Source of the DNA: Terriglobia bacterium
GTDB lineage: Bacteria > Acidobacteriota > Terriglobia > JAJPHL01 > JAPKYU01
Assembly: GCA_965206645.1 (NCBI GenBank)
Contig: CBDBKE010000002.1
Coordinates: 192,001 to 256,000, forward strand
Direction of reading: 5' to 3'
Length of the DNA: 64,000 bases
Positions 1 through 64,000 of this stretch are shown here, one piece after another; the stretch's first letter is position 1; each line of letters begins with the position of its first letter. A program made the position numbers and the translations under genes. The notes under the pieces are model-generated. The model had not been told where the DNA came from. It ran no database searches and was given only the letters and a program-made list of their open reading frames with translations.

Positions 1-467
1 GCGGGAAACAAGATCACGCTCGCCTCATCAACAACTGCGTGTTCTGCCATGGTGGCAGCGCCGAGCATGTGCTTCAACGCGATCCCGTCGAGCGTTTTTA
101 GCCGAGAAGTTCCATCCAAAAGCATGCCCTTGAAAGTGGTGTCTGCGAATCGCTGGCAGAGGTTAGGACGACCGTTGAGGCATCGGGCGCACGTTTCGCA
201 CGCCGGGAGCCAGTTGACGACAACACGGTCGCCCTGCTTAACCCGGCCGACCTGACTACCGACAGCCTCTACGACACCCGCCCCTTCGTGGCCCAAAACA
301 ATAGGCGGCCTGACGCGCAACTCCCCTCTGTACACATGCAAATCAGAGTGGCAGACACCGGCCACGCGCATGCGGACCAAGACTTCGGTCGCTTTCGGCG
401 GGTCGAGTTCAACCTCTTCAGTCGTCAGCCGACCAACCTCGCGCGCAAGTGCCGCTCGAATCCTCAT
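1..467 (-). CDS. Zn-dependent alcohol dehydrogenase (MDR family), N-terminal part, runs off window edge
   Basis: Manual translation from ATG 467: MRIRAAL...GVCHSDLH...VLGHEGAGVV...CETCARCLNGRPNLC; catalytic and structural Zn motifs present. Not in the ORF track because it is truncated. Confidence 0.92.
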   Translation of the reverse strand, partial: MRIRAALAREVGRLTTEEVELDPPKATEVLVRMRVAGVCHSDLHVYRGELRVRPPIVLGHEGAGVVEAVGSQVGRVKQGDRVVVNWLPACETCARCLNGRPNLCQRFADTTFKGMLLDGTSRLKTLDGIALKHMLGAATMAEHAVVDEASVILFP

Positions 468-1133
468 CCTGTGATGCCCCCTGCTTGTGTTTGGCAGACA
501 ATTCCGGCCATTCCGCCGCCGTGATTATGACCAAGACCTGGTTGTTGTTCAACCGCGCCGCGCTCGGAGTAGTAGGTCAGTTTCCGGGAAGCCGACTATT
601 CGCCCAACTGAAACCGGGATTGATAAACGCTAGCCCGTTAGTGGTGACCTGTCCGGCATTGGTGGTGACAGGGGCTCTTCTCGACAGCCATCAGGCAGCG
701 ATGATGCAGGAATGCTGCTTTCGAGTAGGGCAGATCAAAGTTCCATCGAAGAACCTAATTCGGGATTTGCAGACGATCTGCTATTAGCCAATATGAGTTG
801 TGCCGGCGGAGATAACCAACTATAATCTGCGACTTGCACTTTATCCTGCTTCCGCTTTCTTTCCCGGCTGTAATCTCTACCCTGTTTTAGTCTGGTAACA
901 TCTTTTGAGCAAAGGTAGCTGAACATGACCAGACGCGATCTCGTCCTGGCGGCACTGGCGCCCGCGAAGGGCGGTTTTTACCCCGCCGGAGGACAACCTG
1001 CAGGCTAAATATCGCAGCTAGCCTATCGGAAGCCGCCATCGCAAGGCAAGCGGGTTCGCGGCCCGGTTGGGGAGAATGGATTTAGAGCGTGATTCCCGAT
1101 TCCCCGCAGGGTTCCGGCGTGAGAAACAGCAGC

Positions 1134-2783
1134 TTACTGGTAATTGACGAAACTGATGACGTTATCCGAGTAACCCACATACCCATGATCGAGGCCGGAA
1201 GCTGTAAATGGGTTGATTATGTATACCCCCGTGAAGAGGGTGCCGGTAAAGAACTCAAAGGGCGGGAAGCCGATGGTGGTGGAGGGCGGCAGCGAGAGCA
1301 GGACGGCCGCAGGGACCGTGAACTGTCCGGGGCCGGATGGGACCTGGCAAAAAAAGGAAGCCCCGAAGGCGGTGCTGTCCGCATTGAGGACATAAGAAGC
1401 CCCCCCGATGATAACGGTGCCGTTGGCAGGCCCGCCCGTCCATTGAATGGTGAGATTCTGCGAGCGAGGAACGTTCGTGATGTTCGAGTTGGTCCAGTTC
1501 AAGGGAGCGCCAATGTTGATCGAGGACGAGAACGCTCCGACATCCGCGCCGCCCGGACCGCTGAAGGTGTAGTTTCCGGCGGTGATGTAGGTTCCGGGCT
1601 CCGGAGGAGTGTTGAACCTGGCGTCGTAAGTGCCTGGAAATTCCGTAAACCTTGGAATCTGGCGCGTGCCGTTGGGACCATTGACGGAGAGCGAAGCGCC
1701 CGCGTCGAGACCGACGGACGCGGCAAACGAGGGGTCTGGGGGGGCTTCCCCGGAGAAGTTGGAAACGACACAGCCGCCGATCGAAACCTGGTTGAGCCAT
1801 TCCTGAGATTGCAAGAGGGTCGCCTGGTCAACGCGAGCGAAGGTGGCGATCCCGTTTTCAAAAACCAGCGTGGTGGCGCCGCTGATGCCGAAGGAAGGGG
1901 CGCCGACCTTGCTCAGGAAGAAGGAGCCGATGCGGAGACTGCCCGTCGAGGAGAGTTGCTGCAAAGCTTCGGAAGACAAGCCGGTGGGATCGGAACAAGG
2001 GCCGCTGGTCGAGACGGCGATGGTGACGAAGTTGCTCACGATGTCATTGATCTTAACCGCGACGGGAATGGTGCAGCCGAGTTGCCCGGAAGGGACGATG
2101 AAATTGATCTGGTCAAGACCAGCGCAGCAGCCGGCGCGCCCTTGATATTGAACGTCTGCGTCGGCGGAGCCGACAAGGACTTCGACCGAAGCCGGCAGGT
2201 TGCCCTGGGCGGGCGGCTGGGTCTCGTCACCGGAGATGGGACCGAGGCCTGTTCCCCAAAGAATGACGACCTGACCGGGAGAGGCCGGGTTGAGGGCGGT
2301 GATCGGCTGGTTGCTGGCGTTGGTGATGATGGCGGCGCCGGTGCCGGCCTGGTTGAGCGTGAAGGCGCCGAAACTGGTCTCGACGACTTGGATGACGGCG
2401 GGCGCACTGGTGGTGCCGTTGTAAGTCAGCGTGAGGGTCCCGGTGCCGGTCGGCGTGTTGGAACGCAGGACAGCGGCGACCTGGCCGGCCGAGGTATAGA
2501 TCATGATGGCCTCGGTGGTGGTTCCCGAAACGGTGACGCTGATGGACGTGCCGACGAGATCCGTGGGGAGAGGGAACGAGGTTGCGTTCTGCAAGGTGGC
2601 CGGGCCGAGATTGGTTCCGAACACAATAAACATGCCGCCTTGGGGAATGCCGGAGTTGGGGAGCCCGGACAGGGCGTAACTCGCCGCGTTGACGACTCCG
2701 CCGGTGTTGATCACCGGTTGCTGCGCGACGGCAGTGGTGGCCAGAAACAGGAAAACTCCGAAAACGATACCGATTCGATTCAT
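1134..2783 (-). CDS. Secreted TIGR03437-family (Solibacter-type) / IPT-TIG-like protein
   Basis: Signal peptide; GGVVNAASY, IVFGTNLGP, PLPTDL, NPASPGQVVILWGTGLG and GLDQINF motifs typical of this Acidobacteria-expanded family. Confidence 0.8.
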   Translation of the reverse strand: MNRIGIVFGVFLFLATTAVAQQPVINTGGVVNAASYALSGLPNSGIPQGGMFIVFGTNLGPATLQNATSFPLPTDLVGTSISVTVSGTTTEAIMIYTSAGQVAAVLRSNTPTGTGTLTLTYNGTTSAPAVIQVVETSFGAFTLNQAGTGAAIITNASNQPITALNPASPGQVVILWGTGLGPISGDETQPPAQGNLPASVEVLVGSADADVQYQGRAGCCAGLDQINFIVPSGQLGCTIPVAVKINDIVSNFVTIAVSTSGPCSDPTGLSSEALQQLSSTGSLRIGSFFLSKVGAPSFGISGATTLVFENGIATFARVDQATLLQSQEWLNQVSIGGCVVSNFSGEAPPDPSFAASVGLDAGASLSVNGPNGTRQIPRFTEFPGTYDARFNTPPEPGTYITAGNYTFSGPGGADVGAFSSSINIGAPLNWTNSNITNVPRSQNLTIQWTGGPANGTVIIGGASYVLNADSTAFGASFFCQVPSGPGQFTVPAAVLLSLPPSTTIGFPPFEFFTGTLFTGVYIINPFTASGLDHGYVGYSDNVISFVNYQ

Positions 2784-2849
2784 TTCTCCTTCAATCCGGG
2801 ATTTCCATTATGGCCTCCCGGCTGTGCCAATGGTACACCCATTGGTCGG

Positions 2850-3093
2850 AATGGGAGCACATTTTTTGCCGCTCGACCTCGTCATGTGCTCAGCCTCGTG
2901 CAGCGACGGCCAGGTCACGATCGGCAGCAACCTGCTGGGCCAGCTCCCGCTCAGCAGCGAAGGCGCCGCGTTCTTGACTGCGAACTTTTTCTCCGACCTT
3001 CAGAGCGGCCGAATCGAGGCTTCCGGCCTGGACTTCGGCCTGTTTGGGTACAACGTCGGGGAGGTTCTTTTCGGAGTCACCCTGACGCAGTAA
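2850..3093 (+). CDS. Short hypothetical ORF or gene remnant
   Basis: Open frame with coding-like codon usage (…FGLFGYNVGEVLFGVTLTQ*); no recognisable motif. Confidence 0.25.
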
Positions 3094-3537
3094 TATTCTC
3101 CACCTGATTGTTTCCTGCTCCCGGGCAGCGCGTCGCCCAGTCGCTGCCCGCTGACGAACATCGCCCACCATGCCGGGCAAAGGTTCATCCAGGCTCATCC
3201 GGGTTTAGAGAACTGGTATGCAGAGGGAAGGCGCTTTGCGGGGCGTGGCATGTCCCCTCACTCAGCCGCCTTGGTCTTCGCTGTTTTCTTCCGGGCTTTG
3301 GACCAGCGGGCTCTTTGAGTCTCTGAGTACAAGACGTTTACTTCAGATTCAGTGGATAGGGTCCCCACTAGTCGGTTAGCGTTTACCTATGCTGCCACGC
3401 AGCCCACTTGGCCGTAAAACGCCCTTTCCGGAAACTGACCTACCACCGCGCGCGGCGGGCTCTCTGCTTACTGGATTATAGGTGAGTTGCCGACGGCGAC
3501 GCCTGTGGCTCTAGCCCGTACTTTTCCTGGCCGAAGT

Positions 3538-4467
3538 CTAAGCGGGCGACTTGGGGCGGGTTGGGGTAGGTGGTTCGTCCGGGGGGATGAGCTTCAGCGG
3601 GGTGCGGGCCAGTTGCTGGCGCGCGTAGGATGCCCAGGGGCTGCTGGGGTCCAGTTTTAAGTAAGCGCGCCAGTGATGGACGGCCTTGCCGCGCATCTCC
3701 AATTTTTCGTACACCAACGCCAGGTTGTAGTGCGCGTCGCCGTAGTCGGGCGAGAGACGCAGGGCCTGTTCGTAAGACTGCCGGGCTTCCTCCAGATTTC
3801 CCCGCTCATCGTGGACGTTGCCCAGATTGAAGCAGGCCAGCGAATATTGCGGATCGATTTCGATGGCTGCACGGTAGCACTTTTCGGCCTCGGCCAGGCG
3901 GTGCTCGTTGTAGTACAGGGTTCCCAGATTGATGTAGGCGCCGGCGGCTTTCGGGTTCAGCGCGATGGCCCGGCAGTATGACTGCATCGCCTCGGGCAGC
4001 GTTTCCGGGTGCTGTTCCAGATCCAGGCCGCGGAGGAACCACTCCTCGGCCTCCTGCCGACGATGCGGAAGCTCGGCCGGGGGAGTCTTCAAGGCGCGGA
4101 TGCTGGCTTGCAACTGACGGGTCTCGAAGTTAAACAGCAGCTGTCCGGTGTCGGGGTCCATTGTCGCGCCCCGGTAGTTGACGATAACCCGATGCCCGTC
4201 GGAGGAAATCTTCAGCTCCGTCAGAGGGTGTTCAACTTCGTTCAGCTTGCGCTTCAGCGCGACAACGCTACGCTGGATTTTCTTCAGTGGGATGTTGCTG
4301 CTGCGGAGCTTCTGGATGGTCTTCAGCGCGATCAGGTCGGAGAAGCTGTACGGGCCGGTATGGCTCACCAGCCCTTGCTTCTGCCAGGCAGTCAACTGGC
4401 GTTGGGAAAGGCCAAGAATCCTGCCCATCTCCTCGCGCGAATAGCTCTCGCCTTGGGCGGATGCCAT
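3538..4467 (-). CDS. MerR-type HTH + tetratricopeptide-repeat protein
   Basis: N-terminal YSREEMGRILGLSQRQLTAWQKQGL...YSFSDLIALK (MerR HTH); C-terminal TPRs (AYINLGTLY, ACFNLGNVH, AHYNLALVY). Starts 4 bp after the ku stop. Confidence 0.85.
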   Translation of the reverse strand: MASAQGESYSREEMGRILGLSQRQLTAWQKQGLVSHTGPYSFSDLIALKTIQKLRSSNIPLKKIQRSVVALKRKLNEVEHPLTELKISSDGHRVIVNYRGATMDPDTGQLLFNFETRQLQASIRALKTPPAELPHRRQEAEEWFLRGLDLEQHPETLPEAMQSYCRAIALNPKAAGAYINLGTLYYNEHRLAEAEKCYRAAIEIDPQYSLACFNLGNVHDERGNLEEARQSYEQALRLSPDYGDAHYNLALVYEKLEMRGKAVHHWRAYLKLDPSSPWASYARQQLARTPLKLIPPDEPPTPTRPKSPA

Positions 4468-4471
4468 CGAG

Positions 4472-5380
4472 CTAACTGCTCCGGGACCGCGCCGACTTGC
4501 GCCGCGCCCGAGCCGCAGGCGCCGCTCCGGCCGCCGCCGGCTCAGTCACTCGCTGCGCCGGGTGAACTGCCGGCTCGGCCGCCGAGTCAGCGGCGGCCTG
4601 CTTGCGTGGCAACTTGCGCGCGTCTTCCAGACTCTTCTTCAGCGCCGCCATCAGGTCAATGACCGGAGCCAGCTTGGGCTTTTCCACTTCCGTCACCGGC
4701 TGGCCCTGGAGCTTGGCATCCAGCATCGTGCGCAGGTTCGCCTGGAAGCTGTCGCTGTATTTCTCAGGCTCAAAGGGGGCGCTCAGGCTTTCGATCAACG
4801 AGTGAGCCAACTCCAGTTCCTTCTCCTTGACTTCCAGGCCGTTGACCGGGCCTAGCTCTTCGATCCGTCCCACCTCGTGCCGGAAAAACATGCTATGGAG
4901 AGCCAGCCCCTGCGCGAGCGGTCGCAGGACCGCCGTGTACTCGCGGTTGTGCATGGATAACCGGGCGATCGCGCACTTGCCGCTATCCGCCATCGCCCGC
5001 CGCAGCAGCACATAGGCGCGCAGCCCCGGATCGTCCGGCACCAGGTAGTAGGAGGTGTCGAAGAACATTGCGTCGACTTCGGCCAGGGGGACAAACTCCA
5101 GAATCTCCATAGCCCGGGCGGGGCGGGGCTCGATCTTCTTGATCTCCTCCGGGCTGACCTCGATGTAACGGTCCTTCTCGAACTCGTAGCCCTTGACGAT
5201 TTCCTCCCGCGTGACCGGCCGCTCGTGCACCGGGCAGATGTACTGCTGCTTGACGCGCGTGCCGCACTCCTTATGGAGCATACGGAAGCTGATGCCCTCG
5301 CTGCGCGCCGCCGAGAACAGCTTCACCGGGATGGAAATCAGGCCGAAGGTCACGTAGCCTGACCAGACTGAGCTGGGCAT
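4472..5380 (-). CDS. ku: Non-homologous end-joining protein Ku
   Basis: WSGYVTFGLISIPVKL, IVKGYEF, EILEFV, YYLVPD, VIDLMAALKKSL and a basic C-terminal tail. Confidence 0.96.
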   Translation of the reverse strand: MPSSVWSGYVTFGLISIPVKLFSAARSEGISFRMLHKECGTRVKQQYICPVHERPVTREEIVKGYEFEKDRYIEVSPEEIKKIEPRPARAMEILEFVPLAEVDAMFFDTSYYLVPDDPGLRAYVLLRRAMADSGKCAIARLSMHNREYTAVLRPLAQGLALHSMFFRHEVGRIEELGPVNGLEVKEKELELAHSLIESLSAPFEPEKYSDSFQANLRTMLDAKLQGQPVTEVEKPKLAPVIDLMAALKKSLEDARKLPRKQAAADSAAEPAVHPAQRVTEPAAAGAAPAARARRKSARSRSS

Positions 5381-5539
5381 AACCCGGCCATGCTAGCACG
5401 GAATCGCGCGATCAGAGCAGCGCCGCGTACCAACTCAGGCATGAGACCCCACACCCGTGGACCGGTCGGCAATTCGGTCTTGGCGAAACCCAAAACGCTG
5501 TGATAACGTTGACTCGGTCGCAAGAGGGCATTGGGCACA

Positions 5540-5800
5540 ATGCAGAGAGACGAGTTCCCCCACCCACAGCGCGAAGCGGCCTTCTTCTTTGGTCTGTTCC
5601 TGCGTGGTCATTCCGCCGAGCGGTTGCGCCGCGACATTGATGTGCCCCGAGAAATCCTGGCCAAGTGGCAGCGCGCCTGGGAACATGGTCAACTGGGGTT
5701 TCCCGCCAAAGCGCGCCGCGCCTACGAATTCCGCAAACAAGTGCTGGCGATCTTCGACTTCCTGGTTTCCTCCGAGAACAGTCATTCCCTTAAAATGTAG
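5540..5800 (+). CDS. Small hypothetical protein
   Basis: Clean ORF between ku and clpP (EAAFFFGLFLRGHSAERLRRDIDVP); protein-like composition; alternative TTG start at 5531. Confidence 0.65.
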   Translation: MQRDEFPHPQREAAFFFGLFLRGHSAERLRRDIDVPREILAKWQRAWEHGQLGFPAKARRAYEFRKQVLAIFDFLVSSENSHSLKM

Positions 5801-5848
5801 GCCAGCCGAGGCAGGTTCAGGCGAGGGCGAGGAAAAGCAGCGCCGGGG

Positions 5849-6451
5849 CTAAGGGACCGAGGCGGGCACGAGCCGGCGTTCCAGGACCTGGTCCACGATG
5901 CCGTAGGCGATCGCCTGTTCCGGCGTGAGGATGAAATCGCGGTCCACGTCCTGTTCCGTCTTCTCCACCGACTGGCCGGTGTGCTGGGCCAGCAGACGGT
6001 TGAGCTGCTCCCGCAGCCTCAGGATTTCCCGGGCGTAGATGTCAATGTCGGTAGCCTGTCCAGAAAGCCCGTAGAGGGAGGGTTGGTGCAGTAAGATACG
6101 CGAGTGCGGCAGCGCATAGCGCTTGCCGCGCGTGCCGGCGGCCAGCAGGATCGCGGCCATGCTACCCGCCTGTCCCATGCAGATGGTGCTAACCTCGTTG
6201 CGCACGAACTGCATCGTGTCGTAGATCGCCATGCCGGCCGAGACGGAGCCCCCAGGCGAGTTAATGTACAGGGCGATGTCCCGCTCCGGGTCTTCGGCTG
6301 CCACAAACAGCATCTGGGCGATGACGTTGTTGGCGATCTCGTCATCGATCGGCATTCCCAGGAAAATAATGTTCTCCCGCAGTAGCCGGGAATAAATATC
6401 GAAGGCGCGCTCGCCACGCGGCGTCTGCTCCACCACCATGGGAATCAGCAT
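5849..6451 (-). CDS. clpP: ATP-dependent Clp protease proteolytic subunit
   Basis: [29 protein letters not shown]; catalytic Ser (GQAGSM), His (LLHQP) and Asp (DRD). Confidence 0.97.
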
Positions 6452-6723
6452 TTGCTTCTGTCCTCGGCGACCGTCTCTATATCCTCGGCGACTGCTTCTA
6501 TGTTATCCGGAAAGCGGAAGCACAGCAACCGCCAGGTCCCTCGTGAAGCTTTAGCCCCGCACCTCCCCTCCTTTTCCCCATGACCACTCGGCTGCCCTCG
6601 AAGCACCCGCTGCCGGGCTCTTTCTGGCCCGCGTGCTAAACTGGCCGCAATGTCGAGCCGTCGCAACCCGTGCACTCGCGGTGTGAGACGGTGGGATTGG
6701 ATCCTGCTCGTTGTGGTGGCGCA

Positions 6724-9009
6724 ATGAGCCGCTCGCGACAATTCCTGTTGCTGGGCGGGTTCACCCTGTTGCTTCACCTTCCTTTCCTGTTCCAGCCGGT
6801 CCATGAGGACGAAGTCAATTACCTGGATATGGCGGAGCAAGTCCTCGAGCGGCCATTGACTCCGCTGAATTTTCGCTACGTGTTCCAGGGGCGCCTGGTA
6901 GACATGGCCGGCCATCCGCACCCGCCGCTGAATGCCTACTTCCTGGCTATGCTCTGGGCACCATGGGGAGCCTTCTCGCCATTGTTCTTTCACGCCGCCT
7001 ACCTGCTATTCGCGTTGACCATCAGCTTTGCGGCCTACGCGCTGGCCGCGCGTTTCACAACCCAGCCGCTATGGGCGGCGCTGCTGGTAGCTTCCTCGCC
7101 GCTGGTGCAGGTAAACACCAACACTCTGGCAGCGGAGGGCCCGACGCTGGCGTTTCTGCTTCTGGGTGCGGCCTTGTACCTGCGCGAGCGTTTCTTGGCC
7201 GGAGGAATCTTCCTGGCGTTAGCCGGCTTCGCAGCCTTACAGGCGCTGGCGTTGCCGCCGATCTTGCTGCTGAGCTATGCCTGGCGGCGGGCGCGCCCCC
7301 CCCGCGCCGCGTGGGCGGCCGCGGCCGCGCCCTTCCTGCTGCTGGGAGCCTGGCAGGCGCTGCAATTCGCGTTCATCCACCGCCTCCCGTTTGCGGTGTT
7401 GCTTGGCTACATGACCGGCCCCACTTTGGGAAAGCTCAGCTTGAAAGGTGCCAATGCCCTGGCGCTGCTCCAGCACCTGGGCGTGCTGGTAACGTTGCTG
7501 CCGCTGTCCCGGCTCCGGCCGCTGCTGCTGGTCCCAGGCCTGCTGGCCGCCGTGCTGGTTCCAGGATACCCCTGGTGGGAGCGCGCGGTGCTGCTCGTTT
7601 TCGTGTCTCTCGGGATCCATGCTCTTCTCTGGCTCTGGAACGCCCGTAACCGCGAGCCCTTCCTGGCTGGCTGGTGCCTGCTGTACTTCGCCTTTGCGCT
7701 TGTGGCTTTCTTTGCTGGCGCGGCGCGCTACCTGCTGCCGCTGGTCGCGCCGATGGTCTTGCTGGTGGTGCGGCAGTGCGCTACACGACCACGATGGTTG
7801 GCGCTGGCCCTGGTGTTTAATACCTTTCTCGGTCTGAATCTCTCCTTCGCCACCTACGAATTTGCGCGGCTGTACCCTCAGCTCCAGCCGCCACCCGGCG
7901 TCACGTTTTTGGTAAACGGCGAGTGGGGCTTCCGCTACTACATGGTCCAACAGGGCGGGCGCATGCTCCAACAGAGCAGCGTACCGCTGTCCGGCGAATG
8001 GGTTATCTCTTCGGAGATGTCGCTGGCGGGAAACTACGGAAGCCTGGCGGGAGCCCTAGCCGTGCCGCTCGAAGTGAGAGAACTTGCTGTTCGCAGCCCG
8101 CTGCGCCTGGTGGACCGCTACGCGCACAGCGGCTTTTCCAGCGTGACTTTCGGTCTGCTACCTTTTTCGTTTTCACGCCGGCCCGTGGACCGCGTTACCT
8201 ATGCCCGGACCTCCCCTTTCCTGAACTTGGAAGCACCCTGGACCCCAACACAGTTTGACGGCCGCCTCGTGTATCTGCCTGCGCCCGGCGCTGCCATCCG
8301 CCTGCCCTTGGAACCTGCCTGGCAGAGCCTGCGCTTGGCCCTGTTTGGTAACGAAAGCGGCCAAGCCACCTTCAAGATTTGGGACTCATCGGGTCGGATG
8401 CTCCTTGAGGAGAAAGTCGAAGTCCTCGAGGAGTTATGGGAACCTCGAACGGTGCCGCTTGACGGGGCGCGCGAGGTGGTGTTGTCGGTTGAAGCTTCCC
8501 CCGGACTGCGCGCAGGCTGGGGGGAGCTGGTTCCCGTCGGCGCCGACGGGCCCACCGCCGTTCCGGCCCGCTCGGCCACCGCTCCTGGGAGCGATCCCTC
8601 CCTCAGCTACCTTCATCTCGGTGACCTGCGTGCCAGGCATCAGTTGTTGGGACGATGGTATCCCATTGAAGACGGCAGCTGGCGCTGGATGGGCAAGCAG
8701 GCTCGGGCGGTCTTGAGGACCCCGCAGGAATCGCCGGTAGACTTTGAACTGCGGCTGTTTTTCCCAAAGAATCACCCGCAGCGAGCGGGCGGGCCGGTGA
8801 CCGTCTCTGTCCTGCTGGAAAACGAGCTGCTCGTGGAGAAGACCTACCGTGCGGCCGGGGTCTACACCATCCGCCAGCCGGTGCCGCCCGGTTCCCTTCC
8901 CCACCCTGTCACCCGGATCACCATCCGCCTGGACCGCGCTGTTCCGGCGACGGGCGAGGAGCAGCGCGAGCTGGGCGCGGTGGTGCTGGGCTTTGGTTTC
9001 GCGAGATGA
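6724..9009 (+). CDS. GT-C fold (ArnT/PMT-like) membrane glycosyltransferase with C-terminal extracytoplasmic domains
   Basis: HEDE acidic motif after TM1, HPPL motif, many TM segments, ARYLLP motif, soluble beta-rich C-terminus. Confidence 0.7.
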   Translation: MSRSRQFLLLGGFTLLLHLPFLFQPVHEDEVNYLDMAEQVLERPLTPLNFRYVFQGRLVDMAGHPHPPLNAYFLAMLWAPWGAFSPLFFHAAYLLFALTISFAAYALAARFTTQPLWAALLVASSPLVQVNTNTLAAEGPTLAFLLLGAALYLRERFLAGGIFLALAGFAALQALALPPILLLSYAWRRARPPRAAWAAAAAPFLLLGAWQALQFAFIHRLPFAVLLGYMTGPTLGKLSLKGANALALLQHLGVLVTLLPLSRLRPLLLVPGLLAAVLVPGYPWWERAVLLVFVSLGIHALLWLWNARNREPFLAGWCLLYFAFALVAFFAGAARYLLPLVAPMVLLVVRQCATRPRWLALALVFNTFLGLNLSFATYEFARLYPQLQPPPGVTFLVNGEWGFRYYMVQQGGRMLQQSSVPLSGEWVISSEMSLAGNYGSLAGALAVPLEVRELAVRSPLRLVDRYAHSGFSSVTFGLLPFSFSRRPVDRVTYARTSPFLNLEAPWTPTQFDGRLVYLPAPGAAIRLPLEPAWQSLRLALFGNESGQATFKIWDSSGRMLLEEKVEVLEELWEPRTVPLDGAREVVLSVEASPGLRAGWGELVPVGADGPTAVPARSATAPGSDPSLSYLHLGDLRARHQLLGRWYPIEDGSWRWMGKQARAVLRTPQESPVDFELRLFFPKNHPQRAGGPVTVSVLLENELLVEKTYRAAGVYTIRQPVPPGSLPHPVTRITIRLDRAVPATGEEQRELGAVVLGFGFAR

Positions 9010-9022
9010 GCGGTGGTCTACT

Positions 9023-10207
9023 TCAGCGGGCCACCAGCAGCCCCGTGGAGAACATCACTAGAAATCCAGCCGCAAATCCGGCCAGGTTTGGGGCGCTGAA
9101 CAGAGAGCCGGCGCGAGTCAAGTATTTACCCACCTGGTAGAGCACCTGGAGGATGGCGCCGGTGCCCAGCGCCAGGAACAGCAGGGCCCAGGCCTCCGAG
9201 TACACCAGCCCGCCGATCAACGCGCCGAAGATCGTTGGCACTCCAGCCACCGCTCCCAGCCAGACCAACTGGCGGATTTTCACGCGTTCGCGCATCAAGG
9301 GGGCCACGATCGCGACCCCTTCAGTGGTGTTGTGCAGTGCGAAGCCCAACACCAGCATGGTACCCAGGGCTGCCTCGCCCAGCGCGAAGGCAGCGCCCAC
9401 CGCCAAACCTTCGCCCAGGTTGTGCAGCCCGATACCGATGCTGATGGAAGTTGCGAGTCCCATGGATTCGGATTGCGCGCCCACAGGCCTTTGGCCCGCC
9501 GCAGCCAGGGCCAGCAGGCTGCCCGCCACGCCTGCTGCGATCAGGGCGAATGGTTGGTAGGCGCCTGGAATCCGTCCTGCGGTTTCCAGCGCCTCGTGTA
9601 ACGCATCCACCGCCAGGAAAAACAGCAGGCCCACCGTCAGCGCCAGTAGGAAGTGCATACCCGCCTGGGGGAGGCGCCGGAGAAAGGGGAGGAAGGCCAA
9701 TCCCAGGAAGACCGGCAGAACGCCGACATAGGTTCCCATCAGGATGAACAGCCCGGCGGCGTGCCAACCCAGTTGCGGCGTGGCCACGGCCACCGGGATT
9801 TCCCGCGTAAAGGTCAGGCCGGTGCTGGTGATCAGCGTCACTTCGTGCGTTTCGCCCTGCACCCAGGGATAGGGAACTCGCACCTCGGCTTGCCCCAGCC
9901 GCGGGATGCGTCGGCCAGGCGTGACCGTGTGCGTCCAAAAGGCCTCGTCCACAATGACCTGGGCCAACGTGAGTTCTGCCGGCCCGACGTTGGTCACCTG
10001 CAGGATGATCTCGTCGGGCTGGAGCACGATGCGCCGGATCGAAAGCTCCTCGGGTGGCGGCACGCCGATTTGGAAGACGCGGTCAGGCCGCCACACTAGT
10101 AGCAACACAAAGCCGGCGGCAATGGCCAACAGCGGCAGCAGGGCTGCCACCCAGCGGCGCGCTTGAGGCGCTCGTTGCTCGGCCGGAACCGTTGCGCGCT
10201 CGCTCAT
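9023..10207 (-). CDS. ZIP-family metal transporter with N-terminal extracytoplasmic domain
   Basis: IGLHNLGEGLAVG and LHNTTEG ZIP signature motifs; overlaps the oxidase stop (ATGA). Confidence 0.9.
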   Translation of the reverse strand: MSERATVPAEQRAPQARRWVAALLPLLAIAAGFVLLLVWRPDRVFQIGVPPPEELSIRRIVLQPDEIILQVTNVGPAELTLAQVIVDEAFWTHTVTPGRRIPRLGQAEVRVPYPWVQGETHEVTLITSTGLTFTREIPVAVATPQLGWHAAGLFILMGTYVGVLPVFLGLAFLPFLRRLPQAGMHFLLALTVGLLFFLAVDALHEALETAGRIPGAYQPFALIAAGVAGSLLALAAAGQRPVGAQSESMGLATSISIGIGLHNLGEGLAVGAAFALGEAALGTMLVLGFALHNTTEGVAIVAPLMRERVKIRQLVWLGAVAGVPTIFGALIGGLVYSEAWALLFLALGTGAILQVLYQVGKYLTRAGSLFSAPNLAGFAAGFLVMFSTGLLVAR

Positions 10208-11211
10208 GGCTCCACCTCAAACAAACCCATCCAGCCCAGCTCGGCAAACTCGGTCTGATGTGCGTGAAACATGAATTGGCCGGGAAAGCGGAAGTCAAAC
10301 TCCAGGATGGAGCGTTCGCCCTGGCAAAGCATCACCGTGTCGGTGTAGTTGCCGGGTTCCAGCCGCGTGCCTGTTCTGTACTCGTGGAAGAAGTGGGCGT
10401 GCAGATGGAAGGAATTGAGGAGGTCGAACTCCAGCAGGTTCACCAAGTAGACCCGAATCAGCTCGCCCAGCCGGACGCGGATCGGGTGGCGCATGAAATG
10501 AAAGGCCACCGAGTTGACGGCATAGATCTCGTTTTCGTTGTCGAAGTTGGTGTCGAAGCCGTTCATCACCATCAGCAGCTCGCGGGCTGGGGGCCGCGGC
10601 TCCGGTGGATCCACAATAAAGGCCCCGTACAGTCCCTTGTGAATGTGCCGCTTCAACGGATTGGTGTGGCAGTGGTAGAGATGCAGGCCGAACGGTTCGG
10701 CGTCGAACTCATAGACGAAGTTCTCCCCGGGGCGCACGTACTGCGCCACCCCGGCTCCGTCCATAGCTGCCGGGTGGAAACCATGGAAGTGAATCGTATG
10801 CGGGTGTGCTCCGGCATTGGAAAAGCGGATGCGAATGCGGTCCCCCTGGCGCGCGCGAATGGTGGGGCCCGGCACCCGCCCGTTGTAGGTCCAGGCCGGG
10901 AAGTAGACGCCTGGGGCAATCTCGATCTCGAGGTCCGTGGCCACCAGCTCGTACTGGCGCAGCGTCTGGCCGCTGGGCAGCGTGGAAACCTCGCCGCCGT
11001 CAAAGTCGGCGAGGTAGCTGGTGGGGTCTAGGCCTCCAGGGGCAATGTCGCCAACGGTAATCAGGTCGTGCGCGGCGGTGTGGTCGCTGGGGGGCGGACT
11101 GGCCAGGTTGGCCTCGGGGCTGACAGAGCGCAGCCCGGCTGCCGTCAGCGCGCCGGCGCCAGCCGACCCCGCTCCCAGGAACATTCTTCGGGAAATCTTC
11201 TTGCGTGCCAT
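10204..11211 (-). CDS. Tat-exported two-domain multicopper oxidase
   Basis: SRRMFLG Tat motif; HTIHFHG, YHCH..H, NSFHLH and MFHAH copper motifs. Confidence 0.92.
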   Translation of the reverse strand: MARKKISRRMFLGAGSAGAGALTAAGLRSVSPEANLASPPPSDHTAAHDLITVGDIAPGGLDPTSYLADFDGGEVSTLPSGQTLRQYELVATDLEIEIAPGVYFPAWTYNGRVPGPTIRARQGDRIRIRFSNAGAHPHTIHFHGFHPAAMDGAGVAQYVRPGENFVYEFDAEPFGLHLYHCHTNPLKRHIHKGLYGAFIVDPPEPRPPARELLMVMNGFDTNFDNENEIYAVNSVAFHFMRHPIRVRLGELIRVYLVNLLEFDLLNSFHLHAHFFHEYRTGTRLEPGNYTDTVMLCQGERSILEFDFRFPGQFMFHAHQTEFAELGWMGLFEVEP

Positions 11212-11226
11212 ATGAATCTGGGTAGA

Positions 11227-11280
11227 CGCAGAATATTAACCGCAGAATATTAACCGCGGAATATTAACCAAGGTTAATTT
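11227..11280. promoter_or_regulatory. 3x 14-bp tandem repeat ending in palindrome ATTAACC-AA-GGTTAAT; candidate DtxR/MntR-family operator
   Basis: CGCAGAATATTAAC x3 (11227-11268, one mismatch); inverted repeat 11263-11278 upstream of the MCO-ZIP operon. Confidence 0.5.
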
Positions 11281-11434
11281 CTAGCGACAGCCTACTACAT
11301 CTGTCCCCTTCCCTACAAGAGACCCCGTCTTGGAGGCTCCCTGAAGGGCCGCCTCCGCTGAGAGACAGTTCCAAGCGCTTTTCTAAGACGGGTTCCTTGT
11401 ATAACGCACGAAATTTGGAAGGAGGACGCCCGCT

Positions 11435-11755
11435 GTGGCTGAAGGGGCCGAGAGAAGATCTCGCAAGCGGCACGCCCTGCCGGCGCTGGGAATGGTGCTA
11501 TTTCACGCCCCATCGGGGCGAAGCACCGCCATCGCCCGCGACGTTTCCATAGGCGGCATCCTGCTGGAGTCGGAGAACCCCTGGCCGCCGGCGGGTTCCG
11601 AAATCGAGCTGACCTTCTCGGTGGAAGAATACGGCCTCATGTTCTCGTTGCCCGGCAGGATCGCGCGGCTGGAAGGCCTGCGGGCCGGCATCGCCTTCCG
11701 GGAAGAATCAGAGAAGCTGCAGCAGGTCATTGAGAGAGCGCTGGGGGCGGCTTAG
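11435..11755 (+). CDS. PilZ domain protein
   Basis: ERRSRKR (RxxxR) and DVSIGG (DxSxxG) motifs, GIAF. Confidence 0.85.
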   Translation: MAEGAERRSRKRHALPALGMVLFHAPSGRSTAIARDVSIGGILLESENPWPPAGSEIELTFSVEEYGLMFSLPGRIARLEGLRAGIAFREESEKLQQVIERALGAA

Positions 11756-12301
11756 GTGAGCGCCAGCGTTTCTTCCGCCGACGGACTGAAAGTCCTGCTA
11801 TTGAGCGAACAGATCCAGCAACGCGTCCACGCGATAGGGGCCCAGATCAACGGCGACTACCGGGGCCGGCTGCTCCACCTCGTCTGCATCCTGAAGGGTG
11901 CCAGCATCTTCCTGGCCGATCTGCTGCGGACGCTGGAGTTGGAAGTTTCCCTGGATTTCATTGCCGTCGCCAGCTACCACAAAGGGTCCAGCAGTTCCGG
12001 CGAAGTCCAGATCACCAAGGACCTAGACCTTCCCGTGGAGGGGCGCGACGTGCTGATCGTGGAAGACATTGTGGACACCGGCCTGACGCTGAACTATCTC
12101 TACCATCTGCTTGAGTCGCGCGGCCCGCGCTCGCTGAAGATCGTGACATTGCTGGACAAGCCGTCGCGGCGCCTGCTGCCCATTCGAGCGGACTACGTCG
12201 GCTTCGAGATTCCCGACTCCTTCGTGGTCGGATACGGGCTGGACTACGGCGAGCGGTACCGGCAGCTTCCGCACATCTGCGTGTTGGAAAATTCGGCCTG
12301 A
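11756..12301 (+). CDS. hpt: Hypoxanthine phosphoribosyltransferase
   Basis: ILKGA, VLIVEDIVDTGLT, LLDKP, FVVGYGLDY. Confidence 0.97.
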   Translation: MSASVSSADGLKVLLLSEQIQQRVHAIGAQINGDYRGRLLHLVCILKGASIFLADLLRTLELEVSLDFIAVASYHKGSSSSGEVQITKDLDLPVEGRDVLIVEDIVDTGLTLNYLYHLLESRGPRSLKIVTLLDKPSRRLLPIRADYVGFEIPDSFVVGYGLDYGERYRQLPHICVLENSA

Positions 12302-12356
12302 GGCCCCCCGGAGCGCAGCGCCGGGGGGCCTCTGCTGGCCAACAAGGCCAGCAGAG
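12301..12356. terminator. Tandem GC-rich hairpins after hpt
   Basis: AGGCCCCCCGG...CCGGGGGGCCT followed by CTCTGCTGGCC-AACAA-GGCCAGCAGAG; no clear U-tract. Confidence 0.4.
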
Positions 12357-12478
12357 GGCTCGCCACACTGTGTTATGATGGCTGCCTGAAGGCAGCAAAT
12401 CCGCCGACGGAAACCACCCGACAAAAGACGGCGGCGGCGCAAGATATCGCCACCTGCACCCCCGAAATCGGCACTCGG

Positions 12479-13417
12479 ATGAGTACCGCCGATATCGAGA
12501 ACCTCATCGAGGCCATTGCCGCGGAGGTCTATCTTCGGCTGACTCACCCGAGCGTGGGTGGTGCCGCAGGCGCAGAGCGCAACGAACTGCAGTGCCCCAG
12601 CTGCCGGGGCGACTGTGCCTTCACCTGCCAGCATCGGACCGAGCGCATAGTAAGCGCCGGGGCCTGCCGCGTTTCGATGACGCCGCCGGTTCCGGCGGGA
12701 CTGGCGAGTGCCCTGGGCTTGGCCGCCCTGATTGATCACACTTTGCTGCGGCCCGAGGCAACCCAGGCCGACATCCTGCGCCTGTGCGACGAGGCACGCC
12801 AGCATGGCTTTGCCAGCGTCTGCGTCAACCCGTACTGGGTGCCGCGGGTGGCCGAGCGGATGCGCGGCACCCGGGTGAGGGTCGCGACCGTGGTGGGCTT
12901 TCCGCTGGGAGCCACACTGCCGGCGGTGAAGCGGCAGGAAGCGGCGCGAGCCATCCATGTTGGGGCGCAGGAAATTGATATGGTGGTCAACGTGGGCGCG
13001 TTGCGCTCTGGCGATCTGGAGAGCGTGCGGCTGGACATCGCCGGCGTGGTCGAGGTCAGTCACGCCGGCGGCGCCCCGGTCAAGGTGATCCTGGAGACGG
13101 CGCTGCTGGACGACGAGCAGAAGGTTGCCGGCTGCTTGCTGGCACAGGCGGCTGGCGCCGACTTTGTCAAGACCTCGACCGGCTTCGGCCCTGGTGGCGC
13201 CACGGTCTACGACGTCGAACTGATGCGCTTCGTCGTGGGCCAGAGCCTGGGGGTGAAGGCTGCGGGCGGAATTCGCACGCTGGAGGACATAGAGAGGATG
13301 GTGTCCGCTGGAGCCACTCGCATCGGCGCCAGCGCCAGCGTCAAGATCCTCGAGGAAGCCGCGGGTCGGATGCCCGCTCAGCCTCCCTCCGCTGCCGGCG
13401 CTCCGGCTCCCTATTAG
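12479..13417 (+). CDS. deoC: Deoxyribose-phosphate aldolase with ~80-aa N-terminal extension
   Basis: IDHTLL, VCVNP, VVGFPLG, EIDMV, KVILET, FVKTSTGF, VKAAGGIR, RIGAS. Confidence 0.96.
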   Translation: MSTADIENLIEAIAAEVYLRLTHPSVGGAAGAERNELQCPSCRGDCAFTCQHRTERIVSAGACRVSMTPPVPAGLASALGLAALIDHTLLRPEATQADILRLCDEARQHGFASVCVNPYWVPRVAERMRGTRVRVATVVGFPLGATLPAVKRQEAARAIHVGAQEIDMVVNVGALRSGDLESVRLDIAGVVEVSHAGGAPVKVILETALLDDEQKVAGCLLAQAAGADFVKTSTGFGPGGATVYDVELMRFVVGQSLGVKAAGGIRTLEDIERMVSAGATRIGASASVKILEEAAGRMPAQPPSAAGAPAPY

Positions 13418-13559
13418 AGGAAGCCTGCCATGGCCTGCTACGGCCTATTACTGTTTGTGGGACCCAATGGGAGGGGGCCGCAGTGGGAGGTGGCCGTCGG
13501 CTCAACAATGAGAATCAGTTCCCGGGAACACGTTTGAGTTAGTTTCCAGAGACGCAAAG

Positions 13560-15362
13560 ATGCCGAAGGAGCCCAGCTCGGTTTTCGACATCCGCTCGGA
13601 GCCGGAAACCCTCCAGTTCCTGCTGCAGGTAGCCGAGGTAGCCAACAGCTCGTTGGATCTGGATGAGCTGTTAGAGCGCATCGCGGACGTGATCCGGCAG
13701 GCGGTGGATTACGAGATCCTGGCCATCCTGCTGCTGGAGGAGAGCACCCAGGAGCTGGCGATCCGCTACGCGATCGGGCACAGCGAGGAAGTGGTGCGCT
13801 CGCTTCGTATTCAGGCCGGCCAGGGCATCACCGGAGCGGCCGTGGCGGAGCGGGTCCCGATTCTGGTCACCGACGTTCGCTCCGATGCCCGCTACATCCA
13901 GACGCGGGACGACGTGTGCTGCGAATTGGCCGTCCCCATGATCGTCCGGGATCGGGTGGTCGGCGTGATCGACCTGCAGTGCACGCAGGACGGCTGCCTC
14001 ACCGAGCGCCACCGCGACCTGCTCTCGGTGGTCGCCGACCGGCTGGGCCTGGCGGTGGAACACGCTCGGCTCTACCGTTCCACGCTGCAGCAGGCCCGTA
14101 CCCTGGCCACCCTCACCGAGATCAGCCAAGAGTTCTCTTCCATCCTGAACCTGGACGACTTGCTTCGGAAGATCGCCGAGCTGCTGCACCGCCTGATCGG
14201 CCACGACGGCTTCCATGTACTGCTGTTGGACCAGCCGCGCGGGCTGCTCCAGCTTTACCTGAGCCAGCCGCGCAATGAGCAGGAGTGGCAGAAGGGCACG
14301 GTTCCCCTGGGCAAGGGCGTCGTCGGGCGCGCCGTCGCCGAGCGCCGAAGCCTGCTGATTCCAGACGTGACGCTCGATGCGGGCTACCTCAACGTGAACC
14401 CGGAGACGCTTTCCGAGCTGGCTGTGCCGCTAGTGAGCAAGGAGCAAGTCATGGGGGTGCTGAACCTGGAAAGCAGACGCAGGGGCTTCTTCACCAGACA
14501 GCATCTGCAAATGGTCGAGCTGCTGGGGCCGCAGGTGGCCATCGCTATCGAGAACGCCCGCCTGTACCAGCAACTGGCCCTGAAAGAGGCCCGCATGGAG
14601 AGCGACCTGCGAGCCGCCCGCGAGTTAGCGTACAGCTTGCTGCCTCGCGACTTTCCAAAAATCCCCGGCCTCCAGCTTCACGCCCGATACGAGCCAGCAC
14701 GCGAGTTGGGCGGTGACCTCTACGACTTCCTCGAGTACAAGGATGAAGACAGCTCCTGCCGCGGGCTGGGCGTCTTTACCGGCGACGTCAGCGGCAAGGG
14801 TGCCCCGGCGGCCCTCTACGCCGCGCTCTCGCATGGCCTGCTGCGCACCCTAGCCTCCCGCTGCCAGCCGGTCGGGAGCATTCTGCACCAACTGAACCAG
14901 GCACTTTGCCAGCGCCGCGTCGCGGCGCGTTCCCTGGCCCTCTGCTATGCCTTCCTGGACCCCCAGGCCTGGACCTTGGACATCGCCAACGGCGGCTTGC
15001 CCCATCCGATCTTCTGCCAGGGAGGGAAGGTTCTGCCGGTGCGCGTGGAGGGCGTGCCGCTGGGACTGCTGGAGAACGTCGAGTATCAGGCGGACGCGTT
15101 CCAGTTGCGCCCCGGCGATATCGCCGTCTTTTACTCCGACGGCATCACGGAGAACCTGAACCGCGCCGGCGAGGAATTCGGGCGGCACCGTCTCCAGGAG
15201 CTGGTCTGCCGTTATTGCGCAGCAAGCGCCGAGGAACTGGTGGAGCGAATTTTCGAGGAGGCGCACCGCTGGGCGGCGTGGCAGGAGCCAGCAGACGACC
15301 GCACCGTGGTCGTGCTGAAGGTCGGCGAGAACAGCCCCGAGGGAGCGGCCCCATGCGCTTGA
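13560..15362 (+). CDS. GAF-GAF-SpoIIE (RsbU-like PP2C) phosphatase
   Basis: Two GAF domains (ELAVP..VGVIDL; ELAVPL..MGVLNLES); GGDLYD, GDVSGKG, YSDGITE and DDRT motifs. Confidence 0.92.
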   Translation: MPKEPSSVFDIRSEPETLQFLLQVAEVANSSLDLDELLERIADVIRQAVDYEILAILLLEESTQELAIRYAIGHSEEVVRSLRIQAGQGITGAAVAERVPILVTDVRSDARYIQTRDDVCCELAVPMIVRDRVVGVIDLQCTQDGCLTERHRDLLSVVADRLGLAVEHARLYRSTLQQARTLATLTEISQEFSSILNLDDLLRKIAELLHRLIGHDGFHVLLLDQPRGLLQLYLSQPRNEQEWQKGTVPLGKGVVGRAVAERRSLLIPDVTLDAGYLNVNPETLSELAVPLVSKEQVMGVLNLESRRRGFFTRQHLQMVELLGPQVAIAIENARLYQQLALKEARMESDLRAARELAYSLLPRDFPKIPGLQLHARYEPARELGGDLYDFLEYKDEDSSCRGLGVFTGDVSGKGAPAALYAALSHGLLRTLASRCQPVGSILHQLNQALCQRRVAARSLALCYAFLDPQAWTLDIANGGLPHPIFCQGGKVLPVRVEGVPLGLLENVEYQADAFQLRPGDIAVFYSDGITENLNRAGEEFGRHRLQELVCRYCAASAEELVERIFEEAHRWAAWQEPADDRTVVVLKVGENSPEGAAPCA

Positions 15363-16612
15363 CCCACTTCCCTTACCGTACCGGCCGGCTCTACTGCGAG
15401 GACGTGCCAGCCGAGCAAATTGCCGCAGCCGTGGGCACGCCCGCCTACGTGTACAGCCGCGCCGCCATCGAGCACAACTTTCGCCGCTTTGACCGCGCCT
15501 TCGCCGACTATCCTCATCGTGTCTGCTATTCGGTCAAGGCCAATTCCAACCTGGCGGTTCTTGCGCTGTTAGCCCGGCTGGGCGCCGGCTTTGACATCGT
15601 CTCGGCGGGCGAGCTGCATCGTGTGCTGCGCGCCGGCGGCGATCCGCGCGGCGTGGTCTTCTCCGGCGTCGGCAAGACGGAGGCGGAGATGGACGCGGCG
15701 CTGGAAGCGGGCATCCATCTGTTTAACGCCGAGTCGGAAGACGAGCTGAAGCGACTCGCGAGACGCGCCCGGCAGTCCAAGCGCCGGGCGAGGGTCGGGC
15801 TGCGCGTGAACCCGGACGTGGACGCGGCAACCCATCCCTACATCGGTACCGGGCTGCGCCGGCACAAGTTCGGCGTCGAGTTTGCCCGCGCCGACGCCAT
15901 CTACCTGCGGGCCGCAAAACTGGCCGCGCTGGAGGTGGCCGGGATCAGCTGCCACATCGGCTCGCAAATTCTCGACGTGGCCCCGTTCCTGGAGGCGCTG
16001 GAGAAGCTGCTGGAGCTGGCCGAACGGCTACGCCGTCATGGGCTCGGCATTCGCTATCTGGATCTGGGCGGCGGTCTGGGCGTCCCTTACCGGCTCGGGG
16101 AAACCGGTCCGGATGTGGCCGAATTTGCCCGCCGGGTGGTGGAACTGATTCGCTCGGCAGGCCGCGACCGCTATCACATCCTTGTGGCCCCGGGACGCTC
16201 CATCGTGGGAGAGGCCGGCGTCTTGCTTACCCGAGTGCTCTACCGAAAACGCAACGGGGAGAAAAATTTCCTTGTCGTGGATGCGGCGATGAACGACCTG
16301 CTGCGGCCCGCCCTCTACGGCTCTTACCACGAAATCCGACCAGTCGTGAAAAACACCCGCCGCGAACTGGTGACGGACGTGGTTGGCCCGGTATGCGAGA
16401 CCGGAGACTTTTTCGCCCAGGACCGCCACCTCCCGGCTGCGCGTCCCGGAGAGCTGCTGGCGGTGTTCACCACTGGTGCCTACGTCGCCTCGCTGGCCTC
16501 CAACTACAACTCGCGCCCCCGTATCCCGGAAGTGCTGGTGGGTGGCAAGACCTTTCGCGTGGTGCGCGAGCGCGAAACCTACGAGGACCTGATCCGCCTG
16601 GAACGCCGTTAA
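15353..16612 (+). CDS. lysA: Diaminopimelate decarboxylase
   Basis: GTPAYVYS, YSVKAN (PLP Lys), HKFG, HIGSQ, DLGGG, GPVCETGD, GAY..SNYN; start set at ATG 15353, overlapping the upstream stop. Confidence 0.95.
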   Translation: MRLTHFPYRTGRLYCEDVPAEQIAAAVGTPAYVYSRAAIEHNFRRFDRAFADYPHRVCYSVKANSNLAVLALLARLGAGFDIVSAGELHRVLRAGGDPRGVVFSGVGKTEAEMDAALEAGIHLFNAESEDELKRLARRARQSKRRARVGLRVNPDVDAATHPYIGTGLRRHKFGVEFARADAIYLRAAKLAALEVAGISCHIGSQILDVAPFLEALEKLLELAERLRRHGLGIRYLDLGGGLGVPYRLGETGPDVAEFARRVVELIRSAGRDRYHILVAPGRSIVGEAGVLLTRVLYRKRNGEKNFLVVDAAMNDLLRPALYGSYHEIRPVVKNTRRELVTDVVGPVCETGDFFAQDRHLPAARPGELLAVFTTGAYVASLASNYNSRPRIPEVLVGGKTFRVVRERETYEDLIRLERR

Positions 16613-16694
16613 CGAAGCTAGATGGGGCTAGCGTCTCGGCGGCCCACTGTGGGACACCAGCGCGAAGCCGGCGCTTACGAAAGCTCCGTTTGTG

Positions 16695-16758
16695 TCAGGA
16701 GGTGGCGCCGGCAGTTCGGGCCAGCGCGCGCAGGATGCCGCGGGTGGGTTGAAATCCT
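16695..16758 (-). repeat. Displaced duplicate of the 3' end of the cNMP-binding gene (20715-20779)
   Basis: 30-bp identity CGGGCCAGCGCGCGCAGGATGCCGCGGGTG at 16717-16746 and 20737-20766; both read TRGILRALAR with the stop at the same distance. Confidence 0.8.
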
Positions 16759-17758
16759 GCCAGCAAAGTGACCGCAAAGCGCGGATTGGCGCCTTGCTCC
16801 AAATATTCGGCGTAGCACCATTCCGTAGCACCATTCCTACGATGAGCACCTCCGTACCAGAAGCGAGCCCAGGAACCTACGCGGGCCTTTTCCTTGTGAC
16901 GCTCGCTACCTTGCTCTACGAGGTGCTGCTGACACGAATTTTCAGTGTCACGATGTGGTACCACTTCGCCTTTATGGCTGTTTCGCTGGCCCTGTTCGGT
17001 CTGACGGTGGGCGGACTCCTGGTTTATTTGCGGCCGAACTACTTTACGCCCGGGCGGGCCCACTTGCATCTGGCGGGAGGCTCGTTGATGTTCGGCATAC
17101 TCGCCATCGTCAGTTTTTTCATTCACGTCCGCTTGCCGTTCAACACGCCGACGTCCCTTTACCCACTCCTCTCCATAGCGGTTTCCTACGCCGTCATCGC
17201 AGTGCCGTTCGTATTCAGCGGCATCAGCGTTAGTGCGGCGCTGACAAAATTTCCGGCGCAGATCAGTAAACTTTACGCCGTCAACCTGGCGGGGGCGGCT
17301 GCCGGCTGCATTGTGTTCATCTACACTCTTCGGATTACGGACGGTCCGACGGCGGTCTTCGTAGTCGCGCTTTTGGCCTCGTTCAGCGCTACTTCCTTCG
17401 CGAGTTAGCTCGACAGTCGCGGACTGTTCAGGTTGGCCGTTATCTTCAGCATTGTTTTTGCTGCCTTTACGGTTGTCAACACAATCCTGGTGTGGAAGCA
17501 GCGTCCCTTGGTGCGCCTGCAACAGGTGAAGGGTGTGGCAGACTTTGCACCACTGTATGAAAAGTGGAATTCGTTTTCGCGCATCACCGTGACCGGTGAT
17601 CCCCACGGTTATGAGGAACCGTTCCTCTCGGGACCGAGTCCCACTTATCCCACTCGCCGTCGGGTGAGACAACTTTACTTAACAATCGACGCGAGCGCTT
17701 TAACCACTCTGACCGCGTTTGACGGTAATTTCGACCAGCTGGACTATCTTCGGCATGA

Positions 17759-19038
17759 TGACCTGCCTGGCGATTTCCGGACCAGCTGAAGCCTGAGAGA
17801 ATGGCGCCCTCGGAGAAACGAGGGAGCCATGAAGAAGACCCGGTTTACCGAAGAGCAGATGGTGACGATCCTCCGCGAGGCCGATCAGCGGCCCGTTCCG
17901 GAGGTGGCCAAAAAGAACGGCGTCAGCGCCCAGACGCTCTACGCCTGGCGGAAACACTTCGGCACGTTGGAGCCCGCCGATGTGAAGCGGCTGCGGCAGC
18001 TCGAGCAGGAGAACGGCCGGCTGAAAAAGATGGTGGCCGATCGAGATCTGGAGATCGACGTGCTCAAGGAGATCACCCGAAAAAAATGGTAGGCGCACGC
18101 GTGCGCCGGCCGCAGGTCGCGTATGCACGTGCACGCGGTCTGTCGGGTCGCCGCGCGTGCGCCTTGCTCTCCGTCGCACGGTCCACGCTGGGCTACCAGT
18201 CGCGGCTGGTCGACCGGGATGCCCCGGCGCTGGCCGCGATGCGTCGTCTGGCGGCGCAGTATCCGCGGTACGGCTATCGCCGGATTCGGATTTTCCTAAA
18301 ACGCGAAGGGCACACGATGAGCACGGACCGGACCCATCGCCTCTGGCGCCAGGCGGGGTTGCAGGTGCCTCGGCGGCGGCCGCGGCGCCGGGTCGCCCTG
18401 AGCCGGCCCCGCCCGGTGCCCGCCACTGCGGTCAATCACGTCTGGGCGTACGACTTCGTGTTCGACACCTGCGCGAATGGGCAGACGCTCAAGTGCCTCA
18501 CCGTCGTCGACGAATGGACCCGCGAGTCACTCGCGATCGACGTGGCCGGCGGCATTCGGTCCGGGCGCGTTATCGAGGTGCTCACGCAGCTCGTGAGCGT
18601 CCACGGAGCCCCACGTTACCTCCGGTCCGACAACGGCCCCGAGTTTGTCGCGGGTGCGATTCTCCGGTGGCTGCTCCAGGCGCAGATCGAAACCGCGCTC
18701 ATCGAGCCGGGCAAGCCGTGGCAGAATGCGACCGACGAATCGTTCAACGGGAAGTTCCGCGACGAGTATCTGAGCCTGCAGTGGTTTCGGAACCGCGTGG
18801 ACGCGAAGGTGGGGATCGAGCAATGGCGACGGCACTACAACGACGTGCGACCGCACTCGAGCCTTGGCTATCTGACGCCAGCCGAGTTCAAAGCGCAGCT
18901 CCGTGCTGGCTCGGATGACGGTGGGCGCTCGCCGGCGATGCCGGCTCACGCTGACCAAGAAGAACACGAGAGCGACTTAACCATGCCGACTGGCGCTGTT
19001 CTCCAGTAATCGGTGGTCCGAAGAAAGCCGGCAGGTCA
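17759..19038 (+). mobile_element. IS3-family insertion sequence (1280 bp), 4-bp target duplication ATGA
   Basis: IRL TGACCTGCCTGGCGATTTCCGGACCA; IRR reverse complement TGACCTGCCGGCTTTCTTCGGACCA; ATGA at 17755-17758 and 19039-19042. Confidence 0.95.
17829..19009 (+). CDS. IS3 transposase OrfA (17829-18092) / OrfB joined by a -1 frameshift
   Basis: OrfA MKKTRFTEEQM HTH; A7 run at 18080-18086; OrfB WAYDF, SDNGPEF, ESFNGKFRDE (DDE) and YN..RPHSSLGYLTP. Confidence 0.93.
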
Positions 19039-20714
19039 ATGACATCACCAATTTTGTGCACTACATCAGGCCGGAGTCCAGAGTGTTTATTGTGGGCGCG
19101 GGAGGCGGAAGAGACATCCTCTCGGCCCTGGTGTTCGGGCAGAAGTCGGTTTTAGCCGTCGAGATCAACGAGGATATTATTGACGCAGTCAATGGTCGGT
19201 TCGGGGACTTCACCGGTCATCTCGACCGGATTCCCCGTGTCACGTTCGTCAACGATGAGGCCCGGAGCTACATTGCCAGGCACCAGGAACAGTTTGATAT
19301 TATTCAAGCTTCCCTGACTGACACCTGGGCGGCAACGGCTGGCGGCGCTTTCGTGCTGACTGAAAATTCGCTTTACACCGTCGAGGCCTGGAAACTTTTC
19401 TTCGACCGAACGACCAGCCGTGGAGTTCTCAGCTTCTCCCGCTGGCATCATCGTGATTATCCAGTTGAGCTGTATCGACTCACCTCCTTGGCCTCTGCGT
19501 CATTGGCGCAAACCGGAGTGGAGGATCCCCGGAAGCACATTGTCATCGTAAGGCATCTCCCCGCGGCCCAAGTGGAGGCCGGAATCGGCACGATGCTGGT
19601 GAGCAAGGTGCCGTTTACTCCGGAAGACCTGGAGACCATCGAAGATGTGTCTCGGAAGCTCAGGTTCGAGGTGGTTCTCAGTCCGAGATTCTCTCTCGAC
19701 ACCACCTTTGCAACACTGGCTACAGGAAAAGGACTGGATCAGTTGGCTGCCACTTTCCCTTTCAATATCGCGCCGCCCACGGATGATAGCCCTTTCTTCT
19801 TTCAAGTGTCGCGGCTTCGTGATGTTAGCAACTTGAAGCTGCGGCAGCTGAACCCGTCGCGGTATCTGACCGCAGGAACGCTGATCCTGGGAATTCTGCT
19901 CATCACTGTGCTGGTGCTGACTTGCCTTGCGATTGTTGTCCCGCTTTGGCTGGCCCGCGGCCAGGCGCCACTCAAGGATGCGATTCCACTGCTTCTGTTC
20001 TTCGGCGCTATAGGATTTGGCTACATGTTGGTGGGAATTTCACAAATGCAGAGGCTCATTATTTTTCTCGGACATCCGACTTACAGCCTTTCCGTTGTCC
20101 TCTTTACCATGCTTTCGTCCAGTGGCGTGGGTAGCTTCCTTACAAGGAAGCTCGACAACCCAGATTTGGAAAAATCAGGGCAGCGCCGTCTTCTCTTGCT
20201 GCTCTGCACTCTGGTGCTTTTTGGGTTGCTCGCGCCGCAATTCATTCGCCTGTTCCACGACTCCGTCACGCCAGTCCGAATTCTGGTGGCGAGTGCAATC
20301 CTCTGCCCGATTGGACTGTTCATGGGGATGGCCTTCCCTCTCGGAATGAAGGCAGCCTCCAAGGGGTATGCCGAGTTGACACCCTGGCTGTGGGGAATCA
20401 ACGGAGCTACCTCGGTATGCGCCTCGGTGCTTGCGGTCGCGATCGCTCTGCAGTTCGGCATTTCCAAGGCTTACTGGAGCGGCTTTGCATGGTACTTGGT
20501 CGCTTTTCTGGCCTTCGCTTGGATAGTGCGAACAAAGCGCCAAGGATTTCCCTAAGCTGGCATGGTAGGCTTTTCGTAAACGGCATCCCGGCTACCGGCC
20601 GAGCCACTGCCGCGCTACAGTAGCCGAGTCCGATCACCGCATGTTTGCCGGCAGGCATCCCCGGCGCTCTCGGGCGTCCGGGTCCCCTGCTCTCTCTCCC
20701 CGACGCCTTCCACG

Positions 20715-21125
20715 TTAGGGGGCAGTGGCCGCCGACCGGGCCAGCGCGCGCAGGATGCCGCGGGTGAGGTTGAAGTCCTCGGCCATGGCGTCGTAGAACT
20801 CCTGCTGGTCCAGTTGCAGCGCGAGGGTCGGCTGGGTGGCCCTGGCCGAGTCCGGCTGGGGCTGATCGGCCAGCATGGCGAGTGCCCCCACCTCGGAAGG
20901 GGGGGCCAGCTTTTCCGTCTCCTGTCCATTCCGCAGCAGGACCACTTCGCCCTCCATCAAGGTAAACATACTTTCGGCGGCGTCGTTCTCCCGGTACAGC
21001 AGACTGCCCGCCTCATAGCGAACCTCTTGGGCCAAAGCTGCCAGCCGGGCCAGGCTTTCGGTAGGGACCTCATGGAAGAGGGGGACTTTCTGCAGGATAT
21101 TCACCTTCTCGAGGACAGTCAGCAT
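20715..21125 (-). CDS. Cyclic nucleotide-binding domain protein
   Basis: EKVNILQKVPLF, LYRENDAAESMF..EGEV, GALAML..SARA. Confidence 0.85.
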   Translation of the reverse strand: MLTVLEKVNILQKVPLFHEVPTESLARLAALAQEVRYEAGSLLYRENDAAESMFTLMEGEVVLLRNGQETEKLAPPSEVGALAMLADQPQPDSARATQPTLALQLDQQEFYDAMAEDFNLTRGILRALARSAATAP

Positions 21126-21143
21126 GGCGATCCTTAAGTGGCC

Positions 21144-23644
21144 TCAGCTAGTGGCAGCAGGAGCCAGCCGGGCGTTGGTCCACTGCCAGGTCTCTTCGAG
21201 CAGCGCATCGCCGGCGCGGGAGACGTGGGGTAGGTCGGCGGACAGCTCTGCCAGACGAGCTTCGCCGACCGCGTGCAGGGCGCAGGCGCGCAGCCAGCGG
21301 TCCTCCGAGTGGAGCAGGATGCGCAGGGCCTCGGCTGCTGAGTCCACGCTGGTGCGGACAAGCTGGCGGGCAAAGCCAAGCTTCTGCTGCAAGGTCATCT
21401 CGGGATCCAGCACGTAGGCCAGCGGGCGGTAGAGGTCGGTGCGGAGCAGGTTTTCCAGCACCTCCAGGGCGTTGGCCTGGAGCTGGGGGCGCGGAGAGGC
21501 CAACCCGACAAAGGCGTTGTGGATGTCGCGGGGCGGATACAGTAGAGCCAGCAGGCGGAAGATGCGCTCCAGTTCGTGATCCATGCGCTCGCGCAAAGCT
21601 CGGGAGAGCAATGGTTCGCTGCCCGGGGCCCGCGATGCGGTGCTGGCGCGTGGGTCCACGGCAGCCAGGATCTGGAAGGAGCGGTAGTAGCCCATCAGCT
21701 CGGCCCGCAGCACGTCTTCGCGCTCCGCGTTGGGCACCAACAGCGCCGGATGCGAGCGGCGAAGTTTATTCATGGCTTTCAGCACGTCATAGCGCAGCCC
21801 GGGCTCGCCTTGGATGAGGCTGCTGGCCAGCACCGCGGCCGCCTGCTGGCTGGGGATGCTGGCCAACACGCCAGGGATTTGCTTGCGGACGGGCAGCGGG
21901 ACGTCCTCGTCGTTGAGGTGGTCCTGCAAGGTGCCCACAGCGCGCTCGCCGTACTGAGCTAGAGCAGCGCGGGCGGCGGAGGCCAGGCGGCGCCGTCCCA
22001 GCTTCTCAATGATCAGCGGCAGGTACTCAAAGCGTTGGATGTTGCCGGCGCTCAGCAGCGCGTGCCCGGCCACATCAGGGTCGTCATCACGCAACAGGTT
22101 CAATAGCTCGGAGTGAAGGGGAGAGGGCGCCGGAATTGTCCCCAGCACGCGGGCAGCTTCGGTGCGCGCGCGCGCTGGCGAACGGCAGGCGAGAGATGTC
22201 CGAGCAAACCGCGGAGCATGGGGTGGTGGCCGGGCTGGCCCCCCACCTCAAACAGGCTTAGCCCGTACAAGATTTGCTGCTCGTCGCCCTGTTCCAGTGC
22301 CAGCGCCAGCACCCCGGTCGTGGTGGCGTCCAGTATGCCGGTAGCGGTGCGTTCCGGATCCAGGGCGTGACGCTCGATGGCCCGCCGCAGCACGTTCAGG
22401 TATTCTTGCCGGACACCGTACGCGATGCCGATCCAGCCCGTCAGGAAGACAAAGTTAACCACGCTGATGCGGCCGGGACTGAAGTGCAGCAGGTTGGCGA
22501 AAACCCACAGCACCAGGCCCGCTGCCCCGTCGGCGACCCGGTACATAAAAATGTCGAGAAACGACTTGATCTGGCTCTTGATGTCGGGCGCCATGGGCAG
22601 GTAGAGCAGTTCGGTGCTGGAGCGATCCAGGGAGTAGAGCAGCAGATTGTGGCTGCCGCGGAGCACCACCACCGAAACCAGGGTGGGAACCAACAACACG
22701 AGCATGCTTCCCGCCAAATACACGAAAGGCAGGATCAGCAGGGTGACCCGGATGCCCAGGGAGCGTAGCAAACGTCCGGTCAGAATCAGTTGCAGCAAGA
22801 AGGAAGCCACGCCCATGTAGCCGTAGAATTGGCCGAAGAAAGCGGTCAGCGCAGCCTTGTCCGTCCCGTAATGGGCCTTGGCAATGACCTTGAATTGATA
22901 GCCAATGATGGTGGTGGACACCGAGCCAATCACGATCAGCGCGGTAATCAGCAGCAAATAGCGGGAGCCACGAAGCAGCGCCAGGCTCTCGAGGAGGTTC
23001 TTCGGGGACTGCTCGCCCGCGCTCGGGGTCGCATCCAGGCCAGCAAGCCGTCGCCGCGTCTTCCCGAACAAGATCTTGACCAGCGGCATGCACATTCCCA
23101 GCGAAACGGCCATGGCCAGCAGCAGCGTCTCGGAGCGCACGTACCGTGTCGCCGCATTCGTAAAGAAGCCGCCGAAAATCCCGCCCAGGATGGCGCCGGC
23201 GCCGATGAAGCCAAAGACTCTCCGGGCTTGCCGCGTGGTCAGCACGTAGTTGGCCATCGTCCATCCCGTCGCCGTGCCCACCACCGCCGCCGTGTACACC
23301 CAAAGGTAAATCAGCACGTAAACGAACTTGCCGGGCAGGTGCGTCAGCCACCAAAACAAGAGAAAAGACAGGGAAAAGAACAGAAGCGATCCGGTGATCA
23401 ACCGTTCCAGCCGTAGCCGGTGCGACAGGCGGATGTAGACCCAAACGAAGAGGCCGCTCGACAGCGCCGTACCCATAATCACGTGGGGCAGGTAATTGGG
23501 AAAAGCGTTCAGGAACAGGGCGTCGCCCACCGACTGCCCCATCATGTAGAAGGCGATCACCAGAAACAGGTAGAGGAACAGCAGCAGGGCCGGCGCGAAC
23601 TCGTGGCGGCGCACGTTTAGCGCTTTTTCAAGGTAGCCGATCAT
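21144..23644 (-). pseudogene. Npt1/TLC-family nucleotide transporter fused to HEAT repeats, split by a frameshift at ~22170
   Basis: TLC motifs (RQARRVFGFIGAGAILG, YSLDRSSTELLYLP, KSFLD) in 22100-23644; HEAT repeats in another frame at 21144-22160; junction lies on (GC)6 at 22164-22175. Confidence 0.8.
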
Positions 23645-23911
23645 GACCGTCGGGAGGCACAAGGCCGGGCCGCGGTGGTGGAAATCCGGAATGGACGCTT
23701 TACCACAATAGAGGCCCGTTCGTGGCGTCGGCGTCAATCTAATCTGCTCCCTTTTGGATTGCAAGTGTATCCTGAGTCCAAGTTGCCACTTCGGCTGGCA
23801 GCTTTCGCCGGTGCCGCTGAGCCAGGTAGAAGTCCAGCGTTGCCGGACGACGCCAAAGGCGAGTAAAGTTCATCCCAGCAGGCAGACCTGCGCAGTTTCA
23901 GGAAGAGCTCG

Positions 23912-24715
23912 ATGTCGTGCCGTCCTTCAGGAGCGTTGCTCGGGGCCGCGCTGGCCGGCCTGGTCGCCGCCGGCTTCCTGGTTGCTGCGGAAGAGCCGAA
24001 CCTTACCCCAGAGCGAACACGACAGTTCCTGCTGAGGGCCAAAGTGATCCGCAGCCGGCAGCTCAGCCGAGGCATCACCGCTCCATGGCGGCTGACGCTG
24101 ACGGACGGCACGCTGACGCACGACGCCGCCTTCCAGTCCGTTGACGAACGCAAGCTCACCGGCCACACAGAGCCAAACTTCCGCGACTCCTACCACTTCA
24201 ACATTGCCGCCTACGAGCTAGCCAGGCTACTCGCCCTGGGGCACATGATGCCGGTGACAGTGGAGCGCAAATGGGCCGGCAAGACCGGCGCGCTGAGCTG
24301 GTGGGTCACCTTTAAGTGGCACGAGCGGGATCGCTTTCTGAAAAAGCTGCGGCCGCCCGACCCGGAAGCCTGGGACCAACAGATGTACAGGGTGCGGGTG
24401 TTCTCCCAGCTCGTCTATGACACCGACCGCAACCTGGGAAACCTGCTGATCACCGAGGACTGGAAGCTTTGGATGATTGACTTTACGCGCGCCTTCCGCT
24501 GGCATCACGAGCTGCGGAGACCCAAGGACCTAGTTAAGTGCGACCGGCAGTTGCTCGAGAAGCTGCGCCAGTTGAGCGCGGCCGAAGTTCGGGAGAAGAC
24601 GCGGCCCCACCTGAACGCACCGGAAGTCAAAGCCCTGATCAAGCGGCGCGACAAGATCGTGGCGCGCTTCGAGAAGCTCATTGCTCAGAAGGGCGAGGAC
24701 CAGGTCCTGTACTGA
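23912..24715 (+). CDS. Secreted hypothetical protein with kinase-like (PI3/4K-HipA-like) motifs
   Basis: Signal peptide; IAAYELARLL..MPVTVER, YDTDRNLGNLL and WMIDFTRAF. Confidence 0.7.
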   Translation: MSCRPSGALLGAALAGLVAAGFLVAAEEPNLTPERTRQFLLRAKVIRSRQLSRGITAPWRLTLTDGTLTHDAAFQSVDERKLTGHTEPNFRDSYHFNIAAYELARLLALGHMMPVTVERKWAGKTGALSWWVTFKWHERDRFLKKLRPPDPEAWDQQMYRVRVFSQLVYDTDRNLGNLLITEDWKLWMIDFTRAFRWHHELRRPKDLVKCDRQLLEKLRQLSAAEVREKTRPHLNAPEVKALIKRRDKIVARFEKLIAQKGEDQVLY

Positions 24716-24885
24716 TTCCTCCGCAGATTCGGCAAAGACTTCAAGCCACGCAACGCTTGACGGCGCGCGATGTTGCTTGACAGGCAGAAGTCCCCATGAT
24801 AGAAGAACTTATAAGCGTCGTCCTCGGGGACGCACGGGCTGGTTCGTCGGCCTCGCTCGTCAGGACCGAGTTAGCCACTCTCGTC

Positions 24886-25173
24886 ATGAAGACCAACGTA
24901 ACCCGGACCGCTATGCAGGTGGCCGCGCTTATGGCTGGGTTGGCGTTGCTCGTCATCACCACCGCTGCCTCCTCGCCGGGCCTATTTCATGGTGACGATT
25001 TCAACCACTGCTGCGAGTTTTGTCACCTGGGGCATGTACCCATTTTGAAGCCGGTTCCTCGCGTCACCTGCCACGCGCCTCCGCTACAAGTTTCTTCTCT
25101 CGGAATTGAAACTGCCGGAGCACCCGATTCCTTCTCCGCCGTTCCCCGCGCCGCCCGCTCTCCTCCTGCATAG
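24886..25173 (+). CDS. DUF2946/CruR-like leader protein (TM, CxxCH, C-terminal RSPP)
   Basis: Hydrophobic N-terminus, HGDDFNHCCEFCH and final RAARSPPA*, directly upstream of a TonB receptor; alternative start at 24796. Confidence 0.7.
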   Translation: MKTNVTRTAMQVAALMAGLALLVITTAASSPGLFHGDDFNHCCEFCHLGHVPILKPVPRVTCHAPPLQVSSLGIETAGAPDSFSAVPRAARSPPA

Positions 25174-25274
25174 AACACTCTTCCATAGAACACTCTTCTT
25201 TGGTTTAGCTCTGGGGTTTTAGCTCTGGTTGTGTTTAGGGAATGCCGCCGACCACGGCTCGGTAGCGGGAGCGT

Positions 25275-27587
25275 TTGCCTCGAATGAAGGCCAAGCAGGA
25301 TGAGTTGATGCTTCTTGCCAAACGCCTATTCTTTGTTTTGACGGTTGGAATCTTCTGTTTCTTCCCTTATGCCAGCCTCAACGGCCAGCCTCACGGCTCC
25401 ATTGAGGGACGAATCATCCTAGCTAACACCGGAGAGGCGCTCGATCGAGCTGCGGTGGTGATTGTCGAGCTGGGACGCACGGCGACCACCGATGAGGAAG
25501 GCCGCTACCGCTTCGACCAAGTTCCTCCAGGCAGCTACCGTTTACTGGTCCACCTTGACAGCACCTTAACGGAAGAGACCCGGAGCGTGGAAGTGAAGGC
25601 CGGTGTGGTAGTCACCGCGAATTTCGCGCTTGAGGTCGCCCCCGAGCGGTATGAACTCACGGTCACTGCCAGCGGACGCAAGGAAACAGCCTTTGAATCC
25701 TTTCAGAGCGTCACCTTGCAGACTTCGTTTGACATGGCGGACTCAATCGCGCCGGGGATCGGCGAGGTCCTGGCTGGCCGGCCCGGCAACGGCATTGCCG
25801 CACGCAGCTTCGGCCCAGGCAACTCGCGGCCCATCGTGCGCGGATTTGACGGGGACCGCGTACTGATTATGCAAGATGGGATTCGTACCGGAACTCTTTC
25901 CTCGCAGTCGGGCGATCACGGAGAGCTGATGAATACGGCGGCTCTGGACCGGGTGGAAATCGTGAAGGGGCCTGCGACTCTGCTTTACGGCAGCAACGCT
26001 CTGGGAGGAGTGGTCAACGCCATCACACGCCATCACGCGGTACACGTACACCCACACGCAGGTCTGCGAGGCCACGTTTCCGCCACTGGGGGCTCAGCCA
26101 ACGCGTTTGGCGGCAGCACGGGTGGTTTCGAGTATGGGATCGGTAAATGGATGATCTGGGGCGGTGGAGGCGGCCAGCGAAGTGGAGACTACAGCACTCC
26201 GGAAGGCAAAGTCTTTAACTCCGGAACCCGCGTGGCCAATGCCTACGGCGGTGTTGGCTGGTATGGAAACAGGAATTTCCTCAGCTTTGGCATCCACGTA
26301 GATGACGGCGTTTACGGTGTGCCGTTTGCTGAACAGTTCGGGGCCCACGAGGAGGAAAGCGAGGACCCCAAAGAAAGAGAAGTTGAGAGAATCGAGCTGG
26401 ACTCGCGGCGCCAGTCCTATCAGTTCAACTGGCGCCTTCGCAAGATGGGTTCGGCAATCGACAACTTTGCCCTGAAGCTGAATTTTACCCAGTGGGAACA
26501 CGACGAGATTGGGATTTTCACCGATGGCGGGCGCGAGGCGGGAACCAACTTCAACCAGGAGCAATTTGTTTACCGGGGTTCTTTTGAGCAATCCAAACTC
26601 GGTCCGCTCACCGGGCGGTTTGGGTTCTGGGGTCTGGCTCGGGATTACGACGTCCGCGGGGAGGAAGCGCTTTCCCCTCCGGTGGACCAGAACGCGTTTG
26701 CTGTGTTCGGGCTCGAGGAACTCAAGTTCGAACGAGTCAAGCTCCAGTTCGGTGGTCGACTGGAGAGGACCAGCTATCAACCAAAGGTGCTGGTGGGCAA
26801 CCAACTTGCACTTGGATTGCCGAAGCGCACGTTCACCGGAGCTTCGGCGGCGGCCGGCGTCCACCTCGGCTTATGGCGGGACGGCGCCCTGGTGGTCAAC
26901 TATGCCCATTCGTCCCGCGCGCCGGCACTGGAAGAGCTCTACAACTTCGGTCCTCACGTTGGCACCCTCTCCTTTGAAATCGGCGATCCAGATCTCTCGA
27001 CCGAGATCGGCAACGGTGTGGAGGTCTCGCTTCGCCAGAGGGGCGGCAGGGCGCGGGGCGAGCTGAACTTTTTCTATTACAACTTCGACAACTTTGTTTT
27101 CCCGTTCGCCACCGGTGAGGTCGCGGAGGGTCTGCGCGTCATCCAGTTCACCCAGCTCGATAGCCGCTTCCTGGGAGCGGAGGTGAACTTGGACTTCGGG
27201 CTTCATAACAACCTATGGCTGAACCTGGGGATGGATCTTGTGGACGCGCAAGAAACAGTCAATAACAACCCCTTGCCACGCATCCCGCCGCTTCGCGGCA
27301 GGGTGGGTTTTGACTTCCGCTATCAGGGCCTGAGTGTAAGGCCGGAAGTAATCCTAGCCAATAGCCAGCACCAAACCTTTGGCGGAGAGTCGCGGACGCC
27401 TGGCTACACCGTGGTCAACCTGAAGGCCTCCTACACGATTGCACGAAGGCGTATTGTGCATCAGTTCGCGGTGAATGTCTTCAACATCGCCGATCGGCTC
27501 TATCGAAATCACACCTCTTTCATCAAGAACTTCGCGCCGGAAATTGGGCGTGGAATTCGCTTTACGTATCGGATTCGATTCTTCTGA
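25275..27587 (+). CDS. TonB-dependent receptor (metal uptake, ZnuD-like) with carboxypeptidase-regulatory-like N-domain
   Basis: SRPIVRGFDGDRV, DHG, VEIVKGPATLLYGSNALGGVVN, RAPALEELY..GPH, His-rich and acidic loops, C-terminal F. Confidence 0.92.
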   Translation: MPRMKAKQDELMLLAKRLFFVLTVGIFCFFPYASLNGQPHGSIEGRIILANTGEALDRAAVVIVELGRTATTDEEGRYRFDQVPPGSYRLLVHLDSTLTEETRSVEVKAGVVVTANFALEVAPERYELTVTASGRKETAFESFQSVTLQTSFDMADSIAPGIGEVLAGRPGNGIAARSFGPGNSRPIVRGFDGDRVLIMQDGIRTGTLSSQSGDHGELMNTAALDRVEIVKGPATLLYGSNALGGVVNAITRHHAVHVHPHAGLRGHVSATGGSANAFGGSTGGFEYGIGKWMIWGGGGGQRSGDYSTPEGKVFNSGTRVANAYGGVGWYGNRNFLSFGIHVDDGVYGVPFAEQFGAHEEESEDPKEREVERIELDSRRQSYQFNWRLRKMGSAIDNFALKLNFTQWEHDEIGIFTDGGREAGTNFNQEQFVYRGSFEQSKLGPLTGRFGFWGLARDYDVRGEEALSPPVDQNAFAVFGLEELKFERVKLQFGGRLERTSYQPKVLVGNQLALGLPKRTFTGASAAAGVHLGLWRDGALVVNYAHSSRAPALEELYNFGPHVGTLSFEIGDPDLSTEIGNGVEVSLRQRGGRARGELNFFYYNFDNFVFPFATGEVAEGLRVIQFTQLDSRFLGAEVNLDFGLHNNLWLNLGMDLVDAQETVNNNPLPRIPPLRGRVGFDFRYQGLSVRPEVILANSQHQTFGGESRTPGYTVVNLKASYTIARRRIVHQFAVNVFNIADRLYRNHTSFIKNFAPEIGRGIRFTYRIRFF

Positions 27588-27665
27588 CCTTCACCCTTTC
27601 AGCAGCCCCCGTCATTCGCGAAATAGGCTGAGCTCCCAGATCTCTTGCTCCAGACGCGCCGGCGG

Positions 27666-28715
27666 TCAGGAGCGCAGCGCCTGGCAGAGGGCATCGCCCA
27701 CCTGGCGGGTGCCGGCCCGGCCGCCCAAGTCGGGCGTCCGCATTCCGGAAGCCACCACCTGCTCCACGGCCGCTTCAATCGCCGCCGCCTCGCGCTCCAG
27801 CTTGAACGAATGGCGAAGCATCAGGGCAGCCGACCCGATCGCGCCCAGCGGGTTGGCGGCGTCCTGACCGGCGATGTCCGGCGCGCTGCCGTGCACCGGC
27901 TCGTAAAGCCCGGGGCCGCTACCCAGCGAGGCCGAGGCAAGCATGCCGAGGGAGCCGGCCAGTACGGCCGCTTCGTCGCTGAGGATGTCGCCGAACATGT
28001 TCTCGGTCAGCAACACGTCGAAGGCGCGCGGGTCCGTCACCAGCCTCATCGCGCAGCTATCTACCAGGGCATGCTCCAGCTCGACGTCGGGAAATTCGGC
28101 GGCCACTTCGTTGACCACTCCCCGCCAAAACTGCGACGTTTCCAGAACGTTGGCCTTGTCCACCGAGGTCAGCTTCTTGCGGCGCCCGCGGGCCAGTTCA
28201 AAGGCGGTGCGCGCGACTCGATCGACTTCCTGGCGCGTGTAGCGCAGGGTGTTCAGCCCGTAGTCGGCGGCCAGCTCGCGCGGCGTGCCGTAGTAGATAC
28301 CACTGGAGAGCTCGCGGACCATCAACAGGTCGGTGCCTTGCACCACCTCGGCCCGTAGTGGAGAAAATCTCTCCAGCCCTGGGAGGATGCGCGCCGGGCG
28401 CAGGTTGGCGAACAGGTCTAACTCCTTGCGCAGCCGGAGCAGGCCGCGTTCCGGGCGCTTCTCGGCGGGCCAGTTGTCGAATTCCGGCGCGCCAGCCGCG
28501 CCAAACAAGATGGCAGCACAGTCCCGCGCCGCCTCCAACGTTTCCGGGGGCAGCGGGGCGCCTGTGGCGTGAATGGCCGCGCCGCCCACCAATCCTTGAC
28601 AGGTTTCCACGTCATGGCCGAAAAGTTTGGCCACTCGCTCGATGACCTTCATCGCTTCGCAGATTACTTCAACACCGATTCCGTCCCCGGGCAAAACCGC
28701 AATTTTTAAGCGCAT
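27666..28715 (-). CDS. leuB: 3-isopropylmalate dehydrogenase
   Basis: [39 protein letters not shown]. Confidence 0.97.
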
Positions 28716-28804
28716 GAACTCTTAGTGAACCTCTCTTAGCAGGATGCTCAATTTCACCCCTCACGAAAGTATTCGTATGCGGGAAGAAAATGGAAGCTTT
28801 TTTC

Positions 28805-28922
28805 TATCCGCAGACGTCGCAGAAGATGTCGCAGATTGGCACAGGTGGACACAGGCGGGCGGGCAGCCGGGACTCTTCGGGTCGAGTCTCAGCATCTGCG
28901 AACTCTGCCTAATCTGCGGATT
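28805..28922. repeat. REP-like palindromic element (ATCCGCAGA...TCTGCGGAT)
   Basis: Repeated CGCAGA units with inverted ATCTGCG units between leuA and leuB; related copies at ~37311 and ~41750. Confidence 0.55.
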
Positions 28923-28924
28923 AT

Positions 28925-30499
<1,575 letters not shown>

Positions 30500-30557
30500 C
30501 GAAACCTCCCGGGCTGACGCTCAGCGCCGAAAGTCCTAGCATGCCGGAGTTAGCCAG

Positions 30558-30602
30558 ATAACGCAAATTTATAATTCTTTTAGGAAGATAAGCTTCTGTT
30601 AT
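30558..30602. promoter_or_regulatory. Two LysR-type boxes ATAA-N7-TTAT
   Basis: ATAACGCAAATTTAT (30558-30572) and ATAAGCTTCTGTTAT (30588-30602), both T-N11-A, in the divergent leuA/LysR spacer. Confidence 0.65.
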
Positions 30603-30612
30603 AATCACCGCC

Positions 30613-31515
30613 ATGGAACTCAGCCAACTGGAAGTCTTCCTGGCCGTGGCCACCGAAAAAAGCTTCTCCCGGGCCGCCCAGCGGCTGCTGCGGACCCAGC
30701 CCGCCGTCAGCCTGGCACTGCAAAAGCTGGAGGCGGAATTAGGCGAGACGCTGGTGGACCGCTCGCTGAAAGACGGCACGCTCACCGACGCCGGACGCAT
30801 CGTGCTGGAGTACGCGCAAAAGTTTGAGAACCTGCGCCGCGACCTGAACAACGCGCTGGTGGAGCTGCGCGACAACAGCACCGGACGGCTCACCATCGGC
30901 GCCAACGAGAGCAGCGTCATCTACCTGCTGCGCCACGTCCACAACTTCCGCGCTCTCTACCCGCGGCTGAAGGTGGAGGTGCGCCGCAGCCTCTCCAGCC
31001 GAATCCCGCAGGACGTGCTGGAGAATTCGGTGGAGCTGGGCGTCATCTCCTACGAGCCTGCGGACCGCAACCTGCGGTCCATGATCATCTACACCGACCA
31101 TCTAGCGTTTGTGGTCTACCCGGGACACCGCCTCGGGAGGAAGCAGCCAGTCAAGATCCGCGATTTGGGGATCGAGACCTTTATCGCCCACAACGTCGTC
31201 TCCCCCTACCGGCAAACCGTGCTGCGCGCCTTCCAGAAGCACAAGGTGCCGCTCAACATGGAAGTGGAAATGCCCACGCTGGAGGCCATTAAGAAGGCGG
31301 TGCAGTCGCGGATGGGGGTGGCCTTTCTACCGCGGATGGTGGTGGAGCAGGAGCTGGAAGCGGGCACGCTGGTCGAGGTGCCGATCAAGGAACTGCGCGT
31401 GGAGCGCAAGATCCGCCTGCTGCACCCCGGGCGCCGCCATCTCTCCCACGCCGCCCGTGCTTTCCTGGACGTGGTGCGCCGCTCCGGCGCCGTCGAGGAA
31501 GCTGCCACCAGCTAG
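30613..31515 (+). CDS. LysR-family transcriptional regulator, divergent from leuA
   Basis: LEVFLAVA..SFSRAA..TQPAVS..LEAELG..LT.AG HTH plus substrate-binding domain. Confidence 0.95.
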   Translation: MELSQLEVFLAVATEKSFSRAAQRLLRTQPAVSLALQKLEAELGETLVDRSLKDGTLTDAGRIVLEYAQKFENLRRDLNNALVELRDNSTGRLTIGANESSVIYLLRHVHNFRALYPRLKVEVRRSLSSRIPQDVLENSVELGVISYEPADRNLRSMIIYTDHLAFVVYPGHRLGRKQPVKIRDLGIETFIAHNVVSPYRQTVLRAFQKHKVPLNMEVEMPTLEAIKKAVQSRMGVAFLPRMVVEQELEAGTLVEVPIKELRVERKIRLLHPGRRHLSHAARAFLDVVRRSGAVEEAATS

Positions 31516-31617
31516 CGCGTAAATGTGAAAGCGTGCTGAACCGCTGGGTGCCGTTTCAGCAGGCAGCTAGACATCGGCGTGCCGCTGAATATCATGCTAG
31601 GTTGTGAGGATAAATAA

Positions 31618-32850
31618 ATGCTGCAAATCTCCACCGACGAATATCGAAGGCGCTTGCAATCACTCCAGGCCAGCGTGGCGGATGCAGGCCTGGATCTGTT
31701 CATCGTTTCGGCGTTCGACAGCATCTACTACCTGACCGGTGCTGGATTCGAGCCGCTGGAGCGCCCGTTCTTTCTCTTGATTCGTCCCCAACACGCTCCA
31801 ATCCTGTTGGTGCCCAAGCTCGACCACGAGCACATGAAGAAGGCCCGCAACATCAAGGATAAGGAGCAAGACATTCAAACCTATTGGGAGTATCCGTCCC
31901 CCCCTGGCCGTGGGTGGCCGGAAAGGCTCCACGAGCTTATCGGTAGTGCCAAGCAGATCGGAGTCGAGCCCACGCTTCTTCAGGAGATTGCAGCAAAGCT
32001 GAAGGGCTACACACATCGCATCGAGCCGCTGGTCGAACGGTTGCGCCTGATCAAGTCCGACACCGAAATCGCGATGATCCGACGCGCGGCTCACTACGCT
32101 GACTTCGGGGTTAAGAGTCTCCTGGCGGCTTCGTACCGCGGCGCTACTGTTGCCGAGGGCTTTGCCCAAACCCGCGCTGTTACCTTGCGGATCATCCAGG
32201 AGGTCGATGATTGGGATTACTTTACGACGAAAGTCCTGATGGCGACGCGGCCCGCCCCTTGCAGCGCGGAGCCGCATTCGGCTCCCGACTTGTGCGACCG
32301 GCTTAACAAAGGGCCGCATGTAGCTTTAGTGCTCACCCGGGTCAACGGCTATGCGGCGGAGTGTGAGCGTACGTACTTCACCGCTCCGCCATCCCCGGAA
32401 ATCAGGAAGGCGTTCGAGACGATGAGGCAGGCTCGCCGCATCGCCTTCGATAAGGTGCGTCCCGGCATCGCGTGCAGCGAACTGGACTGTGCCTTCAACG
32501 ATTTCCTTCGGCAGGAAGGGTACAGCGGCGAAGAGGTGCGGCTGCACCGAACCGGCCACGGGTTTGGGCTGGGAAATCACGAGGCACCCTGGATCGCGGA
32601 GGGCAGTCAGGATATTCTGGCTGAGAATATGGTGATCAGCATTGAGCCGGGAATCTACCTAAAGGGGATTGGTGGCCTCCGTCATTCCGATACGGTTCTT
32701 GTAACCAAAGATGGTTGCGAGTTGCTCACTCACCTCCCGACGGACATTGGATCGCTGATGGAAACGGGGTGGAAACCGTTTCAACGCATCAAGGGGTGGT
32801 TCGTGCGGCGAGCGTTCCAATTAGATCGGAAGGCCAGAGTATCGGTCTAA
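31618..32850 (+). CDS. Xaa-Pro peptidase (M24 family)
   Basis: YYLTG, LRLIKSDTEI, HRTGHGFGL..HEAP, SIEPGIY, RHSDT. Confidence 0.9.
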   Translation: MLQISTDEYRRRLQSLQASVADAGLDLFIVSAFDSIYYLTGAGFEPLERPFFLLIRPQHAPILLVPKLDHEHMKKARNIKDKEQDIQTYWEYPSPPGRGWPERLHELIGSAKQIGVEPTLLQEIAAKLKGYTHRIEPLVERLRLIKSDTEIAMIRRAAHYADFGVKSLLAASYRGATVAEGFAQTRAVTLRIIQEVDDWDYFTTKVLMATRPAPCSAEPHSAPDLCDRLNKGPHVALVLTRVNGYAAECERTYFTAPPSPEIRKAFETMRQARRIAFDKVRPGIACSELDCAFNDFLRQEGYSGEEVRLHRTGHGFGLGNHEAPWIAEGSQDILAENMVISIEPGIYLKGIGGLRHSDTVLVTKDGCELLTHLPTDIGSLMETGWKPFQRIKGWFVRRAFQLDRKARVSV

Positions 32851-32866
32851 CCATTCGCTTCAGGCT

Positions 32867-35053
32867 TTAGAAGGCATGGAAAGCATCGAGGAGCAGGTCG
32901 CGGTATTTCTTGCGGTCGTAGCCGTGCCAGCCTTCCCACAGGGCGTAGGCGCGGACGCGGTCATTGGGGAGCGCGGACGCCGCGTCAGTGATAACGTACT
33001 CGACCGTTTGCCCCGGACGGAGCTGCACGCCTCGCCCGAACAGTTGCTGGGCGGCGACGGCGGTCAGGCTTGCTTTCTGGTAGTCGCGCGGCGGGCGGGT
33101 GAGACGCTTGCTGATCACCAAATCCTCCACCGCAACCATGCCGCTCTCCAGCCGCTCCAGGTAGCGCTCCAGCACCCCCCGGGCTTCTTCCAGCTTTTGG
33201 CGATAACTCTGGCCGTCACAGGCCTCCGCCAGGACACCCAGGACCTGTTTCTGCATCCGGGCCACCAGGGGCGGAGTGTCGTGACGGCGACACTCCAGGC
33301 CCCGCACCTTCAGCTCCGCTTCCTCGCTGACCGCGAAGAAGCGGTTGGGCACCGGCACATCGGCAAATCGCTTGGAGGGCAGGAACACGATGTAGCGATA
33401 CAGAGCCTCCAGGGCAATGGGCAACCCGGTCCGCTCGCGAATTTCCTCGGCCAGCGCCAGGTAATCTTCCCGGGCGGCCTTTGGTTTCTGCACGTACATG
33501 CTGTCCACGATGGCGTGCAGGACGCGGAAGCCGCGCTGCTCGGCCGCCTCCTTGGCCACCAGTAGCTGCTCGCGCCCGATGGCATTGATGCTCTCGTGAG
33601 CCTCAATCTTGCCCAGCCGGGCGTTCTTGTACCCCAAATAGCCGAAGCAGCAAACCAGCAGCCATTTCTGCGCCTCCCGCCGGCGCCGGTATGTTTCCAG
33701 CAGGGCGGCGTCCGCGCTCTGCCGCATGCGCTCTTTGTACCGCTGCCGCTTTTCAATCAGCGGGGCGACGGTGCGTCCCACCACTCCTTGCCGCTTGCGG
33801 CAGATGCGGTAGCCCACCTCGGGAATGGGCGGGCTCTCCGGGCAGCAGCGGCAATTCACCGTCTCCGACGACACATTGAAGTGCACCATGATGCTGGGGA
33901 ACTGGGAGGGGAAGTCCAGCTCGGCCACGTTCTCGTGGAACCCCAGGATGGGCGGGAAGACCAGCCCGCCGCGGTCGGCGATCAGAAGCTGGTCGGGGTG
34001 CTTGAAGTCTTCCGGCTCGCTCTTCTGCTCCGGGATGAGGATGCCGTCGCGGTAGGCCACTTCCATCTGCATGTAAGAGATGCCCGTGCCGGGGGTCGTG
34101 CGGGCGGCATACTGCACCGGCAGCTTGGTGAGACGGGCCAGCTCCCACAGCCCGTCCTGCTGGCAGTGGTCGGCAATGAAGGAATTGCTCAGGTCCACGT
34201 GCAGCCGCCCGTAGAGCGTGGTGGCGCTGTCCTTGAACAGAATCCGCCCGTAGCTCATAAAGCTTCGGGCGCGGCTCTGGTGCACCGGCAGGCTGGCATC
34301 CCGGTTGAGCGGCAGGGGAAGGTTCAACCGCTGGGCTTGCTGGCGCAGGAGCGGAAAGATGGTGGAGTCGCCCCACTCGGTGAGGATCAAATCCGGGTCG
34401 TGCCGCTCCACCAAGCGCTGTACCGTGATCACCGCAGGCTCGGCGGATTCCTCAATGACCGAGCACTCGCCGTCCACCTCCACTTCCAGCGCACCGCGCC
34501 GCCCGTGCCGGGGGTTGACCGCCGAAAGCCCTTCCAGCCGCAGGTGCATCACCTGGAGCGGCGGCAGTGGGTAGTCTAGCGCCCACTCGCTGTCCTGGCA
34601 CTGGAGGGCAAGTACCTGCCCGTCGTCGTCCACCTCCACCTCCACTCGGGCGAAGGGGAACACCCGCTTCTCCCAGCAATAGAGGGGGGCGAGCATGAGG
34701 TCACTGTTGTAGAGCCGTAGGTCGGGGTCGAACCGATGAACCCAGCGCACCCAGGAGGCAAACGCGGTGGGGTACGGGACAGTGATCTCCAGCACCTGAA
34801 GCGGCGTTGGCTGCCACAGATCGGCGCGCTCCCTCAGGCAGCACCTCAGCGGGGTCCGCCGCCCGAGGGCCTCCTGAAGCCGCCGCAGCCGGGCCGGAGC
34901 GCCGTGCGCGAAGAAGGCGGGCGTAAACGGATCAATCAGCCGGTGGCGCTTCTGGCTCTCTTCGATCAACCACAGGGTCATCCCCTGCGGGCTGGGGTAG
35001 AGGTCCAGGAGCCATCCCTGTAGTCGGCCCCGTAGTCGGCCCTGCAGTCGCAT
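32867..35053 (-). CDS. Family B DNA polymerase, PolB2/G2-type
   Basis: Motif A LDFPSQFPSIM, motif B KWLLVCCFGYLG, motif C HAIVDS (first Asp of DTDS replaced), KVRGLE.RR.D; degenerate exonuclease region. Confidence 0.88.
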   Translation of the reverse strand: MRLQGRLRGRLQGWLLDLYPSPQGMTLWLIEESQKRHRLIDPFTPAFFAHGAPARLRRLQEALGRRTPLRCCLRERADLWQPTPLQVLEITVPYPTAFASWVRWVHRFDPDLRLYNSDLMLAPLYCWEKRVFPFARVEVEVDDDGQVLALQCQDSEWALDYPLPPLQVMHLRLEGLSAVNPRHGRRGALEVEVDGECSVIEESAEPAVITVQRLVERHDPDLILTEWGDSTIFPLLRQQAQRLNLPLPLNRDASLPVHQSRARSFMSYGRILFKDSATTLYGRLHVDLSNSFIADHCQQDGLWELARLTKLPVQYAARTTPGTGISYMQMEVAYRDGILIPEQKSEPEDFKHPDQLLIADRGGLVFPPILGFHENVAELDFPSQFPSIMVHFNVSSETVNCRCCPESPPIPEVGYRICRKRQGVVGRTVAPLIEKRQRYKERMRQSADAALLETYRRRREAQKWLLVCCFGYLGYKNARLGKIEAHESINAIGREQLLVAKEAAEQRGFRVLHAIVDSMYVQKPKAAREDYLALAEEIRERTGLPIALEALYRYIVFLPSKRFADVPVPNRFFAVSEEAELKVRGLECRRHDTPPLVARMQKQVLGVLAEACDGQSYRQKLEEARGVLERYLERLESGMVAVEDLVISKRLTRPPRDYQKASLTAVAAQQLFGRGVQLRPGQTVEYVITDAASALPNDRVRAYALWEGWHGYDRKKYRDLLLDAFHAF

Positions 35054-35309
35054 GGTCTCTCTCCGCTTGCCACAGGCGTTGCTCAAGTGCGCGCAATCGC
35101 TTCTCCTGGTCCAGCGCGATGGACAGCAGGATGGCTTCCATTGGATTGTCGCTCGCCTGGTAGGTCGCCGCCTGCGTGTAGGAGCGGACGCGCAGGAACA
35201 GGCGGTCGAAGTGTTGCTGATCCTCCCGCCGCAGCGCCCGGCGGAACTTTGCCCATCGCTCTACCGCCTGATCAATCAGCTGGCGAAAAGTTGGGACAGT
35301 GCGACCCAT
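34932..35309 (-). CDS. PolB2-associated small helical protein (PPB2-like)
   Basis: MGRTVPTFR...W..FRRALRREDQ..FDRLF..EAILLSI; lies between iRadA and PolB; frame runs 122 nt into polB. Confidence 0.8.
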   Translation of the reverse strand: MGRTVPTFRQLIDQAVERWAKFRRALRREDQQHFDRLFLRVRSYTQAATYQASDNPMEAILLSIALDQEKRLRALEQRLWQAERDHATAGPTTGPTTGMAPGPLPQPAGDDPVVDRREPEAPPAD

Positions 35310-35316
35310 CGCGCCC

Positions 35317-35937
35317 TCAAGCAGGTAATCGCAGGCGGGAGCGTTCGCAGAGCAGTTGCGGCTTTCCGTCCGCTTGCAGCATGAACCTCCACACCTGGTC
35401 TGCCCCGGCAACCACCCGGTCGAACAATCTTCTTCGCGGCGTGGTGAAGGAGGCAGCGTCGGAGAACACCGCCACCGGCAGCGACGCGCGCCCCAGTTGC
35501 CTCAGTTGTTGCAGGGCCTGCCCGAAGGAGGCGTACGCGGCACCATCGGGCACGTCTTCATCGAAATACAAATCCGGGAAGGCCGTGACGATCAGAATGT
35601 CCGCCGGGAAGGCTCGAAGCGCCCGTGGCACCCGGGCCAGCAATTCGGTGAGCTGGAAACAGGTGAAGGCGCGGGCGACTTTTATCCGGCGATTGAACTC
35701 CGCCGGCTCACGTCCGCGCTGCCGCGCAAAGCGCGCGATCAGCAGAGGGTCCACCCGGTTGGCGCCGTCCAGGTACAGGACATGCTTGCCGGCGAGAAAG
35801 ACCCGCGGAAGGAAATAGTGAGAAAGCCGCGCCGCGCAACCCTCCCCCTGAAAGACTGCTAACCCCTGCGCGGGCAGCCGCCAGGGTTGCCCTGCCACAG
35901 GGAGACGAAGGCTCGGGGTTGCAGGCGCCAAACTCAT
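35317..35937 (-). CDS. Inactivated RecA/RadA-like protein (iRadA/ImuA-like)
   Basis: VLYLDGANRVDP, VARAFTCFQL, LYFDEDV, ADQVW; no GxxxxGKT Walker A. Confidence 0.75.
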   Translation of the reverse strand: MSLAPATPSLRLPVAGQPWRLPAQGLAVFQGEGCAARLSHYFLPRVFLAGKHVLYLDGANRVDPLLIARFARQRGREPAEFNRRIKVARAFTCFQLTELLARVPRALRAFPADILIVTAFPDLYFDEDVPDGAAYASFGQALQQLRQLGRASLPVAVFSDAASFTTPRRRLFDRVVAGADQVWRFMLQADGKPQLLCERSRLRLPA

Positions 35938-35996
35938 AGAGGCCAAGCCGCACTCGGGGCGTTGCGGGCAGTCACTCAGCAATCGCTAACAAATTC

Positions 35997-36025
35997 ATGG
36001 TAGGCGAATTAAAAGCGAAAGTCAA
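35997..36025 (-). promoter_or_regulatory. Sigma70 promoter TTGACT-N17-TACCAT with a TTCGC-N6-TTCGC direct repeat (candidate LexA box) in the spacer
   Basis: Minus strand reads TTGACT TTCGCTTTTAATTCGCC TACCAT; resembles the GTTC-N7-GTTC Acidobacterium LexA box. Confidence 0.7.
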
Positions 36026-36119
36026 TAGGCGAGCTTCCGGCAAAGAAGCCATTTATTTGCAATCATTTGAGTTTGTTCAGGAAGTTCTGTCCTGAGTCCT
36101 AGGAAATGCCAAGCGGATA

Positions 36120-36198
36120 GCGCTGCCTCAGGCGGCAGCGGCACACTTCAGCCTCCCACCCTGGCGGCTGGCCGTGGCGCTTTAAAAGCGCCACTACG
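36120..36198. repeat. Hairpin pair / REP-like element downstream of the HMA gene
   Basis: CGCTGCC...GGCAGCG and GTGGCGCTTT-A-AAAGCGCCAC inverted repeats. Confidence 0.4.
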
Positions 36199-36215
36199 AA
36201 TCAACCAACGGCAAA

Positions 36216-36530
36216 CTACTTCTTCTTGACCTTGGCGTCGTACCGGCTCATCCCGCGCGCCTTCTTCACCGCTTGGATGAGGTCGTCGACTTTGCAGACC
36301 TCGGGGTCGTATTTCACGACGGCCTCGTTGTCCGTCAGTGAGACCTTCGCTTCCTTGACGCCCTTCACCTCTTGCAGTGCGGACCGCACTGTGCTGGCGC
36401 AGGCGTTTCAGGTCATGCCGCTGATTGCGAGCGTGACAGTCTTCTCCTTGCCGGCCACGGCGTGCTGCGCGGCAACCAGCGGCCCCAGCAGCAACAGCCC
36501 AATGCCAAACAAGCTTCCTAGCCTGGTCAT
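36216..36530 (-). CDS. Secreted heavy-metal-associated (MerP/CopZ-like) selenoprotein candidate, GMTUxxC
   Basis: RBS AGGAGG, ATG 36530, signal peptide, TVTLAISGMT-TGA-NAC..VRSAL..VKGV..AKVS..AVVKYDP; TGA (36408-36410) at the first Cys of GMTCxxC; 104 aa with readthrough. Confidence 0.85.
36375..36391 (-). other. Candidate bacterial SECIS hairpin
   Basis: CAGTGCG-GTC-CGCACTG, starting 17 nt after the UGA; apical GGUC resembles the fdhF SECIS loop. Confidence 0.65.
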
Positions 36531-36583
36531 AGCTCCACCTCCTTCGGGTTTAGCCTGTCGAGCAGATTCTAGCACAAAGGCGC

Positions 36584-37294
36584 TCATCCGGCAGTCCGTG
36601 GGCGAAAGGCGCGCAGATCTTCCAGGCGCAGGCGGCCGGTATAGACCGCCATGCCCAGCGCGGCATGGATCCCCAGCTCATCGAGGGCAGCGATCTCTTC
36701 CAGGGTGGCAATGCCACCGGCAGCGGTGATGGGCCGTGAGGTGGCCTGGCGGAGTCGGCGGAACCACTCCAGGTCGGTTCCGGTCATGGTTCCTTCGTTG
36801 TCCACGAAGGTGCACAGGAACTCGCCACAGTAAGGCTCTAGCTCGTGCACGATCTGCTCAGCCGCCAGCCCGGTGGACTCGCGCCAGCCCCGCACTACGA
36901 TGCGGCCATGGTGGGAGTCCAGCGCCAGGATGATGCTCGCGGCGCCGGCGGCGTCCCGCAGCGATTCCAGGAACGGCGCGTTGACCCCCTGGCTGTGAAA
37001 GGCGGCGGTGCCGACAATCAGCTTGCTCGCCCCCGTACCGAGCAACTGCTCGGCGCGGGCCGTGGTGCGCACGCCGCCGCCCACGCGGCAGCGCGCGCGG
37101 GCGCAGAGCTGGCGCACCAAAGGGTCGTTGCTTCCTCTGCCCATGGCGGCATCCAGGTCAATGAGCTGGATTTCAGGGAAGCCGGCGAACTCCTCCAGTT
37201 GTCCCAGAACGTCGGCGCGCTCCAGGGCCTTCGTCTGGCCGCGCACCAGTTGCACCGCCTTACCGTCCATCAAATCAATGCAGGGAATAATCAT
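36584..37294 (-). CDS. hisA: ProFAR isomerase
   Basis: IIPCIDLMDGKAVQL, IDLDAA, VGGGVR, EGTMTG.D, AAGG. Confidence 0.92.
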   Translation of the reverse strand: MIIPCIDLMDGKAVQLVRGQTKALERADVLGQLEEFAGFPEIQLIDLDAAMGRGSNDPLVRQLCARARCRVGGGVRTTARAEQLLGTGASKLIVGTAAFHSQGVNAPFLESLRDAAGAASIILALDSHHGRIVVRGWRESTGLAAEQIVHELEPYCGEFLCTFVDNEGTMTGTDLEWFRRLRQATSRPITAAGGIATLEEIAALDELGIHAALGMAVYTGRLRLEDLRAFRPRTAG

Positions 37295-37310
37295 GGGGCA
37301 ATCCCCAGAG

Positions 37311-37357
37311 TTCGCAGATTCCGCAGAAAAAGAAATCTGCGCAATCTGCGGATTCAT
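37311..37357. repeat. REP-like palindromic element
   Basis: TTCGCAGATTCCGCAGA...ATCTGCGCAATCTGCGGATTC between hisF and hisA. Confidence 0.55.
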
Positions 37358-37364
37358 TAAACTC

Positions 37365-38126
37365 CTATTCGATCATGCGCATGGGGACACCGCGCTGGTC
37401 GAGGTAGCGCTTCAGGTCGCTGACGGGAATCTCGGCGTAGTGGAAGATGGAGGCGGCCAGCGCCGCGTCGGCCTGCCCTGCGGTCAGCACGTCATAGAAA
37501 TGCGCCGGCTCACCGCCGCCGCCGGAGGCGATGACGGGGATGCCCACCGCGCGGGCCACCGCCCGGGTCAGATCGCAATCAAAGCCAGCCTTGGTGCCGT
37601 CGCAATCCATCGAGGTCAGCAGGATTTCCCCCGCACCCAGCCGCTCCCCCTCCGCGGCCCAGGCTACCGCGTCTCGCTCAACCGGGCGGCGCCCGCCGTA
37701 GGTGTAAACAGGCCAACCCTTTCCTTCACGCTTTGCGTCTATGGCCAGCACCACCGCCTGAGCGCCAAACTCGCGAGACAGCTCGGTGAGCAACTCCGGG
37801 CGCTCCACCGCTGCCGTGTTCACCGAAACCTTGTCGGCGCCGGCGCGCAGCAGGCGCCGAGCGTCCTCCACGGTGCGCACGCCGCCGCCCACCGCCAGCG
37901 GGATGAATACCTTCTGCGCTGTGCGCTCCACGATCTCGACCATCAGCCCGCGCCCTTCGGCCGACGCGGTGATGTCCAGGAACACCACCTCGTCAATGCC
38001 CACTTCGCTGTAGGCGGCCGCCAGGGCAGGCGGATCGCCGGCGTCCCTCAGGTTGACGAAGCGGACGCCTTTGACCACGCGCCCGTCCTTCACGTCGAGG
38101 CAGGCGATGATGCGCTTGGCTGGCAT
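37365..38126 (-). CDS. hisF: Imidazole glycerol phosphate synthase cyclase subunit
   Basis: [43 protein letters not shown]. Confidence 0.97.
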
Positions 38127-38737
38127 TGCTCAACCCAGGTCCGCAGGAAATTGAGTCCGGCCGACCCCGATTTTTCCGGATGGAACTGGGTGCCGACCAA
38201 GTTGGCGCGGCGCAGAACCGCGGTGAACGGCAACCCGTGGCGCGCGACGGCCGCGCAGCCCTCGGCGTCGCCGGGGACGTAGTAGGAATGGGCGAAGTAA
38301 TACATGCGGCCGCATGTTTGAGCGAGGAAGGCTTGAGCGAGGAACGCGCCTGCTTTGGCGCCGCCAGGCTCAACCTCGGCCCAGCCCATGTGCGGCACCT
38401 TCTGGCCGCTGGGGAAGCGCCGGACCCGGCCCGGAAGCAGAGCCAGGCCGCGTAGCCCCGGTGCCTCTTCGCTTGATTCGAACAGCGCCTGCATGCCCAG
38501 GCAGATGCCCAGGTAGGGCGTGCCGGACTCGAGCCTCTGGCGCAACGGGGCGGCCAGTCGGTCGGCCTCCAGCGCCTCCATCATCTGCCCGAAATGTCCG
38601 ACCCCTGGCAATATGATGGCCGAGGCCTGCTCCAGCCCCGGTGGCTCCTTGGTGACGAAAAACTCGGCGCCCAGCACGGCCAGCGCATTCGACACCGAGC
38701 GCAGATTCCCCGCCCCGTAATCAATGACAGCAATCAT
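38090..38737 (-). CDS. hisH: Imidazole glycerol phosphate synthase glutaminase subunit
   Basis: [34 protein letters not shown]. Confidence 0.96.
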
Positions 38738-38761
38738 AGGTTTTACGATCAAATACAAAGT

Positions 38762-38828
38762 CACCAAGAACACAAAGGTCACAAAGCAAAATTCTTTGTG
38801 TCCTTAGGTGCCTTTGTGACTTTGTGTT
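38762..38828. repeat. Palindromic CACAAAG/CTTTGTG repeat element
   Basis: AACACAAAGGTCACAAAG...CTTTGTG...CTTTGTGACTTTGTGTT between hisB and hisH. Confidence 0.55.
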
Positions 38829-38834
38829 GTCTTT

Positions 38835-39428
38835 TCACAACAGGCCTTTGGTGCTGGGCAGCTCGCGGGCCAGCCGGCGGTCGCGCGAGCTGGCCACGCG
38901 CATCGCGCGGGCCAGCGCCTTGAACAGCCCCTCGACCTTGTGGTGCGAGGAGCGGCCGTAGAGCAGCTTCAGGTGGACGTTGGCCCGGGCGTGGGTGGCA
39001 AAGCCGCCGAAGAAGTCTTCCAGCAATTCGGCTTGCAGGTCGCCCACCCGGCGCACGCGCAGCGGCGCCTGATACACCAGCACCGGGCGCCCGCTGAAAT
39101 CCACTGCCGCCAGGGCCAGCGTCTCGTCCATGGGCATCAGGAAATAGCCGGCGCGGTTGATGCCGCGGCGGTCGCCCAGGGCGCGGTCAAAGCACTGGCC
39201 AAGCACGATGCCCACATCCTCGACGGTGTGGTGCTGGTCCACGTCCAGGTCGCCGGCCGCGCGCAGTTCGAGATCGAAGCCGCCGTGCTTGGCAAACAGC
39301 TCCAGCATGTGGTCCAGGAAGCGCACGCCGGTGCGGACGCGGGCGCGGCCACGGCCGTCCAGCACGAGCCGTGCGCGAATTTGCGTTTCCGTCGTGTTGC
39401 GCTCGACTTTGGCTGTGCGTCGCTTCAT
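38835..39428 (-). CDS. hisB: Imidazoleglycerol-phosphate dehydratase (monofunctional)
   Basis: [33 protein letters not shown]. Confidence 0.97.
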
Positions 39429-39461
39429 AAACTCTGGACAGGCAAGGATGCCTGTCCCTCC

Positions 39462-40505
39462 TCAGAGCAGCTCGCGCAGCGCCTGGATGAGCCGGCGCGT
39501 TTGCGCCTGGGTGCCCAGGGTAAAGCGGAGGCTGCCGGGCAGCTCGTAGCTGCGGTCGCGCGCCAGGATGCCGCGCGCCCGCAGGGCGTCGCGGACGGCG
39601 CGGGCGCGCTCGCCCAGCCGGGCCAGAATGAAATTAGCTTGGCTGGGTACGTAGGGGATTCCCTGGCGGCGGAACTCGCGCTCCAACATCGCGCGGGAGC
39701 GCAGCACTCCTGCAACATATTTCTGCACGTATTCGCGGTCCGAGACCGCTTCCAGCGCCGCCGCCAGCGCTGCTGAGTTTACGCTATAAGGTGACTGCGC
39801 TTTGGCCATCGCAGCGGCAGTCTCGCGGTGGGCAAACAGGCACCCAATCCGCAGCGCGGCCAGCCCGTAAGCCTTGGAGAAGGTGCGCGAGACCAGCAGG
39901 TTCCGGTAGCGCTCCACCAGCGGCAGCACGGTGCGTTCGTAAAACTCGAAGTAGGCTTCGTCCACCAGTACCAGCGTCTCGGGAAATTCCGACGCCAGCG
40001 ACTCAATCGCTTCCGGGGTCACCGCCGTGCCCGTCGGGTTGTTCGGATTGGCAATGAAGATGGCCCGGACCGGGTTGCGGCGCGCTTCTTCCCGTACCGC
40101 CTCGACCGGGAACACCAGGTCTTCACCACAATGCACGTCCACAACCTCAGCTCCGGTCAATGAGCCGTAAAACCGGTAGATGGCAAAAGTGGGTTCGGCC
40201 ACGATCACCCGCCGGCCCGCGTCCACAAAAGTGGAGAGGGCAAGTTGGATGGCCTCGTCGGTGCCATTGGTGATCAAGGTCTCCTCGGGGGCACGCTCGA
40301 ATGCGGTAGCCAGCCGGCCGCGGGCCGACTCGTACTCGGGGTAGGTGGCCAGCCGCTCGCGGCTCAGGTGGCGGCGGAGCTGGCGGAGCACGCGCGGCGA
40401 GCATCCCACCGTGTTCTCGTTGAAATCCAGGCGCAGGTGGCCTTCCCGCCCGGCCGAAGGGGGCGAGTAGGGCCGCATGCGCAGCACGGCGTTGCGGGGC
40501 TTCAT
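39462..40505 (-). CDS. hisC: Histidinol-phosphate aminotransferase
   Basis: LDFNEN, NGTDEAI, NPNNPTG, DEAY, RTFSKAYGLA.LR.G. Confidence 0.96.
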   Translation of the reverse strand: MKPRNAVLRMRPYSPPSAGREGHLRLDFNENTVGCSPRVLRQLRRHLSRERLATYPEYESARGRLATAFERAPEETLITNGTDEAIQLALSTFVDAGRRVIVAEPTFAIYRFYGSLTGAEVVDVHCGEDLVFPVEAVREEARRNPVRAIFIANPNNPTGTAVTPEAIESLASEFPETLVLVDEAYFEFYERTVLPLVERYRNLLVSRTFSKAYGLAALRIGCLFAHRETAAAMAKAQSPYSVNSAALAAALEAVSDREYVQKYVAGVLRSRAMLEREFRRQGIPYVPSQANFILARLGERARAVRDALRARGILARDRSYELPGSLRFTLGTQAQTRRLIQALRELL

Positions 40506-41725
40506 GGCCGGCCTCCTCGCCGCCCGGCATTCGCAAAGCGCACCTCCACTGAGCGCGCGTGCCACTCCAGCCCTTCGGCGCGCGCCAGTGTCGTGATCGT
40601 GGGTGCCAGGGCGCGCAGGCCGGCGGGTGTCAGTTGCTGCACGGTGATGATTTTGACGAAGTCCAGCACCGACAACCCTCCGCGGATGCGCGCCGCCCCG
40701 ACCGTTGGCAGCACGTGGTTCGGCCCGGTGGCGTAGTCGCCGGCGGCTTCCGGGCTGAACGGCCCCAGGAATACGCTGCCGGCATTGCGTACCTGCTTCA
40801 CCCAGCGGGGGTCGGCCAGCGACAGGTGTTCCGGAGCGATGCGGTTGGCCAGCTCCAGCGCCTGCGTGAGATTGCCAGCCAGCAGCGCCGTGCAGTTCTC
40901 CCAGCGCGGCGGGATCTTCCCTGTCACAGCTTTAGCCAGCGCGCGCGAGGGAGTCACCAGAATCGCCGCCGCCTGGGGATCGTGTTCAGCCTGGGCAATC
41001 AGGTCGGCGGCCAGCCAAGCGGGGTTGCCATCCTGAGCCACCAGCACCACCTCGGTCGGCCCGGCAAGAAACTCAATCGCCACCTCGCCGGCCAGCAGCT
41101 TCTTGGCGGCGGTGACGTAGAGGTTGCCCGGGCCGACAATCTTGTCCACCCGAGGCACGGTCTCGGTGCCGTAGGCCAGCGCGGCAATGGCTTGCACGCC
41201 ACCCACGGCCAAGACAGTTGTGACGCCGGCCACATGTGCGGCCGCCTGCACGAACGGAGCAGCGCGCGGTGAGGCAACGTAAATGCGCTCGACGCCAGCC
41301 ACACGGGCAGGAACAGCCGTCATCAGCGCGGTCGAGAACAAGGGGAAGCGCCCGCCGGGAACATAGCAGCCAACGCTGGCCAGCGGCCGCACCAGTTGCC
41401 CGGCAAAGCTGCCCGGGCCCACTTGGCGGCGCCACTGGCTTGGCATTTGCAGGCGGGCGAAGCGGGCGATATTTTGTTCGGCCTGCCGCAGGGCGCGCCG
41501 CAACTCCGGTGGCGTTTGTCTCCAGGCCCGTGCCAACAAAGCGGAATTCAGGCGCAGCGGCCCGCGGTAGCCGTCCAGGCGCCGGGTGTAGGCGGCCAGG
41601 GCGCGGTCGCCCCGCCGCCGCACCGCCTCCAGGATCGGGCGGGCCACCGCCTCGGCTCGAGCCAGTGCCAGGCGCCGGCTGGCCAGGAAGCGCTCAATGT
41701 CGCGGAGTTGCGAAAGAATGCGCAT
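40502..41725 (-). CDS. hisD: Histidinol dehydrogenase
   Basis: GCYVPGG, GGVQAIAALAYGT, KIVGPGN, AGPTE, QAEHD, APEH, GDY.TGPNHVLPT. Confidence 0.97.
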   Translation of the reverse strand: MRILSQLRDIERFLASRRLALARAEAVARPILEAVRRRGDRALAAYTRRLDGYRGPLRLNSALLARAWRQTPPELRRALRQAEQNIARFARLQMPSQWRRQVGPGSFAGQLVRPLASVGCYVPGGRFPLFSTALMTAVPARVAGVERIYVASPRAAPFVQAAAHVAGVTTVLAVGGVQAIAALAYGTETVPRVDKIVGPGNLYVTAAKKLLAGEVAIEFLAGPTEVVLVAQDGNPAWLAADLIAQAEHDPQAAAILVTPSRALAKAVTGKIPPRWENCTALLAGNLTQALELANRIAPEHLSLADPRWVKQVRNAGSVFLGPFSPEAAGDYATGPNHVLPTVGAARIRGGLSVLDFVKIITVQQLTPAGLRALAPTITTLARAEGLEWHARSVEVRFANAGRRGGRP

Positions 41726-41749
41726 TGGCTGTCGATGGATAAGTCAGTA

Positions 41750-41842
41750 TGAATCCGCAGATTTCGCAGATTTTCGCAGATTCATAAGTGATTCATAAAT
41801 CTCGTAGCGCGTCTTTTGGGTTCTGCGTAATCTGCGGATTCG
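41750..41842. repeat. REP-like palindromic element
   Basis: GAATCCGCAGATTTCGCAGATTTTCGCAGATT...TCTGCGTAATCTGCGGATTC between hisG and hisD. Confidence 0.6.
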
Positions 41843-41890
41843 TTTTCGATTCTGCAATTCATCAATATCCAATGATGCAATCGTCACTTT

Positions 41891-42763
41891 CTACGCGATG
41901 ATCTTGTTCAGCGGGTACTCGACAATCCCCTGCGCCCCGGCCTGTCGCAGCTTGGGGATGATGTCGCGGGCTACCCGCTCATCGAGGACTGTGTTGATCG
42001 CCACCCACCCCGTTTCGCTCAGCGGCGAGACGCTGGGCCCGCGCAGCGATGGCAGCAGTGTCAACACGGTCTCCAGGTCTTGCTGCTGCACGTTGAGCAT
42101 TAGCCCCACTTTGCCGTAGGCCTCGATGGCCCCCTCCAGCAGCATCCGGATGCTCTCCAGCTTCTCCCGCTTCCAGGCATCGGCCCACGACTGCCGGTTG
42201 GCGATGAGTTGGGTGTTGGACTCCAGTACCGTATCTACGATCCTCAGATTGTTGGCCTTTAGGGAAGAGCCAGTCTCGGTGACCTCGACAATGGCGTCGG
42301 CCAGCACCGGGGGTTTCACCTCGGTGGCGCCCCAGGAAAATTCCACCTTCGCCTTCACGCCGTGGGAGGCCAGGTAGCGCTCGGTGGCGCTGACCAACTC
42401 GGTGGCGATAATTTTGCCCTCCAGGTCCCGAGGGCTGTGGATGGTGGACGCTTCCGGCGCGGCCAACACCCAGCGCACCTTGCCGAAGCTTTGCTTGGCG
42501 TAAATCAGGTCCGCGATCTTGACCACGTCGGACTCGTTCTCCAGGATCCAGTCGTGCCCGGTCAGCCCGGCGTCCAAGACGCCGTCTTCCACATAGCGCG
42601 ACATCTCTTGGGCGCGGATGAGCATCAACTCCAGCTCCGGATCGTCCACCGATGGGAAATAGGACCGTGGATCGTTGACCTGGATCCGGTAGCCGGCTCG
42701 GCCGAACAGCTCCACGGTGGCCTCTTGCAAGCTGCCCTTGGGAATGCCCAGCCGCAGTTTCAT
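41891..42763 (-). CDS. hisG: ATP phosphoribosyltransferase (long form)
   Basis: [34 protein letters not shown]-terminal regulatory domain. Confidence 0.96.
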
Positions 42764-43161
42764 GAGCGTACCTCTCCTGTCTTCGGGTCCGAAGCTGCCG
42801 GCGCGCTGGAGGGGATCACCGGGCGCTCAATCTCCAGCAGCGCCTCGCCCTCCAGGCGGCGGAAGAAACAACTCCGGTAGCCGAGGTGGCAGGTGGCCGC
42901 CCCGGTCTGACGGGCGAGAACGACCACGGCGTCCTGGTCGCAGTCCACCCGAATCTCCTCGACCGCTAGGCGGTGGCCGGAGGTCTCCCCTTTGGTCCAT
43001 AGGCGGCTCCGGGTGCGGCTGTAGAAGGTGACAAAGCCAGTTTCGCGCGTTTGCCGGAAAGCTTCCGCATTCATGAAGCCTACCATCAGCACGTCGCGGG
43101 AGGCGCTGTCTTGGACCACGGCCGCCACCAGTCCGTCCAGCTTGGAAAAGTCTAAGTTCAT
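42760..43161 (-). CDS. hisI: Phosphoribosyl-AMP cyclohydrolase (no HisE domain)
   Basis: [29 protein letters not shown]. Confidence 0.95.
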
Positions 43162-43175
43162 GTTCCGTATCCAAC

Positions 43176-43206
43176 AAAAAGGCCCGACGTTATTGCCGCC
43201 GGGCCT
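43176..43206 (-). terminator. his attenuator terminator hairpin
   Basis: Minus strand AGGCCCGGCG-GCAATAA-CGTCGGGCCT then TTTT; the 5' arm can alternatively pair with GCCGG/GCCT at the leader 3' end. Confidence 0.85.
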
Positions 43207-43233
43207 CTTCTGCTTTTCGAAAAATTGCTTCTG

Positions 43234-43302
43234 CTAGGCGTCCCGGCTCACACACGTGGGGTGGTGATGCGTCCGATGCGCGTGATGGACCAGGATAGCC
43301 AC
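43234..43302 (-). CDS. hisL: his operon leader peptide (22 aa, 6 His)
   Basis: GTG start, MAILVHHAHRTHHHPTCVSRDA*; lies between the promoter and the terminator upstream of hisI. Confidence 0.85.
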   Translation of the reverse strand: MAILVHHAHRTHHHPTCVSRDA

Positions 43303-43311
43303 AACCCGTTT

Positions 43312-43340
43312 AGGTTAGGCAATCCAGGCGCCGTTGTCAA
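43312..43340 (-). promoter_or_regulatory. Sigma70 promoter of the his operon
   Basis: TTGACA-N17-TAACCT, 9 nt before the leader GTG. Confidence 0.75.
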
Positions 43341-43434
43341 CCCAGTAAGCGGACAACACACGGTACTTAGTGGGTTCAGCAGCCCAATCCGCGTTTGCGC
43401 CATGTTGCGCGGCTTGTTGGAACCGGGCAGAGTA

Positions 43435-44013
43435 ATGCTACGCTTACTACCCACGATGACCGGCACAATTCTACTTCTAGCAATGGTTTGGGGGGCGCCG
43501 CCGCAGGAGCCGGCCGGCTCCAGCACACCGGCCCCCCAGGAAGCCCGGCAGGCGCTGGAACAGCTGCTGGCTGAGTTAAATAACGCGGGCGCGGCGTTGT
43601 ACCAGCTTGAGGTCCCAGCCTGGCGCGGGCCCGGGTCGTCGAACTTTCTGGCGGTGGCGGCTTCCACCCGGCGACAGATAACAGATATTGAGCCGGTCTT
43701 GAAGCGCCTGGTTGACGAGCCCATACGGCTCAGCGCCGCCCTCCACATGTACCTTGCGATACAACACCTGGAAATGAGCCTGAATTCCATGGCCAGCGGC
43801 GCGCGGCGCTACCAGGGCCCGCAGTCGGCAGCCCACGTGAAGAATGCTGCCAACGGCCTGCTGGGCGGACGCCAGAAGTTGGGCAATTACCTGCTGGCGC
43901 TGGTTCAGTTTCTGGAGCGAGAGAAAGCGGTCACCGAGCAGGAGCTGGAATCGTGTCGCGAACAGCTCTGGCAGCGAGCCCGAAAGCCTGCGCGATCGCG
44001 CTCGAAGCGCTGA
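43435..44013 (+). CDS. Secreted helical hypothetical protein
   Basis: Signal-peptide-like N-terminus, helical/coiled-coil composition. Confidence 0.65.
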   Translation: MLRLLPTMTGTILLLAMVWGAPPQEPAGSSTPAPQEARQALEQLLAELNNAGAALYQLEVPAWRGPGSSNFLAVAASTRRQITDIEPVLKRLVDEPIRLSAALHMYLAIQHLEMSLNSMASGARRYQGPQSAAHVKNAANGLLGGRQKLGNYLLALVQFLEREKAVTEQELESCREQLWQRARKPARSRSKR

Positions 44014-44091
44014 GGCTGCTCCGGCGCAAGCCGAGCCTATCCGACAGACAGGTGAAGCTTCCGTGGTAAACTGTTTGCCAAGAGCCGTTGC

Positions 44092-44367
44092 GTGGACGTC
44101 GAGAAAACCATCGAATTCATCCTCAATCAGCAGGCGCAATTCGTTGTGCGACTGGACCGAGTGGAGGCACAGGTTGAGGCACTGGCGGGGCAGACCCAAG
44201 GTTTGATACGCGTGGTGGCGGAGCAACAAAACCAAATCACCACCATCCTGGGCATCCTGGGAACCCTGACCCAGCGGATGGACACCCTCACCCAGCGGAT
44301 GGACACGCTGGCGGAGATGTTCGAGCAGTGGCTGCGTCGCAGTGGCGACGGCTCCCGCCCAACCTGA
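44092..44367 (+). CDS. Small coiled-coil hypothetical protein
   Basis: MDVEKTIEFIL..Q; heptad repeats TLTQRMD x2 (21-bp DNA repeat). Confidence 0.65.
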   Translation: MDVEKTIEFILNQQAQFVVRLDRVEAQVEALAGQTQGLIRVVAEQQNQITTILGILGTLTQRMDTLTQRMDTLAEMFEQWLRRSGDGSRPT

Positions 44368-44597
44368 GCTCCAAAACCCACGATCAGCTCCGAAACCTAA
44401 GATCCAGGGTCCAAGGGAACCACCCAGTGTACCCCCTTGTTGGAAAAGGCTCTTGTGCTGGTGAGCCAAGGCGCGGCATGGTTGTGAGGCCCTCAGGGCG
44501 GACGCCACGGCGGGCGAATGGAGCTCGACGGATGTATACTGAAAGTTTGCGGAAGATTGCCGATATCCCAACTTCATGCTGACGTCAAAGGAGCGGG

Positions 44598-45980
44598 ATG
44601 GACTCGCTGCAACAATACGTCGAACAGAAGCGCGATGCTTGGCTGCAGGAACTCACTGAATTTCTGCGCATCCCCAGCATCAGCACCAATCCTGAGTACA
44701 AGGCCGAAGTGCGGCGGGGCGCCGAGTTTGTCGCCCAGGCCCTGCAAAAGGCGGGGATCAGGCAGACGGAACTGATCGAGACCAGCGGCCATCCGCTGGT
44801 CTATGGGGAGCATAGCGGGGTCGAGGGCGCGCCCACCATCCTCTGCTACGGCCACTACGACGTGCAGCCACCCGACCCGCTGGATGAATGGAACTCGCCG
44901 CCGTTTGAGCCGGCCATTCGCAACGGGAACATCTACGCCCGCGGGGCCGCCGACGACAAGGGCCAGGTGATGATCCAGCTCAAAGCGGTCGAAGCGCTGC
45001 TGGCCACCGCGGGCCGGCTGCCGCTGAACCTGAAATTCATCCTCGAAGGCGAAGAGGAGACAGGTGGCGCCGCCATCAGCGACTACGTGGCCCGATCAGC
45101 CGAGAAGCTGAAAGCTGACGCCGCGCTGGTTTGCGATACCGAGCTGTTCGCCCCGGACTTGCCCACGCTGTGCATCGGGTTGCGCGGTCTGGTGTATGCC
45201 GAGCTGGAGGCGGAAGGAGCGGCGCACGACCTGCACTCCGGCCTGTACGGCGGCGTGGCACCCAATCCGTTCAACGCGCTCTGCTGGGTTCTGTCGGAGT
45301 TGAAAACCGCGGACGGCAAGATCCGCATTCCGGGCTTGTACGACAGCATCCAGCCGCCGGCGCGCAGCGAGCGTGCCAGCTGGCGCAGGCTACCCTTTGA
45401 TGCCGACCGAATGCGCACCGAGGAGATCGGCTCGACGGCGCTGGTCGGAGAGAAGCGTGACCCGCTGGAGCGCATGTGGGCCCGTCCCACCATGGACATT
45501 CACGGCATCGTGGGCGGCTACGTGGCCCCCGGCGCCAAGACCGTGATACCCGCCCGAGCCACCGCCAAGTTCAGCATTCGCCTGGTGCCCAACCAGGAAC
45601 CGCAGGAGGTCATTGCGGCGCTGGAGCGGCGGGTGGCGGAACTTGCGCCTCCGGGAGTCAAGCTCAAGCTCCGTGTCCTAAACGATGCGCGGCCGCTGCT
45701 CATCAACCCGGACAACCCTTACCTGAAGCACGCGGCGAGGGTCTTCGCCAAGGTGTACGGGCGCAAGACGGTGTTCGTGCGGTCGGGGGGCTCCATCCCG
45801 GTGGTGGCGCTGTTCGGCGAGTACCTGAAGATTCCGACGGTGATGATGGGCTTTGGCTTGCCGGATGACAACCTGCACGCCCCCAACGAGAAGTTCACCC
45901 TGTCGAATTTTTTCCGCGGCGCAGAGACGTTGGCGCGTTTCCTGGCTGCCGTTGCCAAGGCGAAAGACCTGAAAACTTGA
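44598..45980 (+). CDS. M20-family dipeptidase
   Basis: YGHYDVQP, ARGAADDKG, EGEEE, DLHSG, GGSIP, HAPNE. Confidence 0.93.
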   Translation: MDSLQQYVEQKRDAWLQELTEFLRIPSISTNPEYKAEVRRGAEFVAQALQKAGIRQTELIETSGHPLVYGEHSGVEGAPTILCYGHYDVQPPDPLDEWNSPPFEPAIRNGNIYARGAADDKGQVMIQLKAVEALLATAGRLPLNLKFILEGEEETGGAAISDYVARSAEKLKADAALVCDTELFAPDLPTLCIGLRGLVYAELEAEGAAHDLHSGLYGGVAPNPFNALCWVLSELKTADGKIRIPGLYDSIQPPARSERASWRRLPFDADRMRTEEIGSTALVGEKRDPLERMWARPTMDIHGIVGGYVAPGAKTVIPARATAKFSIRLVPNQEPQEVIAALERRVAELAPPGVKLKLRVLNDARPLLINPDNPYLKHAARVFAKVYGRKTVFVRSGGSIPVVALFGEYLKIPTVMMGFGLPDDNLHAPNEKFTLSNFFRGAETLARFLAAVAKAKDLKT

Positions 45981-47368
45981 AGAAAAGACACATCCTCGGC
46001 GCTGGGCTGTTGGCCTTCGGGCTGCTGGTGGTCCGTGTGGCAGCTGTCCCGGCGCCACGCGTCGGAGCAGTGGTCAACGTCTCGGCCGACCAGCTGACGG
46101 ACAACGAGGTCAGCCTGGTCGTCAACCCCACCAATCCGTTGAACCTGCTGGCCGGCTGGAACGATTGGGAAGAGCAGCAGGGGGTCGGCTACAGCTATTC
46201 CTTTGATGGCGGCCGCACCTGGTCGCCGCCGGCGCTGATCCCGGGCGTGGTGGGAAGCGAGGGGCCGTTCCAGGTCGCCGGGGATCCTGCGTTCCATTTT
46301 GGTCCGGATGGCACAGCCTATGCGGTTGTGCAGGCCTTCAACATCACCGCGCCCTTTGAGGCGTCCCTACTGGTAGCCGTCTCCCAAGATGGCGGCCAGA
46401 GCTGGCCCCGGTTGCTGGTGGGCTATCGAGGCCACCGCGAAGAGCGGGACCGCCCCGCGCACCGGCACGTGCCGGACCGCGCGGCTGTGACTACCGATTC
46501 CCACCCCGTCAGCCCGCACTTCGGCACACTGTATGTTGCCTGGGGGCAGGAACAGGAGACCAGCGAGACGCCCTCAGTCTTGCTCACTTATCTGCGGCCG
46601 GAGGCTGACAGCTTTTCCCCGCCGACGATGGTGACCAACTGGCCGGCAGGCTTCACTCAGAATGCGGTGCCGTTCACCGGACCGGACGGGACGCTCTACG
46701 TCACCTTCGTCGCGCAAGAGCCCGGAATGACCTCTAGCGGCATCTACCTGGCGGAATCCCGCGACGGCGGCCGCAGTTTTGGTGAGCCACGCCGGGTGGC
46801 GCTGTTTCAGAATCCGGTCACCGGGCAATTGCCGAACACCACCTACCGCGTCGTCAGCTTTCCTGTGGGTCTGTTTGCTCCAGTGCACAATCGGCTGGTG
46901 GTGGTGTGGAACGACCGTCGGGACGGCGTTTCGACCATGCTAGTCTCTACGGCCACCCTCGGGGAGACCGACCGCTGGTCGGAGCCGGCACAGGTGACGG
47001 ATGCCAGCACAGGCGAGCAGTTCTTCCCAGCGATTTCGGCCAGTCCCGATGGCCGGCTGGACCTGGTGTTTTACGACCGCAGCCGCGACCCCGGCAACCA
47101 CCTCAACTTTGTTACTTACGCCTGGAGCGGCGATGGTGGCACAAGCTGGGAGTCGCTGAACGTAACCGACACCCCGTTTGACGGAGAGAGCCAAACCACG
47201 CCAGGCGGCACCCCCTTCATCGGTGACTACATCGGCGTGGCTTCCACCACCCCCGTGGCCCACATCGCCTGGACCGGCAACGGTCCTGATACTCCCTGTT
47301 CCTGCAACCAGGACATTTTTGCGCTGCCGGTTTCCCACGCAAGTTCCGAAGACTCTGGGTCGCAGTAA
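45977..47368 (+). CDS. Secreted BNR/Asp-box (sialidase-like) beta-propeller protein
   Basis: Asp boxes SFDGGRTW, SQDGGQSW, SRDGGRSF, SGDGGTSW; FIGDYIG. Confidence 0.8.
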   Translation: MKKRHILGAGLLAFGLLVVRVAAVPAPRVGAVVNVSADQLTDNEVSLVVNPTNPLNLLAGWNDWEEQQGVGYSYSFDGGRTWSPPALIPGVVGSEGPFQVAGDPAFHFGPDGTAYAVVQAFNITAPFEASLLVAVSQDGGQSWPRLLVGYRGHREERDRPAHRHVPDRAAVTTDSHPVSPHFGTLYVAWGQEQETSETPSVLLTYLRPEADSFSPPTMVTNWPAGFTQNAVPFTGPDGTLYVTFVAQEPGMTSSGIYLAESRDGGRSFGEPRRVALFQNPVTGQLPNTTYRVVSFPVGLFAPVHNRLVVVWNDRRDGVSTMLVSTATLGETDRWSEPAQVTDASTGEQFFPAISASPDGRLDLVFYDRSRDPGNHLNFVTYAWSGDGGTSWESLNVTDTPFDGESQTTPGGTPFIGDYIGVASTTPVAHIAWTGNGPDTPCSCNQDIFALPVSHASSEDSGSQ

Positions 47369-47430
47369 CCTGCCTTGAAAGAGAGCCACCCCGATGACAC
47401 TGGGGCCGGATACCCCTGACCAGCAGGCGG

Positions 47431-48408
47431 CTAGAAATAGATCTTCACGCCGAACTGGATGCGGCGCGGCTGCTCGCCGAGCGGAGAAACACTCGGCAGC
47501 ACAGAGCCGAATCCCTGCCGGCCAAAGGTGGCCTCGCCAAACGTAGAGGATTGCAGGGCCGGGTCGGGATTGTTCAGGTTGGTGTGGTTGAACAGATTGA
47601 AGAACTCGGCGCGAAACTGCAGCCGCCCCTGTTCCCCCAGGGGGGGCAGAGCAAAGCTGCGGCTGAGAGCGAAATCCACGTTCCAAAAGCCGGGGCCGCG
47701 AAACGCGTTGCGTGGCGCGTTTCCGATCGCGCCATCGGTGGGCGCGCGGAACTTGGACTTGTCGAGCAGAACCACTCCGCCCGGAATCTGAGTGGGGTTG
47801 GAAAGAAAGGCTTCGTCGTGGTCCTGGCCCAGGAAATCGGCGCGGTTCACGAGGAGCAGTCCGCCACTTTGGGGAATGAATAATTCCGTACTGAGAACGG
47901 AGAAAGGAAACCCGGAACGGAAGCCGGCCAGGGCGGCCGCCTGCCAGCGGCCGAACACGCGACGCCAGCCGCGGAACTTGGGAGCCTCGGCTACGAAATT
48001 GATCGCCAGGTTGTGCCTCTGGTCGAAATCGGAAAGCCCGTAGTCGGCGCTCAAGTCAAACTGCCGGGTGAAGAAACCGCCCTGAAGTGTAGAGAAGGGG
48101 TCAGACAGGCGTTGAACGCCCGGGCGGCCCCGCGCAATGGCAGCGATCCGCCCCTGGGGATCGCTCTGCACGTCCCTGGTGCGGCTGTAAGTGTAGGAAC
48201 CCTGAAACTGCACCCCTTTGCTCCAGCGGCGGTTCAGCCCCACTTCCAGGGCCACGTAGTCGGAATGGCCCGGCCCGCACGCTGCGGGGATCGCCAGCCA
48301 TAGCTCGTCTTCGGCTCCCTGGGGCCGGGGGGCAAACTGAGCGAAAGCCTCCTCTGGAAATGAGGCAGGGTTCGCAGGGGACACCACATCAGTAGTGACT
48401 AGGCTCAT
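47431..48408 (-). pseudogene. C-terminal fragment of a large TonB-dependent receptor joined to an unrelated short N-terminus
   Basis: Only the last ~280 aa (SYTYS, DFDQRH, RNAFRGPG..NVD, RAEFFNLFNH.N, RRIQFGVKIYF) from ~48270; no plug or signal peptide; RBS and ATG at 48408 lead into ~46 unrelated aa. Confidence 0.75.
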
Positions 48409-48479
48409 AGTAGCTCCTTCAACCAGACCGGCCTCGGAGGCCGGCAGGGTACTCAAGTTCGACATTGGGTTCGCATGGC

Positions 48480-48650
48480 TCATAACGTAAACCTCATTGG
48501 CGTAGATTTCAGTGCCATGGACTTGATCGCGCACCTCACCGGGAGAATCCGCAGAAACTCCGGGAGGGGTCTGCGGGTCTTCTGTGCCGCAACCATCGCG
48601 CAGAACAGCGCCGCCATGGTCTGGGTCCTTTGAGTTCTTGTGCTGTCCAT
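48480..48650 (-). CDS. Small protein, paralog 1 (56 aa)
   Basis: MDSTRTQRTQTMAALFCAMVAAQKTRRPLPEFLRILPVRCAIKSMALKSTPMRFTL*; 32/42 core aa identical to 50523-50699, with 11 synonymous codon differences. Confidence 0.6.
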   Translation of the reverse strand: MDSTRTQRTQTMAALFCAMVAAQKTRRPLPEFLRILPVRCAIKSMALKSTPMRFTL

Positions 48651-48891
48651 AACAGTGCCTAGTTAAACGGAGTCGCAGTAAATGGCCAATAGCCCCACAG
48701 TTACATTTTGCTTGGTACTTTCGGACTAGCAGGCGCGCGCCCAACAGGTGGAAATTAGGGCCGGCTGGTGGAGGGTCTCCACCATGCGAGCAGGGGTACG
48801 CCACCGGGGGATCGGTGGCGCAGCTTCGCCAGGCTCGCGGGTGCCGGCACGGCAAAGAACATGATCGAGATGGGATTGCGTCTTCATGAAG

Positions 48892-50526
48892 TCAGGCCTG
48901 TCCATCCTTGCTCACCCCCTGGGGGGCCTCACTTGCAAGCAAATGTGGCGCGACGGCTTCCATAGCCGCGGCCGCCTCGGCACGGTTGCGTCCTGCACGC
49001 TTGGCCCGGTACAACGCGACATCGGCAGCGCGCAGGAGGGTCTCCATCTCGTCCTCCTCGCTTCCGACGGCCACCCCCAAACTCATGGTGCTGGAGATCT
49101 GGCCCTCCCGGGTGTGCACGGGTTCGTCGCTGAGGCAGGCTCGAATTCTCTCGGCCTGGTTCAGCGTGCTGGTGGCATCGCAATCGGGGAGGACGATCAG
49201 GAACTCTTCTCCCCCGTAGCGGCCGACCGAGTCATAAAGCCGCACGGAGGAAGCCATTCTGCGGCCGGTTTCCCGTAACACCGCATCGCCGGCCAGATGC
49301 CCGTGAGTATCGTTGATAGCCTTGAAATGGTCTAGGTCGGCCAGCACCACCCCTACAGGGATTCCCTCGCGCTTGGCGCGCTCCAGTTCCCCGCCCAGGA
49401 TGTCCAGGATCGCTGCGCGGTTCCAAACCCCGGTGAGAGAATCGTGCGTGGCCTGGAAGCGGTAGCCTTCGCTGACCGCCAGCTGCTTCTGCAGCGTCTC
49501 CATCTGCTGCTTGAGCTCTCCGGTCACCTGACCCAGCGTGGCTTTGGGGGCCGTGAGCTCGCGCAACTCCAGGTTGAGGCGCGCCTCCTCGGCGGCCAGG
49601 TGATCGCGCTGGGCAGCCACACGCTCGTGGCTGGCGTTCACGTCGATAAGCTGCTCGGCGAGGCGGCGTGCCTCTTCCCGCTCGCGTTCCACCTTCCGCT
49701 CCAGGTCAGCAAGGTCGGCCTCTTTCTCGCTGCCAGCGCGGGGCAGGGGCCTCTGGCCAGACAGGTCGGCCATGGCCAGGATGCGGTGGCGCCGGCGCTC
49801 TTCGGGTCCGCCAGCCAGTCCGGAGCGGAAGGCCAGGGCCGCCGGACCCAGGGCGATGGCCACACCCCACCGGCCTCCCCGATCTTCGTCCGCCCGCACC
49901 ACGCAGCCTTCCTGCTCGGCATCCTGTGGGCCGGTGTAGGGAAACGAAACCAGCACCTCGGTGCCGACCCGGTATTGCCGGTTGCTGAGGAAGTAAGCGC
50001 CTTCTTTACTGACGTTGGTGGCCACGGTAATCTCGGGGCCGTCGGTGGCCCATCTCTTCTTGCGCACCCGAATGGCAGCCTTGATCGCAATCCGCCGATG
50101 TCGCCGGGTGTTCTTCGGCTTCTCGGGCGAGCTGGCTGCAGAAGCCGGCTCTCCGACCAACTCCCGCAGCTTCTGGTGCAACTCGCGAGCTCCGAAAGGC
50201 TTCAAAACGTAAGGCAAATGCCTTTGCTCAATGAACTCCCAGGTAGCTTCCGAGGCGATATCGCCCGTCAGGAACACAATCCGGCGCTTGTACTCTGGGA
50301 ATTCCTTTTTCACTTGCTGGTAGAATTCTGCGCCCGACATCCCCGGCATCAACATGTCGCAGAGGATGGCGTTGTAGTCATTTTCGGGCAAGCGGTCCAG
50401 CGCTTCACGGGCCGACTGCGCCACGTCAACAGCCAAGCCCTCACCTTCCAGTATCTTCCGGACGATGCTCAGCATCTGCTCGTCATCGTCAATGACGAGG
50501 ACTTTGGGTTGTTTCGTGCCGCTCAT
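48892..50526 (-). CDS. Response regulator diguanylate cyclase (REC-PilZ-coiled coil-GGDEF)
   Basis: VLVIDDD, CDMLMPGMSG, KPF; RRHRR + NVSKEG; D.LTG..NR, DLDHFK.IND..GH..GD, RLYD I-site, GGEEF. Confidence 0.92.
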   Translation of the reverse strand: MSGTKQPKVLVIDDDEQMLSIVRKILEGEGLAVDVAQSAREALDRLPENDYNAILCDMLMPGMSGAEFYQQVKKEFPEYKRRIVFLTGDIASEATWEFIEQRHLPYVLKPFGARELHQKLRELVGEPASAASSPEKPKNTRRHRRIAIKAAIRVRKKRWATDGPEITVATNVSKEGAYFLSNRQYRVGTEVLVSFPYTGPQDAEQEGCVVRADEDRGGRWGVAIALGPAALAFRSGLAGGPEERRRHRILAMADLSGQRPLPRAGSEKEADLADLERKVEREREEARRLAEQLIDVNASHERVAAQRDHLAAEEARLNLELRELTAPKATLGQVTGELKQQMETLQKQLAVSEGYRFQATHDSLTGVWNRAAILDILGGELERAKREGIPVGVVLADLDHFKAINDTHGHLAGDAVLRETGRRMASSVRLYDSVGRYGGEEFLIVLPDCDATSTLNQAERIRACLSDEPVHTREGQISSTMSLGVAVGSEEDEMETLLRAADVALYRAKRAGRNRAEAAAAMEAVAPHLLASEAPQGVSKDGQA

Positions 50527-50699
50527 GGCTCCAATCCAGCTGATTCAAATACGCCTCGATAGCTCTTCAGTGCCATAGATTTCATCTCCGGACTCAACGG
50601 GAGAATCCGTAAAAACTCCGGCAGACTTCTGCGGCTCTTCCGCGCGGCAACGACCGCACAAAACAGCGCCGCCATGGCTTGGGTCCTTGTTGCCTTCAT
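50523..50699 (-). CDS. Small protein, paralog 2 (58 aa), ATGA-coupled to the diguanylate cyclase
   Basis: MKATRTQAMAALFCAVVAARKSRRSLPEFLRILPLSPEMKSMALKSYRGVFESAGLEP*; stop overlaps ATG 50526. Confidence 0.65.
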   Translation of the reverse strand: MKATRTQAMAALFCAVVAARKSRRSLPEFLRILPLSPEMKSMALKSYRGVFESAGLEP

Positions 50700-50936
50700 A
50701 ACAGTGTCTAGTTAAACGCAGCGACAGCAAGCAGCCAATAGGAGAACAGTTACATTCTTCATAGTACCTTTGGGCCACTGAGCACGCGCCTACCAGGCGG
50801 GTCTCGGCAGGCCGGCGGACGGTTCTCCGGTGAACTGTGAGAGAGCAAAGCTTGTCCTCCGGGACGTCTTGACGGAACACCGGACGGGGAATCCCTCCGG
50901 GGTTGGCACCGCAACGAGAAACAGATTGGCCAGTGG

Positions 50937-51488
50937 TTATTTCAAAGGGAAATGCTTCAGCTTGACGTATCCAGCACCGTGAGGAAAAAGCCGACTCTGA
51001 TAGAGGAACAGTTCCGTTGCCGTGTAGCGGCCGAGATCTTCGGAGCGGTGGACTTCCCATTCCGGCGGCAAGACTGGAACACGGCTGCCTTGCCTCAGCC
51101 GGCCCAGGGTCAGGTGAGGAGAGAATGGACGCTGCTCGGGTTCAATCCCCAGCGGCGCCAGGGCCCGCTCGACCCCGGTGGCGAGTTGACCCAAGGCCGG
51201 CGGCGCCAGCACCCCCACCCAGAAGACACGGGGGTGGCGCTCATTAGGAAAACAGCCCAACCCGCGGAAACCGAGTTCCAGCGGCCCGGGCGCGGGCACG
51301 CCCGCCAGCGCTTCGACCAGGGCTGGCAATCTGTCTTCCGGTTGCTCGCCAATGAACTTGAGCGAGAGGTGCAGCGATTGCGGCTTCACCCACTTCACCT
51401 GGCGGGCCGCTGGCTCCAGTTGGCGCAGCAGGGCAGTAATCCGCGCGCGGACAGCCTCATCCAACTCCAGGGCCACGAAGAGCCGCAT
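50937..51488 (-). CDS. thpR: RNA 2',3'-cyclic phosphodiesterase
   Basis: MRLFVAL, HLSLKFIG and PHLTLGR 2H motifs. Confidence 0.93.
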   Translation of the reverse strand: MRLFVALELDEAVRARITALLRQLEPAARQVKWVKPQSLHLSLKFIGEQPEDRLPALVEALAGVPAPGPLELGFRGLGCFPNERHPRVFWVGVLAPPALGQLATGVERALAPLGIEPEQRPFSPHLTLGRLRQGSRVPVLPPEWEVHRSEDLGRYTATELFLYQSRLFPHGAGYVKLKHFPLK

Positions 51489-51548
51489 TACTTTCTTGGC
51501 TCGGATTGGAAAAGTATCTTCACTGGGACGCGAATGCAACTCACTTCA

Positions 51549-52487
51549 TCAGCTCGATGGCCTGGGAGCACAAAGCCGGTCGGCAAGATCTGCTATGAGC
51601 TCGGCTTTTGCTATTTGCCTTCGCCACCCCATTGGGATTCCTGCCTCCCCATAGTAAGCCCCCGCGATCTGGCCACACACTGCCGCCGTGGTATCTGCGT
51701 CCTGTCCTAGGTTAACGGCTTTCAATATGGCGTCCCGAAAGTTGTCCGTGTGCAGAAAACACCAGAGGGCAGCTTCTAAAGTCTCCACAACGTACCCACT
51801 GGCTCCAATGTCCGATTCAGACTTCCCGCGAAGTTCCCCTTTGGCAATGGTTCGGATGCTGTATTCGAGAGGACTATCCGGCCCCCCCTGGAACTGGCCG
51901 CCGAATAGAATCTCTTCTTTTGACCGGCAGGACAGCGCCTTAACGATCACCCACCCGAGAAACCTGCAAGCGGACACACATTCTGCTGCCCCGTGCGTCG
52001 TTTGCGAACTTTCCCCGGAAAAGCGGACCGCTGCCTGTTCGTCAGGGTAAAAGAACATCGGCACCGGCGCCAGCCTCATGATGCACCCGTTGCCGGCAGT
52101 CAGCGGATGGGTTGAGCCCGCGTACGGATCGCCGGTCTCTTTGAAACGAGCTAACGCAGATGCCACTGTTCTACCAATATCGAAGCAACGACCGGTGCTG
52201 CTAAGGTAACCTTCCTCTGCCCACCGACAGTATCGCGTCATTTGATCATGAGGCTCGAAGCCCCCCTGCTCAACCAAGCTGCTGGCGAGGCACAGAGCCA
52301 TGCTGGTATCGTCGGTCCACTCCCCGGGCTTTAGGCGGAATGGACCGCCGCCGACCATGTCGGTCACGGGCGGGAATGTGCCCCTTGGCTGGAACTCCAC
52401 CGTCGTACCTACAGCGTCTCCGCAGGCCAGTCCAAGGAGACATCCTCGAAAGCGGTCCCTTTCACTGGCCATTGCGCCGGTTTCCAC
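51549..52487 (-). CDS. ADP-ribosylglycohydrolase (DraG/ARH family)
   Basis: GLACGDAVG, WTDDTSM, GNG.IMR..P, THG, DADTTAA; alternative start at 52472. Confidence 0.94.
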   Translation of the reverse strand: METGAMASERDRFRGCLLGLACGDAVGTTVEFQPRGTFPPVTDMVGGGPFRLKPGEWTDDTSMALCLASSLVEQGGFEPHDQMTRYCRWAEEGYLSSTGRCFDIGRTVASALARFKETGDPYAGSTHPLTAGNGCIMRLAPVPMFFYPDEQAAVRFSGESSQTTHGAAECVSACRFLGWVIVKALSCRSKEEILFGGQFQGGPDSPLEYSIRTIAKGELRGKSESDIGASGYVVETLEAALWCFLHTDNFRDAILKAVNLGQDADTTAAVCGQIAGAYYGEAGIPMGWRRQIAKAELIADLADRLCAPRPSS

Positions 52488-52500
52488 TTTTTTCTAATTC

Positions 52501-53739
52501 TTAGTTCTTGATCCGCCGACGGAGCATGTCCAACGCGGTTTGGGTGGCCTGAAGGCGGATGCGGTCTCGCGTGCCCGGATAGTGCTTCTCGATGATCTCA
52601 CCTGCGCGGCCGGCTTCCGCCATTGCCAAGTAGACCAGTCCCACCGGCTTGGCCTCGGTGGCGCCGGATGGCCCGGCGATTCCAGTGATGCTGAGTCCGA
52701 AGTCGGCTCCAAAACGCCGCCGCACGGATTCGGCCAGGATGCGCGCCACCTCTCCGCTGGCGGCCCCGTTGGATTCCAGCACCGAGGCTGGCACCTCCAG
52801 CCAGCGCGTTTTGACCTCGTTGTGGTAGGCTACGAGCCCTCCCAGAAAATAACGGGAACTTCCCGGAACGCGCGTCATGCGTTCCGCCAGCAACCCGCCT
52901 GTGCAGCTTTCCGCCACTGCGAGCGTCTTGCTTTTCATCGTCAGGAACATGCCAACCACTTCTTCCATCGACTGGCCATCTTGGGAAAAGATGTTGTCGC
53001 CGAAAGCCGATTCCAGACGGGAAGCCAAATCGTTGAGGGCACCGCGGGCCTCCGCTTCGTCGGACCCAGCGGCCCGCAGGTGCAACTGAATTTCCCCGGG
53101 TGCAGCCAGGATGGTGGTCGTCGGGTTCTCATACTTGCGGTAGATGGGCGCCGCCAGCTCGTCTACCTGCGACTCAAAAAGGCCGGCGATTTTCAACACC
53201 CGGGTGAGCAACCGCCGGCCGGGCGCGACCTTCTCCAGTCGAGGCAGGCACTGCTGCTCAAACATGGCTTCCATTTCGGAAGGCACGCCGGGCAGCAGCA
53301 TCAGAGCCCGGCCGCCTTCCTGAATCCACTGGCCGGGAGCGGTGCCTCTGGAATTTTCCAGGATCTCGGCGCCTTCCAGGATCATGGCCTGGCGAAGGTT
53401 GATTTCCGGCATAGTGAAGCCGCGAACGCGGAAGCGGTTCTCGATCACTTCGGCGACGCGCGCGTCCCGAAACAGTCGCCTGCCCAGCAGGCGGACCACG
53501 CTTTCGCGAGTGAGGTCGTCGGCCGTGGGTCCCAATCCGCCCATCACCACCACGATCTCGGCGCGCTCGAGGGCGGCGCCCATGGCAGCCGCAATCTGTG
53601 CTTCGTCGTCGCCCACCACCGTTTTCTGCCGAACCTCGATGCCCAGGCGATTCAGCTGGTTGGTGATGAACAGGGAATTGGTGTCCAGCCGGTGCGGCCC
53701 CAGCAGTTCTGAGCCCACGGCGATAATTTCTGCGTTCAT
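52501..53739 (-). CDS. cinA: Competence/damage-inducible protein (MCD + PncC NMN deamidase)
   Basis: AVGSELL, DTNS, GGLGPT.DDLT, LPGVP.EM, AESCTGG, TGIAGP.G. Confidence 0.95.
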   Translation of the reverse strand: MNAEIIAVGSELLGPHRLDTNSLFITNQLNRLGIEVRQKTVVGDDEAQIAAAMGAALERAEIVVVMGGLGPTADDLTRESVVRLLGRRLFRDARVAEVIENRFRVRGFTMPEINLRQAMILEGAEILENSRGTAPGQWIQEGGRALMLLPGVPSEMEAMFEQQCLPRLEKVAPGRRLLTRVLKIAGLFESQVDELAAPIYRKYENPTTTILAAPGEIQLHLRAAGSDEAEARGALNDLASRLESAFGDNIFSQDGQSMEEVVGMFLTMKSKTLAVAESCTGGLLAERMTRVPGSSRYFLGGLVAYHNEVKTRWLEVPASVLESNGAASGEVARILAESVRRRFGADFGLSITGIAGPSGATEAKPVGLVYLAMAEAGRAGEIIEKHYPGTRDRIRLQATQTALDMLRRRIKN

Positions 53740-53862
53740 CCGAACCTCAGTCCAGCCCTAGTGCCGTGGCCGGTTGATCCCGTTCGTCTTATCCACGGCG
53801 TGATTCTCGGCGTTGCTCAAGGATTGGAAGCTTCCCGAGGAACTGAATCACCGGTCACGATA

Positions 53863-54924
53863 CTAGGAGAGCAGCGGCAACCCTCCGACGTCCCAATTCA
53901 GGTGGAAGATGGAACTGGTGTTGGCAAGGATCAGAGAGCGGCCGGCAGTGAAAGCCACCCCTACCAGACCCGCGCCGGAAACGGCCAAATGGGCTTGCTG
54001 GTCGGGAGCGATCCGCACAATTCCCTTGCGGCCACCCAGGGAGGCAGCCACGTAGAGGTTACCCTGAGCGTCGAACGTCATGCCTTGCGGCCGCCCTAGT
54101 CCCCGGTAAAACACTTCCACCTCCCCTGCGGGAGAAATGCGATGGACGCTGTCGAAGCTGGAGGTTGTCGGCCCGGTGACGTAGAGGTAGCGGTCGGGAC
54201 CGAAGGTCAGGTGGTAGGCCGCGATGCTGGCTTCCAGGGTGGCAAACACAAAGATCTGGCGGTCGCGGGAGATCTTGAAGATAGTGCCGCTGCGATCCCC
54301 CACGAACAGGTTCTCTTCGGGGTCAAACGCGAGGCCAGTGGCGACTCCCATGCCCTCCACGTAGGTGGAGAAGGTGCCGTTGGGGGTCACCCGGTACACG
54401 GCGCCTTCGTGCCGGCTGGAGACGTACAACTGCCCTGCGCGGTCGAAAGCCAGGCCAGAGGGATTCATGATGTCAGTGACGAACGGTTTGGCGGCGTAGT
54501 TCAAATCGATTTTGTAAATCGAGACCGGCACCTTCTGGCCCCGGGTCCCACTGAAGGTCACGAAAATGTTCCCCTCTTCATCCAACGCGGGATTGGCCAC
54601 CGGATGCAGATTTTCAGCGATCGCGACCCCGACTTCAAACTCGTAGGAATTACTGGACCCGAAGCCGGTGCGGATGGTGACTTGGCCGGAGATGGCTCCC
54701 TCCGGGACTCGCGCCACCAGGAAATTTTCGGAACTCACCACCAACTGCGCTTCGACATCGCCAAATCTGACCCGTGGACGGTGTTGGTTGCCGGAAGCAA
54801 ACCCGGAACCGCGAATCATCACCTCGCCTCCGGGGATTGCCGCGCGAGGAGTGATTTCAGCGATCAGGGGTTTGCCGTCGGACGGTTTTCGGTTAAACAA
54901 TTGCGAAAGTCCTTTGCGCGCCAT
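53863..54924 (-). CDS. IPT/TIG domain + SMP-30/NHL-type beta-propeller protein
   Basis: N-terminal Ig-like domain (GGEVMIRGSGF); repeated P.GLAFD..G.LYV units. Confidence 0.8.
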   Translation of the reverse strand: MARKGLSQLFNRKPSDGKPLIAEITPRAAIPGGEVMIRGSGFASGNQHRPRVRFGDVEAQLVVSSENFLVARVPEGAISGQVTIRTGFGSSNSYEFEVGVAIAENLHPVANPALDEEGNIFVTFSGTRGQKVPVSIYKIDLNYAAKPFVTDIMNPSGLAFDRAGQLYVSSRHEGAVYRVTPNGTFSTYVEGMGVATGLAFDPEENLFVGDRSGTIFKISRDRQIFVFATLEASIAAYHLTFGPDRYLYVTGPTTSSFDSVHRISPAGEVEVFYRGLGRPQGMTFDAQGNLYVAASLGGRKGIVRIAPDQQAHLAVSGAGLVGVAFTAGRSLILANTSSIFHLNWDVGGLPLLS

Positions 54925-55401
54925 CTACATGCCCAACCACACTGCCACCCGGACGCCAGCAAACGCATAGACTCCAGCCCAGCAGTCGTCTGCCACAACG
55001 CCCCAGCCGCCCGGCAACTGCTCACTGCGGCCAGCCGGAAACGGCTTAATGATGTCGAACAGCCGAAAAAGTATAAAACCCAGCAGCCAGTATTTCCAGC
55101 CCGCCACCCCTAAGTGGCCACGCGGCACAGCGGCCAGTGCGATCATCTGGCCCAGCACCTCATCGACGACCACCAGCCCCGGATCGCGCTTGCCGAACTG
55201 CTGCTCGCAGATCCCGGAAGCCCACACAGCCGGTGCAAACAGCACCGCAACCGCCGGCAGCAGCCAAAGCGGTGAGAGCCCCGCCGGCCAGAGCAGTAGA
55301 TACAGCGCTACAGCGACGGCCGAGGCCAACGTGCCGGGCACGAGCGGAACATAGCCCGCACCGAAAAATGTCCCCAGGAGTAAGCCAAGCCGCCGCGTCA
55401 C
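54925..55401 (-). CDS. pgpA: Phosphatidylglycerophosphatase A
   Basis: G.G..P..PGT..S, DP..VVVDEV.G, FRLFDIIKP.P, GVVADD. Confidence 0.94.
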   Translation of the reverse strand: MTRRLGLLLGTFFGAGYVPLVPGTLASAVAVALYLLLWPAGLSPLWLLPAVAVLFAPAVWASGICEQQFGKRDPGLVVVDEVLGQMIALAAVPRGHLGVAGWKYWLLGFILFRLFDIIKPFPAGRSEQLPGGWGVVADDCWAGVYAFAGVRVAVWLGM

Positions 55402-55405
55402 TTGC

Positions 55406-55645
55406 TTATCTTTCTCTCCCCTTTCGGCCGTCCCCTCTTTCGGCGTCCTCCCCTTCCGCTTCCCGCCGGGACCCGCCCCGCACCGGCTCTCCTGCTTCCT
55501 CTACGTCGGGAAGCGGGGACTGGATCACGTACCGTTCCGAAGCCCAGTTGCCCAGATCGATCAACCGGCAGCGCTCGCTACAGAAGGGCGACAGCGGAGA
55601 GCGCCGTTCAACGGGCTTCTTGCAGATGGGGCACCGTATCTGCAT
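55406..55645 (-). CDS. yacG: DNA gyrase inhibitor
   Basis: CPIC...[15 protein letters not shown]. Confidence 0.93.
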
Positions 55646-57059
55646 ACTCCTCCCGCAACACAGCCAGCACGGGCGCGCGACGTTCCACCGGCTCCGCGGG
55701 CAGAACCTTGCCCAGCAGGTCGTAGTCCAGCGCCCGGGTGATCTTGACCCGAACGAAGGAACCCGCCTCCGGCGGGCGGCCAGCGACGTCGTGGATCAGC
55801 ACCTTGCCATCGATCTCCGGCGCCTGGCCAGCCAGGCGGCCCTCCCACAACAGTTCGGTCTCCTGTGACACTCCTTCCAGCAGCAGGTCGAAGCTGCTGC
55901 CAACCATCTGCCGGTTCTTGCGCCGGGAGATCTTCCGCTGAATGGTCATGAGGCGACGGCGCCTGTTGTGGATCGCGCGCTCGTCCACTTTGCCGTCGAG
56001 CTGGTAGCTGGCGGTGTTCTCCTCATCCGAATAGGCGAAAACACCCAGCCGGTCAAATTCCGCCGCCTCGACGAACTGGCAGAGCTGCTGGAAATCTGCT
56101 TCGTTCTCGCTCGGAAAGCCGACGATCATCGAAGTGCGCAGGGCCACCCCGGGGATGGTGCGGCGGATGCGCTCCAACAATCTCAGGAACTGGTCCCCAT
56201 CCTGCCCCCGACGCATGCGCTTCAGCACCGAGGCGCTGGCGTGCTGCAGCGGAATATCCAGGTACTTCACCAGGGCCGGCCAGGCGGCGATGGTGTCCAG
56301 CAGCCGCTGGCTGACCCGGTTCGGGTAGCAGTAGAGGAACCGGATCCAGCCGCCGTCGCGCTCCAGCCCGGGCAATTGCGCCAGCCGCTCCAGCAGCAGC
56401 GCCAGGCCATCCCGGATTCCCAGATCTTCCCCATACCATGTGGTGTCCTGCCCGACCAGGACGAGTTCCCGCACTCCCTGCGACAACAACCGCTCCGCCT
56501 CGGCAACCACCGATTCGAAACGGCGGCTGCGGAACGGGCCGCGGAGCTTAGGAATGATGCAAAAGCTGCAAGTGTGGTCACAGCCTTCGTTGATCTTGAT
56601 GTAAGCATAATGCCGCGGCGTGGCCAGAACCCGCGGCGTCAGGTCGTGGTAGAGGTATGGATCCAGCACCGGCAGCAGCGCCGACTCTGCTGGAGCCGTG
56701 TCCTGGCAGGCGCTGACAATGCGTTCCACCTCGTTGATGCCTAGCACCGCATCGACTTCGGGAATTTCCCTTTGGATCTGCTCGCGGTAGCGCTCCACCA
56801 GGCAGCCAGCCACAATCAGCTTGCGCGCCGTGCCTCGCTTCTTGTGCTCCGCCATCTCCAGGATGGCAGCAATGGACTCCTTCTTGGCCGGGTTGATAAA
56901 GCTGCAGGTGTTGACGACCAAGACTTCGGCCTCCTCGGCGCGGGGGGTCAACTCGTACCCGCCACGGGCCAGCAGGCCCATCATCACCTCGGTATCGACC
57001 AGGTTCTTGGGACAGCCCAGGCTGACAAATCCGACTTTCGGCATAACTTTTTTCGGCAC
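55608..57059 (-). CDS. rimO: Ribosomal protein S12 methylthiotransferase
   Basis: [37 protein letters not shown] domain. Confidence 0.96.
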
Positions 57060-57148
57060 AACTTTCGGCCCAGCTTTAGGCCCAGCGTTTAGGCAAAGAA
57101 AACCTCAGGACAGACGAGCTGGAGTTAAAACAAGATTCTAGCACAGGG

Positions 57149-59217
57149 TCAGCCGCGCGCGCCTTGTTGGACTCGAACCAGCAAGCTGTAAAGGTGAGGT
57201 ACGAGGTCGACCGCCCCGCCAAACCGCGCGCTCTCGTAAGCCACGGTAAATTCCGCGACCAGAGGAGACAGCAGCGGGTCTCGAACAGTGGGGAGAAACT
57301 CACGCGCTGACATACTGGGCGTCTTCCGATAGCCGCGGCGGGCCAGCAAGTCCAGCAAGCGCTGGTAGGCAACAGTGGCATCGGGAACGGTGGCGCGGCC
57401 GGATGCGATTTCAGCCGGCCGAGCGCCGCCTTCAGGCGCGCGGCCAGCGCCTGGTACTGCTGCCGCAGGTAATCGCGCGTCTCGGTCGTGGCCTTCCGCG
57501 AACCGCGGTTCATGTTGCGCATCAGCGTGAACTGGCGGGTGAAGTCGTAGTTGACGACCCAGTCCACCCAGAAGGCCTGAAACGCGTCAAGCCACAGGGC
57601 CAGCCGGCCGAAGGTTCCCCGGCTCTGTACTCCGGCGGCCGGAGTGGGGTCGAAGGGGATCCAGCCCAGAGTGGGAAAATAGGCTTCCACCCAGCTATGC
57701 GCATCGCTGGCCCGCACCACATAGAGTTCCGAGATGTCGTTGAATTCGCCGGGCAGGAAGCCGTTCACCATGCGGGACGGAATGCCCAAGGTACGCAGCA
57801 TCACCGTCATGGCCGAGGCGAAGTACTCACAGTGGCCGCGGCGCTGCTCGAACAAAAAACCAGCAATCGGATCGTCGCCAGTGAACGGCATCTCCAGCGT
57901 GTAGCCGTATTGGGTGCGCAGATGTTCCTCCAGCATCAGTGCACGGTCATAGGAATTGCCGGCGGCGGCGGTGACCTGCTGCGCCAGCTCTGCCACGCGG
58001 AGATCCATGGAGGGCAGCTGCAAGTAATAGTCGCGTGGGTGGGGCCCGATCCACTCCGGATACTCGGTGGGTTCGGCCCGCAGCTGCCTCGGGTCGGGTA
58101 TTGCCAGGTTGGAGACGGCGTCGTAGCGAAGGGCGGCAAAGCTCCGCCTACGCAACAGCACCGCGTCGCTGGCATCCACCTCCAGCAGGCGGAAGCGTCC
58201 GGTCACCTCCTGCGGAATCGGGATCAGGAACAGGTTGGCGGAGGAGATGGGCGCCAGATACACCGTGTAGGCCAACTCCTGGGACGGGTGGTAGGCTGGC
58301 CCGCGCTGGAAGAAGAACCGGCCCGCCCCGCTCATCCTGGCCGCGCCGCCCGGAGCCGGCACCGCGGACAGTACCGTACTGCCAACGTTGGTGTTGTACC
58401 AGCGCCTGCCGTCGAACTGCGCCAAGGCGACACCTCGCCACCGCAGCTGCTGCAACTGCGGCGGAAGCCACTTGAAGCGGACCCGCATCACCACCATGCT
58501 GGTCTTCTTAATGTCGCCGATTTCGCCCAGGGTGACGTCGTCGGAGAAGCCGGCGATGTGCTGCGTCTTGGGGGCGAAGCGGCTCAGGTAGCCGGTTGTG
58601 TAGCGTGGGAGGACGAAGAAAATCAACCCGCCCAGCAGAAGCACACTGATGCTGACCAGCACCGAGGTGGCACCTAAGCTGCGCAGCATCGGCCCTCCGG
58701 GCACCTCAGCTGGATGCGCCGCCCGCTGGTAAGAGCACCGGATTTCGTAGCTGGCGAAGGTGGCGATCCCGAAGATCAGGAACACGAGGAAGAACGCCAG
58801 GAATGTGGTGTCAATCGTCAGGATAGCTGCCAGCAGCATCTCCAGGAAGGCCAACACGGCCAGGTACAGGAAGTCACGGTTCACTCGCGCGGAGAACAGC
58901 TTCATCACCATCACAAAGAACACCAGGTGGCCGGTGGCCTCGACAAAAGCGCGCGACAGAAACAGGTAGTCGAAGGCGTAGAAGAAGAAATAGGCAACCG
59001 TCAGCCGGGTGACCGTGGAGGGCGACAGCGAGAAGCGCGAAAGCCCCAGGAACGCCAGTCCCCGCAGCGCCAGCGCCCCGCCCACAAAGAGCACCGTCGG
59101 GGCGTCCAGCTTGCCGGTGGCGGCTACCGTGACGAAGCCGGTGGCCACGAACAGGAACAGCGATAGCTCGAAGAAATAATCTATCGCTTCCCTTCCCTGC
59201 CCCCAGGTCCGAACCAT
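57149..59217 (-). pseudogene. DUF3488/transglutaminase-like membrane protein; C-terminal DUF4129-like domain out of frame
   Basis: WRG, GHCEYFASAM, HSWVEAY, DPTP; after ~57400 the plausible tail (ATVAYQRLLDLLARRG..AREF..YESARFG) continues in another frame to the stop at 57149. Confidence 0.75.
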
Positions 59218-59343
59218 ATGCGAATATCGTACACCAGACAGACGGGGGCGGTCCTCGCATCGAGCCGACCGAGTTGGCCCTGGCTACTTTTCGGCGCAGC
59301 AAGGCGGGGAATGACAGGCAGGCACGGCTCTGGGGGAATCGTG

Positions 59344-60120
59344 CTAGTGGCGGAATCTGTCCACCACTCGGTCAAAAAAAGTTTTCCGGCGGGAGAGGGT
59401 CGGTGGCTCGGGAGAAATCGGTTCGCTTTCCAGCGCGGCCCGCGGATACTGGTTGAAGATTAGCTCAGCCAGGTCGTGCCCGAACTGCCCCGCAACCTCG
59501 TTGTAGGCGGCCCTAAGCAGGGGCGGGCGGTGAGTCGTGTTGTGCGCGTCGCTGGCGACGAAGTGGATCATGCGGCTTTCCAGCAGCCACCGACAGAAGT
59601 GAACTGCCGACTTTCCGAAACGTCCCAGAAGGGATCCGGCAGTCACCTGGACCAGTGCCCCAGCTTGTACCCAATCGAACAGTTGCCTCCCGGCGGACAT
59701 CAGCCAAGGATTGCGCTCCGGGTGAGTCACGATGGGGATCATCCCCCGCGAGCGAAACTGAAAGAAGGTCTGGTCCATGTGCGGCGGGATGGCGAAATCG
59801 GCGAATTCCACCAGCAGGTAATGCCCGTGGTTGATGGTGAAGCGGCGCGGGGCGGCCAGCGCGCTTTGGAGGTTCTCGTAGGAAAGGTGGAAATCACAGC
59901 CCGGGTACAGGTGTGGCACGCCACCGGATTGCGTGGTGACCTCCCGGATTTTTCGCTCGACTAGGTCAGGATCGAACGGGTAGCGGTCGTTGGCGTGCGC
60001 CGTACAGACGATCGCTTCAATGCCGTCATCGGCGGCCATCCGACACATCTCAAGCGAGGTCTCCAGGTTTTTGGCTCCGTCGTCCAAAGCCGGCAGGATG
60101 TGGCAGTGGATGTCCACCAT
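59344..60120 (-). CDS. CpsB/YwqE-family (PHP) tyrosine-protein phosphatase
   Basis: MVDIHCHILP..DDG, YLLVEF, THPERN, ASDAH..RPP. Confidence 0.93.
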   Translation of the reverse strand: MVDIHCHILPALDDGAKNLETSLEMCRMAADDGIEAIVCTAHANDRYPFDPDLVERKIREVTTQSGGVPHLYPGCDFHLSYENLQSALAAPRRFTINHGHYLLVEFADFAIPPHMDQTFFQFRSRGMIPIVTHPERNPWLMSAGRQLFDWVQAGALVQVTAGSLLGRFGKSAVHFCRWLLESRMIHFVASDAHNTTHRPPLLRAAYNEVAGQFGHDLAELIFNQYPRAALESEPISPEPPTLSRRKTFFDRVVDRFRH

Positions 60121-60220
60121 AGGCAGGACTATAGCCTTCATGAGACATAAAACGCTAGAAGGGCGGATGTCGCAAGCGGAAGGCAGAAGCGCGCCCTTGA
60201 ACTGCGAACCTGGGACTAAT

Positions 60221-61159
60221 TCACGATGAGCGGGCCAGGAACTCCAGAACCTGAGGGCGGGAAGGAATCGAGCTCTGCGCGCCATAGCGGGTGACGGAAA
60301 GAGCAGCAGCAGCATTGGCATACTCGATGGCCGGTTCCATAGGCCGGCCCTCGGCCAGAGCGGCAGCCAAGGCGCCGTTAAAAGTGTCGCCGGCGGTAGT
60401 GGAATCCACCGCCGTCACCGGCCAGGCGTGGAAGTGGGCGCGCAGTGGTGGGCAGGCGCAGTAGGCGCCGCGCTTGCCCAGCTTCAAGATGACGCCGCGC
60501 GCTCCAAGGCGCAGCAACCGCTCCGCCAGCGGCCCGGGTTCCTCCAGATCCAACGCGGAGGCCGGACGGCTCACGAGCGCCAGAGCCTCGGTTTCGTTGG
60601 GAGTCAGCAGGTCCACCCGCGCCAGCAGTTCTCCAGGAAGCCTGCGCGCCGGTGCAGGATCCAGCAGAGTGGTGGCCCCATGCCGTTTGGCCATCTCCAG
60701 CGCGGCGTCCACGGTTTCCATCGGCGACTCCAGTTGCAGCAGCACCAGGTGAGCTTCTGCGAATCGTTCCTCGAGAGTCGCCAGATCCGAAGGCCGCAGC
60801 AGCCCGTTGGCCCCCGGCGCCACCACAATCTGGTTCAGCCCGCCCTTCTCGACGACGATCAGGGCCACTCCGGTCGGCTCACCTTCGGTCGGCGAAACGA
60901 ATTGCGTGTCCACACCGGCCGCCGATAGCGAGGCCAACAGCCGCTGGCCAAAGACATCGTTGCCGACGCGGCGGGCCATGGCGACCGGCACTCCAGACGC
61001 TGCCAGCCGCGCCGCGGCACAAGCCTGGTTGGCGCCCTTGCCGCCTGGAACCATCTGGAATGAGCGGCCCGGCACCGTGGCGCCAGGCGCTGGCAGTTGC
61101 TCGACCGACACCACGAAATCCATGTTCAGGCTGCCCACGACCAGGACACCGTTCTTCAC
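60221..61159 (-). CDS. rbsK: Ribokinase
   Basis: VVGSLNMD, GGKGANQA, LQLE, TPNETE, AGDTFNG, GAQSSIP. Confidence 0.92.
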   Translation of the reverse strand: MKNGVLVVGSLNMDFVVSVEQLPAPGATVPGRSFQMVPGGKGANQACAAARLAASGVPVAMARRVGNDVFGQRLLASLSAAGVDTQFVSPTEGEPTGVALIVVEKGGLNQIVVAPGANGLLRPSDLATLEERFAEAHLVLLQLESPMETVDAALEMAKRHGATTLLDPAPARRLPGELLARVDLLTPNETEALALVSRPASALDLEEPGPLAERLLRLGARGVILKLGKRGAYCACPPLRAHFHAWPVTAVDSTTAGDTFNGALAAALAEGRPMEPAIEYANAAAALSVTRYGAQSSIPSRPQVLEFLARSS

Positions 61160-61320
61160 CAGCGGCTCGCCTTCCGAATGCGCTTCTTGGCAGACTGCAC
61201 TCTTTGGATTATCACACCACGTGTGTCAGCGGAACGAAGCTGCACCCCACAGTCTATAATTGACGGCAGACCAGCGAGACGATATGACTTGCCAGACCGG
61301 CTTTCTATAGGGAGGAAGGT

Positions 61321-61581
61321 ATGGCGTTTGAGGACACATGGGCCGATATCGAGCGGTATGCTGGCGAGGTCTTTTACCGGCTGGGCGGCCAGTCATTTAC
61401 CTACGAGGTTTACCCCGACCACCTGAAGCTCTCGAATGCAGACCAGCTTCTGCTGAAGAGCGCCCTGGAACGGGCCTGTGCCTCTGGCCGTCCCGCCACA
61501 GTAACTCAACTCAAGCAATTGGGCTTGCCCAGCCCGTCGCAGGTCTTTGCAATTCTAACAGACCCGCGGATTCGAGTCTGA
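61321..61581 (+). CDS. Small hypothetical protein
   Basis: Strong RBS (GGAGG), clean 86-aa ORF ending AILTDPRI. Confidence 0.7.
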   Translation: MAFEDTWADIERYAGEVFYRLGGQSFTYEVYPDHLKLSNADQLLLKSALERACASGRPATVTQLKQLGLPSPSQVFAILTDPRIRV

Positions 61582-61678
61582 CGGCTGGTTGCGCACTCGT
61601 GGCATGTACCTCAACCCTTCCTTACGCCGGCTCCGAGGACTCCAACCGGCTACGCATGGGTTCTCCCTTGGAGAGAAC

Positions 61679-62386
61679 ATGAGAAGGGCGAAGACGTATG
61701 ATCCGAGGCTATATGACAGTCGGTATTATGAACGGGTTGCTGCCTGGTCGCAGTCAGACAAATATCATTTCGAATTGCAGGAATTGCTCGACCACTTGGA
61801 ACTAAAAGAGAAAGACACCGTGCTCGACGTTGGTTGTGGCACCGGGCAAGCGATGCGCTATATCAATGCCAGGTATCAATGCAAGAGTTTTGGTCTGGGC
61901 AAGAGTTTTCGTCTGGGCAAGGTTCTCGGGCTGGATTTCCCCCCGGGCTGGGTTGCGCCAACGGATCTAAAGGGATTTGCGCGCGCAGATGCAATCGGCC
62001 TGCCTTTCGCCGATGCGACATTTAGCAAGATCTTGTTACTCCATGTAATTGGGCATGTGCCGCATCCTGTGACAGTGTTAAAAGAAATCCACCGTGCTCT
62101 TGTTCCAAAGGGAAAATGTGGCATCATTACGCCCAACCGATTGCCTGTCGCCTGGTATAAGCTCCTGAACAAGCTGGGAATTCCGGCTCATCGCCCGGAC
62201 CCTACGGTGCTTCGATTATTTTCCTGCCGGAATCTTGTGAAGCTTTTGCATATGTCCGGGTTCAGCAAGTATTTTGTACGTTTCCATGGCAGTTTTCCAC
62301 CGCCAGTTCATAAATTACAACCAAGCTTGTTCGGGAGATTAGAGTGTCTGCGTGAACGCATCATTTGCGTTGCGGAAAAAGATTGA
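61679..62386 (+). CDS. Class I SAM-dependent methyltransferase
   Basis: VLDVGCGTG, DAIGLPFADATF, LKEIHRALVPKG; lower GC than neighbours. Confidence 0.88.
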   Translation: MRRAKTYDPRLYDSRYYERVAAWSQSDKYHFELQELLDHLELKEKDTVLDVGCGTGQAMRYINARYQCKSFGLGKSFRLGKVLGLDFPPGWVAPTDLKGFARADAIGLPFADATFSKILLLHVIGHVPHPVTVLKEIHRALVPKGKCGIITPNRLPVAWYKLLNKLGIPAHRPDPTVLRLFSCRNLVKLLHMSGFSKYFVRFHGSFPPPVHKLQPSLFGRLECLRERIICVAEKD

Positions 62387-62483
62387 GCAATGCTAACGAC
62401 CCTCTGAGCAGCCAGCCCAAGGGTTTCGACAGTGGCCAACTGGCCCCCGGACATTCAATTCCACCAAACGGGTAGAAGACGAC

Positions 62484-64000: not shown

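Follow-up and report, generated by a model that had tools for sequence, protein, structure and literature searches.

A candidate LexA operator shared by lexA and an iRadA-PPB2-PolB2 operon of archaeal type in a Terriglobia bacterium

Three co-directional genes lie on the minus strand, in the order iRadA-PPB2-PolB2, within the window analysed here, a stretch of 64,000 nucleotides from contig CBDBKE010000002.1 of a Terriglobia bacterium (assembly GCA_965206645.1); all coordinates are positions of that stretch. The starts of the three genes were adjusted by alignment with relatives. iRadA (35317..35937) encodes 206 amino acids from an ATG that matches the starts of its relatives, and its open frame extends upstream to a TTG at 35982. 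PPB2 (34932..35309) encodes a helical protein of 125 residues with the N-terminus MGRTVPTFR, while PolB2 (32867..35053, frame open from a TTG at 35086) encodes an archaeal-type family-B polymerase of 728 residues. iRadA is separated from PPB2 by 7 nt, PolB2 shares 122 nt with the 3' end of PPB2 just as it does in relatives, and no convincing terminator was found between the genes. Within the overlap, a tandem repeat search detected 2.9 copies of a 12-nt repeat (35016..35050), which extends both proteins, PPB2 by ...GPTTGPTTG... and PolB2 by MRLQGRLRGRLQG..., and whose extra copies are absent from a same-genus relative. These results bear out the description in an earlier note of a three-gene operon for a RecA-like protein, a small helical protein and a B-family polymerase. 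Section 3.1 of PMC11791011 reports iRadA-PPB2-PolB2 as the sole gene order for bacteria.

Comparison of iRadA with the Pfam Rad51 model returned merely an E-value of 0.024. A profile of 27 iRadA homologues matched Pyrococcus RadA at 4.1e-8, and a Foldseek search with the AF2 model (pLDDT 88.2) gave RadA, Rad51 and Dmc1 as top matches (E about 1e-10, TM 0.68). The protein had been described as RecA-like without a Walker A motif, and the residues at that position are indeed GEGCAARL, without GK[ST]. In the Walker B strand, ILIVTAF stands in place of the LLIVDSL of Pyrococcus RadA. Sequence and structural model together indicate that iRadA is a Rad51/RadA core that lacks the N-terminal domain and has degenerate Walker A and Walker B motifs. 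The published sections on bacterial PolB2 operons describe a beta-clamp-binding motif of the QLxLF type in iRadA/PolB2 for a fraction of these operons only. The iRadA of this genome ends in RSRLRLPA, in which a clear motif of that type was not seen on comparison with relatives that end in QLRLFQ (L015) or QLSLFQ (L018). Searches of Pfam and NCBIfam with PPB2 returned no family. Five of its residues (M1, G2, R3, T4 and T7) do not vary among 24 homologues, which represent several phyla, and its AF2 model (pLDDT 78.5) consists of helices at 8-24, 28-47 and 56-88, a free arm at the N-terminus and a disordered tail. PPB2 is accordingly predicted to be a small protein of three helices whose N-terminal MGRT arm is conserved; its published likeness to a sigma-factor N-domain was not recovered here.

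PolB2 matched Pfam DNA_pol_B at 2.6e-32 and is the only match to that family in the whole genome. Among NCBIfam models, those of the PRK05761 type reached 1.5e-110 (NF004416, under the model cut-off) versus 9.3e-17 for the Pol II models, and PDB profiles gave 9.7e-75 for the archaeal 4k8z, 1.9e-37 for 1s5j and 4.9e-15 for E. coli Pol II (3k57). Grouped by these profile E-values, PolB2 is nearer to the archaeal family-B enzymes than to Pol II, contrary to the possibility, raised at the outset as damaging to the proposal, that it would group with the latter. An identity as E. coli-type DNA polymerase II was considered as a candidate and rejected on the weak score against its model NF004421 (60.6 bits, cut-off 570) and on a motif C that reads IVD instead of an intact DTD.

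Alignment with 4k8z and with relatives confirmed the altered motifs HAIVDS and LVCCFGY that had been claimed for this polymerase. Motif C is HAIVDS (H513-S518) and aligns to YSDTDG of the Thermococcus polymerase 4k8z, such that the first Asp of DxD is replaced by Ile while the second, D517, is kept and is invariant in 9 homologues. Motif B is KWLLVCCFGYLGY (KWLLVCCFGY, in which CC replaces NS), and motif A is ELDFPSQFPS with its Asp retained (D380). Homologues of 43-96% identity all retain the Asp of motif A, the second Asp of motif C and the Lys of motif B. The protein also has a Cys cluster, NCxCC...C, and the C-terminus LLLDAFHAF. LALQCQD stands where the residues that we take to form Exo I in wild-type 4k8z align, with no acidic residues there, in an N-terminal alignment that is itself weak (40 bits). 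Judged from this comparison, the proofreading exonuclease active site of PolB2 appears to be lost.

The Ile at the first DxD position and the CC in motif B would also suit an operon that is damage-controlled but whose PolB2 is non-mutagenic, serving either as a catalytically dead scaffold or DNA-binding factor or in accurate gap filling. The family was in fact first described as inactivated, according to the portions of PMC2527604 and PMC4104785 considered here. Against this, the relevant portions of PMC11791011 and PMC8764526 report that archaeal Dpo2, which has the same Ile, is active and required for targeted mutagenesis, and the three invariant residues of motifs A, B and C likewise argue for a working enzyme. 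With the distribution of the cassette described below added, we regard a non-mutagenic PolB2 as rather unlikely. The proposal that an 'inactivated' PolB2 acts as a scaffold or accurate gap filler dates from before 2020.

A promoter scan of 32500-36700 found exactly one sigma-70-like site (mean of 0.5 in shuffles), TTGACT-17-TACCAT on the minus strand at 36025-35997. The -35 hexamer TTGACT (36020..36025) is kept as TTGACx in the operon promoters of relatives, and the -10 hexamer TACCAT (35997..36002) has a TAnnnT counterpart at the same place. The 17-nt spacer between them is filled by the candidate LexA operator TTCGCTTTTAATTCGCC (36003..36019, minus strand), that is, TTCGC-N6-TTCGC plus C, in agreement with what had been seen initially; its TTCGC half-sites, at 36019-36015 and 36008-36004, are 11 bp apart. 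As a 17-mer with one free position, the operator has 3 exact matches in the 4.4-Mb genome (both strands), located at the PolB2 operon, in the spacer of the lexA promoter and upstream of an Rv2578c/PA0069-like radical-SAM gene, and a one-mismatch search of the whole genome yielded no additional match. The lexA gene lies about 632 kb from the PolB2 operon on the same contig. Its promoter, TTGACA-TTCGCTTTTCATTCGCC-CAGCAT immediately upstream of the gene, has the same architecture as that of the PolB2 operon.

A weight matrix was built from the lexA promoters of 38 relatives, with this organism's own genus excluded. The three exact sites ranked at the top of the genome (radical-SAM gene, 31.2; PolB2 operon, 29.0; lexA, 28.8), followed in fourth place by a site at an MrfA-like repair helicase (25.7). 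These 4 sites scoring at least 25 compare with 0.03 expected from an iid background and with no such site in any of three second-order Markov genomes, while sites scoring 20-25 could be chance, the Markov genomes yielding 0-3 sites at scores of at least 20. The classic LexA target recA has no box within 450 nt upstream and no matrix match of at least 11 nearby, and no box was found near dinB or a second dnaE-like gene. The suggestion that the same repeat would recur in other SOS promoters of this genome was consequently upheld for lexA, the radical-SAM gene and the MrfA-like helicase, and failed for recA; an operator before recA is not a strict requirement for a LexA regulon.

Results from relatives extended the distribution of the box. 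It was present at most 250 nt upstream of lexA in 42 of 51 loci, nearly always between TTGACA-like and TAnnnT hexamers, and the 9 loci without it all belong to two families (f4 and f5) and have other promoter motifs. Of 70 related PolB2 loci, whose polymerases are 39 to 95% identical to the present one, 59 carried the box at a distance of 0.9-1.9 kb upstream of polB2; the 11 exceptions are six loci of Bacteroidota or Ignavibacteria plus L126, L137, L139, L141 and L143. The repeat also occurs, as anticipated, in further SOS-type promoters of relatives, namely upstream of the radical-SAM orthologue (29/30 loci) and of dnaE2 cassettes (12/14 loci). Its nearly constant position between -35-like and -10-like hexamers might alternatively mark a promoter element for another sigma factor or an activator, in which case the repeat would label co-expressed genes and no repressed SOS regulon. 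Sigma elements are orientation-dependent, whereas all 29 box-bearing radical-SAM promoters carry the box in the orientation opposite to the gene, still within the promoter spacer, and at several PolB2 operon loci boxes of both orientations stand back to back. The hexamers that flank the repeat are, moreover, already sigma-70-like. Taken together, these observations make a sigma-factor or activator element highly improbable.

The protein that binds the box is probably LexA, an assignment for which the logic of autoregulation is the sole basis. The LexA of this genome scored above cut-off against TIGR00498 (176.6 bits), has the Pfam domains LexA_DNA_bind and Peptidase_S24, and contains an AAG cleavage site together with the GDSM and LKR motifs of the Ser/Lys dyad. 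Alternatively, the box could belong to a different damage or stress regulator that controls lexA as well as the radical-SAM, helicase and polymerase-cassette genes. The recA gene without a box would fit such a regulator, and the quite different motifs upstream of lexA in the f4 and f5 Terriglobia indicate that assigning a motif to a regulator is not trivial. A regulator other than LexA nevertheless seems quite unlikely, given that 42 of 51 genomes have the box in the lexA core promoter, a hallmark of LexA autoregulation. Geobacter, in which the LexA regulon reportedly lacks recA, offers a precedent for the absence of recA. Furthermore, the alphaproteobacterial LexA box GTTC-N7-GTTC has this same format of a TTC direct repeat phased at 11 bp (PMC3323433). 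The PolB2 operon and the lexA promoter have the candidate operator in common, which makes it very probable that the operon is induced by DNA damage.

The distribution of PolB2 was compared with that of DnaE2, the polymerase of the ImuB-DnaE2 cassettes. Across 301 genomes of the class, 63 have PolB2, 178 have DnaE2 and 3 have both, so that DnaE2 is found in 3/63 PolB2 genomes versus 175/238 genomes without PolB2; the genomes counted are kin, and Fisher values therefore overstate the support. Among 61 relatives, 15 have PolB2, 29 have DnaE2 and none has both. This alternation of the cassette with DnaE2 mutasome cassettes under the same box is a further point against a non-mutagenic PolB2. It may also be that Terriglobia have a swappable mutasome slot governed by one LexA operator (TTCGC-N6-TTCGC), the slot being occupied by ImuB-DnaE2 or by the archaeal-derived iRadA-PPB2-PolB2 and rarely by both, with repeated mutual replacement even within one genus. 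If so, the two polymerase machines, though not homologous, could stand in for each other as SOS mutators, and this organism would rely on the PolB2 complex as its sole damage-inducible mutagenic polymerase. We consider the swappable slot and these consequences, taken jointly, to be evenly balanced between right and wrong.

The shared box, the archaeal-type polymerase and the conservation of the operon with its partners lend comparative genomic support to the SOS-controlled mutasome proposed in the earlier note. It is, in our assessment, probable that the locus is one operon for all three components of a bacterial mutasome of the PolB2 type with archaeal ancestry, an estimate that covers the following proposed mechanism as well. 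In undamaged cells, a LexA dimer would occupy the direct repeat TTCGC-N6-TTCGC between the -35 and -10 hexamers and exclude RNA polymerase from the promoter. DNA damage would lead to RecA filaments and these to self-cleavage of LexA, which here carries the Ala-Gly site and the Ser and Lys required for that reaction. The lexA gene, the Rv2578c/PA0069-type radical-SAM gene, the MrfA-like helicase and the PolB2 operon would then be derepressed jointly. iRadA, a PPB2 trimer and PolB2 would assemble and perform exonuclease-free, error-prone lesion bypass or mismatch extension, filling in this genome the role of the ImuB-DnaE2 cassettes in sister species. Formation of the complex and its mutagenic DNA synthesis are presumed, as is the activity of PolB2, for which the archaeal enzyme is the one point of reference.

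To our knowledge, bacterial PolB2 mutasomes have been described by computation alone. The locus provides a concrete regulatory model, with a candidate operator of 16-17 bp inside a sigma-70 promoter and a small set of co-regulated genes (lexA, the radical-SAM repair gene and the MrfA-like helicase). From the natural either/or pattern with DnaE2 one would expect damage-induced mutagenesis to be carried out by PolB2 in many Acidobacteriota of soil. The model bears on how mutations are generated under stress in an abundant and poorly studied soil phylum, and on how an archaeal repair module, once transferred horizontally, may have been integrated into the SOS circuit of a bacterium.

Operons with iRadA, PPB2 and PolB2 in bacteria, and the association of such operons with lexA, were described in 2014 (PMC4104785, Makarova et al.) and 2025 (PMC11791011, Timinskas et al.), according to the portions of these papers used here. 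The earlier note had correctly presented bacterial PolB2 as described computationally; the idea is less new than it supposed, the lexA association being already in print. The present operon resembles the published ones in gene order, replacement of the first DxD Asp, the MGRT arm of PPB2, an iRadA without ATPase motifs and an SOS link. In the published portions that link is a lexA gene in or near the operon (e.g. Leptospirillum ferriphilum), while here it is a shared candidate operator. Term counts in the main texts of PMC4104785 and PMC11791011 found no mention of Acidobacteria, an operator or DnaE2/ImuB. Newly described here are the candidate operator and its predicted regulon, together with the PolB2/DnaE2 alternation, whereas the kind of operon was already published and linked to lexA by gene neighbourhood.

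The Acidobacterium capsulatum LexA box is reportedly GTTC-N7-GTTC. The alphaproteobacterial box of that form is likewise a direct repeat with 11-bp phasing and a TTC core (PMC3323433), but the conserved word here is TTCGC and the bases before the TTCs at this site are T and A, not G; G precedes the second TTC in merely 7 of the 38 training sites. Sulfolobus islandicus Dpo2 is a homologous polymerase with Ile for the first catalytic Asp and the same two partners, and archaeal Dpo2 is described as damage-inducible and acting in translesion synthesis in the portions used of PMC7390963 and PMC8764526. It differs in being archaeal, in using PCNA instead of the beta clamp and in being experimentally characterised. 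As far as section 3.1 of PMC11791011 goes, archaeal PolB2 neighbourhoods are enriched in orc1/cdc6, whose homologues are key in the archaeal damage response, with LexA uninvolved. E. coli Pol II (PolB) is also an SOS-inducible family-B polymerase in a bacterium, but that enzyme consists of one subunit, has a working exonuclease and keeps the DTD motif intact. The E. coli Pol V mutasome (UmuD'2C-RecA) shares LexA repression, a multi-subunit error-prone constitution, a RecA-family partner and a small accessory oligomer, but has a Y-family catalytic subunit and active RecA itself, and its proteins are non-homologous except for the distant RecA/RadA relationship. ImuA-ImuB-DnaE2 is a LexA-regulated three-gene mutasome cassette with the same box in relatives; it differs in its C-family catalytic subunit, inactive Y-family adaptor and bacterial origin, and it appears to occupy the same niche as the PolB2 cassette, because the two are nearly mutually exclusive.

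The operon lies on the minus strand at 32867-36025 as three co-directional open frames, whose starts were set by alignment with homologues from related genomes and are likely rather than certain. The frame for iRadA (35317-35937, minus strand, 206 aa) extends upstream to a TTG at 35982 and was started at an ATG that matches the start of many relatives, while PPB2 (34932-35309, minus strand, 125 aa) has the N-terminus MGRTVPTFR and PolB2 (32867-35053, minus strand, 728 aa) the N-terminus MRLQG. A single transcript is likely given the 7-nt gap between iRadA and PPB2 and the overlap of PPB2 with PolB2, in which the last 122 nt of PPB2 are shared with PolB2 in another frame, as also happens in relatives. 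A 12-nt tandem repeat (2.9 copies, 35016-35050) within this dual-coding overlap gives both proteins extra residues compared with a same-genus relative. The only sigma-70-like promoter in 32500-36700 (mean of 0.5 in shuffled sequences) is TTGACT-17 nt-TACCAT at 36025-35997 of the minus strand, and its 17-nt spacer, TTCGCTTTTAATTCGCC, is filled by TTCGC-N6-TTCGC, as the earlier note had described. In two loci from relatives, L102 (1990-2050) and L009, another boxed promoter runs divergently from the operon promoter, back to back with it, and no ORF of at least 120 aa was found behind it.

Base composition around the operon is unremarkable. GC content is 0.58-0.69 across 28000-40000, an M24 peptidase gene converges on the operon from downstream, an HMA-domain gene and hisA lie upstream, and neither this composition nor these housekeeping neighbours gave any sign of a mobile island. 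Short, near-identical metatranscriptome contigs from two runs of one study cover parts of polB2 (33183-33416 and 33490-33644), PPB2 (35084-35293) and iRadA (35357-35698), and one contig (35919-36069) spans the promoter and may reflect DNA carry-over or read-through; these contigs show neither a start nor a level and are thus uninformative on transcription or induction. The HMA gene directly upstream (36216-36530, minus strand, 104 aa, signal-peptide-like N-terminus) matches Pfam HMA at 3.3e-17 if read through an in-frame TGA that takes the exact place of the first Cys in the metal-binding CxxC (GMT-U-NAC), and its product is therefore a candidate selenoprotein. A tRNA-Sec gene is present in this genome (contig 3, 716851-716945), and the hairpin after the TGA has a dG of -24.8 kcal/mol with a z of only -1.7.

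The TTCGC-N6-TTCGC repeat of the operon promoter was also found at the promoter of lexA. The sole lexA copy in the genome (contig 2, 859852-860484) lies some 632 kb from the operon and encodes LexA DNA-binding and S24 peptidase domains with an AAG cleavage site, GDSM and LKR. Its promoter, TTGACA-TTCGCTTTTCATTCGCC-CAGCAT, reaches to within a few bases of the start codon and has the same architecture as that of the operon, with 16/17 spacer bases identical. When the tenth base was left free, the 17-mer had three exact matches on both strands of the genome, no more at one mismatch and nine in all at up to two mismatches, and the looser TTCGC-N6-TTCGC had 14; the exact pattern GTTC-N7-GTTC, with 159 genome matches, is uninformative alone. 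The third exact match is located just before a gene for a 336-aa radical-SAM protein, whose best NCBIfam matches are the Rv2578c family (4.6e-76) and the PA0069 family (2e-71), both below cut-offs.

A 17-column matrix was built from 38 lexA-promoter sites of relatives, all outside the genus of this bacterium, and its derivation from the lexA loci of relatives makes it an independent test of this genome. The highest scores were at the radical-SAM gene (31.2), the operon (29.0), lexA (28.8) and a helicase gene (25.7). These four sites at or above 25 compare with an iid expectation of 0.03 and with none in each of three second-order Markov genomes. The fourth box (contig 4, 1296869) abuts the ATG of an 804-aa MrfA-like helicase (86-2500, minus strand, of locus L073) with DEAD, Helicase_C, HRQ1 winged-helix and MrfA Zn-binding (MZB) domains. 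The box at the radical-SAM gene ends 8 nt before its GTG, and both of these genes may be transcribed with no leader or with a very short one. Sites scoring 20-25 were found before a Phd/YefM antitoxin gene and a LolA gene, within ileS and next to a DUF5131 gene; they could be chance, since the Markov genomes give 0-3 sites at or above 20, and those at the antitoxin and DUF5131 genes are otherwise possible regulon members. The antitoxin-gene box scores 24.0 and lies about 200 nt upstream; the other scores 20.0 about 20 nt before the DUF5131 (Gp37/Gp68-like) gene (contig 4, 1043937; 1749-2480, minus strand, of locus L077), which is followed by a 359-aa gene without a Pfam family (673-1752, minus strand, same locus). 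The check proposed earlier, a scan of SOS promoters for the repeat, found it at lexA but not at recA, and no box site was found at dinB or a second dnaE-like gene either.

Among the 61 nearest genomes, 58 contain lexA, and one lexA locus was examined from each of 51, leaving out seven genomes and all second copies. TTCGC-N6-TTCGC (at most one mismatch) occurs within 250 nt upstream in 42/51 loci, nearly always flanked by TTGACA-like and TAnnnT hexamers, and the nine loci without it all belong to two families, f4 and f5. The class has other lexA promoter types (L023-L032, from these families): four f5 loci have a CGAACATATGTTCG-like palindrome before lexA and f4 has other repeats, and several genomes of the two families have two lexA genes. 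For PolB2, at least 565 related stretches were obtained at one genome per species, and the best 80 of these were used. They are mostly from Terriglobia, Acidobacteriota or Candidatus Acidiferrales at 52-95% identity, with a few from Bacteroidota and Ignavibacteria near 40%. After 10 of the 80 with less than 900 nt upstream were dropped, a site scoring at least 20 was found 0.9-1.9 kb upstream of polB2 in 59 of the remaining 70 loci, within a TTGACx-box-TAnnnT promoter; no site was found in the other 11, namely six from Bacteroidota/Ignavibacteria and L126, L137, L139, L141 and L143. Of 30 loci with the radical-SAM orthologue, a count that takes in this genome and two of the same genus, 29 have the box; in all of these it points against the direction of the gene and is flanked by -35-like and -10-like hexamers. 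This independence of orientation within the spacer favours a repressor operator and disfavours a sigma-factor element.

The three products resemble the RecA-like protein lacking Walker A, the small helical protein and the altered B-family polymerase proposed from the sequence. iRadA is barely detected by Pfam Rad51 (E 0.024), and neither it nor PPB2 has an NCBIfam match. A search with a profile built from 27 iRadA homologues brought up Pyrococcus RadA (4.1e-8) and, after it, Rad51 and Dmc1, and the AlphaFold2 model (pLDDT 88.2) was aligned by Foldseek onto RadA/Rad51/Dmc1 cores with E of about 1e-10 and a TM of 0.68. The protein is without the N-terminal helical domain, reads GEGCAARL at the Walker A position and has ILIVTAF at the Walker B strand as opposed to LLIVDSL in RadA. 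No beta-clamp motif was evident in iRadA or PolB2 of this genome; the iRadA C-terminus is QLRLFQ in some relatives. PPB2 has no family in Pfam either. Across 24 of its homologues, which come from Acidobacteriota, Bacteroidota/Ignavibacteria and one Nitrospiria record, residues M1, G2, R3, T4 and T7 do not vary. The PPB2 model (pLDDT 78.5) consists of a free N-terminal arm, helices at 8-24, 28-47 and 56-88 and a disordered tail. Compared with 48,161 chains in a fold search, it matched generic helical folds alone (Z at most 6.0); the likeness to a sigma-factor N-domain reported in PMC11791011 did not emerge from this search, which does not speak against it. A longer MGRT-starting frame of 144-216 aa, with no separate iRadA frame ending just upstream, was observed in L093, L095, L103, L107, L109, L111-L116, L125, L135, L147, L151, L153 and L155, where the box is flanked by GCTATACA-like sequence and not by TTGACA. 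These longer frames probably represent an iRadA-PPB2 fusion or another arrangement already in print.

PolB2 is the single DNA_pol_B match in the genome (2.6e-32), and its separation from Pol II was borne out. The best NCBIfam models are the archaeal-type PRK05761 (1.5e-110, below cut-offs) against 9.3e-17 for Pol II models, and the E-values of a nine-homologue profile rose from about 1e-74 for Thermococcus/Pyrococcus family-B polymerases to 1.9e-37 for Sulfolobus PolB1 and 4.9e-15 for E. coli Pol II. Motif A (ELDFPSQFPS) keeps its Asp, the invariant D380, and motif B is KWLLVCCFGYLGY. In motif C, HAIVDS takes the place of the archaeal YSDTDG, so that Ile stands for the first catalytic Asp and the second Asp remains. 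Where Exo I aligns, in a weak N-terminal alignment, the protein reads LALQCQD and lacks the acidic pair. In ten other class genomes (G116, G164, G170, G176, G234, G242, G246, G254, G270 and G274) PolB2 was matched in two to three pieces, which in 8/10 fall within one open frame of 826-979 aa (in G242 and G254 the pieces may lie in different frames). This suggests that PolB2 there carries extra segments, possible inteins or insertions, close to profile positions 440-446 or 295/523.

PolB2 and DnaE2 alternate across relatives. With DnaE2 called by passing the NF004225 cut-off, the 61 nearest genomes contain PolB2 in 15, DnaE2 in 29 and both in none (naive Fisher 9e-6). Widening the comparison to 301 genomes of the class with a completeness of 90% or more gave PolB2 in 63, DnaE2 in 178 and both in only three, all of one genus (G170, G176 and G274). 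DnaE2 thus occurs in 3/63 PolB2 genomes versus 175/238 others (naive Fisher 1e-24), and as the genomes are kin, both P values overstate the support for alternation. Removal of the unpublished genomes (G076 with PolB2; G092, G100, G226 and G262 with DnaE2) left 3/62 versus 171/234. A fairer measure is the number of genera with both PolB2-only and DnaE2-only species, which is seven among published genomes (g13, g18, g30, g34, g46, g76 and g81), two further genera (g49 and g51) resting on unpublished ones. DnaE2 loci were examined in genomes with the TTCGC box at lexA, and 12/14 have a site scoring at least 20 in the roughly 4.3 kb ahead of the gene, at a distance from dnaE2 of about 50 nt or of 1.8-3.1 kb. 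At one locus the box and dnaE2 are separated by genes for a 219-aa protein without a family and a 482-aa weak Y-family match, as would be expected of an ImuB-type cassette. The second DnaE-like gene of this genome (contig 1, 3606-7287, minus strand) is apparently split into 887-aa and 250-aa frames and scores 636.8 bits on the DnaE2 model, under the cut-off and below DnaE1; no imuA/imuB-like genes and no box were found upstream of it.

SOS repression by promoter occlusion is the best-supported reading for the operon, and the proposal of an SOS-controlled mutasome is well supported. The parts, the distribution of the operator and the alternation with DnaE2 are direct observations. We infer LexA binding, induction, complex assembly and catalysis: LexA on the spacer repeat would occlude the promoter as in classical SOS repression, RecA-stimulated self-cleavage of LexA would free it, and iRadA, PPB2 and PolB2 would be made from one transcript after derepression. 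The position of recA outside the regulon, the lack of an evident clamp motif, the missing first catalytic Asp and the uninformative RNA contigs were counted against this SOS reading. Precedent for recA outside a LexA regulon reportedly exists in Geobacter, to judge from the title of a paper. Once made, the three proteins may assemble as in the model of Timinskas et al., a PolB2-iRadA-(PPB2)3 complex, which would perform exonuclease-free bypass or extension in the manner of archaeal Dpo2.

Bypass and extension have been reported for archaeal Dpo2 (PMC7390963, PMC8764526). Bacterial operons of PolB2, arCOG07300 and inactivated RadA, some containing lexA, were described by Makarova et al. 2014 (PMC4104785), and Timinskas et al. 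2025 (PMC11791011) described bacterial operons, a modelled complex and an enrichment of lexA in the neighbourhoods, with iRadA-PPB2-PolB2 given in the main text as the only gene order found in bacteria. That main text contains no occurrence of DnaE2 or ImuA/ImuB. In the main-text literature we found no operator reported for bacterial PolB2 operons and nothing pairing PolB2 with Acidobacteria, and the supplementary operon tables of PMC11791011 may list Acidobacteriota operons and their neighbours; the same literature contained no defined regulon placing a PolB2 operon where lexA is distant and no near-exclusive PolB2/DnaE2 alternation under a common box. Like the alphaproteobacterial GTTC-N7-GTTC (PMC3323433), the box has 11-bp phasing and a TTC core; the word conserved here, however, is TTCGC. 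The main text of PMC11791011 defines the bacterial PolB2 mutasome by features, gene order included, that are found here in PolB2, iRadA and PPB2. The cassette therefore belongs to a kind already in print, and the regulatory and evolutionary detail is partly new.

Follow-up and report, generated by a model that had tools for sequence, protein, structure and literature searches.

The 64,000-nucleotide stretch of acidobacterial DNA analysed here (the window) carries two copies of a small protein gene that is joined, at its start codon, to a promoter-like cassette and, at its stop codon, to the next gene. We propose that the cassette and the small protein gene form a lineage-restricted, two-part expression module, and we give about even chances to this proposal with the mechanism set out below. 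The preliminary description of the locus, made from the window alone, had recognised a duplicated module; the module itself is correct, but its constant part is the cassette, which is present in many copies and also precedes genes that have no small ORF.

Both window copies lie on the minus strand. In copy 2, the cassette (50697..50826; nhmmer C2:242826-242697, E 3.5e-32) contains, as found by exact motif search and alignments, AATGTAAC-N7-CTATTGG at 50735..50756 and TTTAACTAG at 50708..50716, and terminates in an ATG (50697..50699), which is the start codon of a small ORF of 58 residues (50523..50699). The stop codon of this ORF overlaps, within ATGA, the start of a response-regulator diguanylate cyclase gene of 544 residues with the architecture REC-PilZ-GGDEF (48892..50526; Pfam matches GGDEF, 1.5e-44; Response_reg, 9.2e-23; PilZ, 3e-06). 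In copy 1, the cassette (48648..48783; nhmmer C2:240783-240648, E 4.4e-37) has the same motifs at 48686..48707 and 48659..48667, its terminal ATG (48648..48650) opens a small ORF of 56 residues (48480..48650), and the stop again overlaps the ATG of the next ORF (47431..48483) as ATGA. The features first noted by eye thus withstood recounting: the two ORFs are present; their 42-residue core has 32 identical and 10 differing residues (32/45 identical in BLASTP, E 2e-21); 11 of the identical residues are encoded by different codons, CTG/TTA and TCT/AGC among them; and the upstream DNA aligns without gaps, with the motifs quoted at the outset and with 71 of 100 and 74 of 110 bases identical before the ATG.

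The small ORF is a real protein-coding gene, a conclusion we hold with high confidence. Coding tests were applied to the 40-codon core of 15 intact copies from 5 genomes, in which 17/40, 17/40 and 34/40 columns are variable at codon positions 1, 2 and 3, respectively (Fisher p = 1.1e-5). In the claimed frame, dN/dS ranges from 0.05 to 0.42 (0.11 and 0.26 between orthologs of genomes G000 and G003) and is the lowest among the three sense frames in 14/14 pairs, and pooled pN/pS is 0.38, against 1.26 to 1.45 in the remaining frames except for one antisense frame (0.50), which is interrupted by stops in 4/15 copies; the claimed frame contains a stop in none of the 15. The indels observed in the ORF have lengths divisible by three (9 nt close to the N-terminus and 15 nt close to the C-terminus), and an N-terminal T-[RK]-T-Q is kept despite different codons, which identifies the upstream ATG as the start. 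Gene callers either missed the ORF or began it at an internal Met.

These data bear on two other explanations of the conservation. If the frame were open only to let ribosomes travel from the cassette ATG to the downstream start, the peptide would be functionless; this would suit a cassette that serves other ORFs directly at its ATG, as well as the decayed small-ORF copies (L023, L028, L029 and L050) and the degenerate remnant before the G004 ortholog of the cyclase gene, but an open frame alone would not produce dN/dS values this low, nor nine invariant residues in 36 sequences, which makes such a passenger ORF quite improbable. Alternatively, a structured RNA, either a riboswitch or a small RNA, could have been conserved in place of a protein, given that c-di-GMP riboswitches are found ahead of genes for GGDEF and PilZ proteins, that the DNA upstream of the ORF is conserved and that CCAUGG occurs twice in the small ORF and could pair. 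This explanation is already largely refuted, and we consider it very unlikely: (i) Rfam at E <= 10 returned 4 chance-level matches, none of them on the cassette or on the strand of the ORF; (ii) RNAalifold gave -0.22 kcal/mol for 12 upstream regions, with 1/10 pairs covarying, and 0/25 covarying pairs for 12 ORF regions; (iii) the single-sequence fold has z = +0.35; and (iv) the substitutions follow codon periodicity. One of the Rfam matches, mir-263, overlaps copy 1 on the opposite strand.

The encoded protein is basic and 52 to 58 codons long in this genome, where 4 intact copies and 1 decayed copy were found. The proposal that it belongs to a conserved family was borne out, with 3 to 6 matches in every one of the genus's other 3 genomes, 3 matches in a second genus and, from metagenomes, 35 protein clusters; across the class, the family was found in 6/301 genomes and in just two genera, plus weak matches in a third. 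In the 36-member alignment, A11, C14, A15, V17, A19, L26, L30, R31 and K40 are invariant, which points to an AxxxAxxxA helix face, and AlphaFold2 models three helices with a mean pLDDT of 71; the tail beyond the conserved core differs in length and sequence between paralog types. That no known family would be recognised was also upheld in the sources searched: the small protein has no match in Pfam and NCBIfam at E <= 0.1, none in the PDB by Foldseek at E <= 0.001 (the leading entries are histone H2B at E 1.8, which is noise) and no usable match in the ESM Atlas, the best PDB sequence match of the family profile (E 0.024 over 15 residues) is not meaningful, and the only name among six clusters examined is 'hypothetical protein'. 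A wide VIA-align search gave matches of a generic three-helix kind that score lower than helical models should (best Z 6.4, Coa6), and the homeodomain matches considered with regard to a small DNA-binding HTH or ribbon-helix-helix fold (Z 4.4) are within noise; no DNA-binding or c-di-GMP-binding fold, family or motif was found. Complex prediction that paired the small protein (alignment A3) and the complete REC-PilZ-GGDEF protein (alignment A5, 77 sequences) scored 0.00 in two runs without controls, which is neutral evidence. Inspection by eye led us to reject a Tat signal, a lipobox and a Sec signal peptide at the N-terminus, because the hydrophobic stretch has about 12 residues, precedes the RR rather than following it and is immediately followed by RKSRR; reading RKSRR as a PilZ-type RxxxR was rejected as well, since the first R is frequently Q among homologs.

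A third explanation, that the ORF is what is left of a longer, decayed gene or one end of a mobile element, would account for a multi-copy module, for the IS insertions in two cassette copies and for the 5' remnants of a REC gene that copies retain at new cassette sites. Against it, a search of 1.84 billion representatives yielded no longer homolog: most of the 17 matches have 43 to 70 residues, and among the longer ones, that of 163 residues is a read-through, that of 111 residues an upstream-extended ORF, and those of 188 and 845 residues (the latter not inspected) match in 4 and 7 short repeated stretches, respectively. Moreover, no inverted repeats of at least 12 nt, as looked for in a MITE or IS, occur around either copy (48300-49000 and 50350-51050), no transposase is attached to intact copies, and the small ORF is under purifying selection. 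We give this explanation only a slight chance, comparable to that of the structured RNA. None of the findings that the preliminary description had named as fatal to its reading emerged: there are homologs, dN/dS lies far below 1, and neither a longer parent gene nor an RNA structure was found.

The cassette is about 135 nt long and is present in about 10 copies in this genome (nhmmer, 10 at E <= 6.2e-19); its motifs are GCTAG, AAAGGTACC, AATGTAAC, CTATTGGC and TTTAACTAG, and it lacks a Shine-Dalgarno sequence and has a terminal ATG. Exact occurrences of AATGTAAC-N6-9-CTATTGG number 8, 8, 3, 7 and 1 in genomes G000, G001, G002, G003 and G006, and none was found in 36 other relatives (0-1 for the reversed control); cassette copying appears to be confined to two genera of one family. 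The ATG lies 34 to 36 nt past CTATTGG in 23/29 instances, including all 18 that precede an intact or decayed small ORF and 5/6 of those before a TM-FHA gene, which opens directly there; the fixed ATG thus opens either the small ORF (after 4/10 cassettes in this genome, the fifth small ORF being the decayed one) or, directly, other signalling genes. In one paralog (C4:956067), the first six or so codons of the small ORF are fused in frame to a TM-GGDEF gene. Three copies before a PilZ gene have lost the fixed ATG, and there the start lies 58 nt past the motif with a GGAGG-type site of its own, which shows that a leader is compatible with cassette function.

Similar upstream DNA precedes non-homologous genes in one genome in 10 copies, as is characteristic of reused promoters; the cassette is probably a promoter or regulatory region, and its multiplication would represent promoter reuse, possibly with leaderless transcripts. 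That the cassette transcript is leaderless we put somewhat below an even chance. The start codon is ATG and no SD-like word occurs at -20..-1 of either window copy, as the preliminary description had maintained (GGAG, GAGG, AGGA, AAGG and GGA are all missing). A scan for sigma-70 promoters, with -35/-10 hexamers near TTGACA/TATAAT and a spacer of 16 to 18 nt, found no site in 48300..51100, and in the best hexamers assigned manually, TTGGCY-17-TTAACT, the second position of the -10 element (-11) is not an A; a different sigma factor may be involved. Readings by eye as sigma-54, sigma-28 and ECF promoters were rejected on their spacings (GG-N9 instead of N10-GC; TAAA-N17 instead of N15-GCCAATAG on the other strand; 30 nt from GTAAC to CGTT), tools giving no support to any of them. 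Metatranscriptome contigs that match the window exactly cross the junction of small ORF and downstream gene in both copies (48416-48583 and 50449-50626), which is a weak hint, as the depth is only 2-3. The two runs concerned, in which 13% and 5% of the sampled words are present, consist of contigs only, without 5' ends, strand or level, and nothing is inferred from window parts that they leave uncovered. One RNA-library contig, whose 11 mismatches assign it to a paralog or a different strain, covers positions -12 to -158 relative to the copy 1 ATG; should it be sense RNA, it would speak against a leaderless start, but DNA carry-over is just as possible.

The genes behind the cassette encode GGDEF, PilZ, REC plus CpaE/ParA-like, FHA, sigma-54 activator, cNMP-binding and STAS proteins, in keeping with the link to c-di-GMP signalling postulated at first sight. 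They are not paralogs of one another: the PilZ proteins match the cyclase at E 32 and 1.9, and the two GGDEF proteins are just 29% identical across the GGDEF domain. The PilZ-encoding type D arrangement was considered as a type A operon with internal deletions, a reading that we rejected, as the PilZ proteins and the cyclase are not alignable; types A and D share only a 16-codon 5' remnant of the REC gene. The layout is that of coupled ORFs, on the same strand, with the stop overlapping or near the downstream start, and it is kept in relatives: the ATGA overlap of small ORF and REC-PilZ-GGDEF gene (type A) in G000, G001, G003 and, from the second genus, G006; that of small ORF and membrane-anchored GGDEF gene (TM-GGDEF, type B) in G001 and G003; in type C, the small-ORF stop lies 13 nt before the downstream start. 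By this arrangement, translation of the REC-PilZ-GGDEF gene is presumably coupled to small ORF copy 2. The stop/start overlap first noted is present in both copies, but the gene after copy 1 is not intact. This next ORF (47431..48483) is, from its translation and domain matches, a chimera: it joins in frame the first 61 codons of the type B gene (48301..48483, minus strand, by translation comparison) to the C-terminal third of an outer-membrane beta-barrel gene (47431..48300, minus strand; OMP_b-brl_4, 6.4e-54, with residues 62-321 aligned to positions 591-829 of the 838-position profile), and was left by a deletion or rearrangement. The type B gene follows the orthologous small ORF intact in G001 and G003 (GGDEF 5.6e-27 in the latter), and only its 5' end remains in the window; DNA-run contigs break at 48300-48329, near the chimera junction.

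We suggest that the module could operate as follows: (i) the cassette has been copied before about ten non-homologous signalling genes, as a case of promoter reuse; (ii) transcription would begin at the ATG or within a few bases of it, as in leaderless transcripts; (iii) ribosomes would enter at the cassette ATG, translate the small ORF and reach the downstream gene by termination-reinitiation, and by this shared route the small protein would be made together with each signalling protein; and (iv) the small protein would be trans-acting, its target being that same c-di-GMP/Tad-pilus regulon, and would either regulate the cassette by feedback or serve as a common accessory factor. The trans-acting role is offered tentatively. 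Two observations argue against a specific trans partner, namely, that no single domain is common to the downstream proteins and that the small ORF was cleanly deleted in one paralog with the downstream gene retained.

Peptide-dependent gating in cis is a possible, less probable role: here the peptide would matter only during its synthesis, ribosome slowing or stalling setting the rate of reinitiation at the ATGA, possibly when triggered by a signal or when the hydrophobic N-terminal helix is targeted to the membrane. Since 4 to 6 near-identical paralogs are each kept separately in orthologous positions in several species, the simplest reading of that fact is that each copy matters in cis, which speaks against any trans role. 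Such a leader ORF would also fit (i) the small ORF being always co-directional with, and overlapping or near, the next gene; (ii) the non-homologous downstream genes; (iii) the variable tail after the core, as expected if only the junction must fit; (iv) the working-looking fusion left by the in-frame deletion; and (v) the hydrophobic helix ending 33-39 residues before the stop, a distance that would roughly match the ribosome exit tunnel in length. On the other hand, the whole 40-residue core is kept, with its AxxxAxxxA periodicity and a moderately confident fold, and known arrest motifs need less; no conserved hairpin covers the downstream start, none of the predicted pairs lying at the junction; and the ATGA overlap leaves no room for a terminator or antiterminator. 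We recognise no known arrest motif in the small protein; its likenesses to, and differences from, the regulatory arrest peptide SecM are those set out for MifM below. The cassette and small ORF might also constitute a self-contained copy-and-paste module, in which a leaderless promoter is joined to a peptide sensor of c-di-GMP or surface state, be it the nascent chain or the completed small protein; the sensor would gate reinitiation on, or feed back on, the downstream gene, and copies of the module would have wired cyclases, PilZ receptors, a TadZ-like ATPase and other regulators into one regulon; we regard this as a speculative idea with a low probability.

The small protein family is well supported and has no functional name in the sources checked, and its host is a soil acidobacterium; to our knowledge, almost nothing is known of regulation in Acidobacteriota. 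The stepwise recruitment of a regulon is visible in the REC 5' remnants, in one in-frame loss of the small ORF and in the two IS-hit copies. Were diguanylate cyclases and PilZ receptors controlled by the small protein or by its translation, this would add a new layer of c-di-GMP control, with a reach limited by the narrow range of the family. A full-text literature search found no report of small ORFs ahead of acidobacterial diguanylate cyclase genes.

Several known systems resemble the proposed module. As in the putative mobile promoters described as prokaryotic promoter reuse (Nijveen, Matus-Garcia, van Passel 2012, PMC3575422), near-alike upstream regions precede non-homologous genes in one genome and its relatives, lie outside any recognisable mobile element and rewire genes into common control; unlike those, the unit described here, whose promoter activity is putative, carries a start codon at a fixed distance, and about half of its copies add the small protein gene and first codons of the original downstream gene. 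The reused piece comes with a start codon and, in many copies, with a first cistron as well, which makes it an exceptionally clear example of promoter reuse in nature. The leaderless short ORFs of mycobacteria, first cistrons of polycistronic mRNAs (bioRxiv 10.1101/834739), are likewise SD-less, stand ahead of operon genes and are proposed to control them; they have runs of cysteine codons and act by attenuation, whereas the ORF described here lacks such a codon run, its overlap with the next gene leaves no space for an attenuator, the peptide has 52-58 residues with a fold-like conserved pattern, and the leaderless start is inferred. The co-oriented ATGA overlap kept across genera is like that of translationally coupled overlapping genes (PMC12548453), where coupling usually joins subunits or pathway partners; here one ORF family is joined to several unrelated signalling genes. 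MifM (PMC4423224) shares a hydrophobic N-terminal segment followed by a conserved peptide and a position just before the regulated gene, but the small protein has no known arrest motif, no RBS-sequestering hairpin and non-secretion genes downstream, and its stalling would be hypothetical. BldB of Streptomyces (PMC10294661) likewise has many small-protein paralogs, every one of them next to a regulatory gene; no relation to it was found in either sequence or fold, and the neighbours here are not paralogs of each other. Finally, peTrpL (PMC7298713), to which no sequence or fold relation was found either, provides a precedent for a 'leader' peptide that can act in trans.

The window (C2:192001-256000 of genome G000) belongs to a genome that the names of cyclase homologs assign to Acidobacteriota. 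Its features at issue all lie on the minus strand, in the order LigT-like 2'-5' RNA ligase/phosphoesterase gene (50937..51539; LigT_PEase, 9.9e-26), cassette with small ORF copy 2 (50523..50699; 58 aa), REC-PilZ-GGDEF gene (48892..50526), cassette with small ORF copy 1 (48480..48650; 56 aa), and the ORF 47431..48483. The LigT-like gene, directly upstream of cassette copy 2, appears from the aligned flank to have the same position in G001 and G003, two other genomes of the genus. Re-examination bore out the preliminary description of this region: the two diverged small ORFs share 32 of 42 core residues, 11 of which are encoded by synonymously changed codons, including CTG/TTA and TCT/AGC (BLASTP E 2e-21 between the copies); their upstream regions align without gaps (71/100 identical), no Shine-Dalgarno (SD)-like word occurs at -20 to -1 of either copy, and the stop/start overlap ATGA is present at both junctions.

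The small ORF is a real protein-coding gene. In the gap-free 40-codon core of 15 intact copies from five genomes (this genome and relatives), variable columns numbered 17/40, 17/40, and 34/40 at codon positions 1, 2, and 3, respectively (position 3 versus 1 and 2 pooled, Fisher p = 1.1e-5, which is indicative only, the sequences being related). The dN/dS (Nei-Gojobori) of the reading frame first proposed was 0.05 to 0.42 and below that of both other sense frames in 14/14 pairs, and the pooled pN/pS over four fairly independent pairs was 0.38, against 1.26 to 1.45 for the other frames save one antisense frame with common wobble positions (0.50), which contains stops in 4 of the 15 copies. Sense frame +2 is likewise open in all 15 copies, yet unconstrained (pN/pS 1.45); in this genome it also stays open across the upstream cassette at three of the four copies, inflating mechanical ORF lists (e.g., 47431..48855 and 50545..51060). 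The residues T-[RK]-T-Q, N-terminal of an internal Met that gene callers often pick as the start, are retained by differing codons, and length changes in this stretch are multiples of three; we therefore place the start at the cassette ATG. That the small ORF is a mere spacer, its sequence immaterial, is quite improbable beside such frame-specific constraint.

The alternative that the conservation reflects RNA rather than protein was also weighed. The upstream conservation extends over ~135 to 170 nt in all four intact copies of this genome and resides in short motifs of primary sequence. A structured-RNA explanation fails: Rfam returned no relevant match, RNAalifold gave -0.22 kcal/mol with 1/10 pairs covarying for 12 upstream regions, 0/25 pairs covaried in 12 ORF regions, and the single-sequence fold was no better than shuffles (z = +0.35), making this alternative highly improbable. 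Two CCATGG words inside the small ORF, at Met9-Ala and at Met42-Ala (within 48530..48650 in copy 1 and 50570..50690 in copy 2), could pair mutually; RNAalifold predicts this helix, with no covarying pairs, and it is broken in 3 of the 12 sequences.

The family extends beyond the window and is taxonomically narrow. Besides the two window copies, this genome carries intact copies at C4:1210591-1210746 and C1:100479-100643 and a decayed fifth at C4:834232; matches numbered 6, 3, and 5 in the other three genomes of the genus and 3 in a second genus of the family, and a class-wide sample gave a match in 6 of 301 genomes, one of them weak and in another family (E 2.9e-5). This weak match (G106, C204:2671, L036) and another in that other family of the class (G017, C4:691803, L012; E 0.002) have in common the pattern LFCAxxxA[KR]xS[KR]A-T-L-E-E and stand before unrelated small genes without a cassette; they may be distant relatives. 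Homologs were also present in metagenomic-scale protein indexes: a 5.8-billion-protein index held 35 clusters of 40 to 67 aa without Pfam domains or names (six examined clusters contained only "hypothetical protein"), and 1.84 billion representatives, searched exhaustively with an HMM, yielded 17 matches, mostly short. The longer ones comprised a read-through (163 aa), an upstream-extended ORF (111 aa), and two (188 and 845 aa, the latter judged by match pattern only) with similarity confined to short repeated stretches, so that the 17 revealed neither a parent gene nor a fusion. The consensus reads x-T-Q-A-M-A-A-L-F-C-A-x-V-A-A-[RQ]-K-[ST]-R-R-S-L-P-E-F-L-R-I-L-P-V-S-P-x-x-K-S-M-A-L up to a tail that varies; A11, C14, A15, V17, A19, L26, L30, R31, and K40 are invariant in 36 sequences. 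An AlphaFold2 model predicts three helices (3-22, 26-32, and 37-51; pLDDT 71), and family, fold, and Atlas searches returned no match, in agreement with the initial impression of no known family.

Motif search followed by nhmmer located 10 strong cassettes in this genome (E 4.4e-37 to 6.2e-19) and two weak ones. Four of the 10 precede the small ORF; two precede a membrane-anchored FHA-domain gene starting at the cassette's ATG (C4:954884, 311 aa, FHA 1.1e-6, and a truncated paralog at C4:71653); one precedes a PilZ-like gene that has a leader and an SD of its own (C1:191349), shortened to 85 aa here and followed by a transposase-like ORF; and one precedes a paralog of the TM-GGDEF gene, of 341 aa (C4:956067-955042, minus strand; L043:3043-4068) that starts at the cassette ATG. 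In this last gene, ~6 initial small-ORF codons are joined in frame to the cyclase, hence the small ORF has been cleanly deleted, and the locus is a natural "small ORF minus" control. The remaining two are split by the same IS3-type element (C4:832943 and C4:76096; loci L005/L029 and L044), one within the spacer that precedes the TTTAACTAG box, with a decayed small ORF behind the IS, the other exactly at the ATG. Several IS copies and a 5'-truncated TM-GGDEF cyclase lie within C4:66000-78000.

A regular-expression search of all loci gave 37 rows, of which eight were removed (six mismatched-only matches inside the PilZ-like ORF and two lacking the remainder of the cassette). In 23 of the 29 distinct instances an ATG follows CTATTGG by 34 to 36 nt, namely, all 18 that carry a small ORF, whether intact or decayed, and five of the six FHA copies. 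The exact motif occurred 8, 8, 3, 7, and 1 times in the five small-ORF genomes and was absent from 36 other relatives (reversed control, 0-1). Copies at new sites retain initial codons of the REC gene, the C1 copy as a 16-codon remnant closed by a stop, which indicates that the copied unit was the cassette and the small ORF together with the original cyclase gene's 5' end; at window copy 1, homology continues ~25 nt beyond the ATGA. No terminal inverted repeats were found around either window copy, and a remnant or mobile element is a very improbable account of the module. In G004, of a third genus, a diverged cassette (C313, L057) with AAGGTACC, TGTGAC, and CTATTGG all present stands before the REC-PilZ-GGDEF ortholog and is followed by a GC-rich degenerate small-ORF remnant; that genus has apparently lost the family, the G004 genome being 72% complete.

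The suspected link to c-di-GMP signalling held when the downstream genes were listed, these being GGDEF, PilZ, and other signalling types: (i) type A, REC-PilZ-GGDEF, joined by ATGA (G000, G001, G003, and G006); (ii) type B, TM-GGDEF, joined by ATGA (two copies each in G001 and G003); (iii) type C, a REC-like gene plus a CpaE/ParA-type ATPase, after a 13-nt gap (G000, G001, and G002); (iv) type D, a pair of PilZ genes (a single one in G001) behind the REC remnant (G000, G001, and G002); and single cases of a sigma-54 activator lacking a receiver domain, an in-frame fusion to a cNMP-binding protein, and a STAS protein. Compared with each other, these genes are not paralogs. A Tad pilus gene adjoins one cassette operon, and no cassette accompanies those type A cyclase paralogs that follow a histidine kinase gene. 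Since the REC-PilZ-GGDEF architecture is itself common in Acidobacteria (at least 4337 proteins at E <= 1e-20 among 8000 candidates scored), the small ORF is a lineage-specific addition.

The ORF after copy 1 (47431..48483) is chimeric. Codons 1-61 match the N-terminal part of the type B cyclases in G001 and G003, and from residue 62 onward the sequence is that of an outer-membrane beta-barrel protein, covering its final ~290 residues (OMP_b-brl_4, E 6.4e-54; profile positions 591-829 of 838, the N-terminal ~590 missing). The rest of the cyclase appears to have been removed by deletion or rearrangement, and the ORF is probably a deletion scar and dead gene. DNA-run contigs end at 48300-48329, near the breakpoint at ~48300.

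The comparison establishes that the small gene is real, that the reused cassette has a fixed ATG and lacks an SD, that the stop/start overlaps are conserved, and that the downstream genes have a signalling theme. We propose that the cassette acts as a promoter, with a transcript that would begin at or just before the ATG, where ribosomes would enter before reinitiating on the downstream gene. This model is favoured, and the transcript start is suggested, chiefly because the fixed ATG serves three unrelated ORFs; the lack of a match to a canonical sigma-70 promoter counts against it. As for the small protein, a trans-acting role is a tentative reading, consistent with selective constraint along the entire core, which has an Ala-x3-Ala-x3-Ala face, with the predicted fold, and with a net charge of +6 (hand count from the translation); a protein of this kind might exert feedback on the cassette or serve the c-di-GMP proteins. 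Peptide-dependent gating in cis is a slightly less likely reading, in keeping with the individual conservation of each paralog, the unrelated partner genes, the variable tails, and the one paralog that manages without the small ORF.

Taken as an observation, the module is well supported, with a narrow taxonomic reach and a mechanism that is proposed from sequence comparison. Its three-part combination, a reused cassette that brings a start codon with it, a conserved first-cistron small protein that looks folded, and coupling to c-di-GMP genes, was not found in the literature searched. The closest concepts are promoter reuse for the cassette (PMC3575422), the leaderless first-cistron short ORFs of mycobacteria for the small ORF (10.1101/834739), and translational coupling for the ATGA junctions (PMC12548453).
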